Below, piece by piece: positions 1 through 64,000 of a stretch of DNA of 64,000 nucleotides (its first letter is position 1; every line of letters begins with the position of its first letter). The stretch is from Ophelia neglecta. Its lineage: Eukaryota. A model generated the notes under the pieces. The model had not been told where the DNA came from, ran no database searches, and saw nothing but the letters and a program-made list of their open reading frames with translations. Made by a program: the position numbers and the translations under genes. The stretch lies in the NCBI GenBank assembly GCA_965285935.1, contig OZ260661.1:41230001-41294000 (forward strand). Reading direction: 5' to 3'.

Positions 1-1859
1 GATTTTCTTTTTATTTACTGACAGCCATAAAGAAGTATTTTGTATTCATGGTTTTTCGGCGGCCCTGCTATTTTTCCGAAGCGGCATTCAGCTACAGCAA
101 ACAAAGACAATCCACTTATGGCTCTATAAATGTTAAAATAAAACAAATAAATTAATAACGCTCATACCCTAGGTCTATTTCAACTTCACGTTTTCCGACT
201 CAAAAGATAAATTTGGCATCTACAATCTGACTAAGCTATTTTGACAGAATACTTAATAACTAGATGACTATCATGAGAACCAAGCAGATGCAGTTATCAA
301 TTTGACAAAGAAACAAATTCAGGCAGAGGGTTCATTTCCAAATATGTCGTGTCATAATGTTGTTTTAAGCTCGATGTCAACAGTTGTAAGCTCACTTGTG
401 AACAAAGCCTTATCGTCAATTTTATTTATTAAAATGGCGATACTGCAACTTGATCCTTGTACGATCATCGGGCCACACAAGACGTTTGACTCTGTTCCTT
501 AATTAAAGAATATGCCTCTATCGTCACATCTCGCCAAGAGTAACGACTAAAAAGGAGAGGTTATCACCCCCAGTGGCATGTAGTTGTGGGTGTCGCCATC
601 CAACAAAATGAAATAGTTTTCACTTCTCATTAATCTTTCTCTGCGTCTACATTTTGATACACTACTTTTAATGAAACAAAAGCTAGATTCATATAGCCAA
701 AATCAATAAATTAAGAGCTCAGGGCTTTGAAACCCACACTCGTCATAACACTGATTCTTGTGTTTCATCTGCAAAACCTAATTTAATGCAAATTAAAGCC
801 AGTATTTTATAGTAATAAACAAATGGCAAAAACTTGCTGCCTTCAGTTGACACCATGTGATTGTGTATTGGACTATGTGCATCTTAAACTGCTCTATTCT
901 ATGGTGGCGACACCTGTTTGATGCTATCAGACTAGAGAATAACGGCAGTGGGAGGATGCTGCCGAGTTATGTACTCAGTGTATTTGTACTCGTACAGAAG
1001 TTTTCATTGTGCATAAAACTGCAGACAGTCAATCAACACGTTTAGGTTGTTATACTTATCTCGAAGCTTGCCTACATGTTTTATACACATAAGCCTTGTT
1101 TTTACTTCGCTTTTCGCAATAAATTGCCTGTGCCCGTTATAACTAAGTCATTTGTTCATCTGTTCATCAACACTTGCACATGAAGAGGAAGAGCCCGTAA
1201 AAATAAGGTATGAAATGTTGCTATATCGAATGTGGACTTACTTGTTGACCTTTCGTGAATTGAACTCCTAATTTATGATGTACATGTAACAATTATTGAA
1301 GTAGGAGATTGATTATTGAAGCATTTTCCTTAACTATCAATTATGCTAATCTGAAGTAAAAAACACCAAAAAATGCCCATCTGGCTTTCCCAACCAAGCC
1401 CTCAAACGACACTTTGAAAAACAAGGTACTAAGCTCGCCGGTGTGTTTTTTCCAGTTGTTCACAACATTTTTTAAGTATATATAATTTCCTTCGCTTGTG
1501 GTTGATCTTGCTTTAACTAGTACAGTTAATAAATAGCCACAATAACCAATGAAAATATTATGACGATTATGATAATGAAAATGCTGTTAATGACTTATAA
1601 TGCAGTTGTGATGATGAAACAAATAAATTAGAATAATGATAATGACAAACTTAATAAAAAACATTATAAACGAAACAATGCAAATCATTGAAAGACGATT
1701 CATAATATCAGCAACAGCAATCCAAAAAACAACTAGGCCAACGCTGTCGGGGGGCCGACAGCAAGGGGTATATCCGCGAATGCGTGCAATAATCGTATGG
1801 GGAACATGGCATAAGGCGAGGTAGTGAATATGGTAGTTTTTAGTTGGCACAAGATAACG

Positions 1860-2760
1860 ACCTAACTAATTTTTGCTCAGGTCATTAATAAAGTTAAACT
1901 AGTTCACTTATTACACAGTACCAGTTACCTTATTACACAGATTGTAGTAGGTTCTATTTGACCTCAATAATAATGCAGGTCATTCTTAAAGTTGGTGTCA
2001 TATGACCTCAATAATAATGCAAAACGACCCAAACTATCTTTTTCAGGTCAATAATAAAGTGAACTACTGAACTTATTAGTAGGTTCCATAAGACCTCAAT
2101 AATAATGCAAAACGACCTTAACTAAAAAAAAATTCAGGTCATTAATAAAGTTAACTAGTTAACTTATTACACACATTGTAGTAGGTTCCATATGACCTCA
2201 ATAATAATGAAAAACTGCCTTAACTAATTTTTTTAGGTCATTAATAAAGTTAACTAGTTAACTTATTACACAGTACTAGTTAACTTGTTACACAGATTGT
2301 AGTACCTTCTATATAACCTCAATAATAAGGCAGGTCATTACTAAAGTTGGTTCCATGTGACCTCAAGAATAATGCAAAACCACCTTAACTAATTTTTTTC
2401 AGGTCATTAATAAAGTTAACTAGTTAACTTATTACACAGATTGAATATAGTTATTACATGAATCATGACACAAAACTTCAAGCCAATATCATCTATACTT
2501 TGGAATATTTGATAGAAACTGTGTTTTTGACATAATTAATTAATTATTTTAACTAATTAATAATTATCAGAAATTCACCAGAATAAATACAGGTCTTCCT
2601 CTCAATAAGGTCTATGGCTGTGTCAAATATTTTTTGTGTTATTGCAGAAATTGCGTTTCTGACGTAATTAATTAATTGTTTTAGCTAATTAATAATTATT
2701 GGATTTTCACCAGAATCTAATCAGTTCCTCCTCTCAATATGGTCTATGGCTGTGTTGAAT
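1860..2760. repeat. internal tandem repeats of the HINE
   Basis: Recurrent gacctcaataataatgc / aggtcattaataaagttaactagttaacttattacaca blocks (1860-2445), plus two ~130-bp copies containing aattaattaatt...ttcaccagaat...cctctcaata-ggtctatggctgtgt (2520-2760). Confidence 0.8.
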
Positions 2761-2814
2761 TTGAAAAAGATGTACGAAATGGTTTTTGAGTTATCGCGTT
2801 AACGACTAAAATCT

Positions 2815-2886
<72 letters not shown>
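2815..2886. repeat. (GCG)24 microsatellite
   Basis: Perfect trinucleotide run inside the HINE. Confidence 0.97.
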
Positions 2887-2887
<1 letters not shown>

Positions 2888-3695
2888 TACTGAAAACATA
2901 ATATCCGCATTTCGCGGATATAATAATGACTGTTATCCGTAATCATAATAGCGATGAAATTCGCACACTTTCGTATACGCTGACCTCAGCCCGACCATGG
3001 TGATTTCAACAGTTTACACTAGTAGTATAGGGCACTCTTATTACAGCCAGCTGAGTCCAGCATACATGTTATGACACAAGGGACAGTGGACAGGACACAT
3101 GTTATGCATATTATATCGAAATCACTCCATAAAAGACATAAGCATGAGGTCGTTTAAAATTGCGTTCTGGTCGAGAAAGTTTATCAATTTCAACTAAAAT
3201 CATCTAATTGATGGAAAACAGACAAAAGCACATCTTTTCAAAACATTATCGTAATCAAAGTAACTTGAGTTTAAAGAGCTGAGCAAGGAAATTAAGTCTC
3301 CTCTGCTTCTTAAACTTAGGTTAAGGCTACAGCTAGAGCAGTGCAAAGATAATGAGCTTCTTAATTGTCAAATTTGTAGCGGAGATCGGGGCACATTGAG
3401 GCAAAAGGATTATTAAAGTCCCAATTTGGACATCCCACTTTGTAGCTCTAATCCCATATGCCTTCCTTTGGTAGTGGTAGCAACTGATGGGCGGTGGATA
3501 GACCTTATCAATCTCCTTACTACGATAGGATTACAGGATAGGGCAGGGGTGATTTGTATCTAATTGGCCCCCAGACTATTTTAAAGCTGTATTTCATAGA
3601 CTTATAGATACCAAACTTCTCTAAATTACACAGAACCTTTTACACCCCATAGTTTTGTCCTACTCATCATACAGGACATCTCAGTCCCTGGGACG

Positions 3696-4265
3696 ATGGT
3701 GGGTGTTCAGACCAAGGATGTTACAACTTTTAGACATTTTGACCAGTCATTGACAACTGCTGCTCATGTGAAAACGCTTATCAGGTCCGGCACAAACCAT
3801 CTTCGAAATATTGGAAGCATCAGACAACTGATGCCACAAAGAATTTGGTACATACACCTGTGACTTCCCGCGTTGATAATTGCAATTCTCTGCTGTACGC
3901 GACAGTAAAATGTGATTGATTGATTGATTATTTTATTGATTGATTGATTATTTTATTATCCTCAACTTAATGAGAGCATAATACAAACTAAACAGTCACA
4001 AATATAGCAATGAAATACCTTATTGAATTTAAGCTTTCGTTTATGGTGTACAAAGCCCCGAATGGCGATGTCCCTGTGTACATCTCCTAGCGGCTGCGGA
4101 GATACGAACCTACCGGTACTCGTGCGCTACGGTCTTAGTCAAAGACACGAATATCAGTATCGGAAAGGACACTATCTAGGGCTGGCGACTTATATTTTGC
4201 ATCCTTCGGTCCTAGACTCTGGATTTCCCTACCTGCTCATGTAAGATCTGCTGAGTTGGTAAATC
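3696..4265 (+). mobile_element. degenerate L2/CR1-group LINE ORF2 C-terminal remnant
   Basis: Manual translation gives FDQSLTTAAHVKTLIRSGTNHLRNIGSIR, then after a frameshift TDATKNLVHTPVTSRVDNCNSLLY, and from 4022 IEFKLSFMVYKAPNGDVPVYIS*...RALRS*...AGDLYFASFGPRLWISLPAHVRSA. These match the familiar L2 motifs (LVHALVTSRLDYCNSLLYG; FKILLLTYKALNGLAPSYL; GDRAFS.AAPRLWNSLP). Stops and a frameshift are present. Confidence 0.8.
3912..3960 (-). repeat. (GATT)n / AATAAA-(AATC)n tract interrupting the LINE remnant
   Basis: tgattgattgattgattattttattgattgattgattattttatt. On the minus strand it reads as AATAAA plus AATC repeats, like a retroposon 3' tail. Confidence 0.6.
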
Positions 4266-6913
4266 TTCATTCAATTGCAAACTATAACATGCTTCCAAAT
4301 GCCAGAAAACATTAATGACTGATGATGTTTACGTTGTCCCAATATGCCCCCGGAATGTCCCAATGTGCCCCAGAGTGCGGCCCATTTTTCGCTCCAAACA
4401 CATGTTATTCATTTTATCGTTATATTCAAACCACACCATCCCTTCCTGAGCAAGCATTTTACAGGCAAATGAACTAACTATGCTGATACTTAATTATGAG
4501 CTTTAGCCTAAAAAGTACAATATGCCATGAATTAAAGTATATGTTTTGTCCAAATAGTCCCCAATTTCTCCTACTTAAACTGCATTTCAGAAGTAAAACA
4601 TCGTCAAGCATGTACGTTTTTATAGATCAGATAAATATAAGGCAAAACGCATTTAACCTAGATGATATTGTAGGTCTGATGAGAAGGAGACTTTTAGGGA
4701 GTAGTATAGAGGTACCAAGGCTGGATGACTGAAATTCACACCAACTCCAGGATTAATATGCAACAAACGTTAGGCGCCATGAGCTATCGGTTATCCAGCG
4801 TATGTTTGTGTGTGGTAAGTCAGTCCATAATAAATAGCGATAAGTCAGGTCATACCTAGAATCAGGCAACTTCTAACATCTTTACTTGTCAATGAGGCAC
4901 GCGACCCAATTAGTTAACAGTTGTCAATGGCGACACAGAGTCGGCGAGAGGCAGACGAGAGTATCATCCGGGGCAGACAGGTCCCGCAAACACTCCCGCG
5001 AGAAAACCCGTCACCTCCTTCAGGCAGACGAGAGCAGGAGGACGGATTCTCACTTCTGGAAGGCTCATGTTGGCAGCAGTTATAATGTAAAACGTTAAAG
5101 CTACCCATGTGTAAGTTAAAATGAAAGCAAATGTTCAATTTTAGTAAATAAAGGCACTCTCAGTAATGTGAGCTACCGGGGTGTGCCAGTAAGATTCTGC
5201 TCAGTATTACAGTTAATCTACAATATTATATAATCGTATAAGAAACTTGATGTTCTAGTTTGCTAAGGCTATAGTTGGAAACTCTGCCTGGTAGAAAAAC
5301 TAATTTAACAATCTCCTAACATTTACCGATGTCAAGATGCAGTGCAAGTATCAACATATTAATACTTTGATTGCGTTAGACTTTAATGCCATCTGAATCT
5401 AGAGTGCTTCGGTTTACTGGGGCAACTGTGGGTAGTCCAGCTTTGTAAGAGTACATTCATGATCATGCCGGTTAGACTCTTGGTGCCAGAGAGCGCATCC
5501 CAGCCCAGAATTGTGTCTCCAAGTATTCACTTCTTTACAAATCAATTGCCATGTTTCGGCTCATGGGTTGAATGGTTATGACAGGAAACGCCAATGTTTT
5601 TGATACTTTAGTAATTGCTTCTCCCGCCCGGAATGCTTTGAAATGATCTTACGAGAAGAGACATCACTTGGTGGTCTGGTGAGAGGCGAGATAACTCCGG
5701 GTCAACTGAGAATGGCCCATCATACAACCATACGTACTATACTAAAAATAATTGTAAAAAGTTGTTTTTGCGCGTTATAAACCTAGGCTGCTGAAAAAAA
5801 GATAATCAAATATGTAAAAAGAACCACTTCAATATACCGGTAAACGATCTGTTAAATACTAAATACATTTTCTCTGACTTCACTAGCGTGTCTCATCAGG
5901 TTGGTGCATAACCTATCATTAAGTTTATTAACATTATAATGGTGATTCTAACTTGCCATAGGAATTACTCTAAAGGAGAATGTGGCCAAGTTCCAAATCG
6001 ATCCTGGATCGTACGTACTTCGTTTACTCAAGACCGACCTCAGGTTTAAATGTGAATCGACAAAATCAAGTGGGCAACTTGAACTGTACTAATTTTCGTA
6101 GGACTCTTCTCAAGCAGTCAGCAGCGTTTAGACAAATGTGATAAATGCGAACAGGCAGCTCGTTTCGATTGATTATAGTGTTACAGCTCATGGAGTTCCC
6201 TTTGAAGAGATTTCAGCAACTGTTAGTACCGAGTGTTTCGTTTCGGCATTAATTGGGAAGGCGCCATGTTCACGTGTCTGATATCTTCTTTCAGACGAGC
6301 AAAAGTATGTACTGAAATTTTGTAAATAAGTTTAGAATTGAGCTGTTCTGAATATGTACAGGCGTTCATATATTTGGATGCAACGGAAATGTTAAGTTAA
6401 CACTAGGAAATTTAAAAAAGATCCCTGTAGGTCTCAAACGGCTAAGTTTATTCTACATTTCTCTCATTTAACACTACTGACAAATGGCATGCCATTCAAC
6501 TGGGTTTGTAACTTTCTATTCAAGAATTGTTGATTAATTTGCAGACATGAAGCCTCGATTAAGGATTTCTTGTTTTTAAGGTCGCATGCAATTTAATGAA
6601 GGGGATTAATTTTCCGGGGTAATTTTTCAGAACTAATCTGTATCAACATGCAAATAAATCTAACTTGCTCAATGAAGAGCATATACCGTGGTCTTGTAGT
6701 AGTTTCCATGCTTTATTATTCTGAAGAGAGCGTGGCAACAAATTTGAGCACTGACAATGAGTGCCGCCATGCCATGAAGCGTTGATCGTCTGCTTCTCAA
6801 TGAAGCCTAATTGGATCAGAGAGGAATTCTCCCTATCTACCCGAACATGGGCGCAAAACACACAAAAGGCGACAGTAATTGGCCCCACCGCTCATGAATC
6901 TTCAAGCCGGGAT

Positions 6914-7169
6914 GACACCCAATTAAGCTCAATTATGTTCAAGTCATGTCTTTTTGGCCTCATTATTGCACGGTGTGTACTTCACGGAATTACCTCATCG
7001 TTTGGCGAGCACAGATAACATTATTAACGGGATTACTCGTCCAAATGGCAAGTCAACCCTAAAATAAGAGATAAAAAGTGCAGGGTTGCCACGACGATTA
7101 TGGTAGTCGCCATCTTGAAAAATCGCCCCGTCTTGACGCTTATTGGCTATTAATTATGATTAAGCAGAC
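6914..7169. promoter_or_regulatory. putative enhancer, copy A of a paralogous non-coding pair
   Basis: Shares caattaagctcaattatgt, gataacattattaac, cctaaaataagagataaaaa, cgattat, cttgaaaaat and gattaRgcRgac with 18622-18876 at constant offset. Rich in TAAT and GATA cores. Confidence 0.65.
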
Positions 7170-10100
7170 CACGATTGGCATTTAGTTTCACAAACGAGCT
7201 GACTATTAGTCAGTTGAACGAGGTTGTTGAAGTTACCCCGCTATCTCTACCATATTAGGATGGAAAACCCCTGATTGGTGGGGCATTAGGCTAGACAACT
7301 TGCTTCCTAATTGGCTTGTCGATGATGTGACCAGGTTTTAAAGTGATTCTGTCACAGCCTTTCTCTGAACACTATTTGTTTTCTATAAAAACTCCCATTC
7401 TGCATTTTCTTCATGCCACCGACTCTTGGGGGTTTGATCCACTGGTATCAGATACAGTTCAAATTATAAATGGCTAGACATAAGCGAAATACAAAATCCA
7501 AATGTCATGCAATCGGTGAAACGTCGAGGGACATCTGAGAATAGGATTATAGGCCTAGTCCAGATCTCGTTAAGTACTGTTTTACACGGGATCCTAACCT
7601 CTCCTCTTCCTCCTACGTATATTTGTTTGGCCAAAAGTAAATTATTCTAGACAGACAGACTACAGAATAGTATGACATCGTGCACTAAAACGGCAACAAA
7701 GAGTTTCAAGGTGATGCGAGACACATTGTTTGCAGGTTCTCGGGCACGCTGTCTCGGATTTTTACATGTTTTTTAATGGCATTGCAGTAAGCAATAACCT
7801 GGTCTTGATTGTTAAATATTTTTCTTCTCAGTAACGCTGCCTCTGTTCGCTTTCTGCCTCTTGGCACTTCAACATTTTGTTTGTCATTTTAGGTATTATT
7901 TCTATCATCAAGTATACTTACAATATGGACATATATTTATGTACTCCGATGTACTGTAGTCATGTTGTTTACCTGTGACGTTCTCGATTTGATGTTACCT
8001 TTTTGAACAGCAACTGCGTTAGCAGAGTTTTCCGATACGTACGAATGTCGTGCAGAACCAGAGGAGGAAATGATATTAATATTCATACTCGGAGCTAGCA
8101 GCTGATGCTTAATTCAATATATTCTAACGGGAAACATGAAGGCATGCAAAGCTAGAGGTAACAGTAGTTGAAGATCACCCAGATGCTACAAATGTTCGCC
8201 TGTTAAGGAATTGTGTGCTTTCCCTATAGTCAAGCGTCATTACATTAAATAGTCAAGCAACTTGTTGTGAAAGTGGAATAACATTATGATAAATAATACC
8301 TCAGTTCATCACCGTGGGTCATAGTTCATAAAAAAGTTCCACTGAGATGAAAGGACATTGCTTTCAACCAGTTCTTCACGCAGTCAAAGAAGAGAGAAAA
8401 CTGCGAGGAAACCGCCCCCTGCCCACGTGTTTTTGGTTACTCGGCCCAGAGAGCAAACGGTTAGTAGTCAAGATAACTTCTGTCTTGATGATTGAGCACA
8501 AATTACGTTATCGGGACTCAATTAGGAGGCCATTTGCTCGCACTCCTCACTCGGTGTTAGCTTTTCATGCCACAAATCCTGGTTTTACTTTGCTGATGAC
8601 AGATCCACTTGATAGAGGCCAACTTCGCCTGTCTCCGACGCAGACTGCCCTCAACAGCAATCGACTCAGTTTCGCTAAGAATCAGGATCAACAGACGGCT
8701 TCGGACCGGAGAATTCGACTTATCCCATCCGTTTTCTGCAAAGATGGAAAGAATGTAAATATAGCTCCACCACTTCTATTCCATGGGGGTTCATTTATAA
8801 TTGGTTCCATATTTCAGTTGGAAGAGGGACGGATTACATAAAGTTTTATATCAATCATAATTTACCGATGACTCGTTTTAACTTAGTTAGGAATGTCAGC
8901 CCCTGTAAATGTGGAACAATTGGAACAAATGTGGGTCTAATGACATCACATCAGTGATGATTAGCATAGAAAGTTTGAAGGGGCGACTTTTGTATATAGC
9001 ATAAATTTAATCTTCACTGAAGGTCGAAAGAACATACATGTATTAATTCGATGGGTCTTTATTTTAATGCTTTAAACTTCATAACAACCATTTAAACACT
9101 GACCAATTAATTGTAACATAATGTGGACTATCAGCAGAGAGCGTAACCAAAAATGGCGTTAACGAAGTTTAGCAATTACCAGTTAAACGGGAGATAAAGG
9201 GATTTATGTTCGACTTTTATGAATGTTAGCAAGGTAAAGGGAATAATATATGGACAAGGTAACGTTTAGGAGACGATTTAATGATGGAAGATAGAATACT
9301 CGTGAAGCAATTTGTGCAGATTAAAAGTGATAAAATATTACCATTGTACATGTACAGGTTTTTGACATTTATTGTAGTAGGGATACTCACCTTACCACAG
9401 CTGATGGGTCTTGCGAAAAAAATGACCCATAGATTCTATGTGTGGGGGCTGACTCCAAAATGGTAAATACTATTTTTAAACACAGTTATGGAACTTTGGA
9501 CTTTTCGGCATGAGTCACATGGTAAATCTGTCTGCGCACCATCGATCTTTCATCCAAGTCGCAATGTTAAGACAGTATAATTGAATATATATCAATTCGG
9601 TTGGACTGTATTATGTTGTGGTGACACTTAAAACAAGCCGCTGTTATGAAACAACCTATATTGTGATCTGTTCATTTTAATGAGGCTGACGTATATGTCC
9701 AAACACGAGAAGTGGAATAGAATACCTATCTTCTCCCCACCTGTAATCAATCCTTGTCAACTGTTATGGCCATTCGGCTTTTAATTTGTGTTTCTTGCAC
9801 CGCCCACAGAGAAAGTTTTGAATAAAACATCAAAGATCCCAGTTCTTTGAGCAGCCAAGCGACAACCGAAAGCAATTCTATCTATTTGTAAAATACATTT
9901 CTAAGTAAACAGGGTCTTCTTGCCTCGTGTTCTAATTGATTTAAATTAGAGGTTTGGTTGACATCGATTAACAGAGTAGCTGATTTTATCCTCTCAGCTC
10001 ACGGCGCCTGTCAACAGGTTTAATACTAACAACGGGTACACCTTTAATAACAGGTCCCTCTAATAGAATACACAGTCCTACCTGTAAACAGTATCAAGTT

Positions 10101-13100
10101 TGCCAGAGGCATCATTGTCGCACTCCTTGACATCTATTAGTATTGTGCGGATCTTTTGTCATGAAATGGATGTTGATTATTTTTTTTAAAGGTTGGTTTC
10201 CTGTGACAATATCAAAGACATCGATACTGCTTCAAGATTCAATTAAAAGTATACCATACATTTATCTTATCTAACTAGTAAAACGGTCATTTATTGTACC
10301 TCATCATTTTTTATCGTGGTTGGATCGCTATAATTTTTGTCACTGCATGGTTAAGAAAAAGGCTATCTCGGGTCAAAATGTCACATTAAAGTTATACAAC
10401 ATCTGAATTGTATAATATCTATAGGTAGCTATGACACATTGCAGTAACGAAAGAACAGCAGCAGCCATGGGTAGTAACCCCCAAAAGCCTTGACTTCCTC
10501 TGACAAAATGTACACCTTGACAAACAAATTAACAACGGTCAAATTTGTGTTATTATAGCGGTCTAAAAAGACTTAATGAAAGTGAGTAATAAATAATTAT
10601 TCAGATACATTTCTTGAACAGCTATTTAACCTATAACACAATTTAATCAATCTCAATTTAAACAGAAATAAGGTCTTTCAGATTCAATTACAAAAAAAGC
10701 TTTTCATTCGATTGTTTGCTGCCATTTATCATTGTATTTGTTCCCCTTTTCTGAGCAAGTTGTGACTTTAACTTGAATATCTGATACACGTATTAAGGGA
10801 TGTCGGCCTACAAATAAACACTTGAGCGATCTGATTTTGAAAAGAAACACATTGCGCCTCCTTTCATGTGGGTGTAGTGTCGTGGGCATCAAGGTGCCGC
10901 CTTCTCTGGGACATGTCCTAGCTGAGTGATCAAAGCGCGCGGACGGGCCGTGTCCTATCAGCAGACGATCTCAAGGCGGACCAGTCGGAGGCGGTTTCTA
11001 TTACACCGCTCAGATGTTAGTTACCCGCCGTGACAAGTTTGGTCATCCTTCGATATGGGAAGTTGTTCCGTTGCCAAGAAAAGTGAACTACTTGATTGAA
11101 GATGACATCCGAGTAAAAATTGGTAGTTAATAGAAAACGAACATGGTATTATATGCTGTATAGACATATCAGTGTCTGTCAATGACATGGGAATGAGGCA
11201 AAGAATTACAAGAAATGCGCTCGAAAATTAATGATCACACGAGAAAATATCTTTGTATTGATTCTCGTCATTTATTAGATATTTGGATCTTTTAACATTA
11301 AGTAAAACTATCTTATAATTTTTTACCATTTTAATTCCGTTTTCATTGCTGGTCTTTTGCGGTTGCGTCCTTATTTTAGTATTACTACGAAACTGAGAAG
11401 TTAAAAACAATCGCAATTTTGACTATGACAGGCAGGTGGCGCCTCTGTTGCAGTCAAGCGTGTCCTTCAAACCAGTCTAAGTCCTAATCTTAGTAACTCT
11501 TTTTCGGTCACATTTCCTTACACATTCAGTTAAGTAACAGTTAATCTGGCTGTCTTAACAATTGTCTAGGACACTGACAGAAAAGAAGACGCATGCATAT
11601 GTTGTATTTACCACAGGGTACATCTATATGTGCCATCATGATCATATTATAAGAAAACATAAGTATTCAGAGATCAGAGAACTGAGCTCCAGTTAGAGAA
11701 CGTGTTCTTGCTTATTTAGAGTTCATGTTTAACAATAGTTCAAGATACCATTTGCAGGTATGATTGTGTGAAGCATGATTTGAAAAGATATCCGTTTGAT
11801 GATTACTATGTGAGGGCTATGTGACCTCAGCAATCGGCAAAATAGGATATCTGCATTGAAATAGGCAGTAATAAGTACTGGCTAGCGAGCCGTCCTCGGC
11901 CTTTCAATTGGCCCGTATGTCCTTAAAGAAGCAACCATTAATAAAGACCCATCTAAATTCATATAAATGTAAAACTAGCAAGTCAGTGAAGTAAATGAAC
12001 ATGTTGCTGGCGAGAGCGACAGCCCCCAGATGGAGGCGAATTATCTTCCTGCCAAAAGGATGGTGTTTATCACTTGTAGAAAACTTTTGAATGTCTTTAT
12101 TTTTGCCGACTGATTATAGGGTGCAAAGTGCTAAACCACATGTTGTACGCTACGAATTCTGTTGGCAATCTTCACTAGGCGTATGCGGGCACTATTAAAA
12201 TTTCATCTATGAATACAGCATTGACTTCTCCGACCCAACTGACTGTCTTGCTGAACAATGATAAATACAAATACAGTATCTACCCTACAATTATCTGTTG
12301 CAAATGAAAACATCATTCCAAGCCTTCATTTCAGCCTTTACGGGTAACCGGGCATTTGATTGAATCAAATTATACGTTATTCGTGTGAGTAATATACAAT
12401 ATGTCTTGATGTGGAGGATATCTATAATTAAAATAGAGAGAAGATGCGGGCACTTACAGAAAATATCTCGGCCACCTTTTGATTGGGATGAAATTATGAT
12501 ATTCAAAGAAATGTGCAATTGTGTTTATTTTTCCTGCAAACGTCAGCCCATGAAGGCTCCATGACCTTTCCTTCGCAATAAGCGCCGATATTGTTTATGA
12601 TCATTCAAGACACAAACTAGTTTCATAATAGATAGATGTTGTCACAAAGGTATCAGTTTATGAAAACGGCACAAAAATACTTTAATTAATTGGGAAATTT
12701 TGACCCGTCACTGTAACTTCTCATCGAAATGAGGGTTGTCAGATATGAAGCACACATCCTGCTACTGTAGCAGCATTGTTAACCCGCGTTAGGTAGTTTG
12801 TTGTTGTACACACATCTACTGGTACTGGAACTATCTTAGCTATACACCAGAATGCTGGCTGTACATTATGTAATTAGGACTATATAGGCTGGCAAAGGTC
12901 TAAATATTATCGTTGTACTAGGCCTACTTTGAAGGTTCAATTAGGCCTATAGTAAAATTATAAATAAACGCTGCAGAAGTTGTAATCAAGTAAGTTTTTC
13001 TCTAAATTTGGGTTCGTGTTCTTTATATAAAGTTGAAAGGTTGCTTCAGTTTAAAAACATTAAATACTACTTTTATTACTCTATTCACCTATAGGCCCTA

Positions 13101-14799
13101 TATGTATTTTATGTCAGGGCTTGGGACTAACGCATGCTAGACTACAAACTCGACCTATAGTTACAGGGTAACCATTTCTTGGATAATCATAAGATGTACC
13201 AGTATAGCTCCTACGCAACTCTAAAAAGCATTTGACAAACAGGTCGTAATAAAAGGTTTATCATAAAAGCTACTTGCATAGACTAGAAGAAAGCTCCTGT
13301 AAAGTTGGCGACTTTGCAGAGGATATATACCGCAAGGGATGTTAGTCGGTCGTTCATCACCAATTTTCCGGTGATTGGAGAGCAGGGAGAGGGCGCGGAG
13401 GATCAAAGTCCGGGTCTGTCACCCCTGACCCCTCCGGCTTCTCCCACTCTGAAGTCGTCTGTCTTCTCCGATAACGGCAGGCAGGAGGCCTCGGGTTATA
13501 TCAGACCTCTGTATGGAGCCTGACAGCAGAACCGGCCAATTCCTTGCAGACCTTATATAAATTTAAGTTTGGGTACATATTGTGATTATATCACATATCA
13601 TATCTAATCTGTTTTATATAGAACGCATGAAATATCGATCACAAGCAGTCAGTCAAATAAAATATGGTCCCATATCTGTCCACGTGTGTCTGAAAATACT
13701 GTCCGTGCTGAAGGCGATTTATCTGCAAAAATGATTCGTCTTTAACAAGTTTGCTTGTGTATGGTAAATAGTGTGTTAACCTCAAACAGCTACCACCAAC
13801 ATATCTAAACCGGTAAGTCATATAAACCTTTTTTGTTTTTCAGGTTCATTTCTGACTGTTACTTCTAATTCAAAAAAAGTTCAGTCCGGCTGGAGGGTTT
13901 AAAATCCTACATACGGTTTGAAAGTTGAGGAATAAACCTTAATTGAACAAAGAGCTCTTGGCGGCAAAATAAAAGACAATGACGATTCTTGCATCATATG
14001 AGCCTACTGATTGATGTTTGTCATAGGGAGTGCAAAATCAGCCATATAAACCCTTTTTGAAAGTTTAGTCAGAAAAATCCATTTATAATTTGTTTAATAA
14101 TTCTAAATAACGCGGTCAATATGCTCCTACATCTGAAAAAGACCCAAATATCACAATTTTAGCATTATCTCCATGGAGGGGGAATCGATATTATCTTGTC
14201 ATTTGGCTCATAAGTTTGACATATTGGGAATTAAAGAAAATACCTTAAGCTTAAATTCGCACTAAGGCACGCTCCCAAGACAGACGGATTACCACGACAT
14301 ATAATTATATAGGGAGAGCACACTGTGGTTATGCTTGGCCTAAAACTCATCACGCTTATGTATACTAGGAGGCATATGATTCATAAATCGTCTGCTAAGG
14401 TCGATTGGCCGCTGTAGGTTTGCTCAGCTGACCTTCAGTGACTAAAAACGTGTTGATATCGCATTTTACTTAACATGTTTATCATAATATAGGGCTAGAG
14501 TAGACCTAGGTATATCGACCTAAACTATCAAAAAGCTAAGTGAGATCTTGTAAACTTTCAAGCATTGTGAAAACCGAGTTCAATAAAAGGTAACATCCAG
14601 ACTGCATTGTTTTAATAATTAAACAATGGTACAATGGAACTCAGTAGGTGTTAGGCTATACTCATGCCTGTACTACTGCCAGCTTTCTTCTCATTTTCCT
14701 GAGGCATTCCTAGAAACTTGGTTGTCTTATAGACCTAAGTGAACTTTTCTTAATTGAAAGTATTTTAGTGATGATAATGAGCCAATCAACTATGGGCAA

Positions 14800-17410
14800 A
14801 ACTCTTTAACTCTTCAACTCAATGGGTTAAACGTTCCCATTCCTGACTCATTAACTCCTAAGCTCAATGGGTTAAACGTTCCCATTCCTAACTCACTAAC
14901 TCCTAAACTCAATGGGTTAAACGTTCCCATTCCTAACTCACTAACTCCTAAACTCAATGGGTTAAACGCTCCCATTCCTAACTCATTAACTCCTAAGCTC
15001 AATGGGTTAAACGTTCCCATTCCTAACTCATTAACTCCTAAACTCAATGGGTTAAGTGCTCCCATTCATAACTCATTGACTCCTAAACTCAATGGGTTAA
15101 ACGTTCCCATTCCCAACTCATTGACTCCTAAACTCAATGGGTTAAAGGCTCCCATTCCTAACTCATTGACTCCTAAACTCAATGGGTTAAACGCTCCCAT
15201 TCCTAGCTCATTGACTCCTAAACTCAATGGGTTAAACGCTCCCATTCCTAGCTCATTGACTCCTAAACTCAATGGGTTAAGCGCTCCCATTCATAACTCA
15301 TTGACTCCTAAACTCAATTTAAACGTTCCCATTCCTAACTCATTGACTCCTAAACTCAATGGGTTAAAGGCTCCCATTCCTAACTCATTGACTCCTAGAC
15401 TCAATGGGTTAAACGCTCCCATTCCTAGCTCATTGACTCCTAAACTCAATGGGTTAAACGTTCCCATTCCAAACTCATTAACTCCTAAACTCAATGGGTT
15501 AAACGTTCCCATTCCTAACTCATTAACTCCTAAACTCAATGGGTTAAACGCTCCCATTCCTAACTCATTAACTCCTAAGCTCAATGGGTTAAACGCTCCC
15601 ATTCCTAACTCATTAACTCCTAAGCTCAATGGGTTAAACGCTCCTATTCCTAACTCATTAACTCCTAAACTCAATGGGTTAAACGTTCCCATTCCTAACT
15701 CATTGACTCCTAAACTCAATGGGTTAAACGCCCCCATTCCTAACTCATTGACTCCTAAACTCAATGGGTTAAACGCTCCCATTCCTAACTCATTAACTCC
15801 TAAGCTCAATGGGTTAAACGTTCCCATTCCTAACTCATTGACTCCTAAGCTCAATGGGTTAAACGCTCCCATTCCAAACTCATTGACTCCTAAACTCAAT
15901 GGGTTAAACGCTCCCATTCGTAGCTCATTGACTCCTAAACTCAATGGGTTAAACGTTCCCATTCCTAACTCATTAACTCCTAAACTCAATGGGTTAAACG
16001 CTCCCATTCCAAACTCATTGACTCCTAAACTCAATGGGTTAAACGTTCCCATTCCTAACTCATTAACTCCTAAACTCAATGGGTTAAACGCTCCCATTCC
16101 TCACTCATTGACTCCTAAACTCAATGGGTTAAACGTTCCCATTCCTAACTCATTGACTCCTTAACTCAATGGGTTAAACACTCCCATTCCTAACTCATTG
16201 ACTTCTAAACTCAATGGGTTAAACGCTCCCATTCCTAACTCATTGACTCCTTAGCTCAATGGGTTAAACGTTCCCATTCCTAACTCATTGACTCCTAAAC
16301 TCAATGGGTCAAACGTTCCCATTCCTAGCTCATTGACTCCTAAACTCAATGGGTTAAACGTTCCCATTCCTAACTCATTAACTCCTAAACTCATTGGGTT
16401 AAACGTTCCCATTCCTAACTCATTAACTCCTAAACTCAATGGGTTAAACGCTCACATTCCTAACTCATTGACTCCTAAGCTCAATGGGTTAAACGTTCCC
16501 GTTCCTAACTCATTGACTCCTAAACTCAATGGGTTAAACGTTCCCATTCCTAGCTCATTGACCCCTAAACTCAATGGGTTAAACGTTCCCATTCCTAACT
16601 CATTAACTCCTAAAATCATTGGGTTAAACGTTCCCATTCCTAACTCATTAACTCCTAAACTCAATGGGTTAAACGCTCCCATTCCTAACTCATTGACTCC
16701 TAAACTCAATGGGTTAAACGCTCCCACTCCTAACTCATTGACTCCTAAACTCAATGGGTTAAACGTTCCCATTCCTAGCTCATTGACTCCTAAACTCAAT
16801 GGGTTAAACGCCCCCATTCCTAACTCATTAACTCCTCAACTCATTGTATAAAACGCCCCCATTCCTAACTAACAAACTCCTCAACTCATTGTGTTAAACG
16901 CCCCCATTCCAAACTCCCAAACTCCTCAACTCATGGCGTTAAACGCCTCTATTCCTAACTCCTCAAATCATTGTGTTAAACGGACCCATTCCTAAATCAT
17001 TAACTCTTAACCTCATTCGCTTTTATGTTCCCATTCTTAACTCGTTAACAACTCAAATCATTGGCTTAAACGCTCACATTCCCAAATTATTAACTCCTCA
17101 ACCAACTCACTGGGTTAAACGCTCCTATTCCTAACTCGACAACTCTTCAACTCAGTGGGTTAACCGCTACCATTCCTAACTTGATAAATATTCAACTCAT
17201 TGGGTTAAACGCTCACATTCTTAAATCATTAACTCCTCAACTCATTGGGTTAAACGCTACCATTCCCAACTTATTAGCCCTGCAACTCATTAGGTTGACC
17301 GCTCCCATACCTGACACATTAGCTCCTGAACTCATTGGCTTAAATGCTCCCGTTTCTTACTCACTTACTCCTGATCTCATTGGGTTTAAAACTCCCATAT
17401 TTAACTCACT
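14800..17410. repeat. 45-bp tandem satellite (~45 homogeneous copies plus ~12 degenerate copies)
   Basis: Unit cctaaactcaatgggttaaacgYtcccattcctaactcattRact, near-identical from 14810 to 16850 and decaying to ~17410. It explains all repetitive ORFs in the track between 14814 and 16851. Confidence 0.97.
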
Positions 17411-17820
17411 AACGGCCCACCGCGACGAAACTCCCGCGGCGTTACTTTCACGGCGTCAATTTCGCGGATTGTGTATATGGCAAGAAGTCATGGCCCTACC
17501 GCGGTGGCGCTACCTCGGCAATCTTCCGCTGCGACTTACCGCGGCTTTCTTCAGGGTCGGACCTTATCGCCGTGACCATACCGGACAGCCCCTCGCAACG
17601 CGGCGCCCCTACCGCCGCGGCCCAACCGCGTGGCGGCATTCCCCCGACCGCCCTACCGCAGCGGCCTTACCGCGGCGGCATTCTCGCAGCGGGCCTACTA
17701 TATTTCATGAAAATTATCGACGTAGGCCGGTGAAAGATTCTATAATTATGAAAGTCCTTTGGCATGTGAATCGCGGCCGTCATTTTAAAAATCGCCGACA
17801 ATTGTCCGATTGCTATAAGG
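17411..17820. repeat. CpG-rich degenerate short-period repeat (cctaccgcggc-like)
   Basis: Repeated taccgcgg/ccgcggc/ccctaccgc motifs, very GC-rich, directly abutting the satellite. Confidence 0.55.
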
Positions 17821-18621
17821 ATGAATGAATCGTGGTTTTAAGTGTCGGATGCAAGTAGAACGTTATGCTATATATATATATATCGATTTGTTGTACTTGA
17901 TAAAAATGTACAGTTCGTCTCCTGTATGTCCTCTTAGCCCTCGTATACGCCGTATCTGGGGCTAGTGGCTAAGATAGCGTTCACCATTTGATACAATACA
18001 ATAATTTTATTTGCTAATACCTAGTATACAAAGCTTTAAGCTACCTCTATACACAAAACTTTCAATGAATAGTAAATATATTTTAACCAACTGGTCTTAA
18101 ACTGAGTACCCCCTATACACATTTCTAATTTCTAATTTAAAATATTAATATTATTTAATGCTGTGTGATGACGAGGGTTTATAATACATGACCCGCCCTT
18201 TCACGGACATAAAAGAATTAGATTACCACAAATAATTTTTAAAGAATTTGAGTCGTATTTTTTACTGAGCGGGGGGGGGGGGTTAAGCTTATCTTTTTGT
18301 CCTTCATTTTTGTCACCGGTTTCCAGCTAGGCCTTATTGGCACTGTGCTGCTGGGGGTAGACGCTATAGTCAGTGTGAGCTGGGTTCGGCCAAGCAGCAG
18401 ACTTTCCCAAATGAATATCATCCACGTCTGAAACTCATTACAATCTCAAAAGGACCAGTGATGGATGCATTCCATTTAGGTCGATCGTCCTCCTGTTTAG
18501 GAGCAGACGATGAATTTCTGAGCTGACCTTAAGAAGATTGGTATAATCCGGACCTAAATGGCTGCTCAATAGCTCGGGAAAGAGCAATTTTCTCCGGCCC
18601 AAGTAAAAAACCAACAAGATC

Positions 18622-18876
18622 GACACTCAATTAAGCTCAATTATGTCCGTGTCATGGTGGGTACATCCATTACCCGTGTGTAGGCATCGAACGAAATTAG
18701 TCTCCAGTTTGGTACGGGGCGATAACATTATTAACAAGACGCAAACTTTAAGTAGTTATTCATGCCTAAAATAAGAGATAAAAACTGAATGGTCCTCTTG
18801 GCGATTATTCAGTCAGAAGGCTTGAAAAATTGTTTTCAATCGTCGCCTCATCGTCATCAATAACGATTAGGCGGAC
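18622..18876. promoter_or_regulatory. putative enhancer, copy B of a paralogous non-coding pair
   Basis: Same blocks as 6914-7169, in the same order and orientation, offset 11707-11708 bp. Confidence 0.65.
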
Positions 18877-19978
18877 GGGTGGTGGAGTGGGCTCAGTTAT
18901 TAATCTGACAAATCGCCAACAAATGACCCCAGAGTCAATTATAGCGGGGCTGAGCGCCCGATAGACACCCCGACGTCAAGATAGGCCTACACGCTCACAA
19001 GCAGACGAACGCCTGTCATCGCTTGCTACGGTTTGCCGACAAGTAATCCCTTGACGACCGAATGATTGTCGTAATCTGTGTAGAAAAAATTACCGTGATC
19101 TTGTGACGAATTACGGCTTTGACCATGGACGAGTGGCCAGCGAGTAGACAAGCGTCTGTAGGCGTGCCAGTTGAATACTTAGTGGCTCTTGATCTGGTAA
19201 GGTTTGGGAAGAAATAGAGCCACCTCATTTTTGCAGTAATTTCAGAAATGACTCAAAATCGTTGTTATGCAATGACTCTTCATTCTCAGTGGACTTTCAA
19301 ATCATCTTAGTCACATCCTTCTGAACACACCTTTCAGCATTAAAAGGGCCCCTTTAAATCGAGACTCAGGTTTATTTCATAGTATGAAGGCTTTAAATAT
19401 CTTGAAAGTTGTTTATCATTCGGAAAATTCAACAGAGATTATGTTGAATAGAAATCATAGGCCTATAGTAGTATTGTTTTAAAGAAGTGGTTTGTTCACT
19501 TTCGAATTCACTTAGACATTTTGATCACGACAATAAGGAACTAAACGCACTGCACATTGACAGTAAAACCAAATATACAGAGCAAATGGACTAGATTTGT
19601 GGCCGCTATATATATATGGGCAGGCTGACGCGAAAAGTCTAGAGCCCGTCGTAGCACACTAATACAAAATCATAAGTGTGATAATATTCCCTAGAGCCAA
19701 TAGGCCTATTTTTCTAAATGAGGAAGTATCTTTTGACTTGTATGGTTCTTACCGAGATCTGTAACCTATACGTACACAGACCGTGTATATAATCCATATG
19801 TTGACGATTAACATTGCCCTAGGGCCTAGGCCTATATGACATCTTTCTGGGAAGAGCCACAAAGTAAAAGCAATATGTAATATATTTTAAATAAAAAAAA
19901 CACGAAATGTAAAACGTTCAAATCAGTTTTTATAGCCGTGTCTATATAAGCGTAATTACAGAGGTTATACGTCTGTGT

Positions 19979-20072
19979 CACAGGTGCTAGTGTCAATGTC
20001 AATGCTACCCACTGTGTATAAGAGCGCTCTTATACACAGTGGGTAGCATTGACATTGACACTAGCACCTGTG
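19979..20072. mobile_element. 94-bp perfectly palindromic MITE-like insertion with 8-bp TSD
   Basis: 47-bp arms are exactly complementary around agagc|gctct (20025/20026). Flanked by direct repeats gtctgtgt (19971-19978 and 20073-20080). Termini CA...TG. Confidence 0.8.
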
Positions 20073-22849
20073 GTCTGTGTAGATTTGAAAACTTGATTGG
20101 AAAGTCCGCTATAATCCCCATACTCGCTGTTCTCCATGATGCAATGCAAACACCTTTCCCTCATTAATGGTAATTACACATAACCGACATGCCTATTCAT
20201 ATTGGCTTTACCGGGACTGTTGGAAATACTTGGCTGGTACGTTTCATTGATCACATGATATTTTACGTCTTACTGCCGTATTAACTGACATCAAAGGCCG
20301 AGGTCTCAGCGCACATGCCTGCACTTTCACCCCGCCATCCCATGTGCACATAGCCAGCCTCCCGGTCACCACGCAACCAGCTCCACGCGTGCCTTAGATC
20401 CGCTACCATCACCCAGGACCACACACTCGCCAAGCTGTCTTTTCGCACATATATTTAATTGAAATTTATTGCTTGCAATTCGACTTACCCCGTTTGCCTC
20501 CGTCTGGTAGTCGAATGTTTTACCTCTTTTCAACCATTAACATGATTAATCTGTAGAATTAAAAGTGTGTTGACATACTACATTTAAGGATATTGTGTTC
20601 AGCATGCAATGGAGATTAATGAATTCATATTAATTTTCCTCGATCGTGTGATCACGCTTTGGATAACTGCGAATAGTGTCATCAACCTACGGCCTTAAGG
20701 CATAAGAACATTTACCTTTATTGTCCCGTTCATATACCATATAGGCCTGGAGCTGTACATGCAGATAAGAAACTTAGATATCTGCATACCTTTGAGTAAG
20801 CAATCAAGTCCAGGGTTTTCAAGGTGTGCACCTGTGTTACCTGGATATATTCACCCGAGACGCTGTTTAGTGGTAGTCTGCACGACCTTGGGCGCTCGAT
20901 AAATCACATTTTAATATCATCTGCACCCATGAAATGTCCTGCACCCATGAAAAGTCCCAAGTTCCTAGTGACTATCCAACTTATAAACAGCCCCAGACCC
21001 TATAATGGATCCTCCTACCAGTTCGCATTTAGATTTATAGGCATATAGGATTCATTATAGGCCTAAGGCATATTAAATTTATTCTGTTTAATCTACATTC
21101 TTAGGCCCTAAATACAGTTCGACTGAAAAGGATTGAAAGCAAATCTGGCTTTCAAAAAGTACATGCATTCGTTGGGAGCAATGTACTATAAAAACTCCAG
21201 GCAAATCTCATAGACAGCAATCTCTGAATACTGTAATGTGATCTTTTGCTGGCAGCATAATTTTAGGTATAAGTTTCAAAGTCTAGTAATTGCGTGACTT
21301 CTTCGAGATTTCCCTGTTGATATAGGGCTAAGTCTTGGGAGGTCTGTGGATCACAAGCGTTGGGAGGCAATGTTTCGGAAGACATTTATTAATGTCGACA
21401 GAATGCAAACCCAAAAAAGTGTAGAATTGTAATGTGAACTTCTTATAGGCATATAGGCCTACATCTATATCAAAAACCGAGCTGGTTTAGCAATAATCCA
21501 CAAATAAAAACAAACAATATGTCCTAGCCACGTCAAATACCCTCTGTCGAGGGTTATTAAATGTAGGCTAGGCCCATATAAATATCCGAACTATGTTAAG
21601 TTGCAAATGGAGGTAAAAACCTTCTACGATCACATGAAAGCTACACGAGAGTGTATTAACATGAGGTAACCGAATGAACCAGTTCAAAAGAATTGAGCGC
21701 CCTCTGTCTGTTGTCACAGCGACTTCTTTTATTAACAATATAGCGCAGGTCTTGAATAAGCTGAAATGCTAATAAATGTTTAGAAAAGTGTGGGCCTATG
21801 TATTACGTCCACAGACAATCTCAATACCATTGCATGTTTATTAAGTCCTCGAGACATTTACCAGAGCCTGGCCTTTTTATAGAATTCTCGGTCGGGGTGT
21901 TTTCATTTATGGAACGTAGGCTATTTCGATTCTTGTAGGCCTATAAGCCTTTAAGCTGCTGGTATGCAAACAATCAACAACAACAATATAATAACTTCAT
22001 ATCCTTTAAGAACATATTTTAAAGGTAGCCCTGAACTGGTCAGATTTAATCAAACTAACAATGCTTTTCAATGTGACCAAGAACTTTATCATGATAAAGT
22101 GTATGTCCGCAGACGACAAGAAAGTTGAGCCAGCGGTCCGAAAGACGACACTGCCTTTTCTGTGCTTGTCGGCTTCTTTGATGTTCAGGTGGTTGAATGG
22201 CTCCTAGTGGTAAATGGCGGTGATGGGGTTTCAGGTTGTTGTTACCGTACATCATTTAGATCATTTTATCCTGTTTGTCAGCCGAGCTTGTATTACCCTT
22301 TGCCCTCGACAATTATGTGGAGCTTCCAGACATGAATTACCATGTTTGCCGGCTACATTGATCTTTGTATGTGTATAACTTTAGCGACACGAGTAGGTCA
22401 TAATTTCATTTCAGTTATTGAGATCTGTAATTAAAATCAATTAGACGGGTGCCCTCTTGGCCTTAGTTATGCTGGTACATGTCCCTTAGAGAAGACATTT
22501 AGACATCAAGCTGATGTCGTATGCGATTCTCATACCGGAAGTTGATCCATAACATTTGGTGAGTCTGACACATACATATATATGGCGTGGTGATTTAAGA
22601 AAAGGTCGAGCGAGAATCCCCCCCCCCTTCTCCAAGATCCCCTTATAGTGAGAATGCTTGCTTTGTCAGGAATCATTTTGTTGTATCCATTCTGAACTTA
22701 GAATGCGGCGATACACATTTCTTCTTGGCCAGGAATCAAGATGTCCAAAATGCATGAGGGGAGCATTTTAAAAAGGCACTATTAATTATACATAGGCCTA
22801 TACACCCCGTCCAACTTCCCCAAGAATAGCGTCTGTTTTCGACACAATG

Positions 22850-23262
22850 AGGGTGTTTCATGAAAGTCGGATAAATGTTTAGCTCGCTAAAAGTTTTAAG
22901 GTAAAGCTATATTTACAAGGCTAAACGGTTTCATAAGCTTAGCTGGCTAGGATTTAAGCTCAGAATTGTAAGCTTAAATCCTTGCCAGCCAGTCAGCCGT
23001 CTTGGGATTTCTCTGGCTAGGATTTAAGCCAGTACCTATCTATAGGACTTCTATAATGGACGAAACATAAAGTTAACGCAATTGAAGGCTATGTATACGC
23101 TTAGTGATGAACAGCTCAAGCGTGTTCAATGGAATCCTGCCAATCTCAATGATAAATTAGCCTAGCCACTCCTTAGTTTCGCTTAAGATAGATAGTCTGC
23201 TAAACAGTTCCAGTTATATCTAGCTTGTATTTATAACTTATCTTTCTTTTCTGAAAATCCCC
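22850..23262. mobile_element. possible degenerate MITE
   Basis: Left end agggtgtttcatgaaag...gataa versus right end ttatctttcttttctgaaaatcccc (imperfect TIR). Internal repeats ctggctaggatttaagc (x2) and an inverted gcttaaatcc. Confidence 0.35.
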
Positions 23263-24037
23263 CCCCCCCCTCCCACCCTCAATATTAAGAGTAACTCTGA
23301 CCTGTTCAGTGTCAGCCACTGCCCAGCCGCCGCCAATGTATATGTGTGCATGGTGGGGGAATGCAGGCCATGACACCATAATAGTTTCGTATAGGCCTAG
23401 GCCTACCTTGCATGGACATTATTAGACACATCAGATAATCTTGCAGGGTACCACGAATTCCAGTTTTTGAGATAATAAAATCCCTTCAGGGCGAGTATCT
23501 GGTGAAAAGGGAGATTGCCTGGGGTTTAATTTGAATCTAGTTCATCAGACATAGCACAAACACTGCCGAAATTTCCTGTTAATTACATGAGCCAATTTAG
23601 GTTGTAAGGAATGCGTATTAATGTCCTAATACGACAGAAAATCTATAGCCTCCGGGAACAATCGAGTTAAACATGTGATAATCGCCATGATTTGTCTGTT
23701 GTTGCTTCAGAATCAATTAATTTGCCAAAGCAATTAAGATGCTACGCAATGATCACAGGGGAACCGCAATGTTTGTTGATAATCCTCGGGAGATTAGTGT
23801 TATCGCATGCCTGCTGTTAGCAGCCGACCGAATGAGAGTGGTTTGAAATCCAGCCGTGAGCTTATACAGCAAAGATAGATCACATTGCGGACTAAACAGC
23901 TTAAAGAACCCCCGGAGATTACCACAAAGTGTGAGCATACCCAGAGGATTATTTCGCGCCAATTAATCCACCAGTTGTCGTCTGCTGTCAATCAGCAGTC
24001 ACGTGCACTAGGGAGACGCTGAGCCAAATTACTGAAA

Positions 24038-24104
24038 ACACAAGGGACTGTTGACACTCTGAAAAAGGACTTACACAAGGGACTGTTGACACTCTGAAAA
24101 GGAC
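24038..24104. repeat. 35-bp tandem duplication
   Basis: acacaagggactgttgacactctgaaaa(a)ggac occurs twice (24038 and 24073). Confidence 0.9.
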
Positions 24105-25389
24105 GTTTTTCAAAACAGCGAACAATCAGTATATTTATAACAAAAAAACATCCAGTCTTTGGAACTATACGTGGACCATCTGGAGTTTCTCCACGAGCTT
24201 AACATATCAACAGTCCGCCATTCTACATGTTCCTGTGATAGGTTTAAATCTATTAATTTGTGGACATCAGAAGTTCAATGTGTCAGCAACAAAACTGTTC
24301 AACTATGGTGGTTGTTTACCTCTTGGCTAGGTTTAGCCCAGCACAATTAGTCTAATTGCTTATTTATTAATAAACTTTAAGCCAGTTACAATAAGGTCCT
24401 AAGGCCTAGATTTAATGTGCGAGTGGTACATATCAAATGAAAGGACCTAAAGAAATTCCGTGGCACGGAATCAAATTTGAATATTCGTGCACTGAGCCCA
24501 AGTTTTTGCCCTCTAAGTTGGTACCTTAGCCGCCAGGCGTGATTTCTCTCGGTACTCGCCTTGGTTAAAACATCACTGCCAAGCGGTGTGAGTCAATGTT
24601 TTACTCCTCGGTTTAAACTTACAGACCACACGGCGAGAAATTCTACCTCGAAATGTCTCTTTCAACACGATTGTTCTCGATCAAAAACTATTAAGAAGTC
24701 AAGCAAGAAACTGATCCGCCTGAGTGTTTGAAGTGGTATTTCATTTTGGCACCATTCGGTGTCGAGCTACTAAACTTGGGGCAAATGTCACCCGTCTACA
24801 ATGATATGGGAAAGCAGGCTTAGGGCTTTGATGTTTTGTTTCCACGGCAATCAAATACGAAACAGTTGTTTGTGATGTTAGTCTCAACTAATTTACTTTA
24901 TTTGGGAATTAGTTTATACAGAGGCGATTTCAAAATAATGTCCACATAATTTGCCTGGTAAACGTGAAAATAACAAAACTTTTAGCTCACAGAAAAAAAC
25001 CTAGGTTAGAATGATTTTCTATTGAACAGCCCATATGAATTTTATTTTGCTGACTAGATACTTACGACCACAACCATAATAGCCAAGACCATTGTTCCGG
25101 ATACCTCTTTAAAAAAGCTTAAAGAAGCCAAATGTGCTTGTGGGGGCAGAGCAGAAGATGACTTTAACAAATGATCAAATTCAATGTGCAGGTCATCAGT
25201 ACCTCCCGTGTGTTATTAAAAACACAGGCGAAGATATTTATGGGCTACTGGTCGAGTTGATTTAACTAGTTTTATTCAGTTTCTCACCATAGTATACTGC
25301 TAAGGTTCTACGCAAAACCTTCGTAAAAAGGGGGCCAGATGTATGAGGAACTGGGACCGAGTCTAGGAGAACTGATAGCACTGGAAGCA

Positions 25390-26185
25390 CCGAACAGGAG
25401 CAGTGTTGTGATGGGTAGTGACTAGGAGACTCCCAAACAAGACAAGAAATAGTCATCGCTGTGACTGTCAAATCACCTCTGCAGGCCTAACTCTGCCCTC
25501 TCGCATTGTTATAACCACTAATTTAAGAAACTTTTGGCCCTGTAGTTGGGCTTAACTGGTAATCGGAATCCCAAGAACTTGACTCCTGAAGACCTCACTA
25601 GAAGTATATATGAGTGATGAACCTTCTGACCCCGAGTACGCCTCTGATCATTATTAATAAATCTTTCAATGTTTGTTATAATTTTATCGGTCTCGCTGTT
25701 TACACGCAGCAACATGCAGAAATTGGCCTTAAAGTAAGTTGCCTCTTACATCAGGAAGGCCCATAGGACTGTAGAACGGCGGGACATGGCCTATGACAGT
25801 GTTTTTATTTTGTACTTGCGATCCCAGGCCTATGTATTTGGATGTTCTCTGGAGTAATGGAACTAAAAATGACAATATCTTTGTAGAGGGAAAATCAGAT
25901 AATTATAGAATAGATAAAATTATATACAAAGATGTTTAATTAAACAAATCAGTTATAGATGAAGGGTAATTATGAACTTTTATCGAACGACATATCTGCC
26001 ATTTTGAAGCCCCCACGACTCCATCTAATACAAAAGACAGGAGAAAGGGAAAGTAAAAGGTCGACATCTGCGAGGAGAAGCGTCCCGCTGTGTCTCTAAC
26101 CGAACTAGAGCAGTGTCATGATGGGTACTCAGGAGACTCCCAAACAAGACAAGCAATAGTCAAGGCTTTGACTGTCAAATCACCT
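25390..26185 (+). repeat. ~88-bp direct repeat pair (25390-25478 and 26100-26185)
   Basis: ccgaac..gagcagtgt..tgatgggta...aggagactcccaaacaagacaag.aatagtca..gct.tgactgtcaaatcacct is present in both copies. Confidence 0.85.
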
Positions 26186-29100
26186 ATGGGCTAGGTATAC
26201 ATATCTATGCATCATATTTCAATATAGCGTTATATGATAGGCGTCTTAATATTTGAGGAATGTTCAGCGAGAGATAGGGCCACTCCTGCCTTGTATATAG
26301 ATGTCGTGGTGTGGTGGGGCGCATCATAACTCAATCTACACGCCATTGTTCGTAGCCAGTTGGCATCTAATTGACTGTGGCGGGGGGCCCGATGACGACA
26401 CACAACTCAAGCGTTTAGGTGCTATACCTCTTCACTTTTACTTTCTAATATGCAACCTTTTGTTGATAAGGTATTCACCCATGTAGTCTTACAGCCAGGT
26501 ACTTTCTTCCTACCCATTGGGTAGTAGCTTCATCTATCAGTGCGCAAGTAAAAAACATTGGTAGATGTCTTAGTCTTAGTTGCTTGCCTCATATCTCAGA
26601 GAAAACAACATTTTACCACGCGTACGTGCAATAATAGACTCAATGTTAAAACATACCCTGAAAAATGTATATTTTTATGTTCAGACTTGGATTTATTGTA
26701 TCTTAACCGTACGGTTATGAATCGGGTAGCCTAATTCTGAAGTGAAGCAACCTTAAAATTGCTGAATAATTGTGATGAATGTGGTATTTTCAGACGAGTG
26801 CCTCATAGGAACTATGTCTTAAATTGTTCAAAACTAAAACTGGCTGTAAAAAGTAAGACTGTGCGCGATGAAACCCAGTTTCGCCTTAGATCGTTGATAA
26901 CCCAACAAATGAAGAAATTAAGTAAAAGCTCCTTCGGTGTTCTTATCGGAACCTTGATCGCTCTTACAGGTATGCTATCCACCTGACGTATGTATTAGAT
27001 AGAAACTTGTAACTTTTGAAAATAACTGCTGATACTTTTAGGCCTAGACAACATCTGTTTGGGACTTCGAGTGTACCACAATCATATAACTGCATCAATC
27101 GGCCAAACAATCAGTAACTTAAGGCATTGATAATTTTCACGATATGGTGTCTTCTTGTTCATTTGAGTGAGTACATACACACTGTTAAACCAATCTTCTC
27201 TAGGCCTGTTCATAGTTGACTTTCTTCGGATATATTTTCAAGTTACCAATATTCAGGTGATTATTTCTTATAATTATAAGTCAGAAAATAGCTCTGTATT
27301 TCCAGATTCAAGCAGCCAGTTTCAACAGTAGACAAAGGTTTGTTGAACAGGAGGTAACGTGTATCTCTTTTGCTGTCCAGTAGCTTAGTCTTGCCTGCCG
27401 TTCTCACAATGAAAGGGTCATCTCACTTCGTCTCAGCTTCGACGGCCATTGTTTTCAAGAATTGCCCCAAGCGGTTTTGAAATGGACACCGATTTTGTTA
27501 TAATGATATCGTCAAGTTGATTCAGTAATTGACAGAAATGTGACATGTTCATAAAACTGCCAGCTGAAAAGCGGCGTATGGACACAGCGGTGAAGAAACC
27601 AACTGAAAAGATGAAGTTTAAATGAACTTGTCTTCTTTGACACTCTAATGGCAGACATGTAATGGTTTTTCGAATAAAGCAGTTTTCTGACTGGTGATAA
27701 AATTACTGAATTTATAGGAAAAGGACAGACAATGGATAGTTGTTGCCTTTATTATTGAAGTATTATCATTCTATCTGCGTTTGCGCCTAGTCTAAATATT
27801 GAGTAATCTCATCAAGTGCAAGAGTTCAAAGATTTTAAAGCACCTGGTATAATTTTTAAAAAAAACTCTTAATAGTTCAAGCATAACAATTTCTAAAGAT
27901 TTCATTATGATCCTAATCACATATATCCAGAATGCCAGAAAACAATAAGAGAATAAACAACTCGTACATAAACCTGCCAAAAGTCTTTTTCCTTTACAAA
28001 TGCGGGAATTATGACATTATTTAATTGCTTTGACAAGGGTACCCTACTTCGGTGTCTCAAAAGATTTGACAGAAATGATATATATCTCTGTTGAACTTGT
28101 GCACATCTATGCCCTCATACTTTGAAAATAATTAGGTTTTTAACGCTCATAAAACATGTATTTATACTAGGTACCATCATAAGTTGACAGAAAAGAAACA
28201 TAGACGTGGTATGTTATTTATCGTAACATGTGGGTCTCGATCTGGTGTCCGGGTACACCTACACGAGGGTTTCATGCAGGGGTTGAAATCCCGCGTGTTG
28301 AGGGCTGGTATGTTCGTGGCTATAAATAAATGTGTCATGTCTTCATCGTCAGGATGTTATGATCGATCTCATCTCAACTGTGAAACATAAAACACCATTT
28401 TCCCGAATTTGGGAATGTTTGTGTAATTTGTTAAATAAGGCAAATCACATCTTCGCCTGTCTGCTCTGTGCCAGGCGTGTGTGGGTTAGATGGGACGCCG
28501 AGATGCGTCTGTGCCGGGACTCTTCTCTCGCCCCTGAATCAGCATCGCCGGGCTATTAAACTTAGACAATGATTTGTTTCAAATCACACACACTCTCACG
28601 CGGATGGTAAAGGTATCAAAATGATTCATTAGCTGATAGGTTTCGTGCTAAAGGTGTGTAAATATTCGGGCTAGCATGGTGCTCTTCTTCGTTTACCTGA
28701 CCAGGTAGTTCGGTGTCGGTGTCATATATCTGCAGCAGACGTTCTTCTGTGTGTCAAGCCCCGGCCTTGCATGCGCTTGGAAGATGTTGTTTATTTTCCT
28801 AATTGTGTCTTCACCCGCTTTGATGGCGCTGGAAGACAGATCGGCGCTGTTTTCACGAGGCGATTGCATGTAATGCCGGAGTAAAGCTACAGCCGGTTGA
28901 TTTCTATACTTGCCAAGTATACACGGAGAACCAGCACCTGCGAGAATACATCATTATTAGAACTGTGTCTCTCCTTACCGAGGGCTCCTTAAGATCATAT
29001 CTGTTACAATTGCGTGATTTTCTCCAATTTGCCCTTGACCATTCCAGCAGGCATAAATATCGACTATACCATTCAATATCGTCTGACAGATCGTTTGGCT

Positions 29101-29244
29101 TAATAATATATATTAATAATATATATTTGATATATATACCATATGTCTACCTGACAATAAAGTTCTTCTTGAGAATAAAGCTAGCCTAGAAATAAATAAT
29201 TGTCATATCACTATTTATAGTGTATAGTGCACAACGGTAACGGT

Positions 29245-30185
29245 TTCAGGACTTTTCCACCCAAAAAGTTCGTACCCGGACATTTCGTCCCCATCTTTGG
29301 CAATTAAAATAAATAAACTGCATTTAATTTTGATATCATATAGGTTCTATAGTCACATGCCGAGACCGAATGTGACGTCCCCCGTTAGGGATAAGTGACA
29401 TGAGTATGATGTGGGATCACATGTTCACATGTTGTGCCATCCGGACATAAAAGTCCTGGACATAATGGTCCTGGACATAATGGTCCCGAACAAAATGGTC
29501 GCGGACTTAGTGGTCCCGGACATAATGGTCCCAAATGAAAAGGCGAACATAATGGTCCCGTCAGCAAAAATTAAAAAAAAATCAAATATTAAATGAAAAT
29601 ACTTTTAATTGCTAATAACGAACAATCATATATAGAAGCCAGGAGGCTTTTTACTTCTTCCTCGCATTAACTTTTCCACATTGAAAAGATTGTAAGTTGG
29701 ATACATATTATATCAGATTAAACAATAAACATATTTTGACATCAACTCTAGGTACAATTGGATTCTTAGAATTATATAGGGTTTTATTCTTAAAATGTGC
29801 ATTAAAAATGAGTGCATATGTTTAAACCAATGTTTTAAAAATGTTATTAATAATTGCATAGGATTCGTTCATTTTCTACTTAACATGTTCTGCTTTAAGT
29901 CCACGAGACCATTATGTGCAACTTTTCACTGGGACCATTAAGTGCGGGACCGTTAGGTCCGGGACCATTTTGTCAGAAACCATTATGTCCGGGACCATTT
30001 TGTCCCGGATTCGTTCAAGATACATGACATGGGCAGAGAATGACATTTCATATTAACTAAGCTTAAGGTGACGTTCCGAATTGAAATACAAAACAGTTGG
30101 ACACGAAAAGTCCGGTTGCAAAGTCCCGGATAGGAAAAGCACTTGATAGGAATCTAATATCTAAAACTGGGTAGGAAACTCCACT
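29245..30185. mobile_element. foldback/MITE-type element with inverted arrays of 15-bp subrepeats, apparently nested
   Basis: Left array ccggacataatggtc x~7 (29440-29560), inverted right array gggaccattatgtcc x~6 (29905-30010), AT-rich spacer. An outer, more decayed pair is ggacttttcc/ccggacatttcgtccc (29245-29295) versus ggacacgaaaagtccgg/ggataggaaaag (30098-30185). Confidence 0.7.
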
Positions 30186-32199
30186 GTTAAAAAGTCAAAG
30201 TCCTAAAAATATGGGTCTGAATACTCTTAGAATATTTTGCAACACACATATAGGGACGTTCCACCAGAGATAGAGTTATAATTACCAAATACACTCAACT
30301 TCTCGCCGGTGTTTCCCTTTCTATCAATACACTTTTTATTGTTGGTTGTTGTTGATCATGCGATAGATCATTGATGTATGTTTTCTTATGATCATATCGC
30401 AATACTCTACTCAATTCCGTGAATAAAACTTGACATGATCAGCATCAGGTGAAACTTAGTTATTCAAACCGCGATTGCACTTTAGAGCATCTTTTGTATG
30501 TTTTCTGAATTGCCTGCAGTGAAACTGTTGTGCTGAACATTTCGAAATGCAGTGACTCTTCAATTTTATCGCATGGGGTATCAAGAATTCGTCCGTCGAC
30601 AGAAAGGATGTCAGAGCGTTTTGTAGATTTATGATTGCCTTATGAATACTGCGACTGTCGAATTTTGTGACAAGCACAGACAAGTTAATTAGCCAAGTCA
30701 AAACAGTGTGGAGCCATTGAAATAATCAAAGAGACTATTTATGAAGTTAGCTATTGCAAGCATAGTAACTGCTTAGAAACAAAACCATACATAGTTACAT
30801 AGTTATCCCCCAAAAAACTGGCCAATGTTGGAAAGTTGATCTCAACTACTGTAAAATGGGGCCACTAAAGTTGTCACATTTACCAAAACTTACGAACTGT
30901 AAATTATTATTAAACCATTGTTGATTTATATTTCTCTTGGATCGTACTTTATAATGATTTGTAAAGTCCATGTTACCTGCCCTCTGAACCCTTAAAGGTC
31001 TTCGGTGGCCAGACAAGTTTATCTAATAAATAACGTCGTCTGCCCTTAAAAGCTTTTGGGGTGTTTAGTCATCAGGCTATTCAGGAACAAGCCTCCACTG
31101 TTAGGCTGCAATCACTGATTCTGAAGGTGAAACATAAGTTTCCTTTAAAAGTGTAACATTTTGTTTGGCTGTGTTTAAGATCAAGCCCATATGACTGCAC
31201 AAGTGTCTTGAATTAAAGATATACTTTGGGTTTTTCAACAATCATGCCACATTTTCATTCATTGATCAGAAAAGGCATGAAGAAATGCTCATTTTGTTAA
31301 CTTAAAATAGGCTTAATGTGAAAAATAATTCTCTGGATGGCGCAAAATAATGAGGCCGAAGTGTTAATTGTTCTATTAAGGTTTCAGAATCTATTAGGGT
31401 GTAACGTTTCAGCGTTACATCTACCCGATCTGTTATATATAAATATGAATTCAGATGAAGGATATTTGTGTGATAATGTTCATATCTCAAGACTGGTATA
31501 TTTCTGATAAATCCCAAGGCTTCCTGGCCGATTCGAGTGGTATATACGGGCAATAGCCTAACCATACATTGGGTGCCTTAACCGGAAGTAGAGTAGGCAT
31601 ATAAACAACCTGTGTAAGCTTAACCTTTAGGGTTAACTTACTTTACGGGAGCTGGGATTGGTGTGCATGGTCCAGTGGCTGGAGGTTCCAATGATATCGG
31701 ACCGGTTTGATAGGCTGTTTTGATTTATGATTTTGCTTTGACGGCCGGGTATCCACTTCCGTTTTTGGGCGAGGTATTTTTTCTTCAACTCTGGAACAAC
31801 TTTCCACGTACATTTATATATATATATTCAACACTACTCAGCTCACAGCGGGGTAAGGTCGATATATAGGGAGTGATCTTAACTTTGTTTCAATCTGTTA
31901 GCAGGTTAATTCAACAAATAAGTAGTTATAAGTAATATTTATTATTGAGTCAGTTAAGGACCAGATTTACCCCCAATGACCCGTGAGATACCTGCATTGC
32001 CCCAATACCTGTTGTGGTGGTATATAGGCCTACTAGGCAAAATGGTTCTTGGGATAAGCTGAACACTCTAGCAATTAAGGTGTTGTTTTTTGGCCCAGAT
32101 ATTATTTTTACTGAAAGAGGTTTAAAGAGCTTCGCCTCTGGCATAGGCTGTGGGCCTAAGGGTTTGGAACTGTGTCAAGCGAACGTGAGTTTGGTTTGT

Positions 32200-32520
32200 G
32201 AAATGTAGACATATTGTATCGTGAGTTTGTGTCCTTCTATATTGTCCCATTGTATCGTGAGTTTTTAGAGTGGTGATTATAGATCTAAAGGACTTTCGTA
32301 TCGTAAATTTGTAGCGTGACATGAAAGCCTATCATTTCTTGAGTTTGCCTATCGTATTATAAGGTTGTATCAGGATATAGAAGGCAACCGTATTGTGAGT
32401 TTGTATAGCGAAATGCAGGCCCAACGTATAGGCAGTTAGTATTGTCATATGTAACCCTGTGTCGTATTGGAATGTTTTATCTTGATGTATGGGCCTATCG
32501 TATGGCTATAGACCTACCAT
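32200..32520. repeat. degenerate short tandem repeat (tatcgtgagtttgt / gcctatcgta)
   Basis: Recurring gtatcgtgagttt and cctatcgta motifs at ~25-35 bp spacing. Confidence 0.5.
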
Positions 32521-35500
32521 AGTTTCCTTGAACTTTGTTTTTTATACCCAGTGCTAATACTTGTGTTTCTTAAAGCTTGTCATACAGACATTATAATTGG
32601 TGACACGCTTACACATCTCTCCTACATCATCAGGGGATGAATCAACTTTATACAATAGTGGTCACGCTACTATTATACCCTATAGTCTAAGATCACTGTT
32701 CTCACTTCTTTGTGTGTCACAGCATATAACCGACATAGGACATTGATGAGGATTAAGTTATCTATAGGACGGTTTCAAGGTCATCCAGAAGGACAACACT
32801 CTTGCTCTTGCTTTTTTATTCTGAGTGGCCGGAAATGGTTTTTTTTGATGCGTGGCCATAGCGTTCACTTGAATGTCTTTGACAACCCAGGAAATTACTA
32901 GACACGTTTCTCTGTATAGTTTCAATTGCGAGAGAAATGAAAGTTTGAAAAATTGTAAGATTGAGTATATCCATTATTCCAATCCTTAGATACTGGGAAA
33001 TGAAACACAAAGACAATGGACTAGTTCAGGCACTTTGTTTTACAAAGTCATATTGCCAAAGCCATCATTTCTGTGAATTTATCACAGAATAAGATAAAGT
33101 TGACATTATCATTGAAAGAGAACAATGAAAAGATTACGTACATTTTGATACAAAAGTCATTACTCCAAACTTTCAGGTTATTCGGAATTGGTAGCATACT
33201 CCCTCAGTGTGGGGTGCAGTTTATTTTGAATACTTGTCTTTCTCTGTCATGTATGGGGTGTTCCTTGCTTGTTGTATGGTAGAGTCGACTAAGAAACTCG
33301 GCGAGTTGCGTGTTAAACCATGTTGCTGCATGCAACAGCACACCTAAACTGCCAAATGTGACTCATTAGGCCGTCTGAGTGCTTTATTTCTAATCTGGCT
33401 GAACGCACATTTATTAATTTCGTGTGAAATGGCCTGTACAACTGCCTTGCCTTGCCAATCATACCAACACCATCAAATGTATAATTTAAACCAAAGCAGT
33501 TGCTTGCCAAATAACACATCAAGCCGCCATTCTTTGTTCAGACGTGTAACAATCAAACCAAATATGTTATTTGATGTCATTTTGACACGTTCATATGGGT
33601 AATTTTCAACTCATTTTCCAACCAATGAATTTTAATTGAATTAAACAGTAGTGCATTATCATACTTTAAAGCTTCATACTTTTCAGGTGCAATATCAAAT
33701 GACCGGGTTGAGTTTGTGTTGCCGTCTGCTAATACATGGCTGGCCGTTGATGTACCAATTTACCACATATTTAGACATTAAGCATATTCATTTGGTTCTT
33801 AGGAGATTCGCAGCCCTCTAATCTACATATATTTGTGCAGTAAATGAGAATTAATGAACCATTACTGTTTACAGGGTGTGGAGGGCGAGCTCAGGAAGTC
33901 TGATGAAAGAGCAGGTGGGGGATCTTCATGTGTGTAAACTTTCGCTCGTCATCGATAAAACATGTCTGCTACTCACAAAAGCGGCCGAATTCAAAGCAAA
34001 TATTTTCATATCCGGTAAATGACCGCCATCCAGCCCTTAATGGGCATAATGTTAAATCGGCTACAAACAATCCTGTGTATATAGCTATACATGTTTCAAG
34101 ATGTCAAAAGCATTGCAAGTTTAATAGAGTTGCTTTTTTGAAATACACTGAACCTAAAATGGTGTCCTAAAAGTGTCCATCGTGATCTGTTTTCACAATT
34201 AAAATGGTCGAATTAAAAAGTATGACATGGTAAAGAAATTTAGGGAGATTTCATGCAATCAATTGCTTATATGATCACGTTTTTAATTAAATAAGGCAAG
34301 CTCGTCTTTTAAACGTGGTTGTGCCCTAACAAGCGATAGTTTGGACGTCAGTATATACAGTAATCACATTTGAATTGCGTTACAATTATTTATTATACCC
34401 GGGTATATAGAATATTTGCCAATGTTTTTTAAGATTAAATTGAAGTTCCAATAGTTTCCGTTGACTTGACATTTGAAGTGAACATAAAATATGGTAAGTC
34501 TACTGGGAACGCGGAACACTGAGTACTGCTGAACTGAAAGGTGATCATTTAGTCGCTAATAAATTTATTAAACTTTGATGTGTCCATAAAGTTGCATTGT
34601 GCTAAGGTGTTCACACGACCCCAGGCCTTTATATCTGATTAAAGATCACAGGTGTTACCTAATGGGGCCTAATCTCAAGCCTCCTGCTTCATTGCACCTT
34701 TACACATGAACGTGTAGAAATCTTGATAAAATAATGATAAATTATCGCCCAGTTCAATACCCTCAACCGTTAATCCCATGGTAAAAAACCGCCCGAAGGT
34801 TTTTTGACAAGGAGGGAATAAATTCTACGTTAAAAAATAAGGGTTGATAAGAATCACGCTATGAAAAAGTATGCAAGTTTAAAAATAACTTGATTTTCAG
34901 TTGATAAAATAGTAATAAAGACTTCAGAGTGAAAAGGTAACATCCAGTGTAATCATGTTCTTTGCAAGATTTTTCTTTGTGGCCTACCAAAATGCAATAT
35001 ATATCTGGAACTAAATGGCCAAACTGACATTCACTTGACTTGACAAAATTTGTTCTGATAGAGTTTTATGCAATTAACTAAGTTGACACATAGAAGCTTA
35101 ATGACAACTGAACAATATGCATATTAATCACAGGTTTGACACTTATTCAGGATAGTATAAGATTGTAAGGAAGATGCTAAGAGCACCCATATACTTTAAA
35201 AAGAAATGTTAGCGAACAAAACAGCAATTATAACTCGAAATGATGTTGGTTTCGTGTCAAGATTGAAACGTAGATAGACCGGCATCTGCTGAGTGATAAA
35301 TATCTACTCTCTGCTCTGTTGTTCTCTATGAAAATAATGCCACAATTTAGACCCTAATGATTGATAATTTGGTGACGTTTTGAAAAGATGGTTTGCAAGC
35401 TAGCCATGACCCTCTCTAAATTCAACACTTAGTAACAACACTTTCAGCAAGACTCATATATCTTCTACCGAGTTAGAATCTTGATTTTAGTATAAAGGAG

Positions 35501-38500
35501 TCAAAACAGGAATTCACCCGGTGAAGATATACACATAAACCGGAAAATAATGTGACATTATCTAAATGATATCGTAATGATATGAATTTGCCAGGATCCG
35601 GGCCTCCTTCGTGTGCCTTCAAGACTTTTGATATATATCGCTGAATCAATTGAGTGTTTCAAAGAAGTTGATTACCCTCTGCCCTTAGCCAATTCATGCA
35701 CAAGGTTTCTTTCTTGAAGTGCAAGGAATTACGTTGATGTATATTTTGCAGTCTGCATTTGCCATACAACAACCTGCCACCTCGCACTTCGTGTGCCAAG
35801 TATGCAGCAAAGTAGGTGTTTAGAAGTACACATAGTTTTGTTTTCAACGAGTGTCTCAGTAGCTCTCAGTGAAGAACATAGAGCAGATGGGTCCCCTTCC
35901 ATCTACAACATACAACACCAGGACAAAGGAAGCGCTTGGCTGACAACGGCTTAAATGACCTCATTTTCAAACCACATCCACAAAAGTCTTTCTAATTTAA
36001 CGATAATAACGCCTATCTCCATACAGAATTACCGTTGTTCGACATAAACAATAATGTGTGTTTTTCAATGTGAGATTGAGTGTGACAGAGGTGATACATG
36101 ATGAGCGAAGAATACATTCATCTTGGTAGGCTATCAATATCATTTAAGCTTTTACAAATAAGGGAAAAACATAAAATTCGCAATGTTTTAACAACGTCAA
36201 CTTTCAGACATGAACGATGAAATCGTCTTGACATGTTTTTGTTTCGACTTAATGTTTTATCATTACTACCTGATGGTGATCTTTGAAACGGCGGCAACTT
36301 CAAAGCAGCGTGTCATTGAAGTACCCGAAGCCCGCCGCCCATATTACCTTGAGCCAGTGATCCGGCGAGAGAGGACCAATATTCCTATTTCGTTTCAATG
36401 TTTCTTGCAGAATATGGGAGGGACATCAGTAGGTGTAATTGAATTAAATTATATTTAGGACAAACAACGTTGATAGATTTGACAATCTTACTCAAATTGG
36501 TGTGTACTGCTGCCACGAGGATACAAAACGTTGTGATGTATGATGGAAATGTGGTCCTGCCTCCCCAGAGTGCAAAAAACAGCATATTGTCAAGGAGAGA
36601 CAACCGATCTTAATTTTAGACAGAAACTTATCATCGTTTGTTTAGACGCCAGATGCCATTGAAATCGTTTTATATTTCTATTTCTTTTTTTTAATTGGCA
36701 GAGGAACGATACGAAAATAACTTATAATCAATGTGAAGTTTTTTATTGTTAACATGGAGAGTGATGTAAGACAGGGTAAGCATGCGATTCTCGTCCCCTG
36801 TGTCTTCATGGCACACCACTATCATCCTTTTCCAAAGACCATTTAAATTCATAAAGGAATATCTAAATTTGACTGTAATAAGAATCTACGAAGTCGCGTT
36901 TATGTGTGTTATAAGACTGCACCTCGTTGTCGTCGTGAATTAGAGATAGGCTCTCGCCTGCCGCTGGAGCAGAAGACAAGCTAATTGAAGTGACAAACCT
37001 TTTGACTCTGAATATTGTTAACCAACCCCGCGATATTTTACCTGCGATCAGTTGAATTCTATCTTAATATTCAGTTGTAAACCGACCTACTCTTTAGGAA
37101 AGAACATAAAGGCATGCAGAGCGGCTATTAATTATTGTTGTGTACGTTTTTTCCCCAAAACTTCTGTGTTTTAACAGGATAGTCCAGCTGCCTTTTAATT
37201 AGCTCAGTCGATTGATATTTTTTATTCATTGATATGGTCCAAATAAGTAGTGAAGCTGAAAGGAGCGGAAGGAGGAATTCAAGTAACAATCTTTCATTGT
37301 CACAGCACATCACCGTTTTCTGTCGTTTGATGATTTCATCTCGTCTGCCTTTACAGCAGTAGTAGGTCCTCAGATAGGTTTAACAATCGAAAGTTGTCTT
37401 GCTAAGCGACTCTACTTTTTACAATATTCAATGTAACTTATACACTATTTGTGCGAACGTGACTTGCCTGTGAATTGCCAAACCAAACAAACGTACAGGA
37501 GACTTGAAGAAACGGCTTTGGCACCTCAGGTATTCGTATGATAACATGCAATCATTGTCTGATCAAGTCCTGTTCTTTCGGACGTTTTTTTAGTAGACTT
37601 TCTTGTCAGTTTGGTAGAAAAAATTCACCTGCTCCACATACCAGGTTTGGACGACATTTTTCACGATTTTACCTCCAGCAGTGTAATCATGTTAAACTGT
37701 TTATTTTTCTAGCTAAAATGGTTTTAAAAGTATTGCGGAGTACTAGTTTCATGGTGAAGACAAGAATATCTTAATGTCAAAGTTATGAATAGTAATAAGA
37801 ACTTTATCAAAGAAACTCCTATCTGTCTTTTCTGAGCTCCGCTTGGTAAAATTAAATCCTCCCCAGTTTGCCAAAACACGTTGAAGTCCCATTCAGCCCG
37901 ATATGACATGTTCAATTGAGCAGACGACCAAGATAAGCAGGGAGTCTGAATAGCTAATGATACACTATCTCACTTTCCTCAGGCTGAATGCAGTCAAAAA
38001 TCAAAAGTTGATACCATGAAGCTTGCCAGGGTTGCAACCAAGAAAACATTTCGCTGCATTATCAAGACCGTCACTACAAAACGCTTGTGTATTGAAGCAC
38101 CCAAAATTAGGCAGACGGGTGTAATTTAAGGTCAGAAGTGTTCCTTAATAGATATCTCCCCTTCCACCCCTTCTTTGAAGGGACCTCTTTGAGGCGAAGA
38201 GTAGGGCTGAAAGAGAGGCAGCCAAGTCGGGGATGTAAACCCATATTTAGACACAATGTCGGTGACACTTGGATGTCATTATATACTGTTCAGCCGAGAG
38301 GTGAGGTGCAAATGGGCTTAATTGAATTAAAACACTCCCTCGGCTGACCTAACCGTCTAACGCCTTTTGAGATATCAACCCGCCGCCTCGCCGGGATTCA
38401 CGCACCCCTGTCATTGAACGGGGGAGAGGAAATTGCGATATGCTAATCATTGCCCTAGACCGCTGTATTATATTAAGTACGTGTTAATAGTTGTGTATAC

Positions 38501-40212
38501 CCTGTAATTTCAGCTCCCAATCCAATACTGCACACCAAACAACTTCCTTTCATGTTTTTGGACGGGCCACCATGGCTCAAGGATCAAAGCCCTGACTCAC
38601 GATTTTCTCCAGAAACAAGGTAGCAATTTCAGTGCCTTCAAAGGGATCATATCAAGATATGGAAATAGGATACCAAGAAGTTGCAGGAGTATGTAAGGTA
38701 TGCCACCCGGTGTCGACGGTCTGGAACAGGGAGGCCCCTCGGTGACAGACACCGGCTAGCCGCCAGGTCACGGTCAGGATCGCTCATGTCATACACCTAT
38801 ACTCACTGCATAAGTGTGACTCAAAAACAGGAATTTTACTTTAAAAACACAACAAATAGCTGATTTTATACTATAATTATTGTCTTAGTTCTAGACTGAC
38901 ATTTTAAAAGACAATTGTTTGTTGCATTATTTATCATTTCAGGCACTCTTCAGACACAGTTGATGAATTATTCTCTTGGAATTTCATTCACCTATTATGT
39001 GATGGAATGGTTTGTTTTGTCTGGTTCCTATCTATGGAAAAAATGACATTTGTGTTCCTTGTTTAACACTCAAAAACACTTGAAGAAAGTAGCAGTTGAA
39101 ACTCTTTGTAAATGAAGCATCAGGGTCGCGCGTTGATTGTTAAGTTCACGTGTTAGACGGGGTTTCTTTGGCTTTGGGTTTATGCTAGCATACTAGGCGG
39201 GTACTTCTGTCTTACTAAAACTTATATCTACGTCTATGAAGACACCGGATGAAAGAACCAAATTTAAAACTTCGACATATTTCGAATTCTAAGTCTATCA
39301 GATATCTTCTATTGCCTTTCAGATTCACCTATAAAACTAGAAGTTAAAACATGTAACTTTGAGTGTGTATTCATTAAAGTTTATATACAGAGCGCCATTG
39401 TATGTCTGAGATAACAATCACAAAATGTCAAACCTGGTGAAAGTAAGATACACCAAGGCTATGAATTGAGTCTGAAGAACACTGTAACCAACCCTTCATT
39501 GTAACAAACAACTGAAAACGAGAGTTGGCTCTAAACGTTTATATTAAGAAGAAGACGTCTCTTTTTCTGGATAACATCAGCGAAAATGCCACACGATACA
39601 AGGTCCTTATTTCATAAATAAGCAAAGTTCTCTTAGAAAATTTGCACCGAATAGAACTTGGTCATTCAGTGACAGTTCTTCTTAAGTACTCGTGGTATTA
39701 TAGGAAACTTATAATTCAATCAATGGCACAATTTAAAGGTATCGTATGTAGATGGTTAATTAAATTACACAGAGTGCAACAACACGCAATGTCTAATCGC
39801 TTCACATGTAAAAATCGTACGTACTTAAACAGCTACAAAAATCAAAAATGGCAAGAGTCTGGTGCTTTTGGGCCAGAATGTCTGAGAACTGCGCTTTACA
39901 ATCTCACATAGAAGGCCAATGTCTTCCCCATTATCTAAGTCAGAACGAACGGGGAACAATTCCAATCTCGTGATGTAACAAAGTCGCTAAAGTGGTTACA
40001 AATTAACACACTCGCACACGTAACTCGAACAAAGCACGTAGTGGCTTCTGCCGTCAAGGAGAAAGACAACAGCATTGACCATGACCTAGTTTTTATATCA
40101 ACGTGTCCCTGGTATTTCTGCCTATTGCCTAGACATGCCGGATATGGTCGGATCAAACACTTTCTCCTTGAAGTATATTTGTACAGTTCATCCCAGCGAA
40201 GTTTTCTTCCCA

Positions 40213-40547
40213 TTAGAGGAGTTTCTTTTCGTCTTCATCCTCATCGTCGCTGCGAACAGCAACGGTGGAGTGGTTGTAGAGTCCCTGGGCCATCAGCTGG
40301 AGAGCCAGCACGTTCCTAACTCCGGTGGCCTTCTTCGCTTTTGCCCGTTTGTTTTGAAACCAAATCTTGATTTGGGATTCATTGAGATCGAGTTCTTTGG
40401 CGAGTTTGTGTCTCCTTTCCTCGGTGAGATATCTATTATCGTCAAATTCTTGTTTGAGGCGTCCTAATTGTTCATTACTAAATGCAGTCCGAGGTCTTTT
40501 CTCTTCCTGCTTTCTAGGCTTTTTCTCCATCTTTCTTGATCTAGGGC
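40213..40547 (-). CDS. en: engrailed-family homeobox gene, coding exon 2 (EH3, homeodomain, EH5, stop)
   Basis: Acceptor tcttctatttcag|GC CCT AGA (AG at 40549-40548) joins exon 1 in frame as SSG-PRSRK. Homeodomain [59 protein letters not shown] has Q50; EH5 is '[18 protein letters not shown]'; TAA at 40215-40213. 745+335 nt = 360 codons including stop. Confidence 0.97.
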
Positions 40548-43500
40548 CTGAAATAGAAGAAATATTGATTAAAGACCCCATTTGTTAAATAAAAAAATAG
40601 GTTCTGCATGGGTCTAACTTTATACATGGCATAACTGCACATGGTTCGTCGATCAACTCCTAAGGGCTGTTTATTGTATCTACAGTCGTAATATTTGCTG
40701 AACAAATTGCACATGCAGTGTTGTTTTCTTTTTGAAGTTATCGCCAGTCTGTATTTTACATTCGAAGAAACACCTTCTTTTCTAACATTTGGCCCCCACC
40801 CACAGTAGGAATCCCCATCTAACACGACCGTGTGGCTCTCTAACAGAGAGTTATGACGTGTCTTGACCTCAGTGTCAGTTTGCTCAGAACGATGGAACCG
40901 TTCGGATAGTTGTTAATCGCCGGAGGGCCTCTCCGGTCATTAATCTTCTCAGCTGCCCCGAGCAACTGTTGCCTGATGAGAGCAAGCTCATAACAAAGTA
41001 CGAAAATATCCCGCAGCCTTGCAATTATAATATCACTATTAATTAGGTCCGCCGTGTTAATTACAGAGGTCCGTAAGTATGTATGTCCACGAACATAATA
41101 GGCAATCCGCTCTTTAGTAAACAGGAAAACAAGCGATGAGCCGCTTTCCAAACAAGTAAACATGTACATGTCGGCCACGAGGCAGGTTATCTTCTGGGCA
41201 GCGCCTTTTGGCGGTAGCGGTACATCACTTTGTCAATAGCAGTGCAACCGAATAGCCCTGAAGGAATTAGAAAAGGATAATCCCATCTGACTAGGGTGGC
41301 TGGATTAAAGAAACCCGAGAAGATAGTTTAGCGCCTGTATAATTGGCAATGAAGCGTAGATAATTGAGAGCTAATTGCAGAGGTCGGCGACTGAAACATA
41401 GACGAACAACTGACGTTTGGCTTCTCGGAATTCCAGAGGGAATTGGCGAATCACCCTGATATCTCACAGCTTGGCGACCAAAGCTTTGAGCCTTCGCCTC
41501 ACTAACTGATAGGAAATTCCTGCTTGCCTTCTAGGCTGATGTATACCGTCGTACTCGAAAGTAGTTTGCCAAACCGCCATATTTCAAATTTTAGAAAGGG
41601 TGGCAAAATATCCCTTACGTGATAAGTAGTCAGTTTTTTTAATTTCTATAGGCCTATGTTAGTAAAATTTAATTAAATACTCGCCACGCTAAAAACTGAA
41701 TTGCTTGCTTGGTCTCGTAACAAAACTGCGTTAGTCAACGCGCAAAACTCCTCAGTGTTAAGGTTCATATTTATCGGTCGTTAATAGATGTAGCCAAAAA
41801 GAGCAGCCACTATGGTTTTAGTATCAATATAGAACATCTGTTGCATTGCAAGCACGACTAATTTACGAAAAAGAGAAAGAAAAATCATTGTTTTCAGCCA
41901 ACGATTAAAGAGACCAACAGCTGAAAGCCTCAATAAGCAATAAATCAGTCCGCGCTGGTAAAGATAGAACAGGACGGTAAACTGTTTTAACCCTCGGACA
42001 CGTGACGCGTCTTCGCGTCGTCTGCAAGACATATAATGAGAAGATTTGAAAAGTGGTCTCCATACACCTGAAGAACCAATCAGATTCCTATAACAGTGAC
42101 GACATCTATGCCAGGCATGTTGCATATTATTTCACTGACAATCAGTCGATTTCTGCACGTTTGTCAGAGTTTTCATCGAGTTGGTGGTTTGTAAAAGATG
42201 GTTTTCGCCATGTTTTTTGTGCCCTTTTGTGAAACTCAAGTGCAACACAAGTGCTGTACTTGATTCAAACCTGGTCTTATTCTGTTTAAGACCTGATGTA
42301 GTTTTCACTAGTTCGGCCCTTTTTCTATGAACATATAAATCAGTTTTAATTGCAAGAAATAGCTTATTCACATTTCACCAAGGGAGCGTGATTGCAATAC
42401 TAAAGTTGTTCTGCTTTAACGTAGCTGCATGGTGCAAATTTTAAAGTCATTGTACGTAAAAAATATTTAGATTTTCCCTTCCACCTTTTGAATTTGAACA
42501 TTTACCTTTCTCTTTCGCAGGCGGCTTGGTAATAACTGGAATTTACATTGTATAACTATATATTTAAACCCATCATGATGTTGTACACACATGTACCAAT
42601 TTTTTAAACATCCAAAGTAGATCTACCATTCAGAGGCCAGGATTAACGGTGAGTTTGCGGTAAAATGACAGATGATAGCGCAAAGCACAGGAGAACGCAC
42701 AATAACAGCATGTGCCTATACTTCTAAATGTGCGAACTTCTATAGCACAAATGTTTGTTATACTCAAATGTGATCATGCGTTGTGATGTATTAAAAAGCC
42801 TTGCTATAATTAGTCAAACACGTCAATGAAAAAAGAAAATTAACTCTTTCTTTACAGATTATCGTCGGAATCTGTAACGTTGGTAACGACGAACAACACG
42901 TGGGTGTCCCCACGGGGTGCGCAACATAATATTCTATGTATATACATGGGGCAGAAACTTAACCGAGGCAGCCTGCGTCCAGACCCGCTTGTTACAGTTT
43001 GGCAATGTGACTGGGGACAACTTTTAATAGTCAGTGTCAATCTATGGAAATAAGGTCATGAAAAGAAGGAATTTGGTTACCGTCCCAGCAAATTCAAATA
43101 GCTATGAGAAAGGGTGGAAAGTTAGCATACACGCACACAGCTCCCATAATGTGATCTAATTTATTTTATTTATCAAAATTTATTTAGACTGGATATTTAT
43201 CAGCTTATGGGGGTCCAAATATATCATTTTGTGACTTTTAGAAACATGGAAAAGGTAACACAAGCATGTTTAATTTCGCTGATAAATAAAAAGAATACTT
43301 ATTAAACTTATTGGAATGGTAGGCATAAAGGCAAAAACACACTCGTTTTAATAATCTGTGGCGCGGCAGACGACACAAATAGACCGTATACTCAGAACTG
43401 GACATAGCCTTCATTCCGGCAAAACGCTTTATCCACCAGTTCGTGTCGTCTGCCTGGCTATACACCCTCAACACAGATGGCGTTTTATTGCGTGTAGTTG

Positions 43501-46500
43501 GCTCTATAGTAGTCTGTGTAAAGCTTGGTGTCTCTCTTGACCTCGTAAATAGATTGAATTAAGGATCTGATCCACAATTTATTACTACCAACTAATGCAC
43601 ACGTTTCCCTTCTTCAAAATAAATGAGCCAGTCCGTAAGGATTTAGGACAAGGAGAGCGAAATATATTAATGCAATAACTCAATGCGATAACCAACACAT
43701 GTCAAAGTAACTAACACTGTCCAATTAATTGAGGGAAATTGAAAAAAAAGAACTGTAGCATATCATGTTATCAAGGAAACCGCAATCAGAACTGATCGAC
43801 ACCTAACCAAAGACATGACAATCTGTGCCAGGAATAGGATTGTTGCATGCTGCTCACGATGTTACGGGGTGCCCAACAATAACTCTTGGATTGAGAGATT
43901 AATTTATTATCCTATCAAACTTAATCGCTTCTCCATACACTGAATTTGCATGTTTCAAATCAGAATCAGCCAATGTAATGACACATTGGGGCAGAAAATC
44001 TATAGGACAACTATCTGAAACAAAGAAATTGATTACCAGTATAGGCCTATACTTTCTCATTAATGTTCTTTTTGTTCATAGCGTCTATTCCATATAAGGT
44101 TAACAATAAATTGTAAAAACTAAGCTCAAATCTGCTATTTAGTAATTTTGAATGAAACAAATTAAGACACATATTATCGAAAATGATTCTCTGGTATAAA
44201 TTCATTACTAGTATGTCTAGTTATAGTACTCAATGCTTGAATGTATAGGCCTAGTTGTTGTAAATAAATTTCCCATTAGACATATTTCTTCACAGTTTTG
44301 AAGCGTACCACAGTCACAGGTACGCGTTCATAATCAAGTGTCTGAGCTGACGGCGGCATCAGTCGATAACCATCAGAGCAAGTAGCTCTTGTTGAGCATA
44401 TCTCTATCCTAGCTCGCAGGTTATTTAGGGCTGGATGGAGGAGACCGCCTCAGACCACCAACGATGTCTGCTCTCCCGTCGTGGGACGATACTGAAGCCC
44501 TGTAAACCAAGACAACCGGAGGAGCGTCTACCCCGAAGAAGTAAGATACTACCCCGTTGAATTGAGAGACAACCCCGATGTGTCGCGAGCTACGAGTCTT
44601 CACATAGCTCTACAACATGAAACGTCTAGTCCGGCATATATATAGACTATGTCTATCTAATTGCTAAAAGACCTATAGGCCTATAATCAGGCAAAATGTT
44701 CAAAATAAAACCTATAGCCCGTTGATCTGAATTCAACAAGCTTTTGAAAATGAATCACATATGATTTGATAATTAGAAATAGTACAAAGACACCATACTG
44801 TCATAATTAAGTTGTGCATATTGACACTCGGGTATTTCCATATTCGTATGGATTTGCCAAATGTCTATGATTGTCTCTTTAAGACTATAAGATGCAATAA
44901 ATGAAGACTCATGAAGTTTTAATAAGTTGATATAATGGTTTTTGAACTACGAGAATGGTAACAAAACAAGCAGATGTCGGCAAATGTTGCACGTGACAAA
45001 TCCCTCTGTCTCGCCTGCCTGTTTGTATGGCATAAATTTCCGCAGATGGCCGTAAATTACCGGAGAAAATTTCCGGATATATTTCCGGATTTTTCCCGGA
45101 GCGTTATCTGAAGTTAATGAATTTCCACTCGCAAACAGTATCCTTTCTTGGGCAAGTGTCAATTGCCACGACCACCTGAGGAGGAGGATTTTTAGCGCGG
45201 CAGACGACACAAAAGGCTAGTGGTTATCCATCAAGCTTAATATCCACAACACACTCCCGATGTGAAATTCATTGTGTCGAGGTCGATTATTTTCATTATG
45301 GGCCGGGTAACGCACAGTGTGATGTAGTCACATAATGTCCTTCTAATAAATCAGAGCTCTTATCTAATAACTCCACACGTTCATCCGGGTATTATAACTC
45401 TGGCACTTCGGGGATGATATCTCCCAGAAGCCGGGGCTCTTATCGCGGGATAATTTGTCTCTAAACGATCGGTGGCAATCGAGCGACTGCGGAGGAGCAA
45501 TATAACACGGGTTAGGAAAGAGTATTACCAGCCTTTTCCATTAAGCTTAGGCCTACTGATTCCAGTATCTATCTGCAAGTAATTTAAATAACTACATTGT
45601 GAAGGCCTCGGTGAATATCATAATGTATTTTTGTTATATTTCATCCATAGTTTCAGTGCCAAACGTCCGTTACAATTCCAAAACATTAACTTCTTAAAAT
45701 ACCTGAAACTGGGAATCACATTGACATTAAAGTTATTCTGATTTTTGTGTTAAAAAACAGAGTGTTTATCAGAGAGGCATATGTCAGCATATATTTAATG
45801 ATTTGTGTCCACTTGATATCGTATTCTCGTGCCTCTTTTCAGAGATTGTTTGCGTCTCTTCGCAGCAGACACTTCACGAAAAGTCCGCCATTTGGCTGTC
45901 GAATTGTGAGTGTTTAATAGCGGGTAAAATGGTACTTTACTGTGTTGTAATCGTCCCGTATTGACATGAGAGAAATGTCGAAAGCAAGACATTGCCATCA
46001 GCAGAACATGTCTGTTAATGACCACCATAGAGACAGGCGAGATTTGATCTGATTTTACACTTTTGCAGACGAAATACCACACCGCGGGAAATTAGATGGC
46101 ATGTCGTAAAATGTATTGATTTGTTGTGTACAAAGGCCAAAAGCGTCCCCTCTTTTGCTATTTGAATTAAAACGATCATGTTCAGATTGCAAATCAGATG
46201 GATATATTTGCAGTGGATTTTAGTTTGTCAATAGGAAACGACTTAATTTGCCCATCATGATTAATGAGCCCACTTTAATATCTCAGAATGATTCAAAATT
46301 TTCTTATCTGAAACCAAACGACACAACTGAGCACCCGCGCATCAGTTCTCCCAGGCTTTCTTGCGGTTAAGTACCGTGCTCTCCAATTAATAGAGAACAC
46401 TCTTCTCAATATCACCAAGAAAAGAATCTGGTCATAAGGTACACACCGGTAGCGCGTCATAATAGGACAAAGAAAACCAAGAGGACTTGAAAGGATGACA

Positions 46501-48705
46501 AGATTATGACCATTTTATTTGGACTTAAAACGTTAGACTTTTGGCCTATAGGCCTTATGGTTTCGAGTCCAAAAATGAATAAAGTCCTAAAGCCACGGGC
46601 CTATAGGTCTACTTTCCATACGATTATATAGGCCGGCGGGTTGAGACGACAAAATGAAGTTGTTTTTTTAGTGTAAGCTGGAAAATCTGGCGCTTATGAT
46701 TTAACATAAGAAAACAACGATGGTTAATGAGAAAAGCAAAAATCGCGGGTTTTTGTTAATAAAATATTTTTTAGGCGAAACGTCCCTTGTTGTATGAGCA
46801 GTCTTTTATTAAATATAACAGTTTAACGGCATGCCAGATGTTATAAACTAACGTGCGAGTCACACCTGACGTTGTGAACAACGGCTTCAATCGTCTGCTG
46901 CTCAAATATATGGCTTCACTCGGAATGATTTATAGGCATTTGTGCGGTCAATATAGATTATGTAATCTTGATCAATTGACTTAATGAGACACACAAATAA
47001 ACTAACTATCACATAAGGCCAATGATGATGTCAAAGCCGATAAAATTTTAATTGGTAAAACTCGGTGTGTTTGTTTTCTCTTGTTTTACATCGAAAAATT
47101 ATGAATAAGCCCTAAAAAATCAATATGATCATAAGCTCTCACAAAACCTGGAAATGCTGTTAACTACAAACTTCGGGGGTCGTATTGTCACTGAAATTAA
47201 CAAAGGTAGGCCTGTGGTGCAGTCATCTATAATGTTTACGAATTAGTTCGGTCATAAATATTTTTTACGGAAATTAGCAAATGATGGACTTCAATATTGC
47301 GCACGCTTTTCTGCCAATCTGATATTCAAACCTAAATTATATTGTAAGTGGTAACATCTGGTATATAAAACATTATATGAAGACAAGATTTGTGGAACGG
47401 GTATAGGGTTGAAGGCAGCCGGGTAATTATATTATGTTCTTCATCAGTACCTAGGAGTTATTATACCTCGATGTGTTTATCTACAGAAATAGCACTATGC
47501 CTATATATTTATAGAGGAATTTTTGTTCATTAAATTGCTCATGTACCCACGGATGGTGTGATAAGCTTGGCAAAAAAGAAGGACATTTATTCTGGCCTTT
47601 CTGGCGTTAGACTTCATGGAAAACGGGGTTTCTTTGGACATAGGCGAGCTATTGCTGAAATTTTCAGAATACATGAATTTGAATCTGAGGCTACCAAAGA
47701 ATTCTTGACAAACTTTGGAAATATGTTTGGTTGGAGCTTACAAGTTTAACATGATCTGTTAATATCAATGATGTACAGGACTGCGCAATCTGTTAAATTT
47801 ACAGTATATTATTTTAACCAGTATTCTAGTTTTCTGTGAGTATAGTTCTGGACACTTTAATAAACTCTCCTGGCTGACGGAGATAGTCTAGATCTATGAT
47901 ATAATTTCGTCCCACGGGACAGTATCATATGTGAGGTATTCTTGTCTGTCTTATTTGATCCGATATGGGAGTGACTTTTAATCATTTGCCTATTGCACTT
48001 GTGCTTCAACTTAAAAATCATTTCTGATCCACATTTATTTATTTATAAAATGCATGCCTTCCTATCGTCCATGATTTCATTAAGCCAATCTGCAGATCAT
48101 ATTTAGTTCACCCTATAGACCGATTGCAATTCAAATAATATAGGCTTACGATGTGCATTTGATGACATTTATTATAAATGTTTGATCGATATATGTAGTA
48201 GTGTGTAAAAGAAGTAAGATCGTCTGCCTGAGTGTCATTTCTAATTGCCACATATATGATACATATCTTGTTAAATATCTGGCCCATGTTTCGGTCCCTG
48301 CACACTGCTGCCAATTATTATTGTCAGGTTTGATTTCTTAAAACAGGCCATCTGTGATTTATTCTCTAATATATTGATTACGCATAACTATTATGCATGG
48401 CAGAATTGTCATAATAGTTTATTGTTGAAAATTCCAAACATAAGCCCATTCATTTCGTCCCTGGATTGTAATTTCCTTGTTTGAACAAACCGAGGTATTG
48501 AACACAAAACAAGGTGAGCAAACCCGTCTTCGCAACTCCCTGGCAATACAGAATACAAACTATGGCGGGTATTTACAGGCCACTGGATTCATAAACCAGT
48601 CCCAGCCTTAGACATTTTTCAATTATCAATGATTTCAGTTTGTGTAAAGATTATTAGATGTTTCGACACTAAAACAAAGAATAAAAGGTGATAACTTACG
48701 CCTAC
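40548..48705 (-). other. en: engrailed intron (phase 1, 8158 bp with the proximal donor)
   Basis: GT...AG boundaries restore the EH2-EH3 reading frame. An alternative donor GTAAGT lies at 48699-48694. Confidence 0.88.
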
Positions 48706-49450
48706 CTGACGAGGGTCTATCTGAGTATCGGGTGCAGTAGACCCAGGCCGGCCAGAGCTGTTCCGGAGAAGGGGACTGACGTCCCGAGGAACTCGACTTG
48801 TTTTTGGCTATTCCCTCCAAATCCGGGTGTTTGGATGCGGGCCGTTTGCTCTTTGGTGAGGAGAGAGGGGAGCTGTCACTCGAGCTGACACTGGCCGTGC
48901 TGTTACATCGTCGCCGGTGGTCGATCTCGTACGAGGGCGACAAGTGACTTGGTCCTTGGTGGTGGCGATGAAAGTTTCGAGAATAACCTACCCGATGTAA
49001 CGAGTGTAAACTAAGACTTATGTCTCGGTCCTGAGATTTGAAAGCCGCGGAGGGCTTAACGTCCTCAAACGGTCTCCATGTACAGCCGTTTGTCCGACCA
49101 GGTTTTGTGTTTTTCACCCCGAATTCGGGTTTGAGAATGTCCTCGATGAGAAAGTTTGTGACACGGATGTCCTGCTCCTGAGGCGCCTGTTGGTGGTGGT
49201 TGACATTTGGTATCAGGGCTCCATTGTCGTGTTGTACTGCCTCAAGATGAAGATTTGGAGACGCCGCTGGAGAAGGGCCGTCCCCCTCCTCCGGAGATGG
49301 GGCCCGAATGTCCCCCGAGAGGTCCCTTGATGAGTCGGTCTCCATTTGCTCCTCCACTTCGTCAGTTACATTAATATTCTCGTCAGAGTCACTAAAATCG
49401 TCCATTTGTTCAATTTTGAGAGGAGCCGTTTCTTCAGTGTCAACAGCCAT
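48706..49450 (-). CDS. en: engrailed-family homeobox gene, coding exon 1 (MAVDTEE...EH1...EH2)
   Basis: Translation contains EH1 'VTNFLIEDILKPEFG' (49118-49162) and EH2 'LWPAWVYCTRYSDRPSSG'. The ATG at 49450 has a strong Kozak context (ACAATGG). The exon ends at TCAG|gtaggc (GT at 48705-48704), the conserved engrailed intron position. The ORF-track start at 49630 is a GTG; a weaker in-frame ATG lies at 49591. Confidence 0.93.
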
Positions 49451-49506
49451 TGTAATTTTCCTTATGAGTTGACCACTTAAAGCTGCAACAGTTGTGTCTC
49501 GGCTTG

Positions 49507-49521
49507 TCAAAGCAAGTCCAT
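49507..49521 (-). other. short upstream ORF (MDLL*) in the putative engrailed 5' UTR
   Basis: ATG GAC TTG CTT TGA on the minus strand, out of frame with the main ORF, between the candidate TSS (~49636) and ATG 49450. Confidence 0.5.
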
Positions 49522-49629
49522 GTACAGATAGTGTTCGTGGGCAGCGCAAAAAGCCGTCTTCCTTAGTGCTATGCCACTCCAATGACTTCATATGACTGAA
49601 TTCGACAAACGACAACAGTGGTATAGACA

Positions 49630-49830
49630 CCTCACTGATTTAGACTGGGGAGTAGCGGGGAAGGCGGAGTTTGGAGATTGAAACGTCACAAATTGTGCCA
49701 GCCAATGAGCCGGTAGCGGCGGGCGGCAACTGGGCGGGAGATGGAAGGCAGTCTGGTCTGCTCGCGGCCATCAGAGGTGAACCGATGTCAGCTCCTCACC
49801 GGAGGCTGTATCTATTAACCAATGATTGCT
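49630..49830 (-). promoter_or_regulatory. probable TATA-less core/proximal promoter of engrailed
   Basis: Inr-like TCAGT on the minus strand (A at 49636), TGACGT (49688-49683), CCAAT boxes (49702-49706, 49819-49823) and GGGCGG boxes (49721-49726, 49732-49737) in a locally GC-rich stretch just upstream of the CDS. Confidence 0.55.
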
Positions 49831-52800
49831 TTCATTAGCATGCTCATTGTATGGCTTCCATCAACGCTAGCTTCCACTAACTTGTTACTCGGCTATTGTG
49901 GCTTAATTGAATGCTCGGGGCGAGAAGAGAAATCAAGAGCAGCCCCATTAAGTCGCTGACAAACAACCAGCTTAGTAACATATGCCACTTTTTACCAATT
50001 TCTGGTCGTCCTGATGGCAACAAAAGCAATCTAGTTGTATTGTGGTGTCTGCTTCAGTAGACTAGATATTGCAGTTAATCTATTGAAACATTATTAAATT
50101 AATTCAATCATAAAGTTACAATCAGATCAATACTTCAAGTGATAACCGAGCATCATCTTTAAAAGACACAGAATGTATCTATAACTACAATTGAACAATT
50201 TGCAGCAATATGCGAGTCTAAACATTGTAAAACTGGGTATACAAGTTGTGTATATTTCAATTAATTATCAAAAATGAATCAAGATTTTATTACTTTGCAT
50301 CGTCAATGACAGTGGTACAATAAAGTAACGTCTATTTCTTTGAAAACAATCAATCCATGTGGCATTTGGAATTCCATTCCTAAAAATTAAACAAAGAGAA
50401 ATTGTGGTACAATAAAAGGAAGAGATTGTGACGGTGGGACAGGTAACGCCTGCCATTGTACCATTTTAATATTGATGAGCAGTTGCCATATCAGATACAT
50501 GCATTGTTATGAATAAATAAAAGATGTGACACAATTCTTCGTCCTGTTCATTATAATTACTTTATATTCGCAAATAAAAAAAATTCAAATTTGGCATTTC
50601 ATTTTGTGTAACTTGAAGTTTTAGATATATTGTACTTTTTATCTTGCATTGTTGAGTATTTTTGTTCCTGCTCTCGAGTATTTTTTTCGCTGGAATAATT
50701 AAGAGCTTGTTTGACTTTTAACAGTGTGAATCTTATAGATTTTTTTATGATAGTTAGCTATAATTGCCTACTGAATCATTGGTGGGACTAAAGGATTGTG
50801 AAAAAGGGGGGTTTGTTCTCCCAGGCAGGGTGTGGGGTGGGTGTCTCTCTCTAGGAAGGGGTCTGGGGGCTAGCCGAGTACAACTGGCCGCAGAAAGGAT
50901 AAGGGTTAGGGTAAGGACCATCGTGCACATGTCTCTGAGGATCCGCCAAATGTGTGAGCCGTATAGATCTCGCCGCCCCATACATGATTTTGACCAGCAC
51001 GGTAAAAGAACTATACAGGCCTACCAATCTTATTAGTTAAGTGCCCCGATAATGTATACAACAAATTTATATTCTAAATGTAAATGTCCCGAGTGTATTC
51101 TAACAAAGTTTGTTATGCTAGCAGTTTTCAATTAGAAGTGTTTGCAGCAGAAGATGACTCGAGTTGATTTAAATTCATGTCATTATGGAAGCTAGACATA
51201 TCATTTCCCTAGAAATGACCGGGTTCAAAGGTGCCGCGCTTCGCCGCCATTAAACGTCTGTTCTGCGCAACTGGCTTCTTCTCAACTTTGCATTTCACCA
51301 ATAACTATGCAAATTCATTACTGACAATGCAAGATAAACAAAGTAGACTTGCTAAATTGTTTCCATCTTGTAACTAAAGGCCGCCGAGAGGCCCGTCTTT
51401 AATTAGAGTCATCTTTTCAGAAGAATTGATCAGCTATGAAAATGACTAATGTGCTGTTCGTTTCAGGGTAGATGGCCATCTCTCAAGAGTCTGTGATATG
51501 CGCTCACCAAGGCGGCTAGTGGCATATGGAATCAAAGAACAGCACTGGGCAGATTCTTGAATTTGATGGCAATTACTACTGATAATTGGATCCATCGTTT
51601 GATCGTCGATAGATTGAAAGTCATACTGATTTGGTGAGCTATGGTAGTCATGGATGTCTTGTCTCCGAGTCCTGGGGCGTGTGAACAAGACAGATCTCGC
51701 TCTCCGAAATTTCGGCGTCTGCAACCATATGGTGGCTGGTCGATACCAGATGGGCCAGGATAACGAACTATTTGAGTTTGTTTCATCCCATTAAAGACTA
51801 CATACATCATAAAAAACGATACATTTTTTTAGAACATTTTCAAATCGGATACAAAATTAATGTCCGCTGCATCGTTTGAGACAGGTGAACTGTAGGTGAC
51901 TCAAAACTTGCTGAAGAAAGTCCCGTACAGGAGAAACCATGCACTGTTCAGGGCTAATGTAATAGTTTGAGATTTTTGGTTCATTTTAACGTTTGAGATT
52001 ATTATGCAAAACTCCTTTGTTCAAAATAAACGGCTCATCCCTTTCAATTTTGGTAATAGATCATCAAATATAGTTGTTTAAAATTGCAGGTTTCAAAGTG
52101 GTTACAAATTTCTATCTAACTTGAGATCGTGCATAAGAAAACACCTGGATTTTTTTGAAAGAATATAGTCGGGTGTTTCTACAAGGAATGCGATTTGCAC
52201 TGCGACGAGGGGTAAGAATGATGACTTAATACCTGTTAGTTTGTGTGCTTTGTTTGCTCTGTATAGTCAAGTATGTAGAGCTGTTTAGCAGTCTTATATT
52301 CTAATGTGGAACTCTTCATGCGTTTAGATATTTTATTTAGCGGGGACGCATCTCGAGCCGATGTTCTTACCGAGTCGAATAGGGGTCAACCGCGAGGTCA
52401 CCTGCCGTCAAATGTGCATCAAACACATTCACTTTTAATTGCCTTTACATTGAACCATGTGTCACATCATAACAATAATTTAACAATGGTAAGATAAATC
52501 GAAGTCAGGCTGAATCCGAGAGTCACTGGCTCCCTGTATGTGGTGAGACTCGATCCTACATATAATTATAGCCTGAACATAACAGTACAAACCTCGCGTC
52601 TCTGTTGGCCGAGACCACCCAAAAACAGCAACAGAAGCAGACGACATATATACACACTCGATTTAAGTAGCTGTTGGGGTAGACTAACAACCATCGGCTG
52701 TAACCGCAACGAAAATGAGCGGGAGGATAGTGGGAATTGACAACTTCTTTTTCAATGTCATCAACTTTGGGGCTTGATGTGGCCTGGGAAAGTTCGTAGA

Positions 52801-55799
52801 TTGCAGTGAAAAGAACTTGGTTGAGCTTAGAAAACGAATCACTGCAAAAGAATTTCATTTCTTTGCATGTAATAAATTTTCTTTTTAGAATTTTAATTAA
52901 CAATGCAGCTGAATACTTGTGCATTATTCGTAACTGTTGACTCGATGATCCCCCAAATAAATAAATTTCTCTTTCAAAAACCGGAATTAAGAAAGAAGTG
53001 GCTGAATAAAAAGAACAGAGATAGCTTATAATGTATTCGAAAACGTTTTAATAGAGGACACATAAAATCTTAAAGATCACCCTCTTTATAGATAAATTTT
53101 AACATAAAAACAGTATTAAGAAATACCTAAACAAACATTTATAAAAATGGGGTACATATGCGGATTTATACATGCACACAAGGTTGGACAGGCGGGGACG
53201 AAAACACCATATCACATAGAAAAACAGCAACAAAAATACGAGCTAGACGACTGGTTGCCCGCCTAGGTAGCTAGAGATCTCACCTTATCACGACGTACTC
53301 ATTTTCACCTGTCATGTCTTTGGTATGAGGCAACAGAACCGAAACAGCACAAAAGCCGAGTGCAACATGTGCAATACTTGAGATACTTTCATAGCCTATT
53401 GTTTCACATTCAATAGTTTCAAGCAAACGTTCATTCACAGTTGAACTGTTGAAAAGCTCTGCTGTTTAGCTGCTTAATTGCAGCATGCAGTAAAGTGGCT
53501 TGCTAAGAAATTAACGTGTGATTAATGAACTGATGCGCTACACTCACTTCTAACAATTAACATAAAACTTAATTATGCTTTGAAAAGTGCACCAGCTGAT
53601 AACTGAACATAGTTATTATTGACTTATCCAAGCTTATTAGCACAAAAGTACCACAGAAAAGTATGGCTATCTTGTTATATCATTTCGACGATTTCTTAAT
53701 CGACGAGAATGATTTATGTGATGCAAATTCCAATTAAAAAGATCTATCAATAAATCTCTTTGGAATGTTTTTTTCTTCTTCAAAAATAGATTCTTTCTGT
53801 TTGTAAGCATAAAGGCTTTATCGTGTATCCAACTAAATCATATAAAACACATTAGTTTATTATCTTGTATGGCCATCAACCATGTTATATTGCTGGCTTT
53901 TTGTGTTAATCAAGCTTACAATATCGTATTTGAAGATTAATTTACAGTTTATTTCTCATCTGAGTCTCAAAGCATTGTGTGGGTTGTCGTACATAATATT
54001 AATTATTACTACCGTTTTGTATATGATATCAAATTGCTGGTCGCCATATAGGCCTGCCCGTAGTCTCTTCTGCTTATAGAAATCTTACTAGTCGAGGACT
54101 TCTTTAAACGTCCTATCCGGCCTTTATGATCAAGTCTTCTCGAGGCAGTGAATGGTTATCTATTGGTCATACTTAATAGTTATTATTATTGCAAAGTCCA
54201 CTTACTCATCGAAGAACACGAACTATAATATTAAACAATATAAAGGGTCAAAGTTGACAAATATTCAATATTAAACCATCTATTATTCCAGCGGTGTTCA
54301 CATTTAGACCTGTAAAACTGAGCTGCTTTTCATTATTCTCATAAATGTTTCTAGATCTATAAAACTTTGCAGCACCAAAATGGTATATTTGTCCGGTCGA
54401 GAAACTAGCTCCTTGATTTCCGTATATTCTGGTTGTTTTGCCATCTTAGCGAAGATGTAGCCTTGTTAGTACAAGGCCTATAGTCAAATATCGATTGATG
54501 CCGGCCAAGAGTTAGTTTTCCCCGCTCTGTGTCAATTCTGCCGCTGTAGGCCTATGGGAGTATAGGTATTATATCTAGTAATTAAATATTACAACATGGA
54601 CTTGAGAAACAAACAACCGACACAGAAATTCAACTGCTCGCTAAGAAGAGGAGTGAGAAGTACTCGTTGCCGTGTTGTAAAATAAATTACATGCACACCA
54701 GCCAGCGTCGTTTTAAGGAGTGTCGCCAGGTGGTGCTAGTGCATGGGTCCGTCAAATGTCTTGCGCCTTATGATACAGCCTGAAGGTCCATATCGCATTT
54801 ACACATATAAACATCATACTAGGCCTAGACCAATCTCAATAGATTACCGCAAAACCTACTGATCGTTTATATTATGTCATATCAACAACATACTGCCAGC
54901 TGATATCAAAAAAATCTACCAGGCTCGTACATCATGTACACATATCTACAACACAATACCAGCGGATCTTAACCAAATTCATGTTATCTTGTTCAAATAG
55001 CAACGACATAAGCTTTTATTTCGGGAAGGGGAAGGAACCCCCCCCCCCCCACCCAAGCCCCAGCTTCCCGCAAGTTCTCCCTCTTCCCCCAAAAAACCCT
55101 CCTAAATTTGTTAAGACAACTCCGAATAGTGCCAGGTAATAGCACTTTTTTTGGAATTAAAGAAGTAATCTCGCTTGGCGGGAGAAAAAGAGAGCAGAAG
55201 CCAAGTGCAGCACAACCCCAGCCTAACTTCTACCCGGCAATCAAATGGGAAACCCTTTATGGGTAAGAAAAAAGTCTCCTCATGAACTATTTTAAGCGTA
55301 CTGCATCACACAAACCCGAGTAAGTCGATCAGCCGGCTGATCAAAGAGGATGTACCCACGTCAACGCTATTTCTTTCTTTATCAGTTTTGGTAAATTTGG
55401 TTTGACAATGAACCATTACTTATGCCTTGGACGGATTACCCGATTTCAGACGTTCTCTGCACATCTTCCAATGATTACATCTTATGAATTCTTGTATGTA
55501 GTCTCGACTATTGCTCGTCAATAAGGGTAAGCACGAATTAACACTTTGTCTGATAGGCCTCATGAAGAATTCATGAGAAATGTCGGAAATTGTGATAATT
55601 GGAGTTCATTTTTGGCCTAGGTGTGAACTGCACCCCTTCATGGTGTCAAAAGATTCTGGAATCGGCTCATCATCTAAATTAAACGAATGCATAATGAATC
55701 AGATGTACCCAATGGCACTTGCCATCCCCTAGGCATAGTCTAAATTTTGTTTCTGGAAAATAAATATTGAGCCATTTATTACTGTAGCTGTAACTTGGG

Positions 55800-56560
55800 C
55801 TTCCATGTATACCAAGGCGTGTCATCTTAGTACCTACAATGTGTGTGTCTTTGTTATACCTGCAAAGTTATCATTTATACTTAAAAGCCAGAGAATATTA
55901 TTTTTATTGCATACAAGGTAATTATAGGTCATAAATATTAGAGTGTCCTCTTAATGCCTACATATACGGATAATAGTACATGAAGATATATACCCGATAG
56001 TGTCATCTTAAAACGAACTTTTAGTTAGAAGAAATTCTACATAATTATATGTAGGGAATATCAGCCTACGAATAATTATTCACGTAGACCTATTACATGA
56101 ACTACCGGTAGGTGCCATTTTAAAAACCTACTTAGAGGTAACTAATCTACGTATATACTAGAAAATGTTGGTTTAAGGCCTATTAAATAATAATAAATAT
56201 AATCATATACCAGAAAGTGTCATATTAATGTCTACTAATTATAAATATAGGTATATACAGGGAGTGTCATCTTATTTTTCTACTTCGTTATTATAAATGT
56301 AATAGGGGGGGGGGGGGGGGGGGCTAGGCAAAACGTGTAGGGCTTTACCGGAGATTGTCATCTTAGTTCATGTACTGAATAATTATATGTAAACATCATA
56401 ATGCCTACAAAGTAACTAAAAGTGTACACCAAAGAGTGCATTTTAATGTCTATACAAAGTAATTATACTAGTGGATAAATAGACCTACCAGAGTTTCATC
56501 TTTTTGCCTACGTTTTAAGTACATATATACATGTTTAGGCCTATACCAGAAAGTGACCAG
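55800..56560. repeat. old degenerate ~55-65-bp tandem repeat
   Basis: About 11 recurrences of tacc(a/g)g..agtgtcatctta.tgcctac (e.g. ~55808, 55940, 55995, 56207, 56257, 56347, 56427, 56485, 56543), interrupted by a G19 run at 56305-56323. Confidence 0.65.
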
Positions 56561-58388
56561 GTACACCTCGCAAAGTAAAAATGCTGCTAGCATCAAAATA
56601 AAGATATTATATATTGGACCTTAAAACAATGAGAAGGTAAGGTTACGTTATGCCAGCCAGTCATGTTGGCATGCATTAAAGGCATTATATTGATCATAAT
56701 GTTTCCGAGCCGAAAGAAAGATGTTCCACTTAATTCTTTATCATAATGATGTTGCCATTTTTTCGTCAAAATGAAATGTAACATTGTTTTTAAATTCACT
56801 CGTCACCTCCACGAAGTTGCACCAAATTAAGGGGACGGTTATTTTACCTCTTCCAATTTTGGCCCGTCGTCAACATAGATGTAAATGTTTGCAATAAACC
56901 CAATAATAACAGCTTAATTACACCTCTACCCATCGCCGACTGAAACGTCTTGTACAGGAGGGGCTATTGAAACCATAACCTATATAGGCCTAACATGTGT
57001 TATGGGAAGGCAATAAGAACGACCCGTTTTCACTGCAAATTGACTAAAGATAGCGTACACTTTATGAATTTAAATGTACTATGTCACCGTATCAGGGTAT
57101 TGTAGAATGCAATGAAGGAGAACGAAGAGCACTAATAATACAAGCTACATATATGGCCCGCTGACAGGGCTGGAGTGAATTAATAATAATAAAAACACTA
57201 GGAAGATACGATAGATGGAAATGATAGTATTGATCACTTATCAAGCAGGTCTGGTCAAAAGATCGATGTCAGTTTATAAGTTAATTCCCCCCCCCCCCCC
57301 GGAGGCCTATTATTTTAAGACATCAAATGTTGAAAACTGATGCACGATTCTGAGTGCAGTCCAGTGCAGTCTAACCCCCGTGTGATAATATTCCCCGATG
57401 GGACGGCAAGGTTTCCAGTGAGTGGTCCATTCATAAACATACAATGAATGCGTGCATAATTCGTCTTTTAAAGGACGAAAAAGATCAACGCCAAAAAAAA
57501 TCATTTAACTTTTGGCCCTTCATTGAATAAACATTTTGTCAACGATATTTTCTTCCCAAGAAATGTTTTCAATGTCTCATTGCTTCTTTGTTAATTATTG
57601 ATTACTGGGCTTGATTTCTAATTAACTTAACACCAATCGGTTTTTCGGCGATACCCATCGTGGAAAAATCAAAACTAAAAGATGCAAATGTGAAGTTGAT
57701 AAACTGTGAAATACGTCACTTACTTAGAAATACCGAGCATATTATCTCACGGCGGGCAATTTCCCCGGAGGCAGCTAGGAACCCGACTTAATTAGTGAGC
57801 GGTAAAACGGAAAGTCGAAATAATTGATTCCTTAATGCCCGGCTTTGTCCACCCAGACCCTGGATACCGCTCTTTAGTTCAGGGATTCAATGGGGAGCAA
57901 TGTAGTTAAACTATAAATGACAGGTTCGATCGTGATTTAACTATAGACAGATCTCCCGCGGGGCGATCGCTGCTAATGGATTCCCTGGGTTAGCGGTAGA
58001 GATTGATGAGCTTCAAACGAAAATTCGGAACGAGCTGATTTCATTACTAAAGTGATTTAGATTTCGCTGATTTGCATCGATCAGCATTTAAGAGATTCAA
58101 CAGGTGGGGAGATGGGCCTTTTAATGTACTTTGCTTCTCTCTAGGCCTATAGACAAATATTCATGGATATGCATGTAATACCTGTTATTGCGGTGAAGAT
58201 GGGCACCGAACCAGTAACTGATAAAACTACCTGCAAAACAAAAAAGTTAAACAAATATGATATAAACATTAATGTCTCATGCATCTCTTGGTTTCCGGCT
58301 TCCCTTTCTTTTTTGTTCCAGACATTCGCCCTTCCCACCTATTACTACAACTACCTACTTAAAGAAAGAGCGCGGGCTTGCTCAAACG

Positions 58389-58391
<3 letters not shown>

Positions 58392-58464
<73 letters not shown>
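58392..58464. repeat. (GA)n microsatellite, ~36 units
   Basis: Perfect dinucleotide run; it explains the ER-repeat ORFs in the track. Confidence 0.97.
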
Positions 58465-58465
<1 letters not shown>

Positions 58466-61400
58466 CCTTAATGCCGATTTAAATAAACAAGTTTACATCA
58501 CCCATATGCCAAAAGTACCCTTGTTCTGTAACTACCGTCCGGTCTGAACTGAATTACGCATGGATTTTATAAAATGCTTAAAACAATGTATTAACCTCTT
58601 TTGATGATATAAATGCATATGGGAATGAATTAATTATTTTGAAAGTTACAAAGACAAGTTCAGAGTCAACTGCTATGAAATATGCCCCTGGAAAACTTAG
58701 GCATTGACAAGGCTGATGTGAGTGGTAATGGTACAGGAAGAATGTATCCTGGACAGCAACCCGTGTGGTCCACAGAGAGACAACTCTGAGACGAGAACAC
58801 AAAATGTAACTATCAGATATTCAATTTAGCCAGCACGTCACTGTCAAAAGCCAACATCCATATTGAGATTCATCGGAGCATTCTAGCGAGGTTCGTCCCT
58901 TACGAGTCTGTACGCGCTTTGTAACTCTTAGCCAACCTCTACCGCGTGTGTCACTTGAAAGGGCGAAGACGGAAGATATATAGGAGTTTACCTCTCATCT
59001 TGACCCTCGCTGTGTCTCTGTTTAATAGCTGTGTTTATGGAAGGCCAGGCCCTGTACGCAACCATAGAGTAGAAAAAACGACACACGTGGAACTGGTAGA
59101 CCACCAGAGTTGACGTTGTAAATAATCCCGCTTGTTCGGGCCAAGATAAGAAACCAGATGTGTCAAGATACTGAATTGGATCTCAACCAATTTTGCCGAG
59201 TGAAAATTGACAAACCAAAAGCGGTGTTCGGTCTTTCTCTTTGATCCTGAAAAAAGTCACAGGTTTCAAGACTGGTGCTGTTATATTGCAGACTGGTAAA
59301 CGCCGCTTCATCATCTAGATACGGTGAACGCATTGTCTTCTTCTCAATGACTCGAAGGTTAAAAGAGAGAAAAAACTGCGCATTGTTTTGCACCTTGTGA
59401 AAGTTATATACCTAGTGCGCAATAAATGGATTAAATTTGCATGTGTACTTATCAAGAAAATGGCAATAGATACAAAGTTCCTACATACATGTTTATATAA
59501 CACCTAAACGATTTAACCCTTCTGGCTACTCAACAAGACTTAGCAGACGGCAAATTAAAAGTGACAGCGTGGTATAAAAGGCAATAAAAATAGTAAAGCT
59601 AGCAAACCTAGGACACCGACTACTTTATATCGGCGTTGTCTCGGAGGCTTAACCCCTGGCGTATTATTTGATTTATTTTTGAGAAGCAAAATAATTACTA
59701 TCAGAGAGACATGTGAATAACATATCTACAACACAGGGCCTACAGTACAGTTTTCTACTCTTTGCTACGTCACAAGTTTCTCCGTTATGGGTAGGACTAC
59801 ACGAGCTTGAGCTTAATCGGCTATTCATGGCAAAAATCTACACGACAGGAATTAACTGGTTTAGGCGTTTTGAAATCATTATAAAGTATAGGCAACATTA
59901 ATTAAACAAGGTGATTCTACCCCCCCCCCCCCTCACACGCCGCGACCCCCGCCCGTCACACATGCATGTGATAATTAAAGACTACCTTCTTTAGTAATTG
60001 ATAATTATTTTCCAGTCTCTCTGCTATGAATTTGGACTTTGCCGTCGTTTTGAATACATGTCACTTGTTATTCGGCATCAACATGGAATCAGATTTCGCT
60101 GTTCTTTTTAAAAAACAAGAACTCCGAATTATATTACACACTTAAGAGGATATATGTCCATAAAACATGAATATCCTGGACCCATTGATGATCAATTATA
60201 TTAAGGATGCTATATTGATTGAACTTAACTTTGCGGTTGAAAATTGTTTGCCTTTAGGGCACGTATAATGTGTTCTACAGTTAGCTATTAGTAATGACTT
60301 AAAACACTTTTAATCGATTTTAAAGAAACAAGAAATGACCGATAAATGATTGACTGTCGTTCGGCATGGCATGTTCGCCAGGTGGCTGTCAGCTCGGGAT
60401 CACGTGCCTCCGGCATGCTGCTGCTCGGGAGCCAGGCATAATCTACAAACAACACACTCGACAATCGAATCACCATAGATGACTACTATAAAATCTAATT
60501 GCTTTAGGCAACGTCGTCCTATTACCATATTTATTCATTATCAAAAATTATCCAAACACCTAATGTTCCAAATGTCGTTTGGTGAAGAAAGCTTGGCGGC
60601 GGTGTGCCCCAGACAGTCAACTTTAGTAAGCCTCATTTAAAACACTATAGGCCCTCTCGATCGCTTTGACTTCCTGTTTGTTATTATTATTCTATAATGT
60701 TATAGGGGCCTAGTTATATCTACTGCAATGCCTTAAAGATGATATATAAGTGACATCTTATTACTGTGACCAAAGCAAGTTTAACCTGAAGCTTGATCAA
60801 CATCCGGATTTAAGGCTTTGTTTAATTATAGGTAGGCCTATATACATACAACCAACTGACTGGAAACTGAGATGAATTGACGCCGAACTGATAGATGGCG
60901 GGTATAATAATTTTGTTGGTCTGCTACAAGTGGTCTGTTCTTACTTTAAAAACCAAATATTGCTATAATCGTACATCTGTTGGAGAAGGCGCCGTAGCCG
61001 GGCAGTTGGCCAGATGGGATTGTGAAAAAAGTGCAGAGTTCTTCAGAATTCAGAGCGCTTTAATCTCAGTTTTCTTTCACCTGCTCTTAATTCTGACAGA
61101 TATCAGAAAAGATTAATTGGACGTCTGAAAGCTTTTGCCAATGGCAGTTAAACTGGGCGAAAGTGCGTGGATAATGCCGGCATTCTTGCTCGATTTCGCT
61201 TGAAATGGAGGAAGCGAGGCGGCAGTGATGAGGCATTCTTCTGCCGCGGGTTAGCGCAAGAGAGGCGTGGGGAATGGCCCAACTAGTAGCAAAATGAACA
61301 TTCGGACCTTTACAAGGCGAGAATTGAATTAAATGTAGCGTTGTGATTGAAACCGACCTACCCGAAGTTGTATTGAAAACACCGGACAACATTGTCTGTG

Positions 61401-63049
61401 CTGTCCAATTGATATGTCAAGCCATACTTGTTATTCTATGATGGATGCATCACCTAGCCTGGTAAATTTTACTTAAGTTTGTCACTCGGCCCTTTGCAGA
61501 GTCCAATGGTATTAACCACTTGCCAAGCCAACACATTTAGAAAAGATTCTCAGGCATAGAACAATACCGGGAGAGAGTTAATGTCTCTTTTGGTAGGCAA
61601 ACGGCCCGAACAACTTGTGAGGTTTTGATTATTTTTGGTTAAGGTGCACTTGAAAATGTACGGACCCTGCACAGGTATTGAATGAGTTTGAAAGTCAGAT
61701 TCAACTAAATTAACTTAATGGAGGTGAGTTGTCATCAAAACGTCTGCCTAAGAATAGCAGATAAATAACACAATTTTAATATATCTTTCTAAAGTCGATG
61801 TTTGCGACTGGAGACATTTCAATTGCTTTAAAATCATTAAATTAGTTCAAAACCCGACTACATTGCAAATAAAAAGACAAGTGATGGTACAAAATGCGCG
61901 GCTTTTATTTCGTGAATATGGGTGCCAAAGATATCCAATTTTATGGATATGCTACCCCAAAACATTTATTTTCGGAATCCATAGCAAAGAAAGCATGCAG
62001 GTAAATTACACCACATTAAGACCTAAAATGCAGCTATTGCTCTTTTCGCGTCCTTTCCAGTTTATTTCAAAAGCTAATTGAAAATTCACTGTATTCCGGT
62101 GATGTTTCTGTGAGAGACATGTGCCCACCTAAGTGCTTCTTCTACCAGTCGTTGTATTTCTTTCATGTCTGAAGATCAAAGATGGCCAAATGCTAATATA
62201 TTCCGCCCTTTGTTACATCCAAATTTACTTCTTCCTAGCCAACCATGTGAACAGTATATATTGTCTGATATCGCTTTCCCAAAGTTGGGTTCTCGTCTGG
62301 TAAGTTTATTTTATCCAGTAAATAATCTATTTTTTCAGGTGCTTGCTGTTTCACATTTCTATATTACACTACCAGTTTCATCGTCTGTGTAAATTTTCTC
62401 CAAGTGAGGACTCATGACAGAATATCAAAATATAGGTGCTAAAATAAAAGAAACAATTTTCAAGTGACGATAAGCGATGATTATTTTTAGATGCATCGTG
62501 ACCGTAGATGTATTCCATCACGAGCATGCCCTTCGAACAGAACCAAAATGTAACCAACATACTGATTAATTATAAAGGGACGCAAATAACTAGGAATGCC
62601 AAGCAATTTTTATCATAAATTTGAACAAGTCCGCCCTCTGTCATGAAATAAGACGGTGTATTAGGCATGGCGCATGTTTGAATATTTCCACTTTTCTATT
62701 TAAAGTAAGTGTTATATATGCTCAGGTATACGAATTCTGTATGTTGAAACAATACAATAGACCGTAAAAATGTGAGAAATGTACCCATTGGAGAAATTTA
62801 AAGATATGCCGGTTGACAAAATACAATGACATCTATAGGCAACTTGGAGAAACATCCGTGGAATACAATACATGTAAATGGTATATAGAACATCATCTCA
62901 TAAATTTTAACTAGCATCACTCGATATAATGGTGCATGTGTCTTATTTATCATAATTCTGTTTTCCAAACTATTTTCCACCTAGTCATCGCCGATTTAAT
63001 AGAAAAGGACAATTTAGAGTTAATTGCAGCCGTTAACGCCGCCGATCTA

Positions 63050-63430
63050 AAATAGAAGACGAATTTTATTTTATGTGAACCCTGTCCTTGATAGAATGCA
63101 AGTATTACCAAGCAACTTTAGAAGCCAAGTACATATCATTTTATAGAAATATAGTATTTTCTCCGCATGCAACTTACGTGGAGGCCATTTGATCACACTG
63201 TTACGGTAAATTTTAAAATCTGCTTGATTGTTGTATCATGTCTGTAAATAGTGACTTTTTGAGGACTTATTTGCATTAATTTTATTGTAGAGTATGATGA
63301 TTATATTGTTGCAGTGTATGGTTTTTTTTATTGCTGGGCCCCTTGGAAAAACAGCGTGGCTGAAAGGGCTACCCAGGTAAAAGATGTATATAAATGAATA
63401 AATAAATAAATAAATGAATAAATAAAATGA
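63050..63430 (+). mobile_element. 3' end of a CR1/L2-group LINE
   Basis: IEDEFYF-like remnant at ~63052 (cf. the IEDEFHF motif near CR1-group ORF2 C-termini), then a GC-rich 3' terminal stem gggccccttggaaaaacagc...gctgaaagggctacccagg and an (AATA)n/(AATG)n tail at 63390-63430. Confidence 0.5.
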
Positions 63431-64000
63431 ATGCAAGAATTTATTGCTTGTATATTATAATTCATGCTTATTGTACTGAACCTTTTTGTTTACTAAAAGC
63501 TGTAGGTATTAGCCCTATGGATAATCAGTACATTCATGCTTTTTTCTTTGTGCAATAGTGAATAGATTACTACATTATTTCACTTATGACGTGTCATAAA
63601 TTATCGACATTTTGTTTCAATGTCCATAACGACTATAAATTTGTCAATTTGGCACCATCTGGTTTGATTCTTTCAAAAAATTGACATTGCAGTAAATCAT
63701 TTATATGAATAAAAATAGTTAATAAAACTAATAATTCAAAGAAGACAATTTTACCGTACACAAATAATGTCCAAATACAGCCACACTCTCGAATCTCTTA
63801 CACCTTAGTAATTAGGCCCGTAAGTTGCATGGAAGGCACTTAAAAATTAACGCCTAGTAGCCTTAATAGTTACCCATAACGTTCAGTGTATTTAACACAT
63901 TGGAAGCCGAGAGGGCAATTTGATCAGTTTACACTCGTACACCGATTTTGAATGCTATTGCCAAATCAACTCATATATGTATCGACAATTACTTGATTTA

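Follow-up and report, generated by a model that had tools for sequence, protein, structure and literature searches.

Two paralogous conserved non-coding elements between convergent engrailed genes of Ophelia neglecta are candidate developmental enhancers

The window analysed here, a 64,000-nt stretch of the Ophelia neglecta genome (GenBank assembly GCA_965285935.1, contig OZ260661.1, positions 41,230,001 to 41,294,000 of the forward strand), contains the engrailed gene en-R, for which two coding regions were located. The engrailed exons were searched one by one, without a joined spliced model.

40213-40581, minus strand: homeodomain exon of en-R; coordinates are those of the open frame, with the stop codon at 40213-40215
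48704-49450, minus strand: coding part of en-R exon 1, with the EH1 and EH2 motifs

A second engrailed gene lies 2.1 kb to the left of the window on the plus strand, and the two genes are convergent (tail-to-tail) both here and in a second species. The two non-coding elements studied here, copies A and B, therefore lie within the 42-kb, gene-free interval between convergent paralogues. The copies are direct repeats in this interval: copy A is distal to en-R, with the stop codon of the second gene 9 kb away, and copy B is close to the midpoint. The initial annotation had placed them 21 and 33 kb downstream of engrailed, having seen a single gene where two convergent paralogues flank the elements.

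The portions that the two copies have in common, and the blocks within them that are discussed below, are as follows.

6914-7169, plus strand: core of copy A, in common with copy B; 11 ATTA against 1 TAAT on the plus strand
18622-18876, plus strand: core of copy B, in common with copy A; 8 ATTA against 0 TAAT on the plus strand
6914-6938 (A) and 18622-18646 (B), plus strand: block 1, two CAATTA motifs spaced 10 bp
7014-7027 (A) and 18721-18734 (B), plus strand: block 6, in which a GATA-like site precedes two overlapping ATTA cores; the four copies agree over all 14 nt
7058-7077 (A) and 18765-18784 (B), plus strand: block 7, 20 nt, A-rich, with an AGATAA site inside; invariant in four copies
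7114-7123 (A) and 18821-18830 (B), plus strand: block 9, 10 nt invariant in four copies

Reading and aligning the two copies recovered all ten blocks of the initial annotation, with the same positions, order and orientation, and with the offset it had described (11708 through the second block and 11707 from there on). The lone 1-nt gap of the core alignment falls between 6948 and 6960. Pairwise alignment gave 58% identity across the 271-column core, with perfect runs of 20, 19, 15 and 10 nt. Results of column shuffling showed that this block-wise identity is not random: the 64 bases observed in runs of at least 9 were reached in 0 of 20,000 shuffles, and a run of 20 nt in only 15 of 20,000. 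Columns outside the blocks show 34% identity between A and B, near the random level for such composition. When both copies of the second species were added (four-way alignment), four of the listed blocks shortened: block 2 keeps 5 invariant nt of its 6, block 4 only AATTA, the reported 15-mer 14 nt, and the last block only GATTA. In block 1, all 19 nt of 6920-6938 match across the four copies. Weak paralogy of A and B extends to about 7215/18925 in the same alignment, next to a 15-nt indel.

Conservation was assessed against one other species, in which both copies were found at the engrailed locus with order, orientation and the 1-bp spacing difference unchanged (internal spacing 138/137 nt). 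By blastn against the contig of this relative, no non-coding islands of the locus are better conserved than the two that hold A and B.

6603-7352, strand not assigned: island A, non-coding; 758 bp at 83% identity, the top score of the locus
18454-18972, strand not assigned: island B, non-coding; 522 bp at 83.5% identity, the second score of the locus

Nucleotide identity between the species is 83% in these islands versus 74% in the homeobox exon, and only 3 of 28 four-fold sites in that exon are identical, indicating that synonymous sites are saturated. Engrailed exon 1 retains 51% protein identity, and alignable intergenic DNA amounts to about 10%. The cores of A and B are 87-89% identical between orthologues, with no indel over 271 columns, against one 1-bp indel between paralogues, and both copies are thus conserved well past neutral expectation. 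The four-way alignment clusters (A, A') and (B, B'), and the orthologues have the 1-bp spacing difference in common. The duplication is older than the split from a species whose neutral divergence is saturated. Long-term purifying selection on both copies and on their geometry, as first proposed, is supported by their retention, with the spacing difference, at such a distance. The linkers between the blocks had been described as unrelated, which is correct for A versus B; they are not neutral filler, since the same columns are 81-82% identical between orthologues. Each copy therefore has constrained sequence of its own surrounding a shared core. A scan of ±10 kb around engrailed in the bivalves Pecten maximus and Solemya velum detected no block, and it is uninformative because A and B lie 7-21 kb from the genes. 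The sequencing runs found for the organism are DNA runs, all from one sample. Among 40 variants listed in 5.9 kb from the contigs of one sample, no variant or indel falls at 6685-7413; a further 21 are unlisted, so the depletion over island A is only suggestive.

We then considered how often the element occurs. In the 762-Mb genome, a profile search that scored 150 of about 83,000 first-look candidates returned the two copies at E 1e-64 and the next match at E 0.46. The exact 19-mer of block 1 and the exact 20-mer of block 7 each occur genome-wide solely at A and B, and near-matches to single blocks appear at control frequency without other blocks beside them. Thus the expectation of very few copies was borne out, with A and B alone in the genome rather than many dispersed copies, and a transposon or repeat family is excluded. 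Of the refuting outcomes named initially, the two open to computation, many dispersed copies and a lack of conservation in relatives, were thus both not observed. Three metagenome contigs, one labelled human-gut metagenome, match the 19-mer; they were rejected as relatives and attributed to chance because no other block is present. When 23 conserved islands were compared all against all, A/B was the sole matching pair, and the two engrailed loci match each other in coding exons only, with no further non-coding co-duplication. The proposal that A and B are relics of a tandem engrailed duplication is not supported, as direct repeats between convergent genes are at odds with simple co-duplication; their orientation suggests instead local duplication of the element.

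Transcription-factor assignments were made from short consensus cores. Homeodomain-type ATTA cores dominate the shared blocks, together with two GATA-like sites, which supports the homeodomain and GATA content proposed in the initial annotation. Eight ATTA cores lie in four-way invariant runs versus 0.57 expected (P about 1e-7), all on the same strand, and TAAT is absent (0) from these runs. The ATTA:TAAT strand bias (11:1 in A, 8:0 in B) is confined to the two cores. The predicted sites are invariant in order, orientation and spacing. The GCAGACGA word noted to the left of each copy was also present, and it is enriched 27-fold across the locus.

6786-6793, minus strand: GCAGACGA word within island A, retained in the relative
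18503-18510, plus strand: GCAGACGA word inside island B, with one mismatch in the relative

In copy A only, block 9 adjoins a GCCATCTT-type sequence, which we take to be YY1/Pho-like.

Coding, transcribed and functionless origins of the similarity were weighed against these observations. Every frame contains 9-19 stops across 700 nt, substitutions follow no codon periodicity, and in each of the three open frames tested more codon changes are non-synonymous than synonymous (18 to 7, 13 to 0 and 14 to 4). An 85-codon frame over copy A (6761-7015) is open in both species, as would be expected if A and B were relics of coding exons, but a protein search found no relative of it and Pfam gave no family for the intergenic ORFs tested. 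On these grounds a coding exon or micro-exon was excluded, in line with the original description of the element as non-coding. Gene conversion was rejected as the source of the identical blocks, which measure only 5-20 nt; orthologous conservation of the copy-specific linkers shows that none has taken place since the species split. We give hardly any credence to functionless similarity of any kind, whether decaying repeat, transposon relic, conversion product or exon relics, against just two copies genome-wide that are both 83-89% conserved while neutral sites are saturated. It is also quite improbable, in our estimate, that the blocks are an exon, promoter or processing signal of a minus-strand lncRNA. 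Such a reading would take block 7 as a 3' splice site, and on the minus strand this block does resemble a pyrimidine tract ending in AG, invariant in four copies. The splice-acceptor alternative raised initially nevertheless comes without a conserved donor, since the sole GT usable as one at a shared block is missing in one of the four copies. Rfam had no match for the element, and the RNAalifold consensus fold is negligible (-7.6 and -7.8 kcal/mol over 271 nt on the two strands). Copy A shows no gain in folding stability over its shuffles (z +1.0 for either strand); copy B by itself is somewhat more stable than shuffles (z -2.7), but its hairpins are absent from A. Structured RNA as a common feature was therefore excluded. 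A one-strand enrichment of ATTA is also seen more typically in DNA bound by proteins.

Enhancer, silencer, Polycomb-type and tethering functions are indistinguishable by sequence alone, and A and B might be architectural: a tethering or boundary pair, or Polycomb-type silencers, that partition or bridge the interval between the convergent engrailed genes. Orientation-specific pairing, or the building of a chromatin complex, would then account for the direct orientation and the fixed geometry of the copies. The placement of two direct copies between convergent genes, B being close to the midpoint, is consistent with this, as are the conserved ATTA cores on one strand, the locus-enriched GCAGACGA word in each island and the GCCATCTT-type sequence beside block 9 of copy A. 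We nonetheless regard an architectural role as rather unlikely, as the two copies have no known set of insulator or Polycomb motifs in common, the shared sites resemble ordinary homeodomain and GATA enhancer content, and nothing in the sequence requires pairing. Decidedly unlikely, too, is the specific form in which A and B are a homologous, orientation-matched pair, each recognising the other or both a common multi-homeodomain complex, and organise the interval so that the two engrailed paralogues are regulated coordinately or alternately. If true, pairing or filament-like cooperative binding would be encoded structurally in the strict register of the eight same-strand ATTA cores, and the pair would be an invertebrate counterpart of orientation-specific pairing elements, identified purely by sequence.

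On balance we think it probable that A and B are anciently duplicated cis-regulatory modules, most likely developmental enhancers, within the interval between the convergent engrailed genes. As enhancers, they would share a core acting as a fixed-register platform with eight same-strand TAAT/ATTA homeodomain-type sites, including a CAATTA pair one helical turn apart, together with two GATA-like sites and the 20-nt A-rich block. Homeodomain proteins would bind this core cooperatively, and the binders may include the Engrailed proteins themselves, giving auto- or cross-regulation. The conserved copy-specific linkers could add differing inputs to each copy, so that A and B are proposed to have partly different activities. 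Copy A probably serves chiefly the nearer, left engrailed gene, and copy B could serve either gene or both. The element would have been duplicated locally rather than together with the genes.

Shadow enhancers, reportedly the subject of work by Hong, Hendrix and Levine in 2008, take their definition from overlapping activity, and their sequences usually cannot be aligned. Like them, A and B are separate modules of a single locus whose transcription-factor inputs overlap, here by prediction, and the site content they have in common is compatible with overlapping expression of one gene; they differ in that their homology is demonstrable and that they are known from sequence alone. The initial annotation had offered shadow enhancers as one reading. 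With linkers 81-82% conserved between species, the copies would instead be diverged modules, and the conserved copy-specific linkers suggest divergence over simple redundancy. The interferon-beta enhancer has a rigid, enhanceosome-type grammar, with fixed order, orientation and spacing of sites and no tolerance of indels. The predicted sites of A and B are likewise conserved in fixed order, orientation and spacing without indel tolerance, in a core about 5 times longer whose sites stand 5-50 bp apart, with non-shared sequence in between.

By these features the pair belongs to the already known class of duplicated conserved non-coding elements (dCNEs), and A and B adjoin paralogous developmental regulator genes in both species. 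PMC2781166, citing McEwen et al. 2006, describes vertebrate dCNEs as paralogous non-coding copies near paralogous developmental regulators, conserved between distant species, many of which function as enhancers. A and B match this description in each of these structural respects. Vertebrate dCNEs lie mostly at separate loci derived from whole-genome duplication, whereas A and B are in cis, 11.7 kb apart, within a single intergenic interval of an invertebrate; the A/B core also stands out for its strict register (one 1-bp indel in ~255 bp) with inter-block sequence wholly replaced. Few regulatory sequences let their age and history be read from sequence, and dCNEs belong to these. The A/B pair amounts to a natural experiment on enhancer grammar, in which the anchors stay in register and the linkers have been replaced, yet each set of linkers is conserved.

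Tail-to-tail homeobox pairs with shared intergenic enhancers are known from vertebrate Dlx1/2 and Dlx5/6 and from hexapod engrailed/invected (PMC3199776). The present locus is like them in having convergent homeobox paralogues with conserved DNA, here putatively regulatory, between their 3' ends, and the hexapod engrailed paralogues have the same arrangement as the two genes here. The intergenic enhancers of those loci are not reported as sequence duplicates within one interval, unlike A and B. The engrailed pair of O. neglecta, in a different phylum, probably arose by a duplication independent of the hexapod one. The two tail-to-tail engrailed genes, with a shared 3' interval rich in conserved non-coding elements, are arranged like insect engrailed/invected and vertebrate Dlx pairs and bear on the recurrence of convergent homeobox pairs in evolution.

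Copy A (non-coding island 6603-7352, core 6914-7169) and copy B (island 18454-18972, core 18622-18876) were aligned pairwise. The alignment recovered all ten blocks that the initial annotation had described, in the same order and orientation, together with the offset of 11708 to the second block and 11707 thereafter, which corresponded to one 1-nt gap. The two cores shared 58% identity over 271 columns with perfect runs of 20, 19, 15 and 10 nt, and identity outside the blocks was 34%, essentially random. The proposed clustering of identity was evident statistically as well, since 64 bases in runs of at least 9 were reached in 0 of 20,000 column shuffles. These results indicate that the block-wise pattern is real and not a chance effect.

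Copy number was examined with two exact words, one of 19 nt from block 1 and one of 20 nt from block 7 (7058-7077/18765-18784); each had exactly two matches in the 762-Mb assembly, namely copies A and B. Matches with 1-2 mismatches were as frequent in the assembly as those of reversed control words, and none of them lay near a second block. A sequence-only profile of the core, made from the four-way alignment of both copies in two species, retrieved A and B at E ~1e-64, with the next match at E 0.46 among the 150 of about 83,000 first-look candidates that were scored. A dispersed repeat family was thus ruled out by exact words and profile, and the expectation of very few genomic copies held.

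Both copies lie between two engrailed genes. A homeodomain exon search of the whole assembly found exactly one engrailed gene besides that of the window; it is on the plus strand, 2.1 kb beyond the left end of the window (L050, the stretch left of the window).

Engrailed genes flanking copies A and B
40213-40581, minus strand: in-window engrailed, homeodomain exon
48704-49450, minus strand: in-window engrailed, coding part of exon 1
G000:C1:41225174-41227897 (L050:5174-7897), plus strand: left engrailed gene, exons L050:5174-6112 and L050:7565-7897

The left gene looks intact, with EH1/EH2 motifs in exon 1, and its homeodomain exon protein is 73% identical to that of the in-window gene. The pair is convergent with 42.3 kb between stop codons. 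The distance from the left engrailed stop to the start of copy A is 9.0 kb; copy B is separated from the left gene by 20.7 kb and from the right gene by 21.3 kb. Tested ORFs of the interval between the genes gave no match to Pfam families. Exon 1 ends in 56 nt (EH2/EH3 region, window 48701-48756 and L050:6045-6100) that are 93% identical between the paralogues and 87-89% across species despite saturation of synonymous sites elsewhere, which suggests constraint on the nucleotide sequence, or past gene conversion, at the exon end.

In the public collection, the protein most similar to Engrailed exon 1 (51% identical) is encoded on a 76-kb ENA contig of a second species, which was traversed via its called ORFs. 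In this relative the two engrailed genes are likewise convergent, and both copies are present with unchanged strand and order, separated by 5.66 kb. The block 1-to-7 spacing is 138 nt in its distal copy, as in A, and 137 nt in its proximal copy, as in B, indicating that the duplication and the 1-bp indel are older than the split of the two species. Between species the homeodomain exon is identical at 78 of 100 residues and 3 of 28 four-fold degenerate sites, and only about 4.3 kb of the 40-kb inter-engrailed interval can be aligned. Conservation in a related species, which the annotation had predicted, was found for A (83% over 758 bp) and B (83.5% over 522 bp); no other alignment in the locus scored as high, that of the homeobox exon (74% identity) included, and the orthologous cores are 87-89% identical. 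The left engrailed intron also contains a strong conserved non-coding element, a 344-bp island (L050:7033-7375) with 82% identity to the relative. In the interval separating A and B is a tandem satellite with ~55 copies of a 45-bp unit (14692-17200), and no part of 12454-18454 aligns to the relative, which helps explain the A-B spacing of 11.7 kb here compared with 5.7 kb there. The left edge of island A (6606-6624) matches 19 nt of an engrailed intron of the bivalve Pecten maximus exactly (L052:11691-11709; blast E ~8e-4, small comparison), probably by chance, since conservation of the match does not extend to the close relative.

The linkers had been described as unrelated, which holds between A and B but not in the sense of neutral filler: orthologues agree at 81-82% of the columns outside the four-way invariant blocks, and paralogues at 34%. 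Each copy thus has its own constrained linker sequence, and the pattern is that of a common core of anchor sites in two modules whose sequences diverged once duplicated and then became fixed, each in its own form. No base has been inserted or deleted in the 271 columns of any of the four copies since the two species separated, and A and B came to differ in length by only one base while their linkers were completely replaced; provided that neutral indels arise at the rates usual in animals, this argues for selection on the register of the core. The listing for 4400-10300 in contigs from the sequenced sample has 40 variants and 11 indels, with none of these in 6685-7413, a pattern that is no more than suggestive, as another 21 variants fell outside the listing. 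The two copies have the same orientation within the convergent gene pair, as direct repeats; had a gene been duplicated in inverted form together with its 3' flank, they would have ended up inverted. No other duplicated conserved island of the locus was found, and similarity between the two engrailed gene loci was confined to coding exons, with no non-coding similarity found; given this and the direct orientation, the simplest reading is that a local duplication of the element inside the shared interval, before the split, would have produced the pair.

ATTA occurs 8 times in the four-way invariant runs (0.57 expected, P ~1e-7) and its complement TAAT 0 times. ATTA:TAAT ratios are 11:1 and 8:0 in the cores and balanced in other conserved islands and in the whole window. 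Four of the six short blocks hold scarcely more than an ATTA core, block 1 (6914/18622) carries a CAATTA pair 10 bp apart, and the rest of the shared set consists of two GATA-like sites and a 20-nt A-rich block. CAATTA and TAAT are core sites of Engrailed/Antennapedia-class homeodomains, and with this one-strand enrichment the core can be read as a directional, fixed-register array of predicted homeodomain sites. Engrailed proteins might themselves be an input, through auto- or cross-regulation that is plausible but unproven. The 8-mer GCAGACGA occurs 20 times in the window, where shuffles predict 0.75; all 20 sites belong to the engrailed landscape, and 48 kb of the relative contain only 5. 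Another recurrent word, TAATTGAATTAAA (13 nt, made of two half sites of homeodomain type), is present in several further conserved islands of the locus.

Recurrent words in the window
4951 to 52637: 20 GCAGACGA sites, e.g. 6786, 18503, 19001, 43366, 43446, 45200
33634, 36436, 61321: TAATTGAATTAAA; variant at 9930

Coding was ruled out, with 9-19 stops per frame over 700 nt, substitutions spread evenly over the three codon positions, and non-synonymous versus synonymous codon changes of 18 vs 7, 13 vs 0 and 14 vs 4 in the three open frames tested; an 85-codon frame (6761-7015) is open in both species, and no protein relative or Pfam family was found for it. A structured RNA was likewise ruled out as a shared feature: there was no Rfam match, the consensus folds of the two strands reached -7.6 and -7.8 kcal/mol over 271 nt, copy A was no more stable than its shuffled versions (z +1.0 for either strand), and copy B folded somewhat better than shuffles (z -2.7 and -1.6) via hairpins absent from A. 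For the suggestion that block 7 is a splice acceptor, no conserved donor was found, one of the four copies having lost the GT at the following shared block. An unannotated transcript, one of the main rivals, is improbable; architectural or silencing elements, the other, are somewhat less so, yet still unlikely.

Judged from sequence, A and B most likely function as paired paralogous enhancers that have diverged and serve the two engrailed genes, a reading that is probable rather than certain. The initial annotation, which saw in them a candidate rigid enhancer pair under long selection, was confirmed in its observation and supported in part in its interpretation. The pair has every sequence-level property of the duplicated conserved non-coding elements defined in vertebrates (PMC2781166). 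It also lies inside a tail-to-tail homeobox pair, an arrangement for which enhancer sharing was proposed for engrailed/invected and shown for Dlx (PMC3199776). It differs in three respects: both copies are in cis within one interval, the host is an invertebrate, and strict register is kept despite the linkers having been completely replaced. The pair offers a clean natural test of enhancer grammar.

Two further repeats were observed in the window. A perfect 94-nt palindrome (19979-20072; 47-nt arms without spacer) sits 1.1 kb to the right of copy B and may represent either a foldback element or an artefact of the assembly. Two 15-bp-periodic arrays (29426-29545 and 29930-30009), ~400 bp apart with 80-nt inverted arms that are 84% complementary, look like a small foldback-type repeat.

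What the first reader, a model, noticed from the sequence alone, without database searches (positions are those of the whole stretch)
48694..48709. Tandem 5' splice sites 6 nt apart could insert 'RR' at the position of the invected 'RS' micro-exon
Seen: exon 1 ends TCA G|GTAGGC|GTAAGT. The proximal donor (GT 48705) gives DRPSSG-PRSRK. The distal donor (GT 48699) is a perfect GTAAGT, is in frame, and gives DRPSSG-RR-PRSRK. Established: in insects the engrailed paralogue invected has an RS dipeptide encoded by a 6-nt micro-exon between EH2 and EH3, the region linking the Pbx/Exd-binding EH2 to the homeodomain. Inference: this gene may make both 'engrailed-like' and 'invected-like' linker lengths from one locus by donor choice rather than a micro-exon, either convergently or as an ancestral state. 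A by-eye scan of the intron found no ag-N6-gtRag micro-exon.
Basis: partly seen in the sequence, partly recalled or inferred. Interest (0 to 1): 0.75.

Follow-up and report, generated by a model that had tools for sequence, protein, structure and literature searches.

The report
Two in-frame splice donors in engrailed
An engrailed developmental gene ends its first exon with two possible splice points six letters apart, so it could make proteins with or without two extra arginines, but no RNA data exist to show that both are used.

Summary
A two-exon engrailed gene on the minus strand ends exon 1 with TCAG|GTAGGC|GTAAGT. Both GTs are in frame, and the second would add Arg-Arg between G and PRSRK.

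It is more than chance. GTAAGT occurs at 2.2e-4 per position in the window. The tail-to-tail paralogue 42 kb away has the same layout 9 nt apart.

I surveyed 82 engrailed exon-1 ends, which fall into 54 clusters. A strong in-frame second donor follows 7 of 12 weak GTAGR-type first donors and 0 of 36 others. Counted as lineages this is 4 of 8 against 0 of 36, p=5e-4.

Use of both sites is unproven:
- Only DNA runs were found.
- The nearest relative with DNA (L014) lacks the +6 GT.
- Two of six species in one related group lack the second site.
- No RS-type micro-exon was found.

Inserts at this junction do exist elsewhere. Amphioxus engrailed isoforms differ by VRTA, and one unnamed transcript carries KG.

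Verdict: a probable but unconfirmed alternative tandem donor, which is a known kind of splicing event. The scan had not noted this before on other DNA.

The parts
48706..49450 (-). engrailed exon 1 coding part (ATG at 49450; 248 codons plus 1 base; phase-1 intron follows)
   Evidence: The start Met aligns with an internal Met of the closest relative P0001. Self-match in the genome search.
49118..49162 (-). EH1-like motif (VTNFLIEDILKPEFG)
   Evidence: F100, I105, L106, P108, F110 and G111 are invariant in alignment A1. The name EH1 is recalled.
48707..48754 (-). EH2 motif WPAWVYCTRYSDRPSS (Pbx/Exd-interaction region)
   Evidence: Invariant in A1. Present in every EH2-bearing hit. The Pbx1 interaction comes from a passage in PMC4901127.
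48700..48708 (-). first (upstream) 5' splice site CAG|GTAGGC; GT at 48705/48704
   Evidence: 7 of 9 matches to CAGGTAAGT and rough PWM score 4.79 (the PWM frequencies are recalled).
48700..48705 (-). 6-nt optional exon extension GTAGGC; if kept, it adds Arg-Arg between Gly and Pro
   Evidence: read by codon.
48694..48702 (-). second (downstream) 5' splice site GGC|GTAAGT; GT at 48699/48698
   Evidence: 6 of 6 intron positions match the consensus but 0 of 3 exon positions do; rough PWM score 0.93. No sequence variant here in three DNA runs of one sample.
40548..48699 (-). intron (8158 nt from the first GT at 48705, 8152 nt from the second at 48699)
   Evidence: No further engrailed exon by tblastn. 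No micro-exon candidate.
40213..40547 (-). engrailed exon 2 coding part (EH3 PRSRK..., homeodomain, EH5, stop at 40213-40215)
40330..40500 (-). homeodomain
   Evidence: Pfam PF00046, residues 16-72 of the exon-2 peptide, E 8.9e-23.
40237..40329 (-). engrailed C-terminal signature (EH5)
   Evidence: Pfam PF10525, residues 73-103, E 1.3e-17.

Best explanation
The end of engrailed exon 1 is a tandem 5' splice site with two GTs 6 nt apart. A weaker first site (CAG|GTAGGC) sits on the ancestral exon border. A second site with a perfect intron half (GTAAGT) overlaps it, so U1 snRNP can occupy only one at a time. I infer that both are used, in a ratio set by site strength and perhaps by tissue. That would give two Engrailed proteins that differ by Arg-Arg in the linker between the Pbx/Exd-contacting EH2 motif and the EH3/homeodomain block. 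Shown: the sequence, the frame, the family, the recurrence of the layout in the paralogue and in other animals, and the absence of a micro-exon. Inferred: that both junctions are made, and that the extra RR changes anything (linker length, basic charge, or an Arg at -3/-4 of the Ser in PRSRK).
For: Sequence and frame. Both sites look like donors. Chance of GTRAGT at a given position is 4.1e-4. The paralogue at G000:C1:41226096 has TCAG|GTAGGAATT|GTGAGT, which is 9 nt apart, in frame and without a stop. Survey of 82 engrailed exon-1 ends in 54 clusters: a GTRAG within 15 nt and in frame follows 7 of 12 GTAGR-type first donors and 0 of 36 other intron-bearing clusters. Counted as lineages this is 4 of 8 against 0 of 36, Fisher p=5e-4. 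All four lineages have spacings of 6 or 9 nt, which is expected if the second site is really used and not expected if it is idle. In one group of related species the 16 nt GTAGGCAGAGTAAGTC are identical in 4 species that differ at 4-7 of 20 third codon positions next door, and the intron is unalignable straight after. GTAGR alone serves as the donor in L013, L014, L031, L057 and L077, so the first site is also credible. Isoforms that differ at exactly this junction exist in Branchiostoma: X1/X2 with or without VRTA in two species, and the long form is in two entries named plainly as engrailed (AAB40144.1, AKQ00058.1), which I take for cloned cDNAs from recall. Tandem donors 3-6 nt apart have unusually high rates of alternative use (abstract of PMC2423196).
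Against: There is no RNA evidence: 0 of 3 runs found are RNA, and their contigs cover the intron. In human data only 275 of 54,142 (0.5%) GT/GC pairs 6 nt apart are confirmed alternative (Table 1 of PMC2878309), although that count takes any second GY, not a consensus one. L014 lacks the +6 GT. L031 and L034 lack the second site that their four relatives have, so it is dispensable there. Nearly all spliced engrailed proteins seen have the plain G-PR junction: 73 of 76 (one search set; the other 3 are odd fish predictions) and 23 of 25 (one search set), and all 6 intron-less transcript-like contigs do too. None of these comes from a lineage that carries the tandem layout. The paralogue's extension would insert R-N-W, an odd peptide. 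My PWM uses recalled human-like frequencies, not this genome's own.
Confidence: 0.5

Rival explanations
1. Only the first (ancestral) GT is cut. The downstream GTAAGT is never or hardly ever a cleavage site. It is either chance or a helper that recruits U1 snRNP to a weak GTAGGC site, and a single protein with SSG-PRSRK is made.
For: The first site has the better exon half and the higher rough score, 4.79 against 0.93. GTAGR alone works as the donor in 5 other clusters. L031 and L034 do without the second site. The plain junction is near-universal in spliced engrailed proteins. The base rate of confirmed use at pairs 6 nt apart is 0.5%.
Against: An idle site would not be expected in frame in all 4 lineages; the chance is about (1/3)^4 if they are independent. 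It would also not be expected to be 100% conserved over 16 nt in four diverged species, nor to be tied to weak first donors at p=5e-4. The U1-helper idea is not tested here.
Confidence: 0.25
2. Only the second GT is cut. The intron border has slid by 6 nt, GGT AGG C is plain coding sequence, and this Engrailed always carries SSG-RR-PRSRK, a fixed invected-like linker.
For: The second site has a perfect GTAAGT. Invertebrate donors are often said to lean on the intron half (recalled). The in-frame spacing in every lineage fits this reading as well. The closest relative reads G-R-R-K.
Against: All four lineages keep GGT AGR, a usable donor, rather than other Gly or Arg codons. Within group O the second site is lost in 2 of 6 species while GTAGGC stays in L031. 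The second site has C at -1 and 0 of 3 exon matches. The paralogue would always carry R-N-W next to EH2.
Confidence: 0.2
3. A separate 6-nt micro-exon inside the 8-kb intron, as in insect invected, supplies the two extra residues, and the tandem GT is irrelevant.
For: A 6-bp exon in Drosophila invected is on record (passage in PMC7392893). One site, AG|GGAAAC|GT at intron offset 5095, would keep Gly and add K-R.
Against: The intron has 30 AG-N6-GT sites, about 29 expected by chance, and 0 are followed by GTRAG. The GGAAAC site has a weak donor (score -0.25) and a poor pyrimidine tract. The two paralogues' introns share no conserved block (best blastn E=0.01). No RS-type micro-exon pattern lies in the up to 1.5 kb held downstream of any of the 80 loci.
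Confidence: 0.03

Closest known systems
Alternative tandem 5' splice sites 2-12 nt apart (the TassDB class), e.g. the EDA donor pair 6 nt apart and the WT1 +/-KTS pair 9 nt apart
   Same: Two GTs 6 nt apart, in frame, adding two residues to a linker next to a DNA-binding domain. WT1 +/-KTS and EDA-A1/A2 are named as functional cases in PMC2878309 (passages). The class is described in PMC2423196 (abstract), and in PMC1779574 and PMC2279118 (search listings only).
   Different: Use of both sites is not shown here. The gene, the animal and the inserted peptide (RR) differ.
Insect invected RS dipeptide from a 6-bp micro-exon
   Same: Same gene family, same junction between EH2 and EH3, same length of 2 residues starting with Arg, and a tail-to-tail paralogue pair. 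The 6-bp exon is from a passage in PMC7392893 and the tail-to-tail hexapod en/inv arrangement from a passage in PMC3199776. That the two residues are RS, and that they lie exactly here, is recalled (Coleman 1987, Peel 2006, not held).
   Different: No separate exon here. RR, not RS. It would be a choice within one gene rather than a fixed difference between paralogues. Both paralogues here carry a tandem donor. In a short homeodomain tree the genes sit outside the arthropod cluster, with weak support.
Amphioxus engrailed isoforms with or without VRTA
   Same: One gene gives two proteins that differ only by an insert at the exon 1/exon 2 junction: SS-VRTA-GPR against SS-GPR, in B. floridae and B. 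belcheri. The long form is in entries AAB40144.1 and AKQ00058.1.
   Different: The insert is 4 residues and sits before the Gly. Whether it comes from donor or acceptor choice cannot be told from the proteins alone, and no DNA was seen.
Drosophila Ubx b element and micro-exons mI/mII
   Same: Alternative splicing changes the linker between the Exd-contacting motif and the homeodomain, and the b element lowers Exd binding (passages in PMC4186791). That the b element arises from a second 5' splice site is recalled.
   Different: A Hox gene, 9 residues and more, and experimentally shown.

Membership tests
Engrailed homeobox family | Homeodomain followed by the engrailed C-terminal signature (EH4/EH5) | tested here: met
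   PF00046 E 8.9e-23 and PF10525 E 1.3e-17, both above the curated cut-offs.
Engrailed homeobox family | EH1 and EH2 motifs upstream, with a conserved intron after the first base of the Gly codon that follows EH2 | tested here: met
   One search shows both motifs. EH2 is invariant in A1. The same G|GT border is seen in 48 of 54 clusters of engrailed exon-1 ends, and the other 6 are spliced copies.
Alternative tandem donor (6 nt apart) | Two GT/GC dinucleotides 6 nt apart at an exon end, both in a donor-like context | tested here: met
   (7 of 9 and 6 of 9 matches to CAGGTAAGT).
Alternative tandem donor (6 nt apart) | Frame kept and no stop in the extension | tested here: met
   (read-through S-G-R-R-K-L...).
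Alternative tandem donor (6 nt apart) | Transcripts that show both junctions | not testable with these tools
   No RNA run was found. The single read-laying run showed DNA contigs only. No spliced protein of this gene is in the protein collection.
Alternative tandem donor (6 nt apart) | Second GT conserved in related species | tested here: inconclusive
   The paralogue has it at +9. P0001 reads G-R-R-K but its DNA was not seen. L014 has no GT at +6. The same layout is in L073 and in 4 of 6 group-O species.
invected-type engrailed paralogue | RS dipeptide between EH2 and EH3 | tested here: not met
   The extension would give RR here, and R-N-W in the paralogue.
invected-type engrailed paralogue | The dipeptide is encoded by a separate 6-bp micro-exon | tested here: not met
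   0 AG-N6-GTRAG sites in the intron. The 30 AG-N6-GT sites match the chance expectation.
invected-type engrailed paralogue | Orthology to hexapod invected | tested here: inconclusive
   In a tree of 35 homeodomain-region rows the window gene and its paralogue group with unnamed sequences, outside the 17-row arthropod cluster. Supports are below the star threshold.

The most novel reading that the evidence does not exclude
Variation in the length of the EH2-to-homeodomain linker, made by splice-site choice at the conserved phase-1 intron, is an old and recurring property of bilaterian engrailed genes. The cases seen here would be tandem donors in this animal, its paralogue and at least two other invertebrate lineages; the VRTA isoforms in amphioxus; and the KG insert in an unnamed transcript. 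On this reading the insect invected RS micro-exon is a hard-wired, paralogue-partitioned descendant of such a tandem donor. The Arg that heads every predicted insert would come from the AGR of a GTAGR first donor.
Probability: 0.15. Interest if true: 0.7.

Novelty: new member of a known kind. Interest (0 to 1): 0.45.

Why it matters
Engrailed is a textbook segment-polarity and neural patterning factor, and EH2 with EH3 mediates its cooperative DNA binding with Pbx/Exd. If one locus makes two linker lengths by donor choice, that gives a simple route by which the insect engrailed/invected difference could have arisen. It also makes a testable prediction for RT-PCR and for Pbx-cooperative binding assays in a non-insect. 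This suggests a hot spot of small protein variation that engrailed alignments may have overlooked. If only one site is used, the finding is an ordinary splice-site neighbourhood.

Tried and rejected
RNA evidence. The look-up of sequencing runs (kind rna, exon 1) returned 3 runs of one sample, none on record as RNA. Read laying on window:45000-50500 showed contigs running through exon and intron with no joints, so they are DNA. They show no variant at 48694-48709.

A wrong inference of mine. I first took the read-through peptides G-R-R-K (P0001) and G-R-S-K (P0002) as proof that the GT at +6 is kept. The DNA of P0002's contig (L014) showed TCC AAA instead, so I dropped that inference for P0002 and left P0001 open.

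Micro-exon. A scan of the intron, a blastn of the two paralogues' introns against each other, and an RS-type pattern scan in 80 loci all gave nothing.

RNA structure around the donors. z = -1.25, not notable.

Paralogue orthologues. The search with the paralogue's exon 1 found only EH1/EH2-level matches (best E 2e-8), so conservation of its +9 site could not be tested.

P0296. No genomic locus for it lies among the 80 loci, so its KG insert could come from a donor, an acceptor or a micro-exon.

Protein Atlas. Closed for new sequences.

Big profile search (search of protein representatives). Not run. The protein's identity was not open, and the word search already showed that the collection holds no spliced product of this gene.

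Genome-specific donor model. Not built, because I had no gene models and no spliced aligner. The PWM I used is recalled and human-like.

Organism. Names are coded and I did not try to uncover them.

Literature. Seven full-text searches found no open paper on engrailed isoforms at this junction; the hits were all 'engrailed splice acceptor' gene traps. Marie and Bacon 2000, Peel et al. 2006 and Hui et al. 1992 are not held, and what I say of them is recalled. Supplements are closed and I did not ask for them. Supplementary File 4 of PMC8918137 (a chelicerate En1/En2 alignment) and the supplemental note of PMC10455198 might show junction inserts.
Full report
WHAT IS THERE

The window (G000:C1:41230001-41294000) carries a two-exon engrailed gene on the minus strand.
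- Exon 1 runs from an ATG at 49450 to 48706. It gives 248 residues with an EH1-like motif (VTNFLIEDILKPEFG) and ends in the EH2 motif WPAWVYCTRYSDRPSS plus the first base of a Gly codon.
- Exon 2 starts at 40547 behind ...ttctatttcag and reads PRSRKMEKK..., then the homeodomain, the engrailed C-terminal signature and a stop at 40213-40215.
- Pfam gives Homeodomain 8.9e-23 and Engrail_1_C_sig 1.3e-17, and nothing for exon 1.
- tblastn of both exons against the window finds no further engrailed exon.

THE OBSERVATION

- Cutting at the first GT gives SSG-PRSRK.
- Cutting at the second keeps six more bases. They read Gly-Arg, and their last C joins the GC of exon 2 as a second Arg, giving SSG-RR-PRSRK in frame.

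I read this off the codons.

CHANCE AND SITE QUALITY

In the window GTAAGT occurs at 2.2e-4 per position and GTRAGT at 4.1e-4, counting both strands.
- The first site matches CAGGTAAGT at 7 of 9 positions, with a good exon half and mismatches at +4 and +6.
- The second matches at 6 of 9: all six intron positions and none of the three exon ones.
- A rough log-odds table gives 4.79 against 0.93. Its frequencies are recalled and human-like, so this is only a guide.

The sites overlap, so U1 can hold only one at a time. That last statement is general knowledge and was not tested here.

RNA

The one search for runs returned three runs of one sample, none on record as RNA. Laid on 45000-50500, their contigs run through exon and intron without joints, so they are DNA. 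They carry about 30 variants in the stretch but none at 48694-48709. The nearest are T>G at 48655 and a 6-letter insertion behind 48636, both in one run. The central claim, that both junctions are made, therefore could not be tested.

THE PARALOGUE

The genome search found the second one just outside the window.
- Its exon 1 ends at C1:41226096 on the plus strand and its exon 2 starts about 41227590. The exon 2 is 72% identical to the window gene's.
- Its exon 1 ends TCAG|GTAGGAATT|GTGAGT. This is again a GTAGG first site, followed after 9 nt, in frame and without a stop, by a consensus GTGAGT. The extension would read R-N and, with the GG of its exon 2, W.
- The two introns (1494 and 8158 nt) share nothing beyond chance (best blastn E=0.01).

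RELATIVES BY PROTEIN

The word search with exon 1 found one close relative and one more distant cluster.
- P0001 is 51% identical over the whole exon. It lies on a 76-kb ENA contig that also carries an exon-2 ORF, P0122, at 87% identity.
- P0002 and P0121 form the second cluster, at 38% identity.

Everything else matched through EH2 only. Many entries are genomic ORFs that read through the donor into the intron. P0001 continues G-R-R-K, as the window does, and P0002 continues G-R-S-K. I first took both as signs that GT AGG NGT AAG is kept.

later returned P0002's own contig as L014. It reads GT AGG TCC AAA TGT ATG. It has no GT at +6, only a weak in-frame GTATGT at +12. So the peptide argument fails for P0002.

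SURVEY OF THE DONOR ACROSS ANIMALS

With an alignment of 12 exon-1 peptides (A1), the search for related loci returned 80 loci from metagenome collections that hold an engrailed exon-1 end. They are the best 80 of 206 confirmed matches. With the window and the paralogue that makes 82 records. I grouped them into 54 clusters at 80% identity or more over at least 120 nt of the last 240 exon bases.

First donors by cluster:
- 28 GTRAG
- 12 GTAGR
- 8 other GT types
- 6 with no intron (transcript-like contigs), all reading the plain G-PR junction

A GTRAG within 15 nt downstream and in frame is present in 7 of the 12 GTAGR clusters:
- the window at +6
- the paralogue at +9
- L028, L046, L076 and L080 at +9
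- L073 at +6

It is present in 0 of the 36 other intron-bearing clusters. L062 has one at +4, out of frame, overlapping its own GTAAGT.

L028, L031, L046, L076 and L080 are orthologues from related species. L034 belongs with them but has a GTATTA first donor and is counted among the 36. I call these six 'group O'. Counting the five GTAGR members as one lineage gives 4 of 8 against 0 of 36, Fisher p=5e-4. By clusters the figure is p=1e-5. Leaving out the window itself, because it was picked for this feature, gives 3 of 7 against 0 of 36. By my own arithmetic that is about 3e-3; it was not run in a call.

All spacings are 6 or 9 nt. If the second site were never cut, nothing would hold it in frame.

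Group O in detail:
- The 16 nt GTAGGCAGAGTAAGTC are identical in four species.
- Those species differ at 4-7 of the 20 third codon positions just upstream, and their introns cannot be aligned straight after the block.
- L031 (GTAGGCAGGTCATA) and L034 (GTATTAGAAA) lack the second site. The first GT therefore suffices there and the second is dispensable.

GTAGR is also the only plausible donor in L013, L014, L057 and L077.

INSERTS AT THIS JUNCTION IN SPLICED PROTEINS

- One search set: 76 of the 120 listed proteins carry both EH2 and the homeodomain. Of these, 73 have the plain G-PR junction and 3 are odd fish predictions with deletions.
- One search set: of the 61 new proteins, 25 are spliced, 23 are plain and 2 carry an insert.
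- P0242, named engrailed-1-B-like isoform X1 of Branchiostoma floridae, reads SS-VRTA-GPR. Its cluster holds X2 without VRTA, the same X1/X2 pair in B. belcheri, two entries named simply engrailed that carry the long form (AAB40144.1, AKQ00058.1), and three B. lanceolatum or hybrid predictions with the short form. X1 and X2 differ by nothing else.
- P0296, an unnamed 267-residue protein from a 1726-nt Logan contig, reads SSG-KG-PRSRK.

From proteins alone I cannot tell a donor choice from an acceptor choice or a micro-exon in either case. No genomic locus for P0296 lies among the 80 loci.

MICRO-EXON

The 8158-nt intron has 30 AG-N6-GT sites, against about 29 expected, and none is followed by GTRAG. 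The only one that would keep the Gly codon (GGAAAC, adding K-R) has a poor donor and a poor pyrimidine tract. An RS-type pattern was found in none of the 80 loci within the up to 1.5 kb held downstream.

WHERE THE GENE SITS

A short tree of 35 homeodomain-region rows puts the window gene next to P0122. Together with the paralogue and other unnamed sequences, it falls outside the arthropod (17 rows), mollusc and vertebrate groups, but no starred branch holds it. Named best hits of the paralogue's exon 1 were amphioxus, molluscs, a tubeworm and a phoronid, at EH1/EH2 level only. Orthology to hexapod invected is therefore not supported, though it is not excluded by strong evidence either. Organism names are coded, and I did not try to uncover them.

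LITERATURE

What I saw:
- Passages in PMC4901127 say EH2 confers interaction with Pbx1, citing Peltenburg and Murre 1996.
- Passages in PMC3199776 describe hexapod en/inv as tail-to-tail with gene conversion.
- Passages in PMC4186791 cover the Ubx b element and micro-exons, and say the b element reduces Exd binding.
- Passages and Table 1 of PMC2878309 give 54,142 donor pairs 6 nt apart with 275 (0.5%) confirmed alternative, name the EDA pair 6 nt apart as having distinct receptor specificity, and link the WT1 pair 9 nt apart to disease.
- The abstract of PMC2423196 says tandem sites with 3-6 nt extensions have unusually high proportions of alternative splicing.
- I saw PMC1779574 and PMC2279118 as search listings only.

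That the invected dipeptide is RS and lies exactly between G and PR is recalled, as are Peel et al. 2006 and the splice variants of Marie and Bacon 2000. Those papers are not held. No open paper on engrailed isoforms at this junction turned up in seven searches.

READING

- The idle-second-site rival is weakened by the link with weak first donors, by the in-frame spacing, and by the 16-nt conservation in group O.
- The second-site-only rival is weakened because GGT AGR is kept everywhere, and because the second site is lost in L031 and L034 while the gene's EH2 stays intact.

What fits best is a tandem donor at which both sites are used, in an unknown ratio. Without RNA I put this at 0.5, first site only at 0.25, second site only at 0.2, and a hidden micro-exon at 0.03.

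The kind of event is well known, so I class the finding as a new, unconfirmed member of a known kind. The more interesting point is the recurrence of small inserts at one conserved intron of engrailed in several phyla.

Noticed in passing
G000:C1:41224520-41229394 (L012 700-1576 exon 1; L002 about 1499-1806 exon 2), just left of the window: A second engrailed gene lies tail-to-tail with the window's gene, about 42 kb away. Its exon 1 also ends in a tandem donor (GTAGGAATT|GTGAGT, 9 nt apart, in frame). Its intron is only 1494 nt, against 8158 nt in the window's gene.
   Followed up: partly
P0242/P0308, P0306/P0303, P0309, P0310 (Branchiostoma engrailed): Amphioxus engrailed has annotated isoforms that differ only by VRTA, exactly at the EH2/EH3 exon junction. 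Two entries named plainly as engrailed carry the long form. No open paper on this was found.
   Followed up: partly
P0296 (Logan contig of 1726 nt, unnamed organism): A spliced engrailed transcript with a two-residue insert (SSG-KG-PRSRK) at the same junction. Its origin (donor, acceptor or micro-exon) is unknown.
   Followed up: partly
L028, L046, L076, L080 against L031, L034 (metagenome contigs): Orthologous engrailed genes of related unnamed species. Four share an identical 16-nt intron start, GTAGGCAGAGTAAGTC, with tandem donors 9 nt apart, and two have lost the second site.
   Followed up: yes
L073 (OBLV0100022887.1): Another unnamed animal whose engrailed exon 1 ends GTAGAT|GTAAGA, a tandem donor 6 nt apart and in frame like the window's.
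   Followed up: partly
L047 and L082: Engrailed genes whose intron at this position is very short. In L047 about 67 nt separate the two tblastn segments, so both exons lie on one small contig.
   Followed up: no
window 48636 and 48655: One of three DNA runs (X3) carries a 6-letter insertion (ATTAGA) behind 48636 and T>G at 48655, which lie 40-60 nt into the intron. The donor pair itself is invariant in all three runs.
   Followed up: no
window 14001-18000: Strong negative GC skew (-0.28 and -0.35) in two 2-kb bins, unlike the rest of the window.
   Followed up: no
G000:C1:60.53-61.05 Mb and C1:123.41-123.51 Mb: Runs of homeobox matches. Eight lie on the minus strand within about 530 kb, which looks like a Hox-type cluster on the same chromosome as engrailed. 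Five more lie within 100 kb.
   Followed up: no
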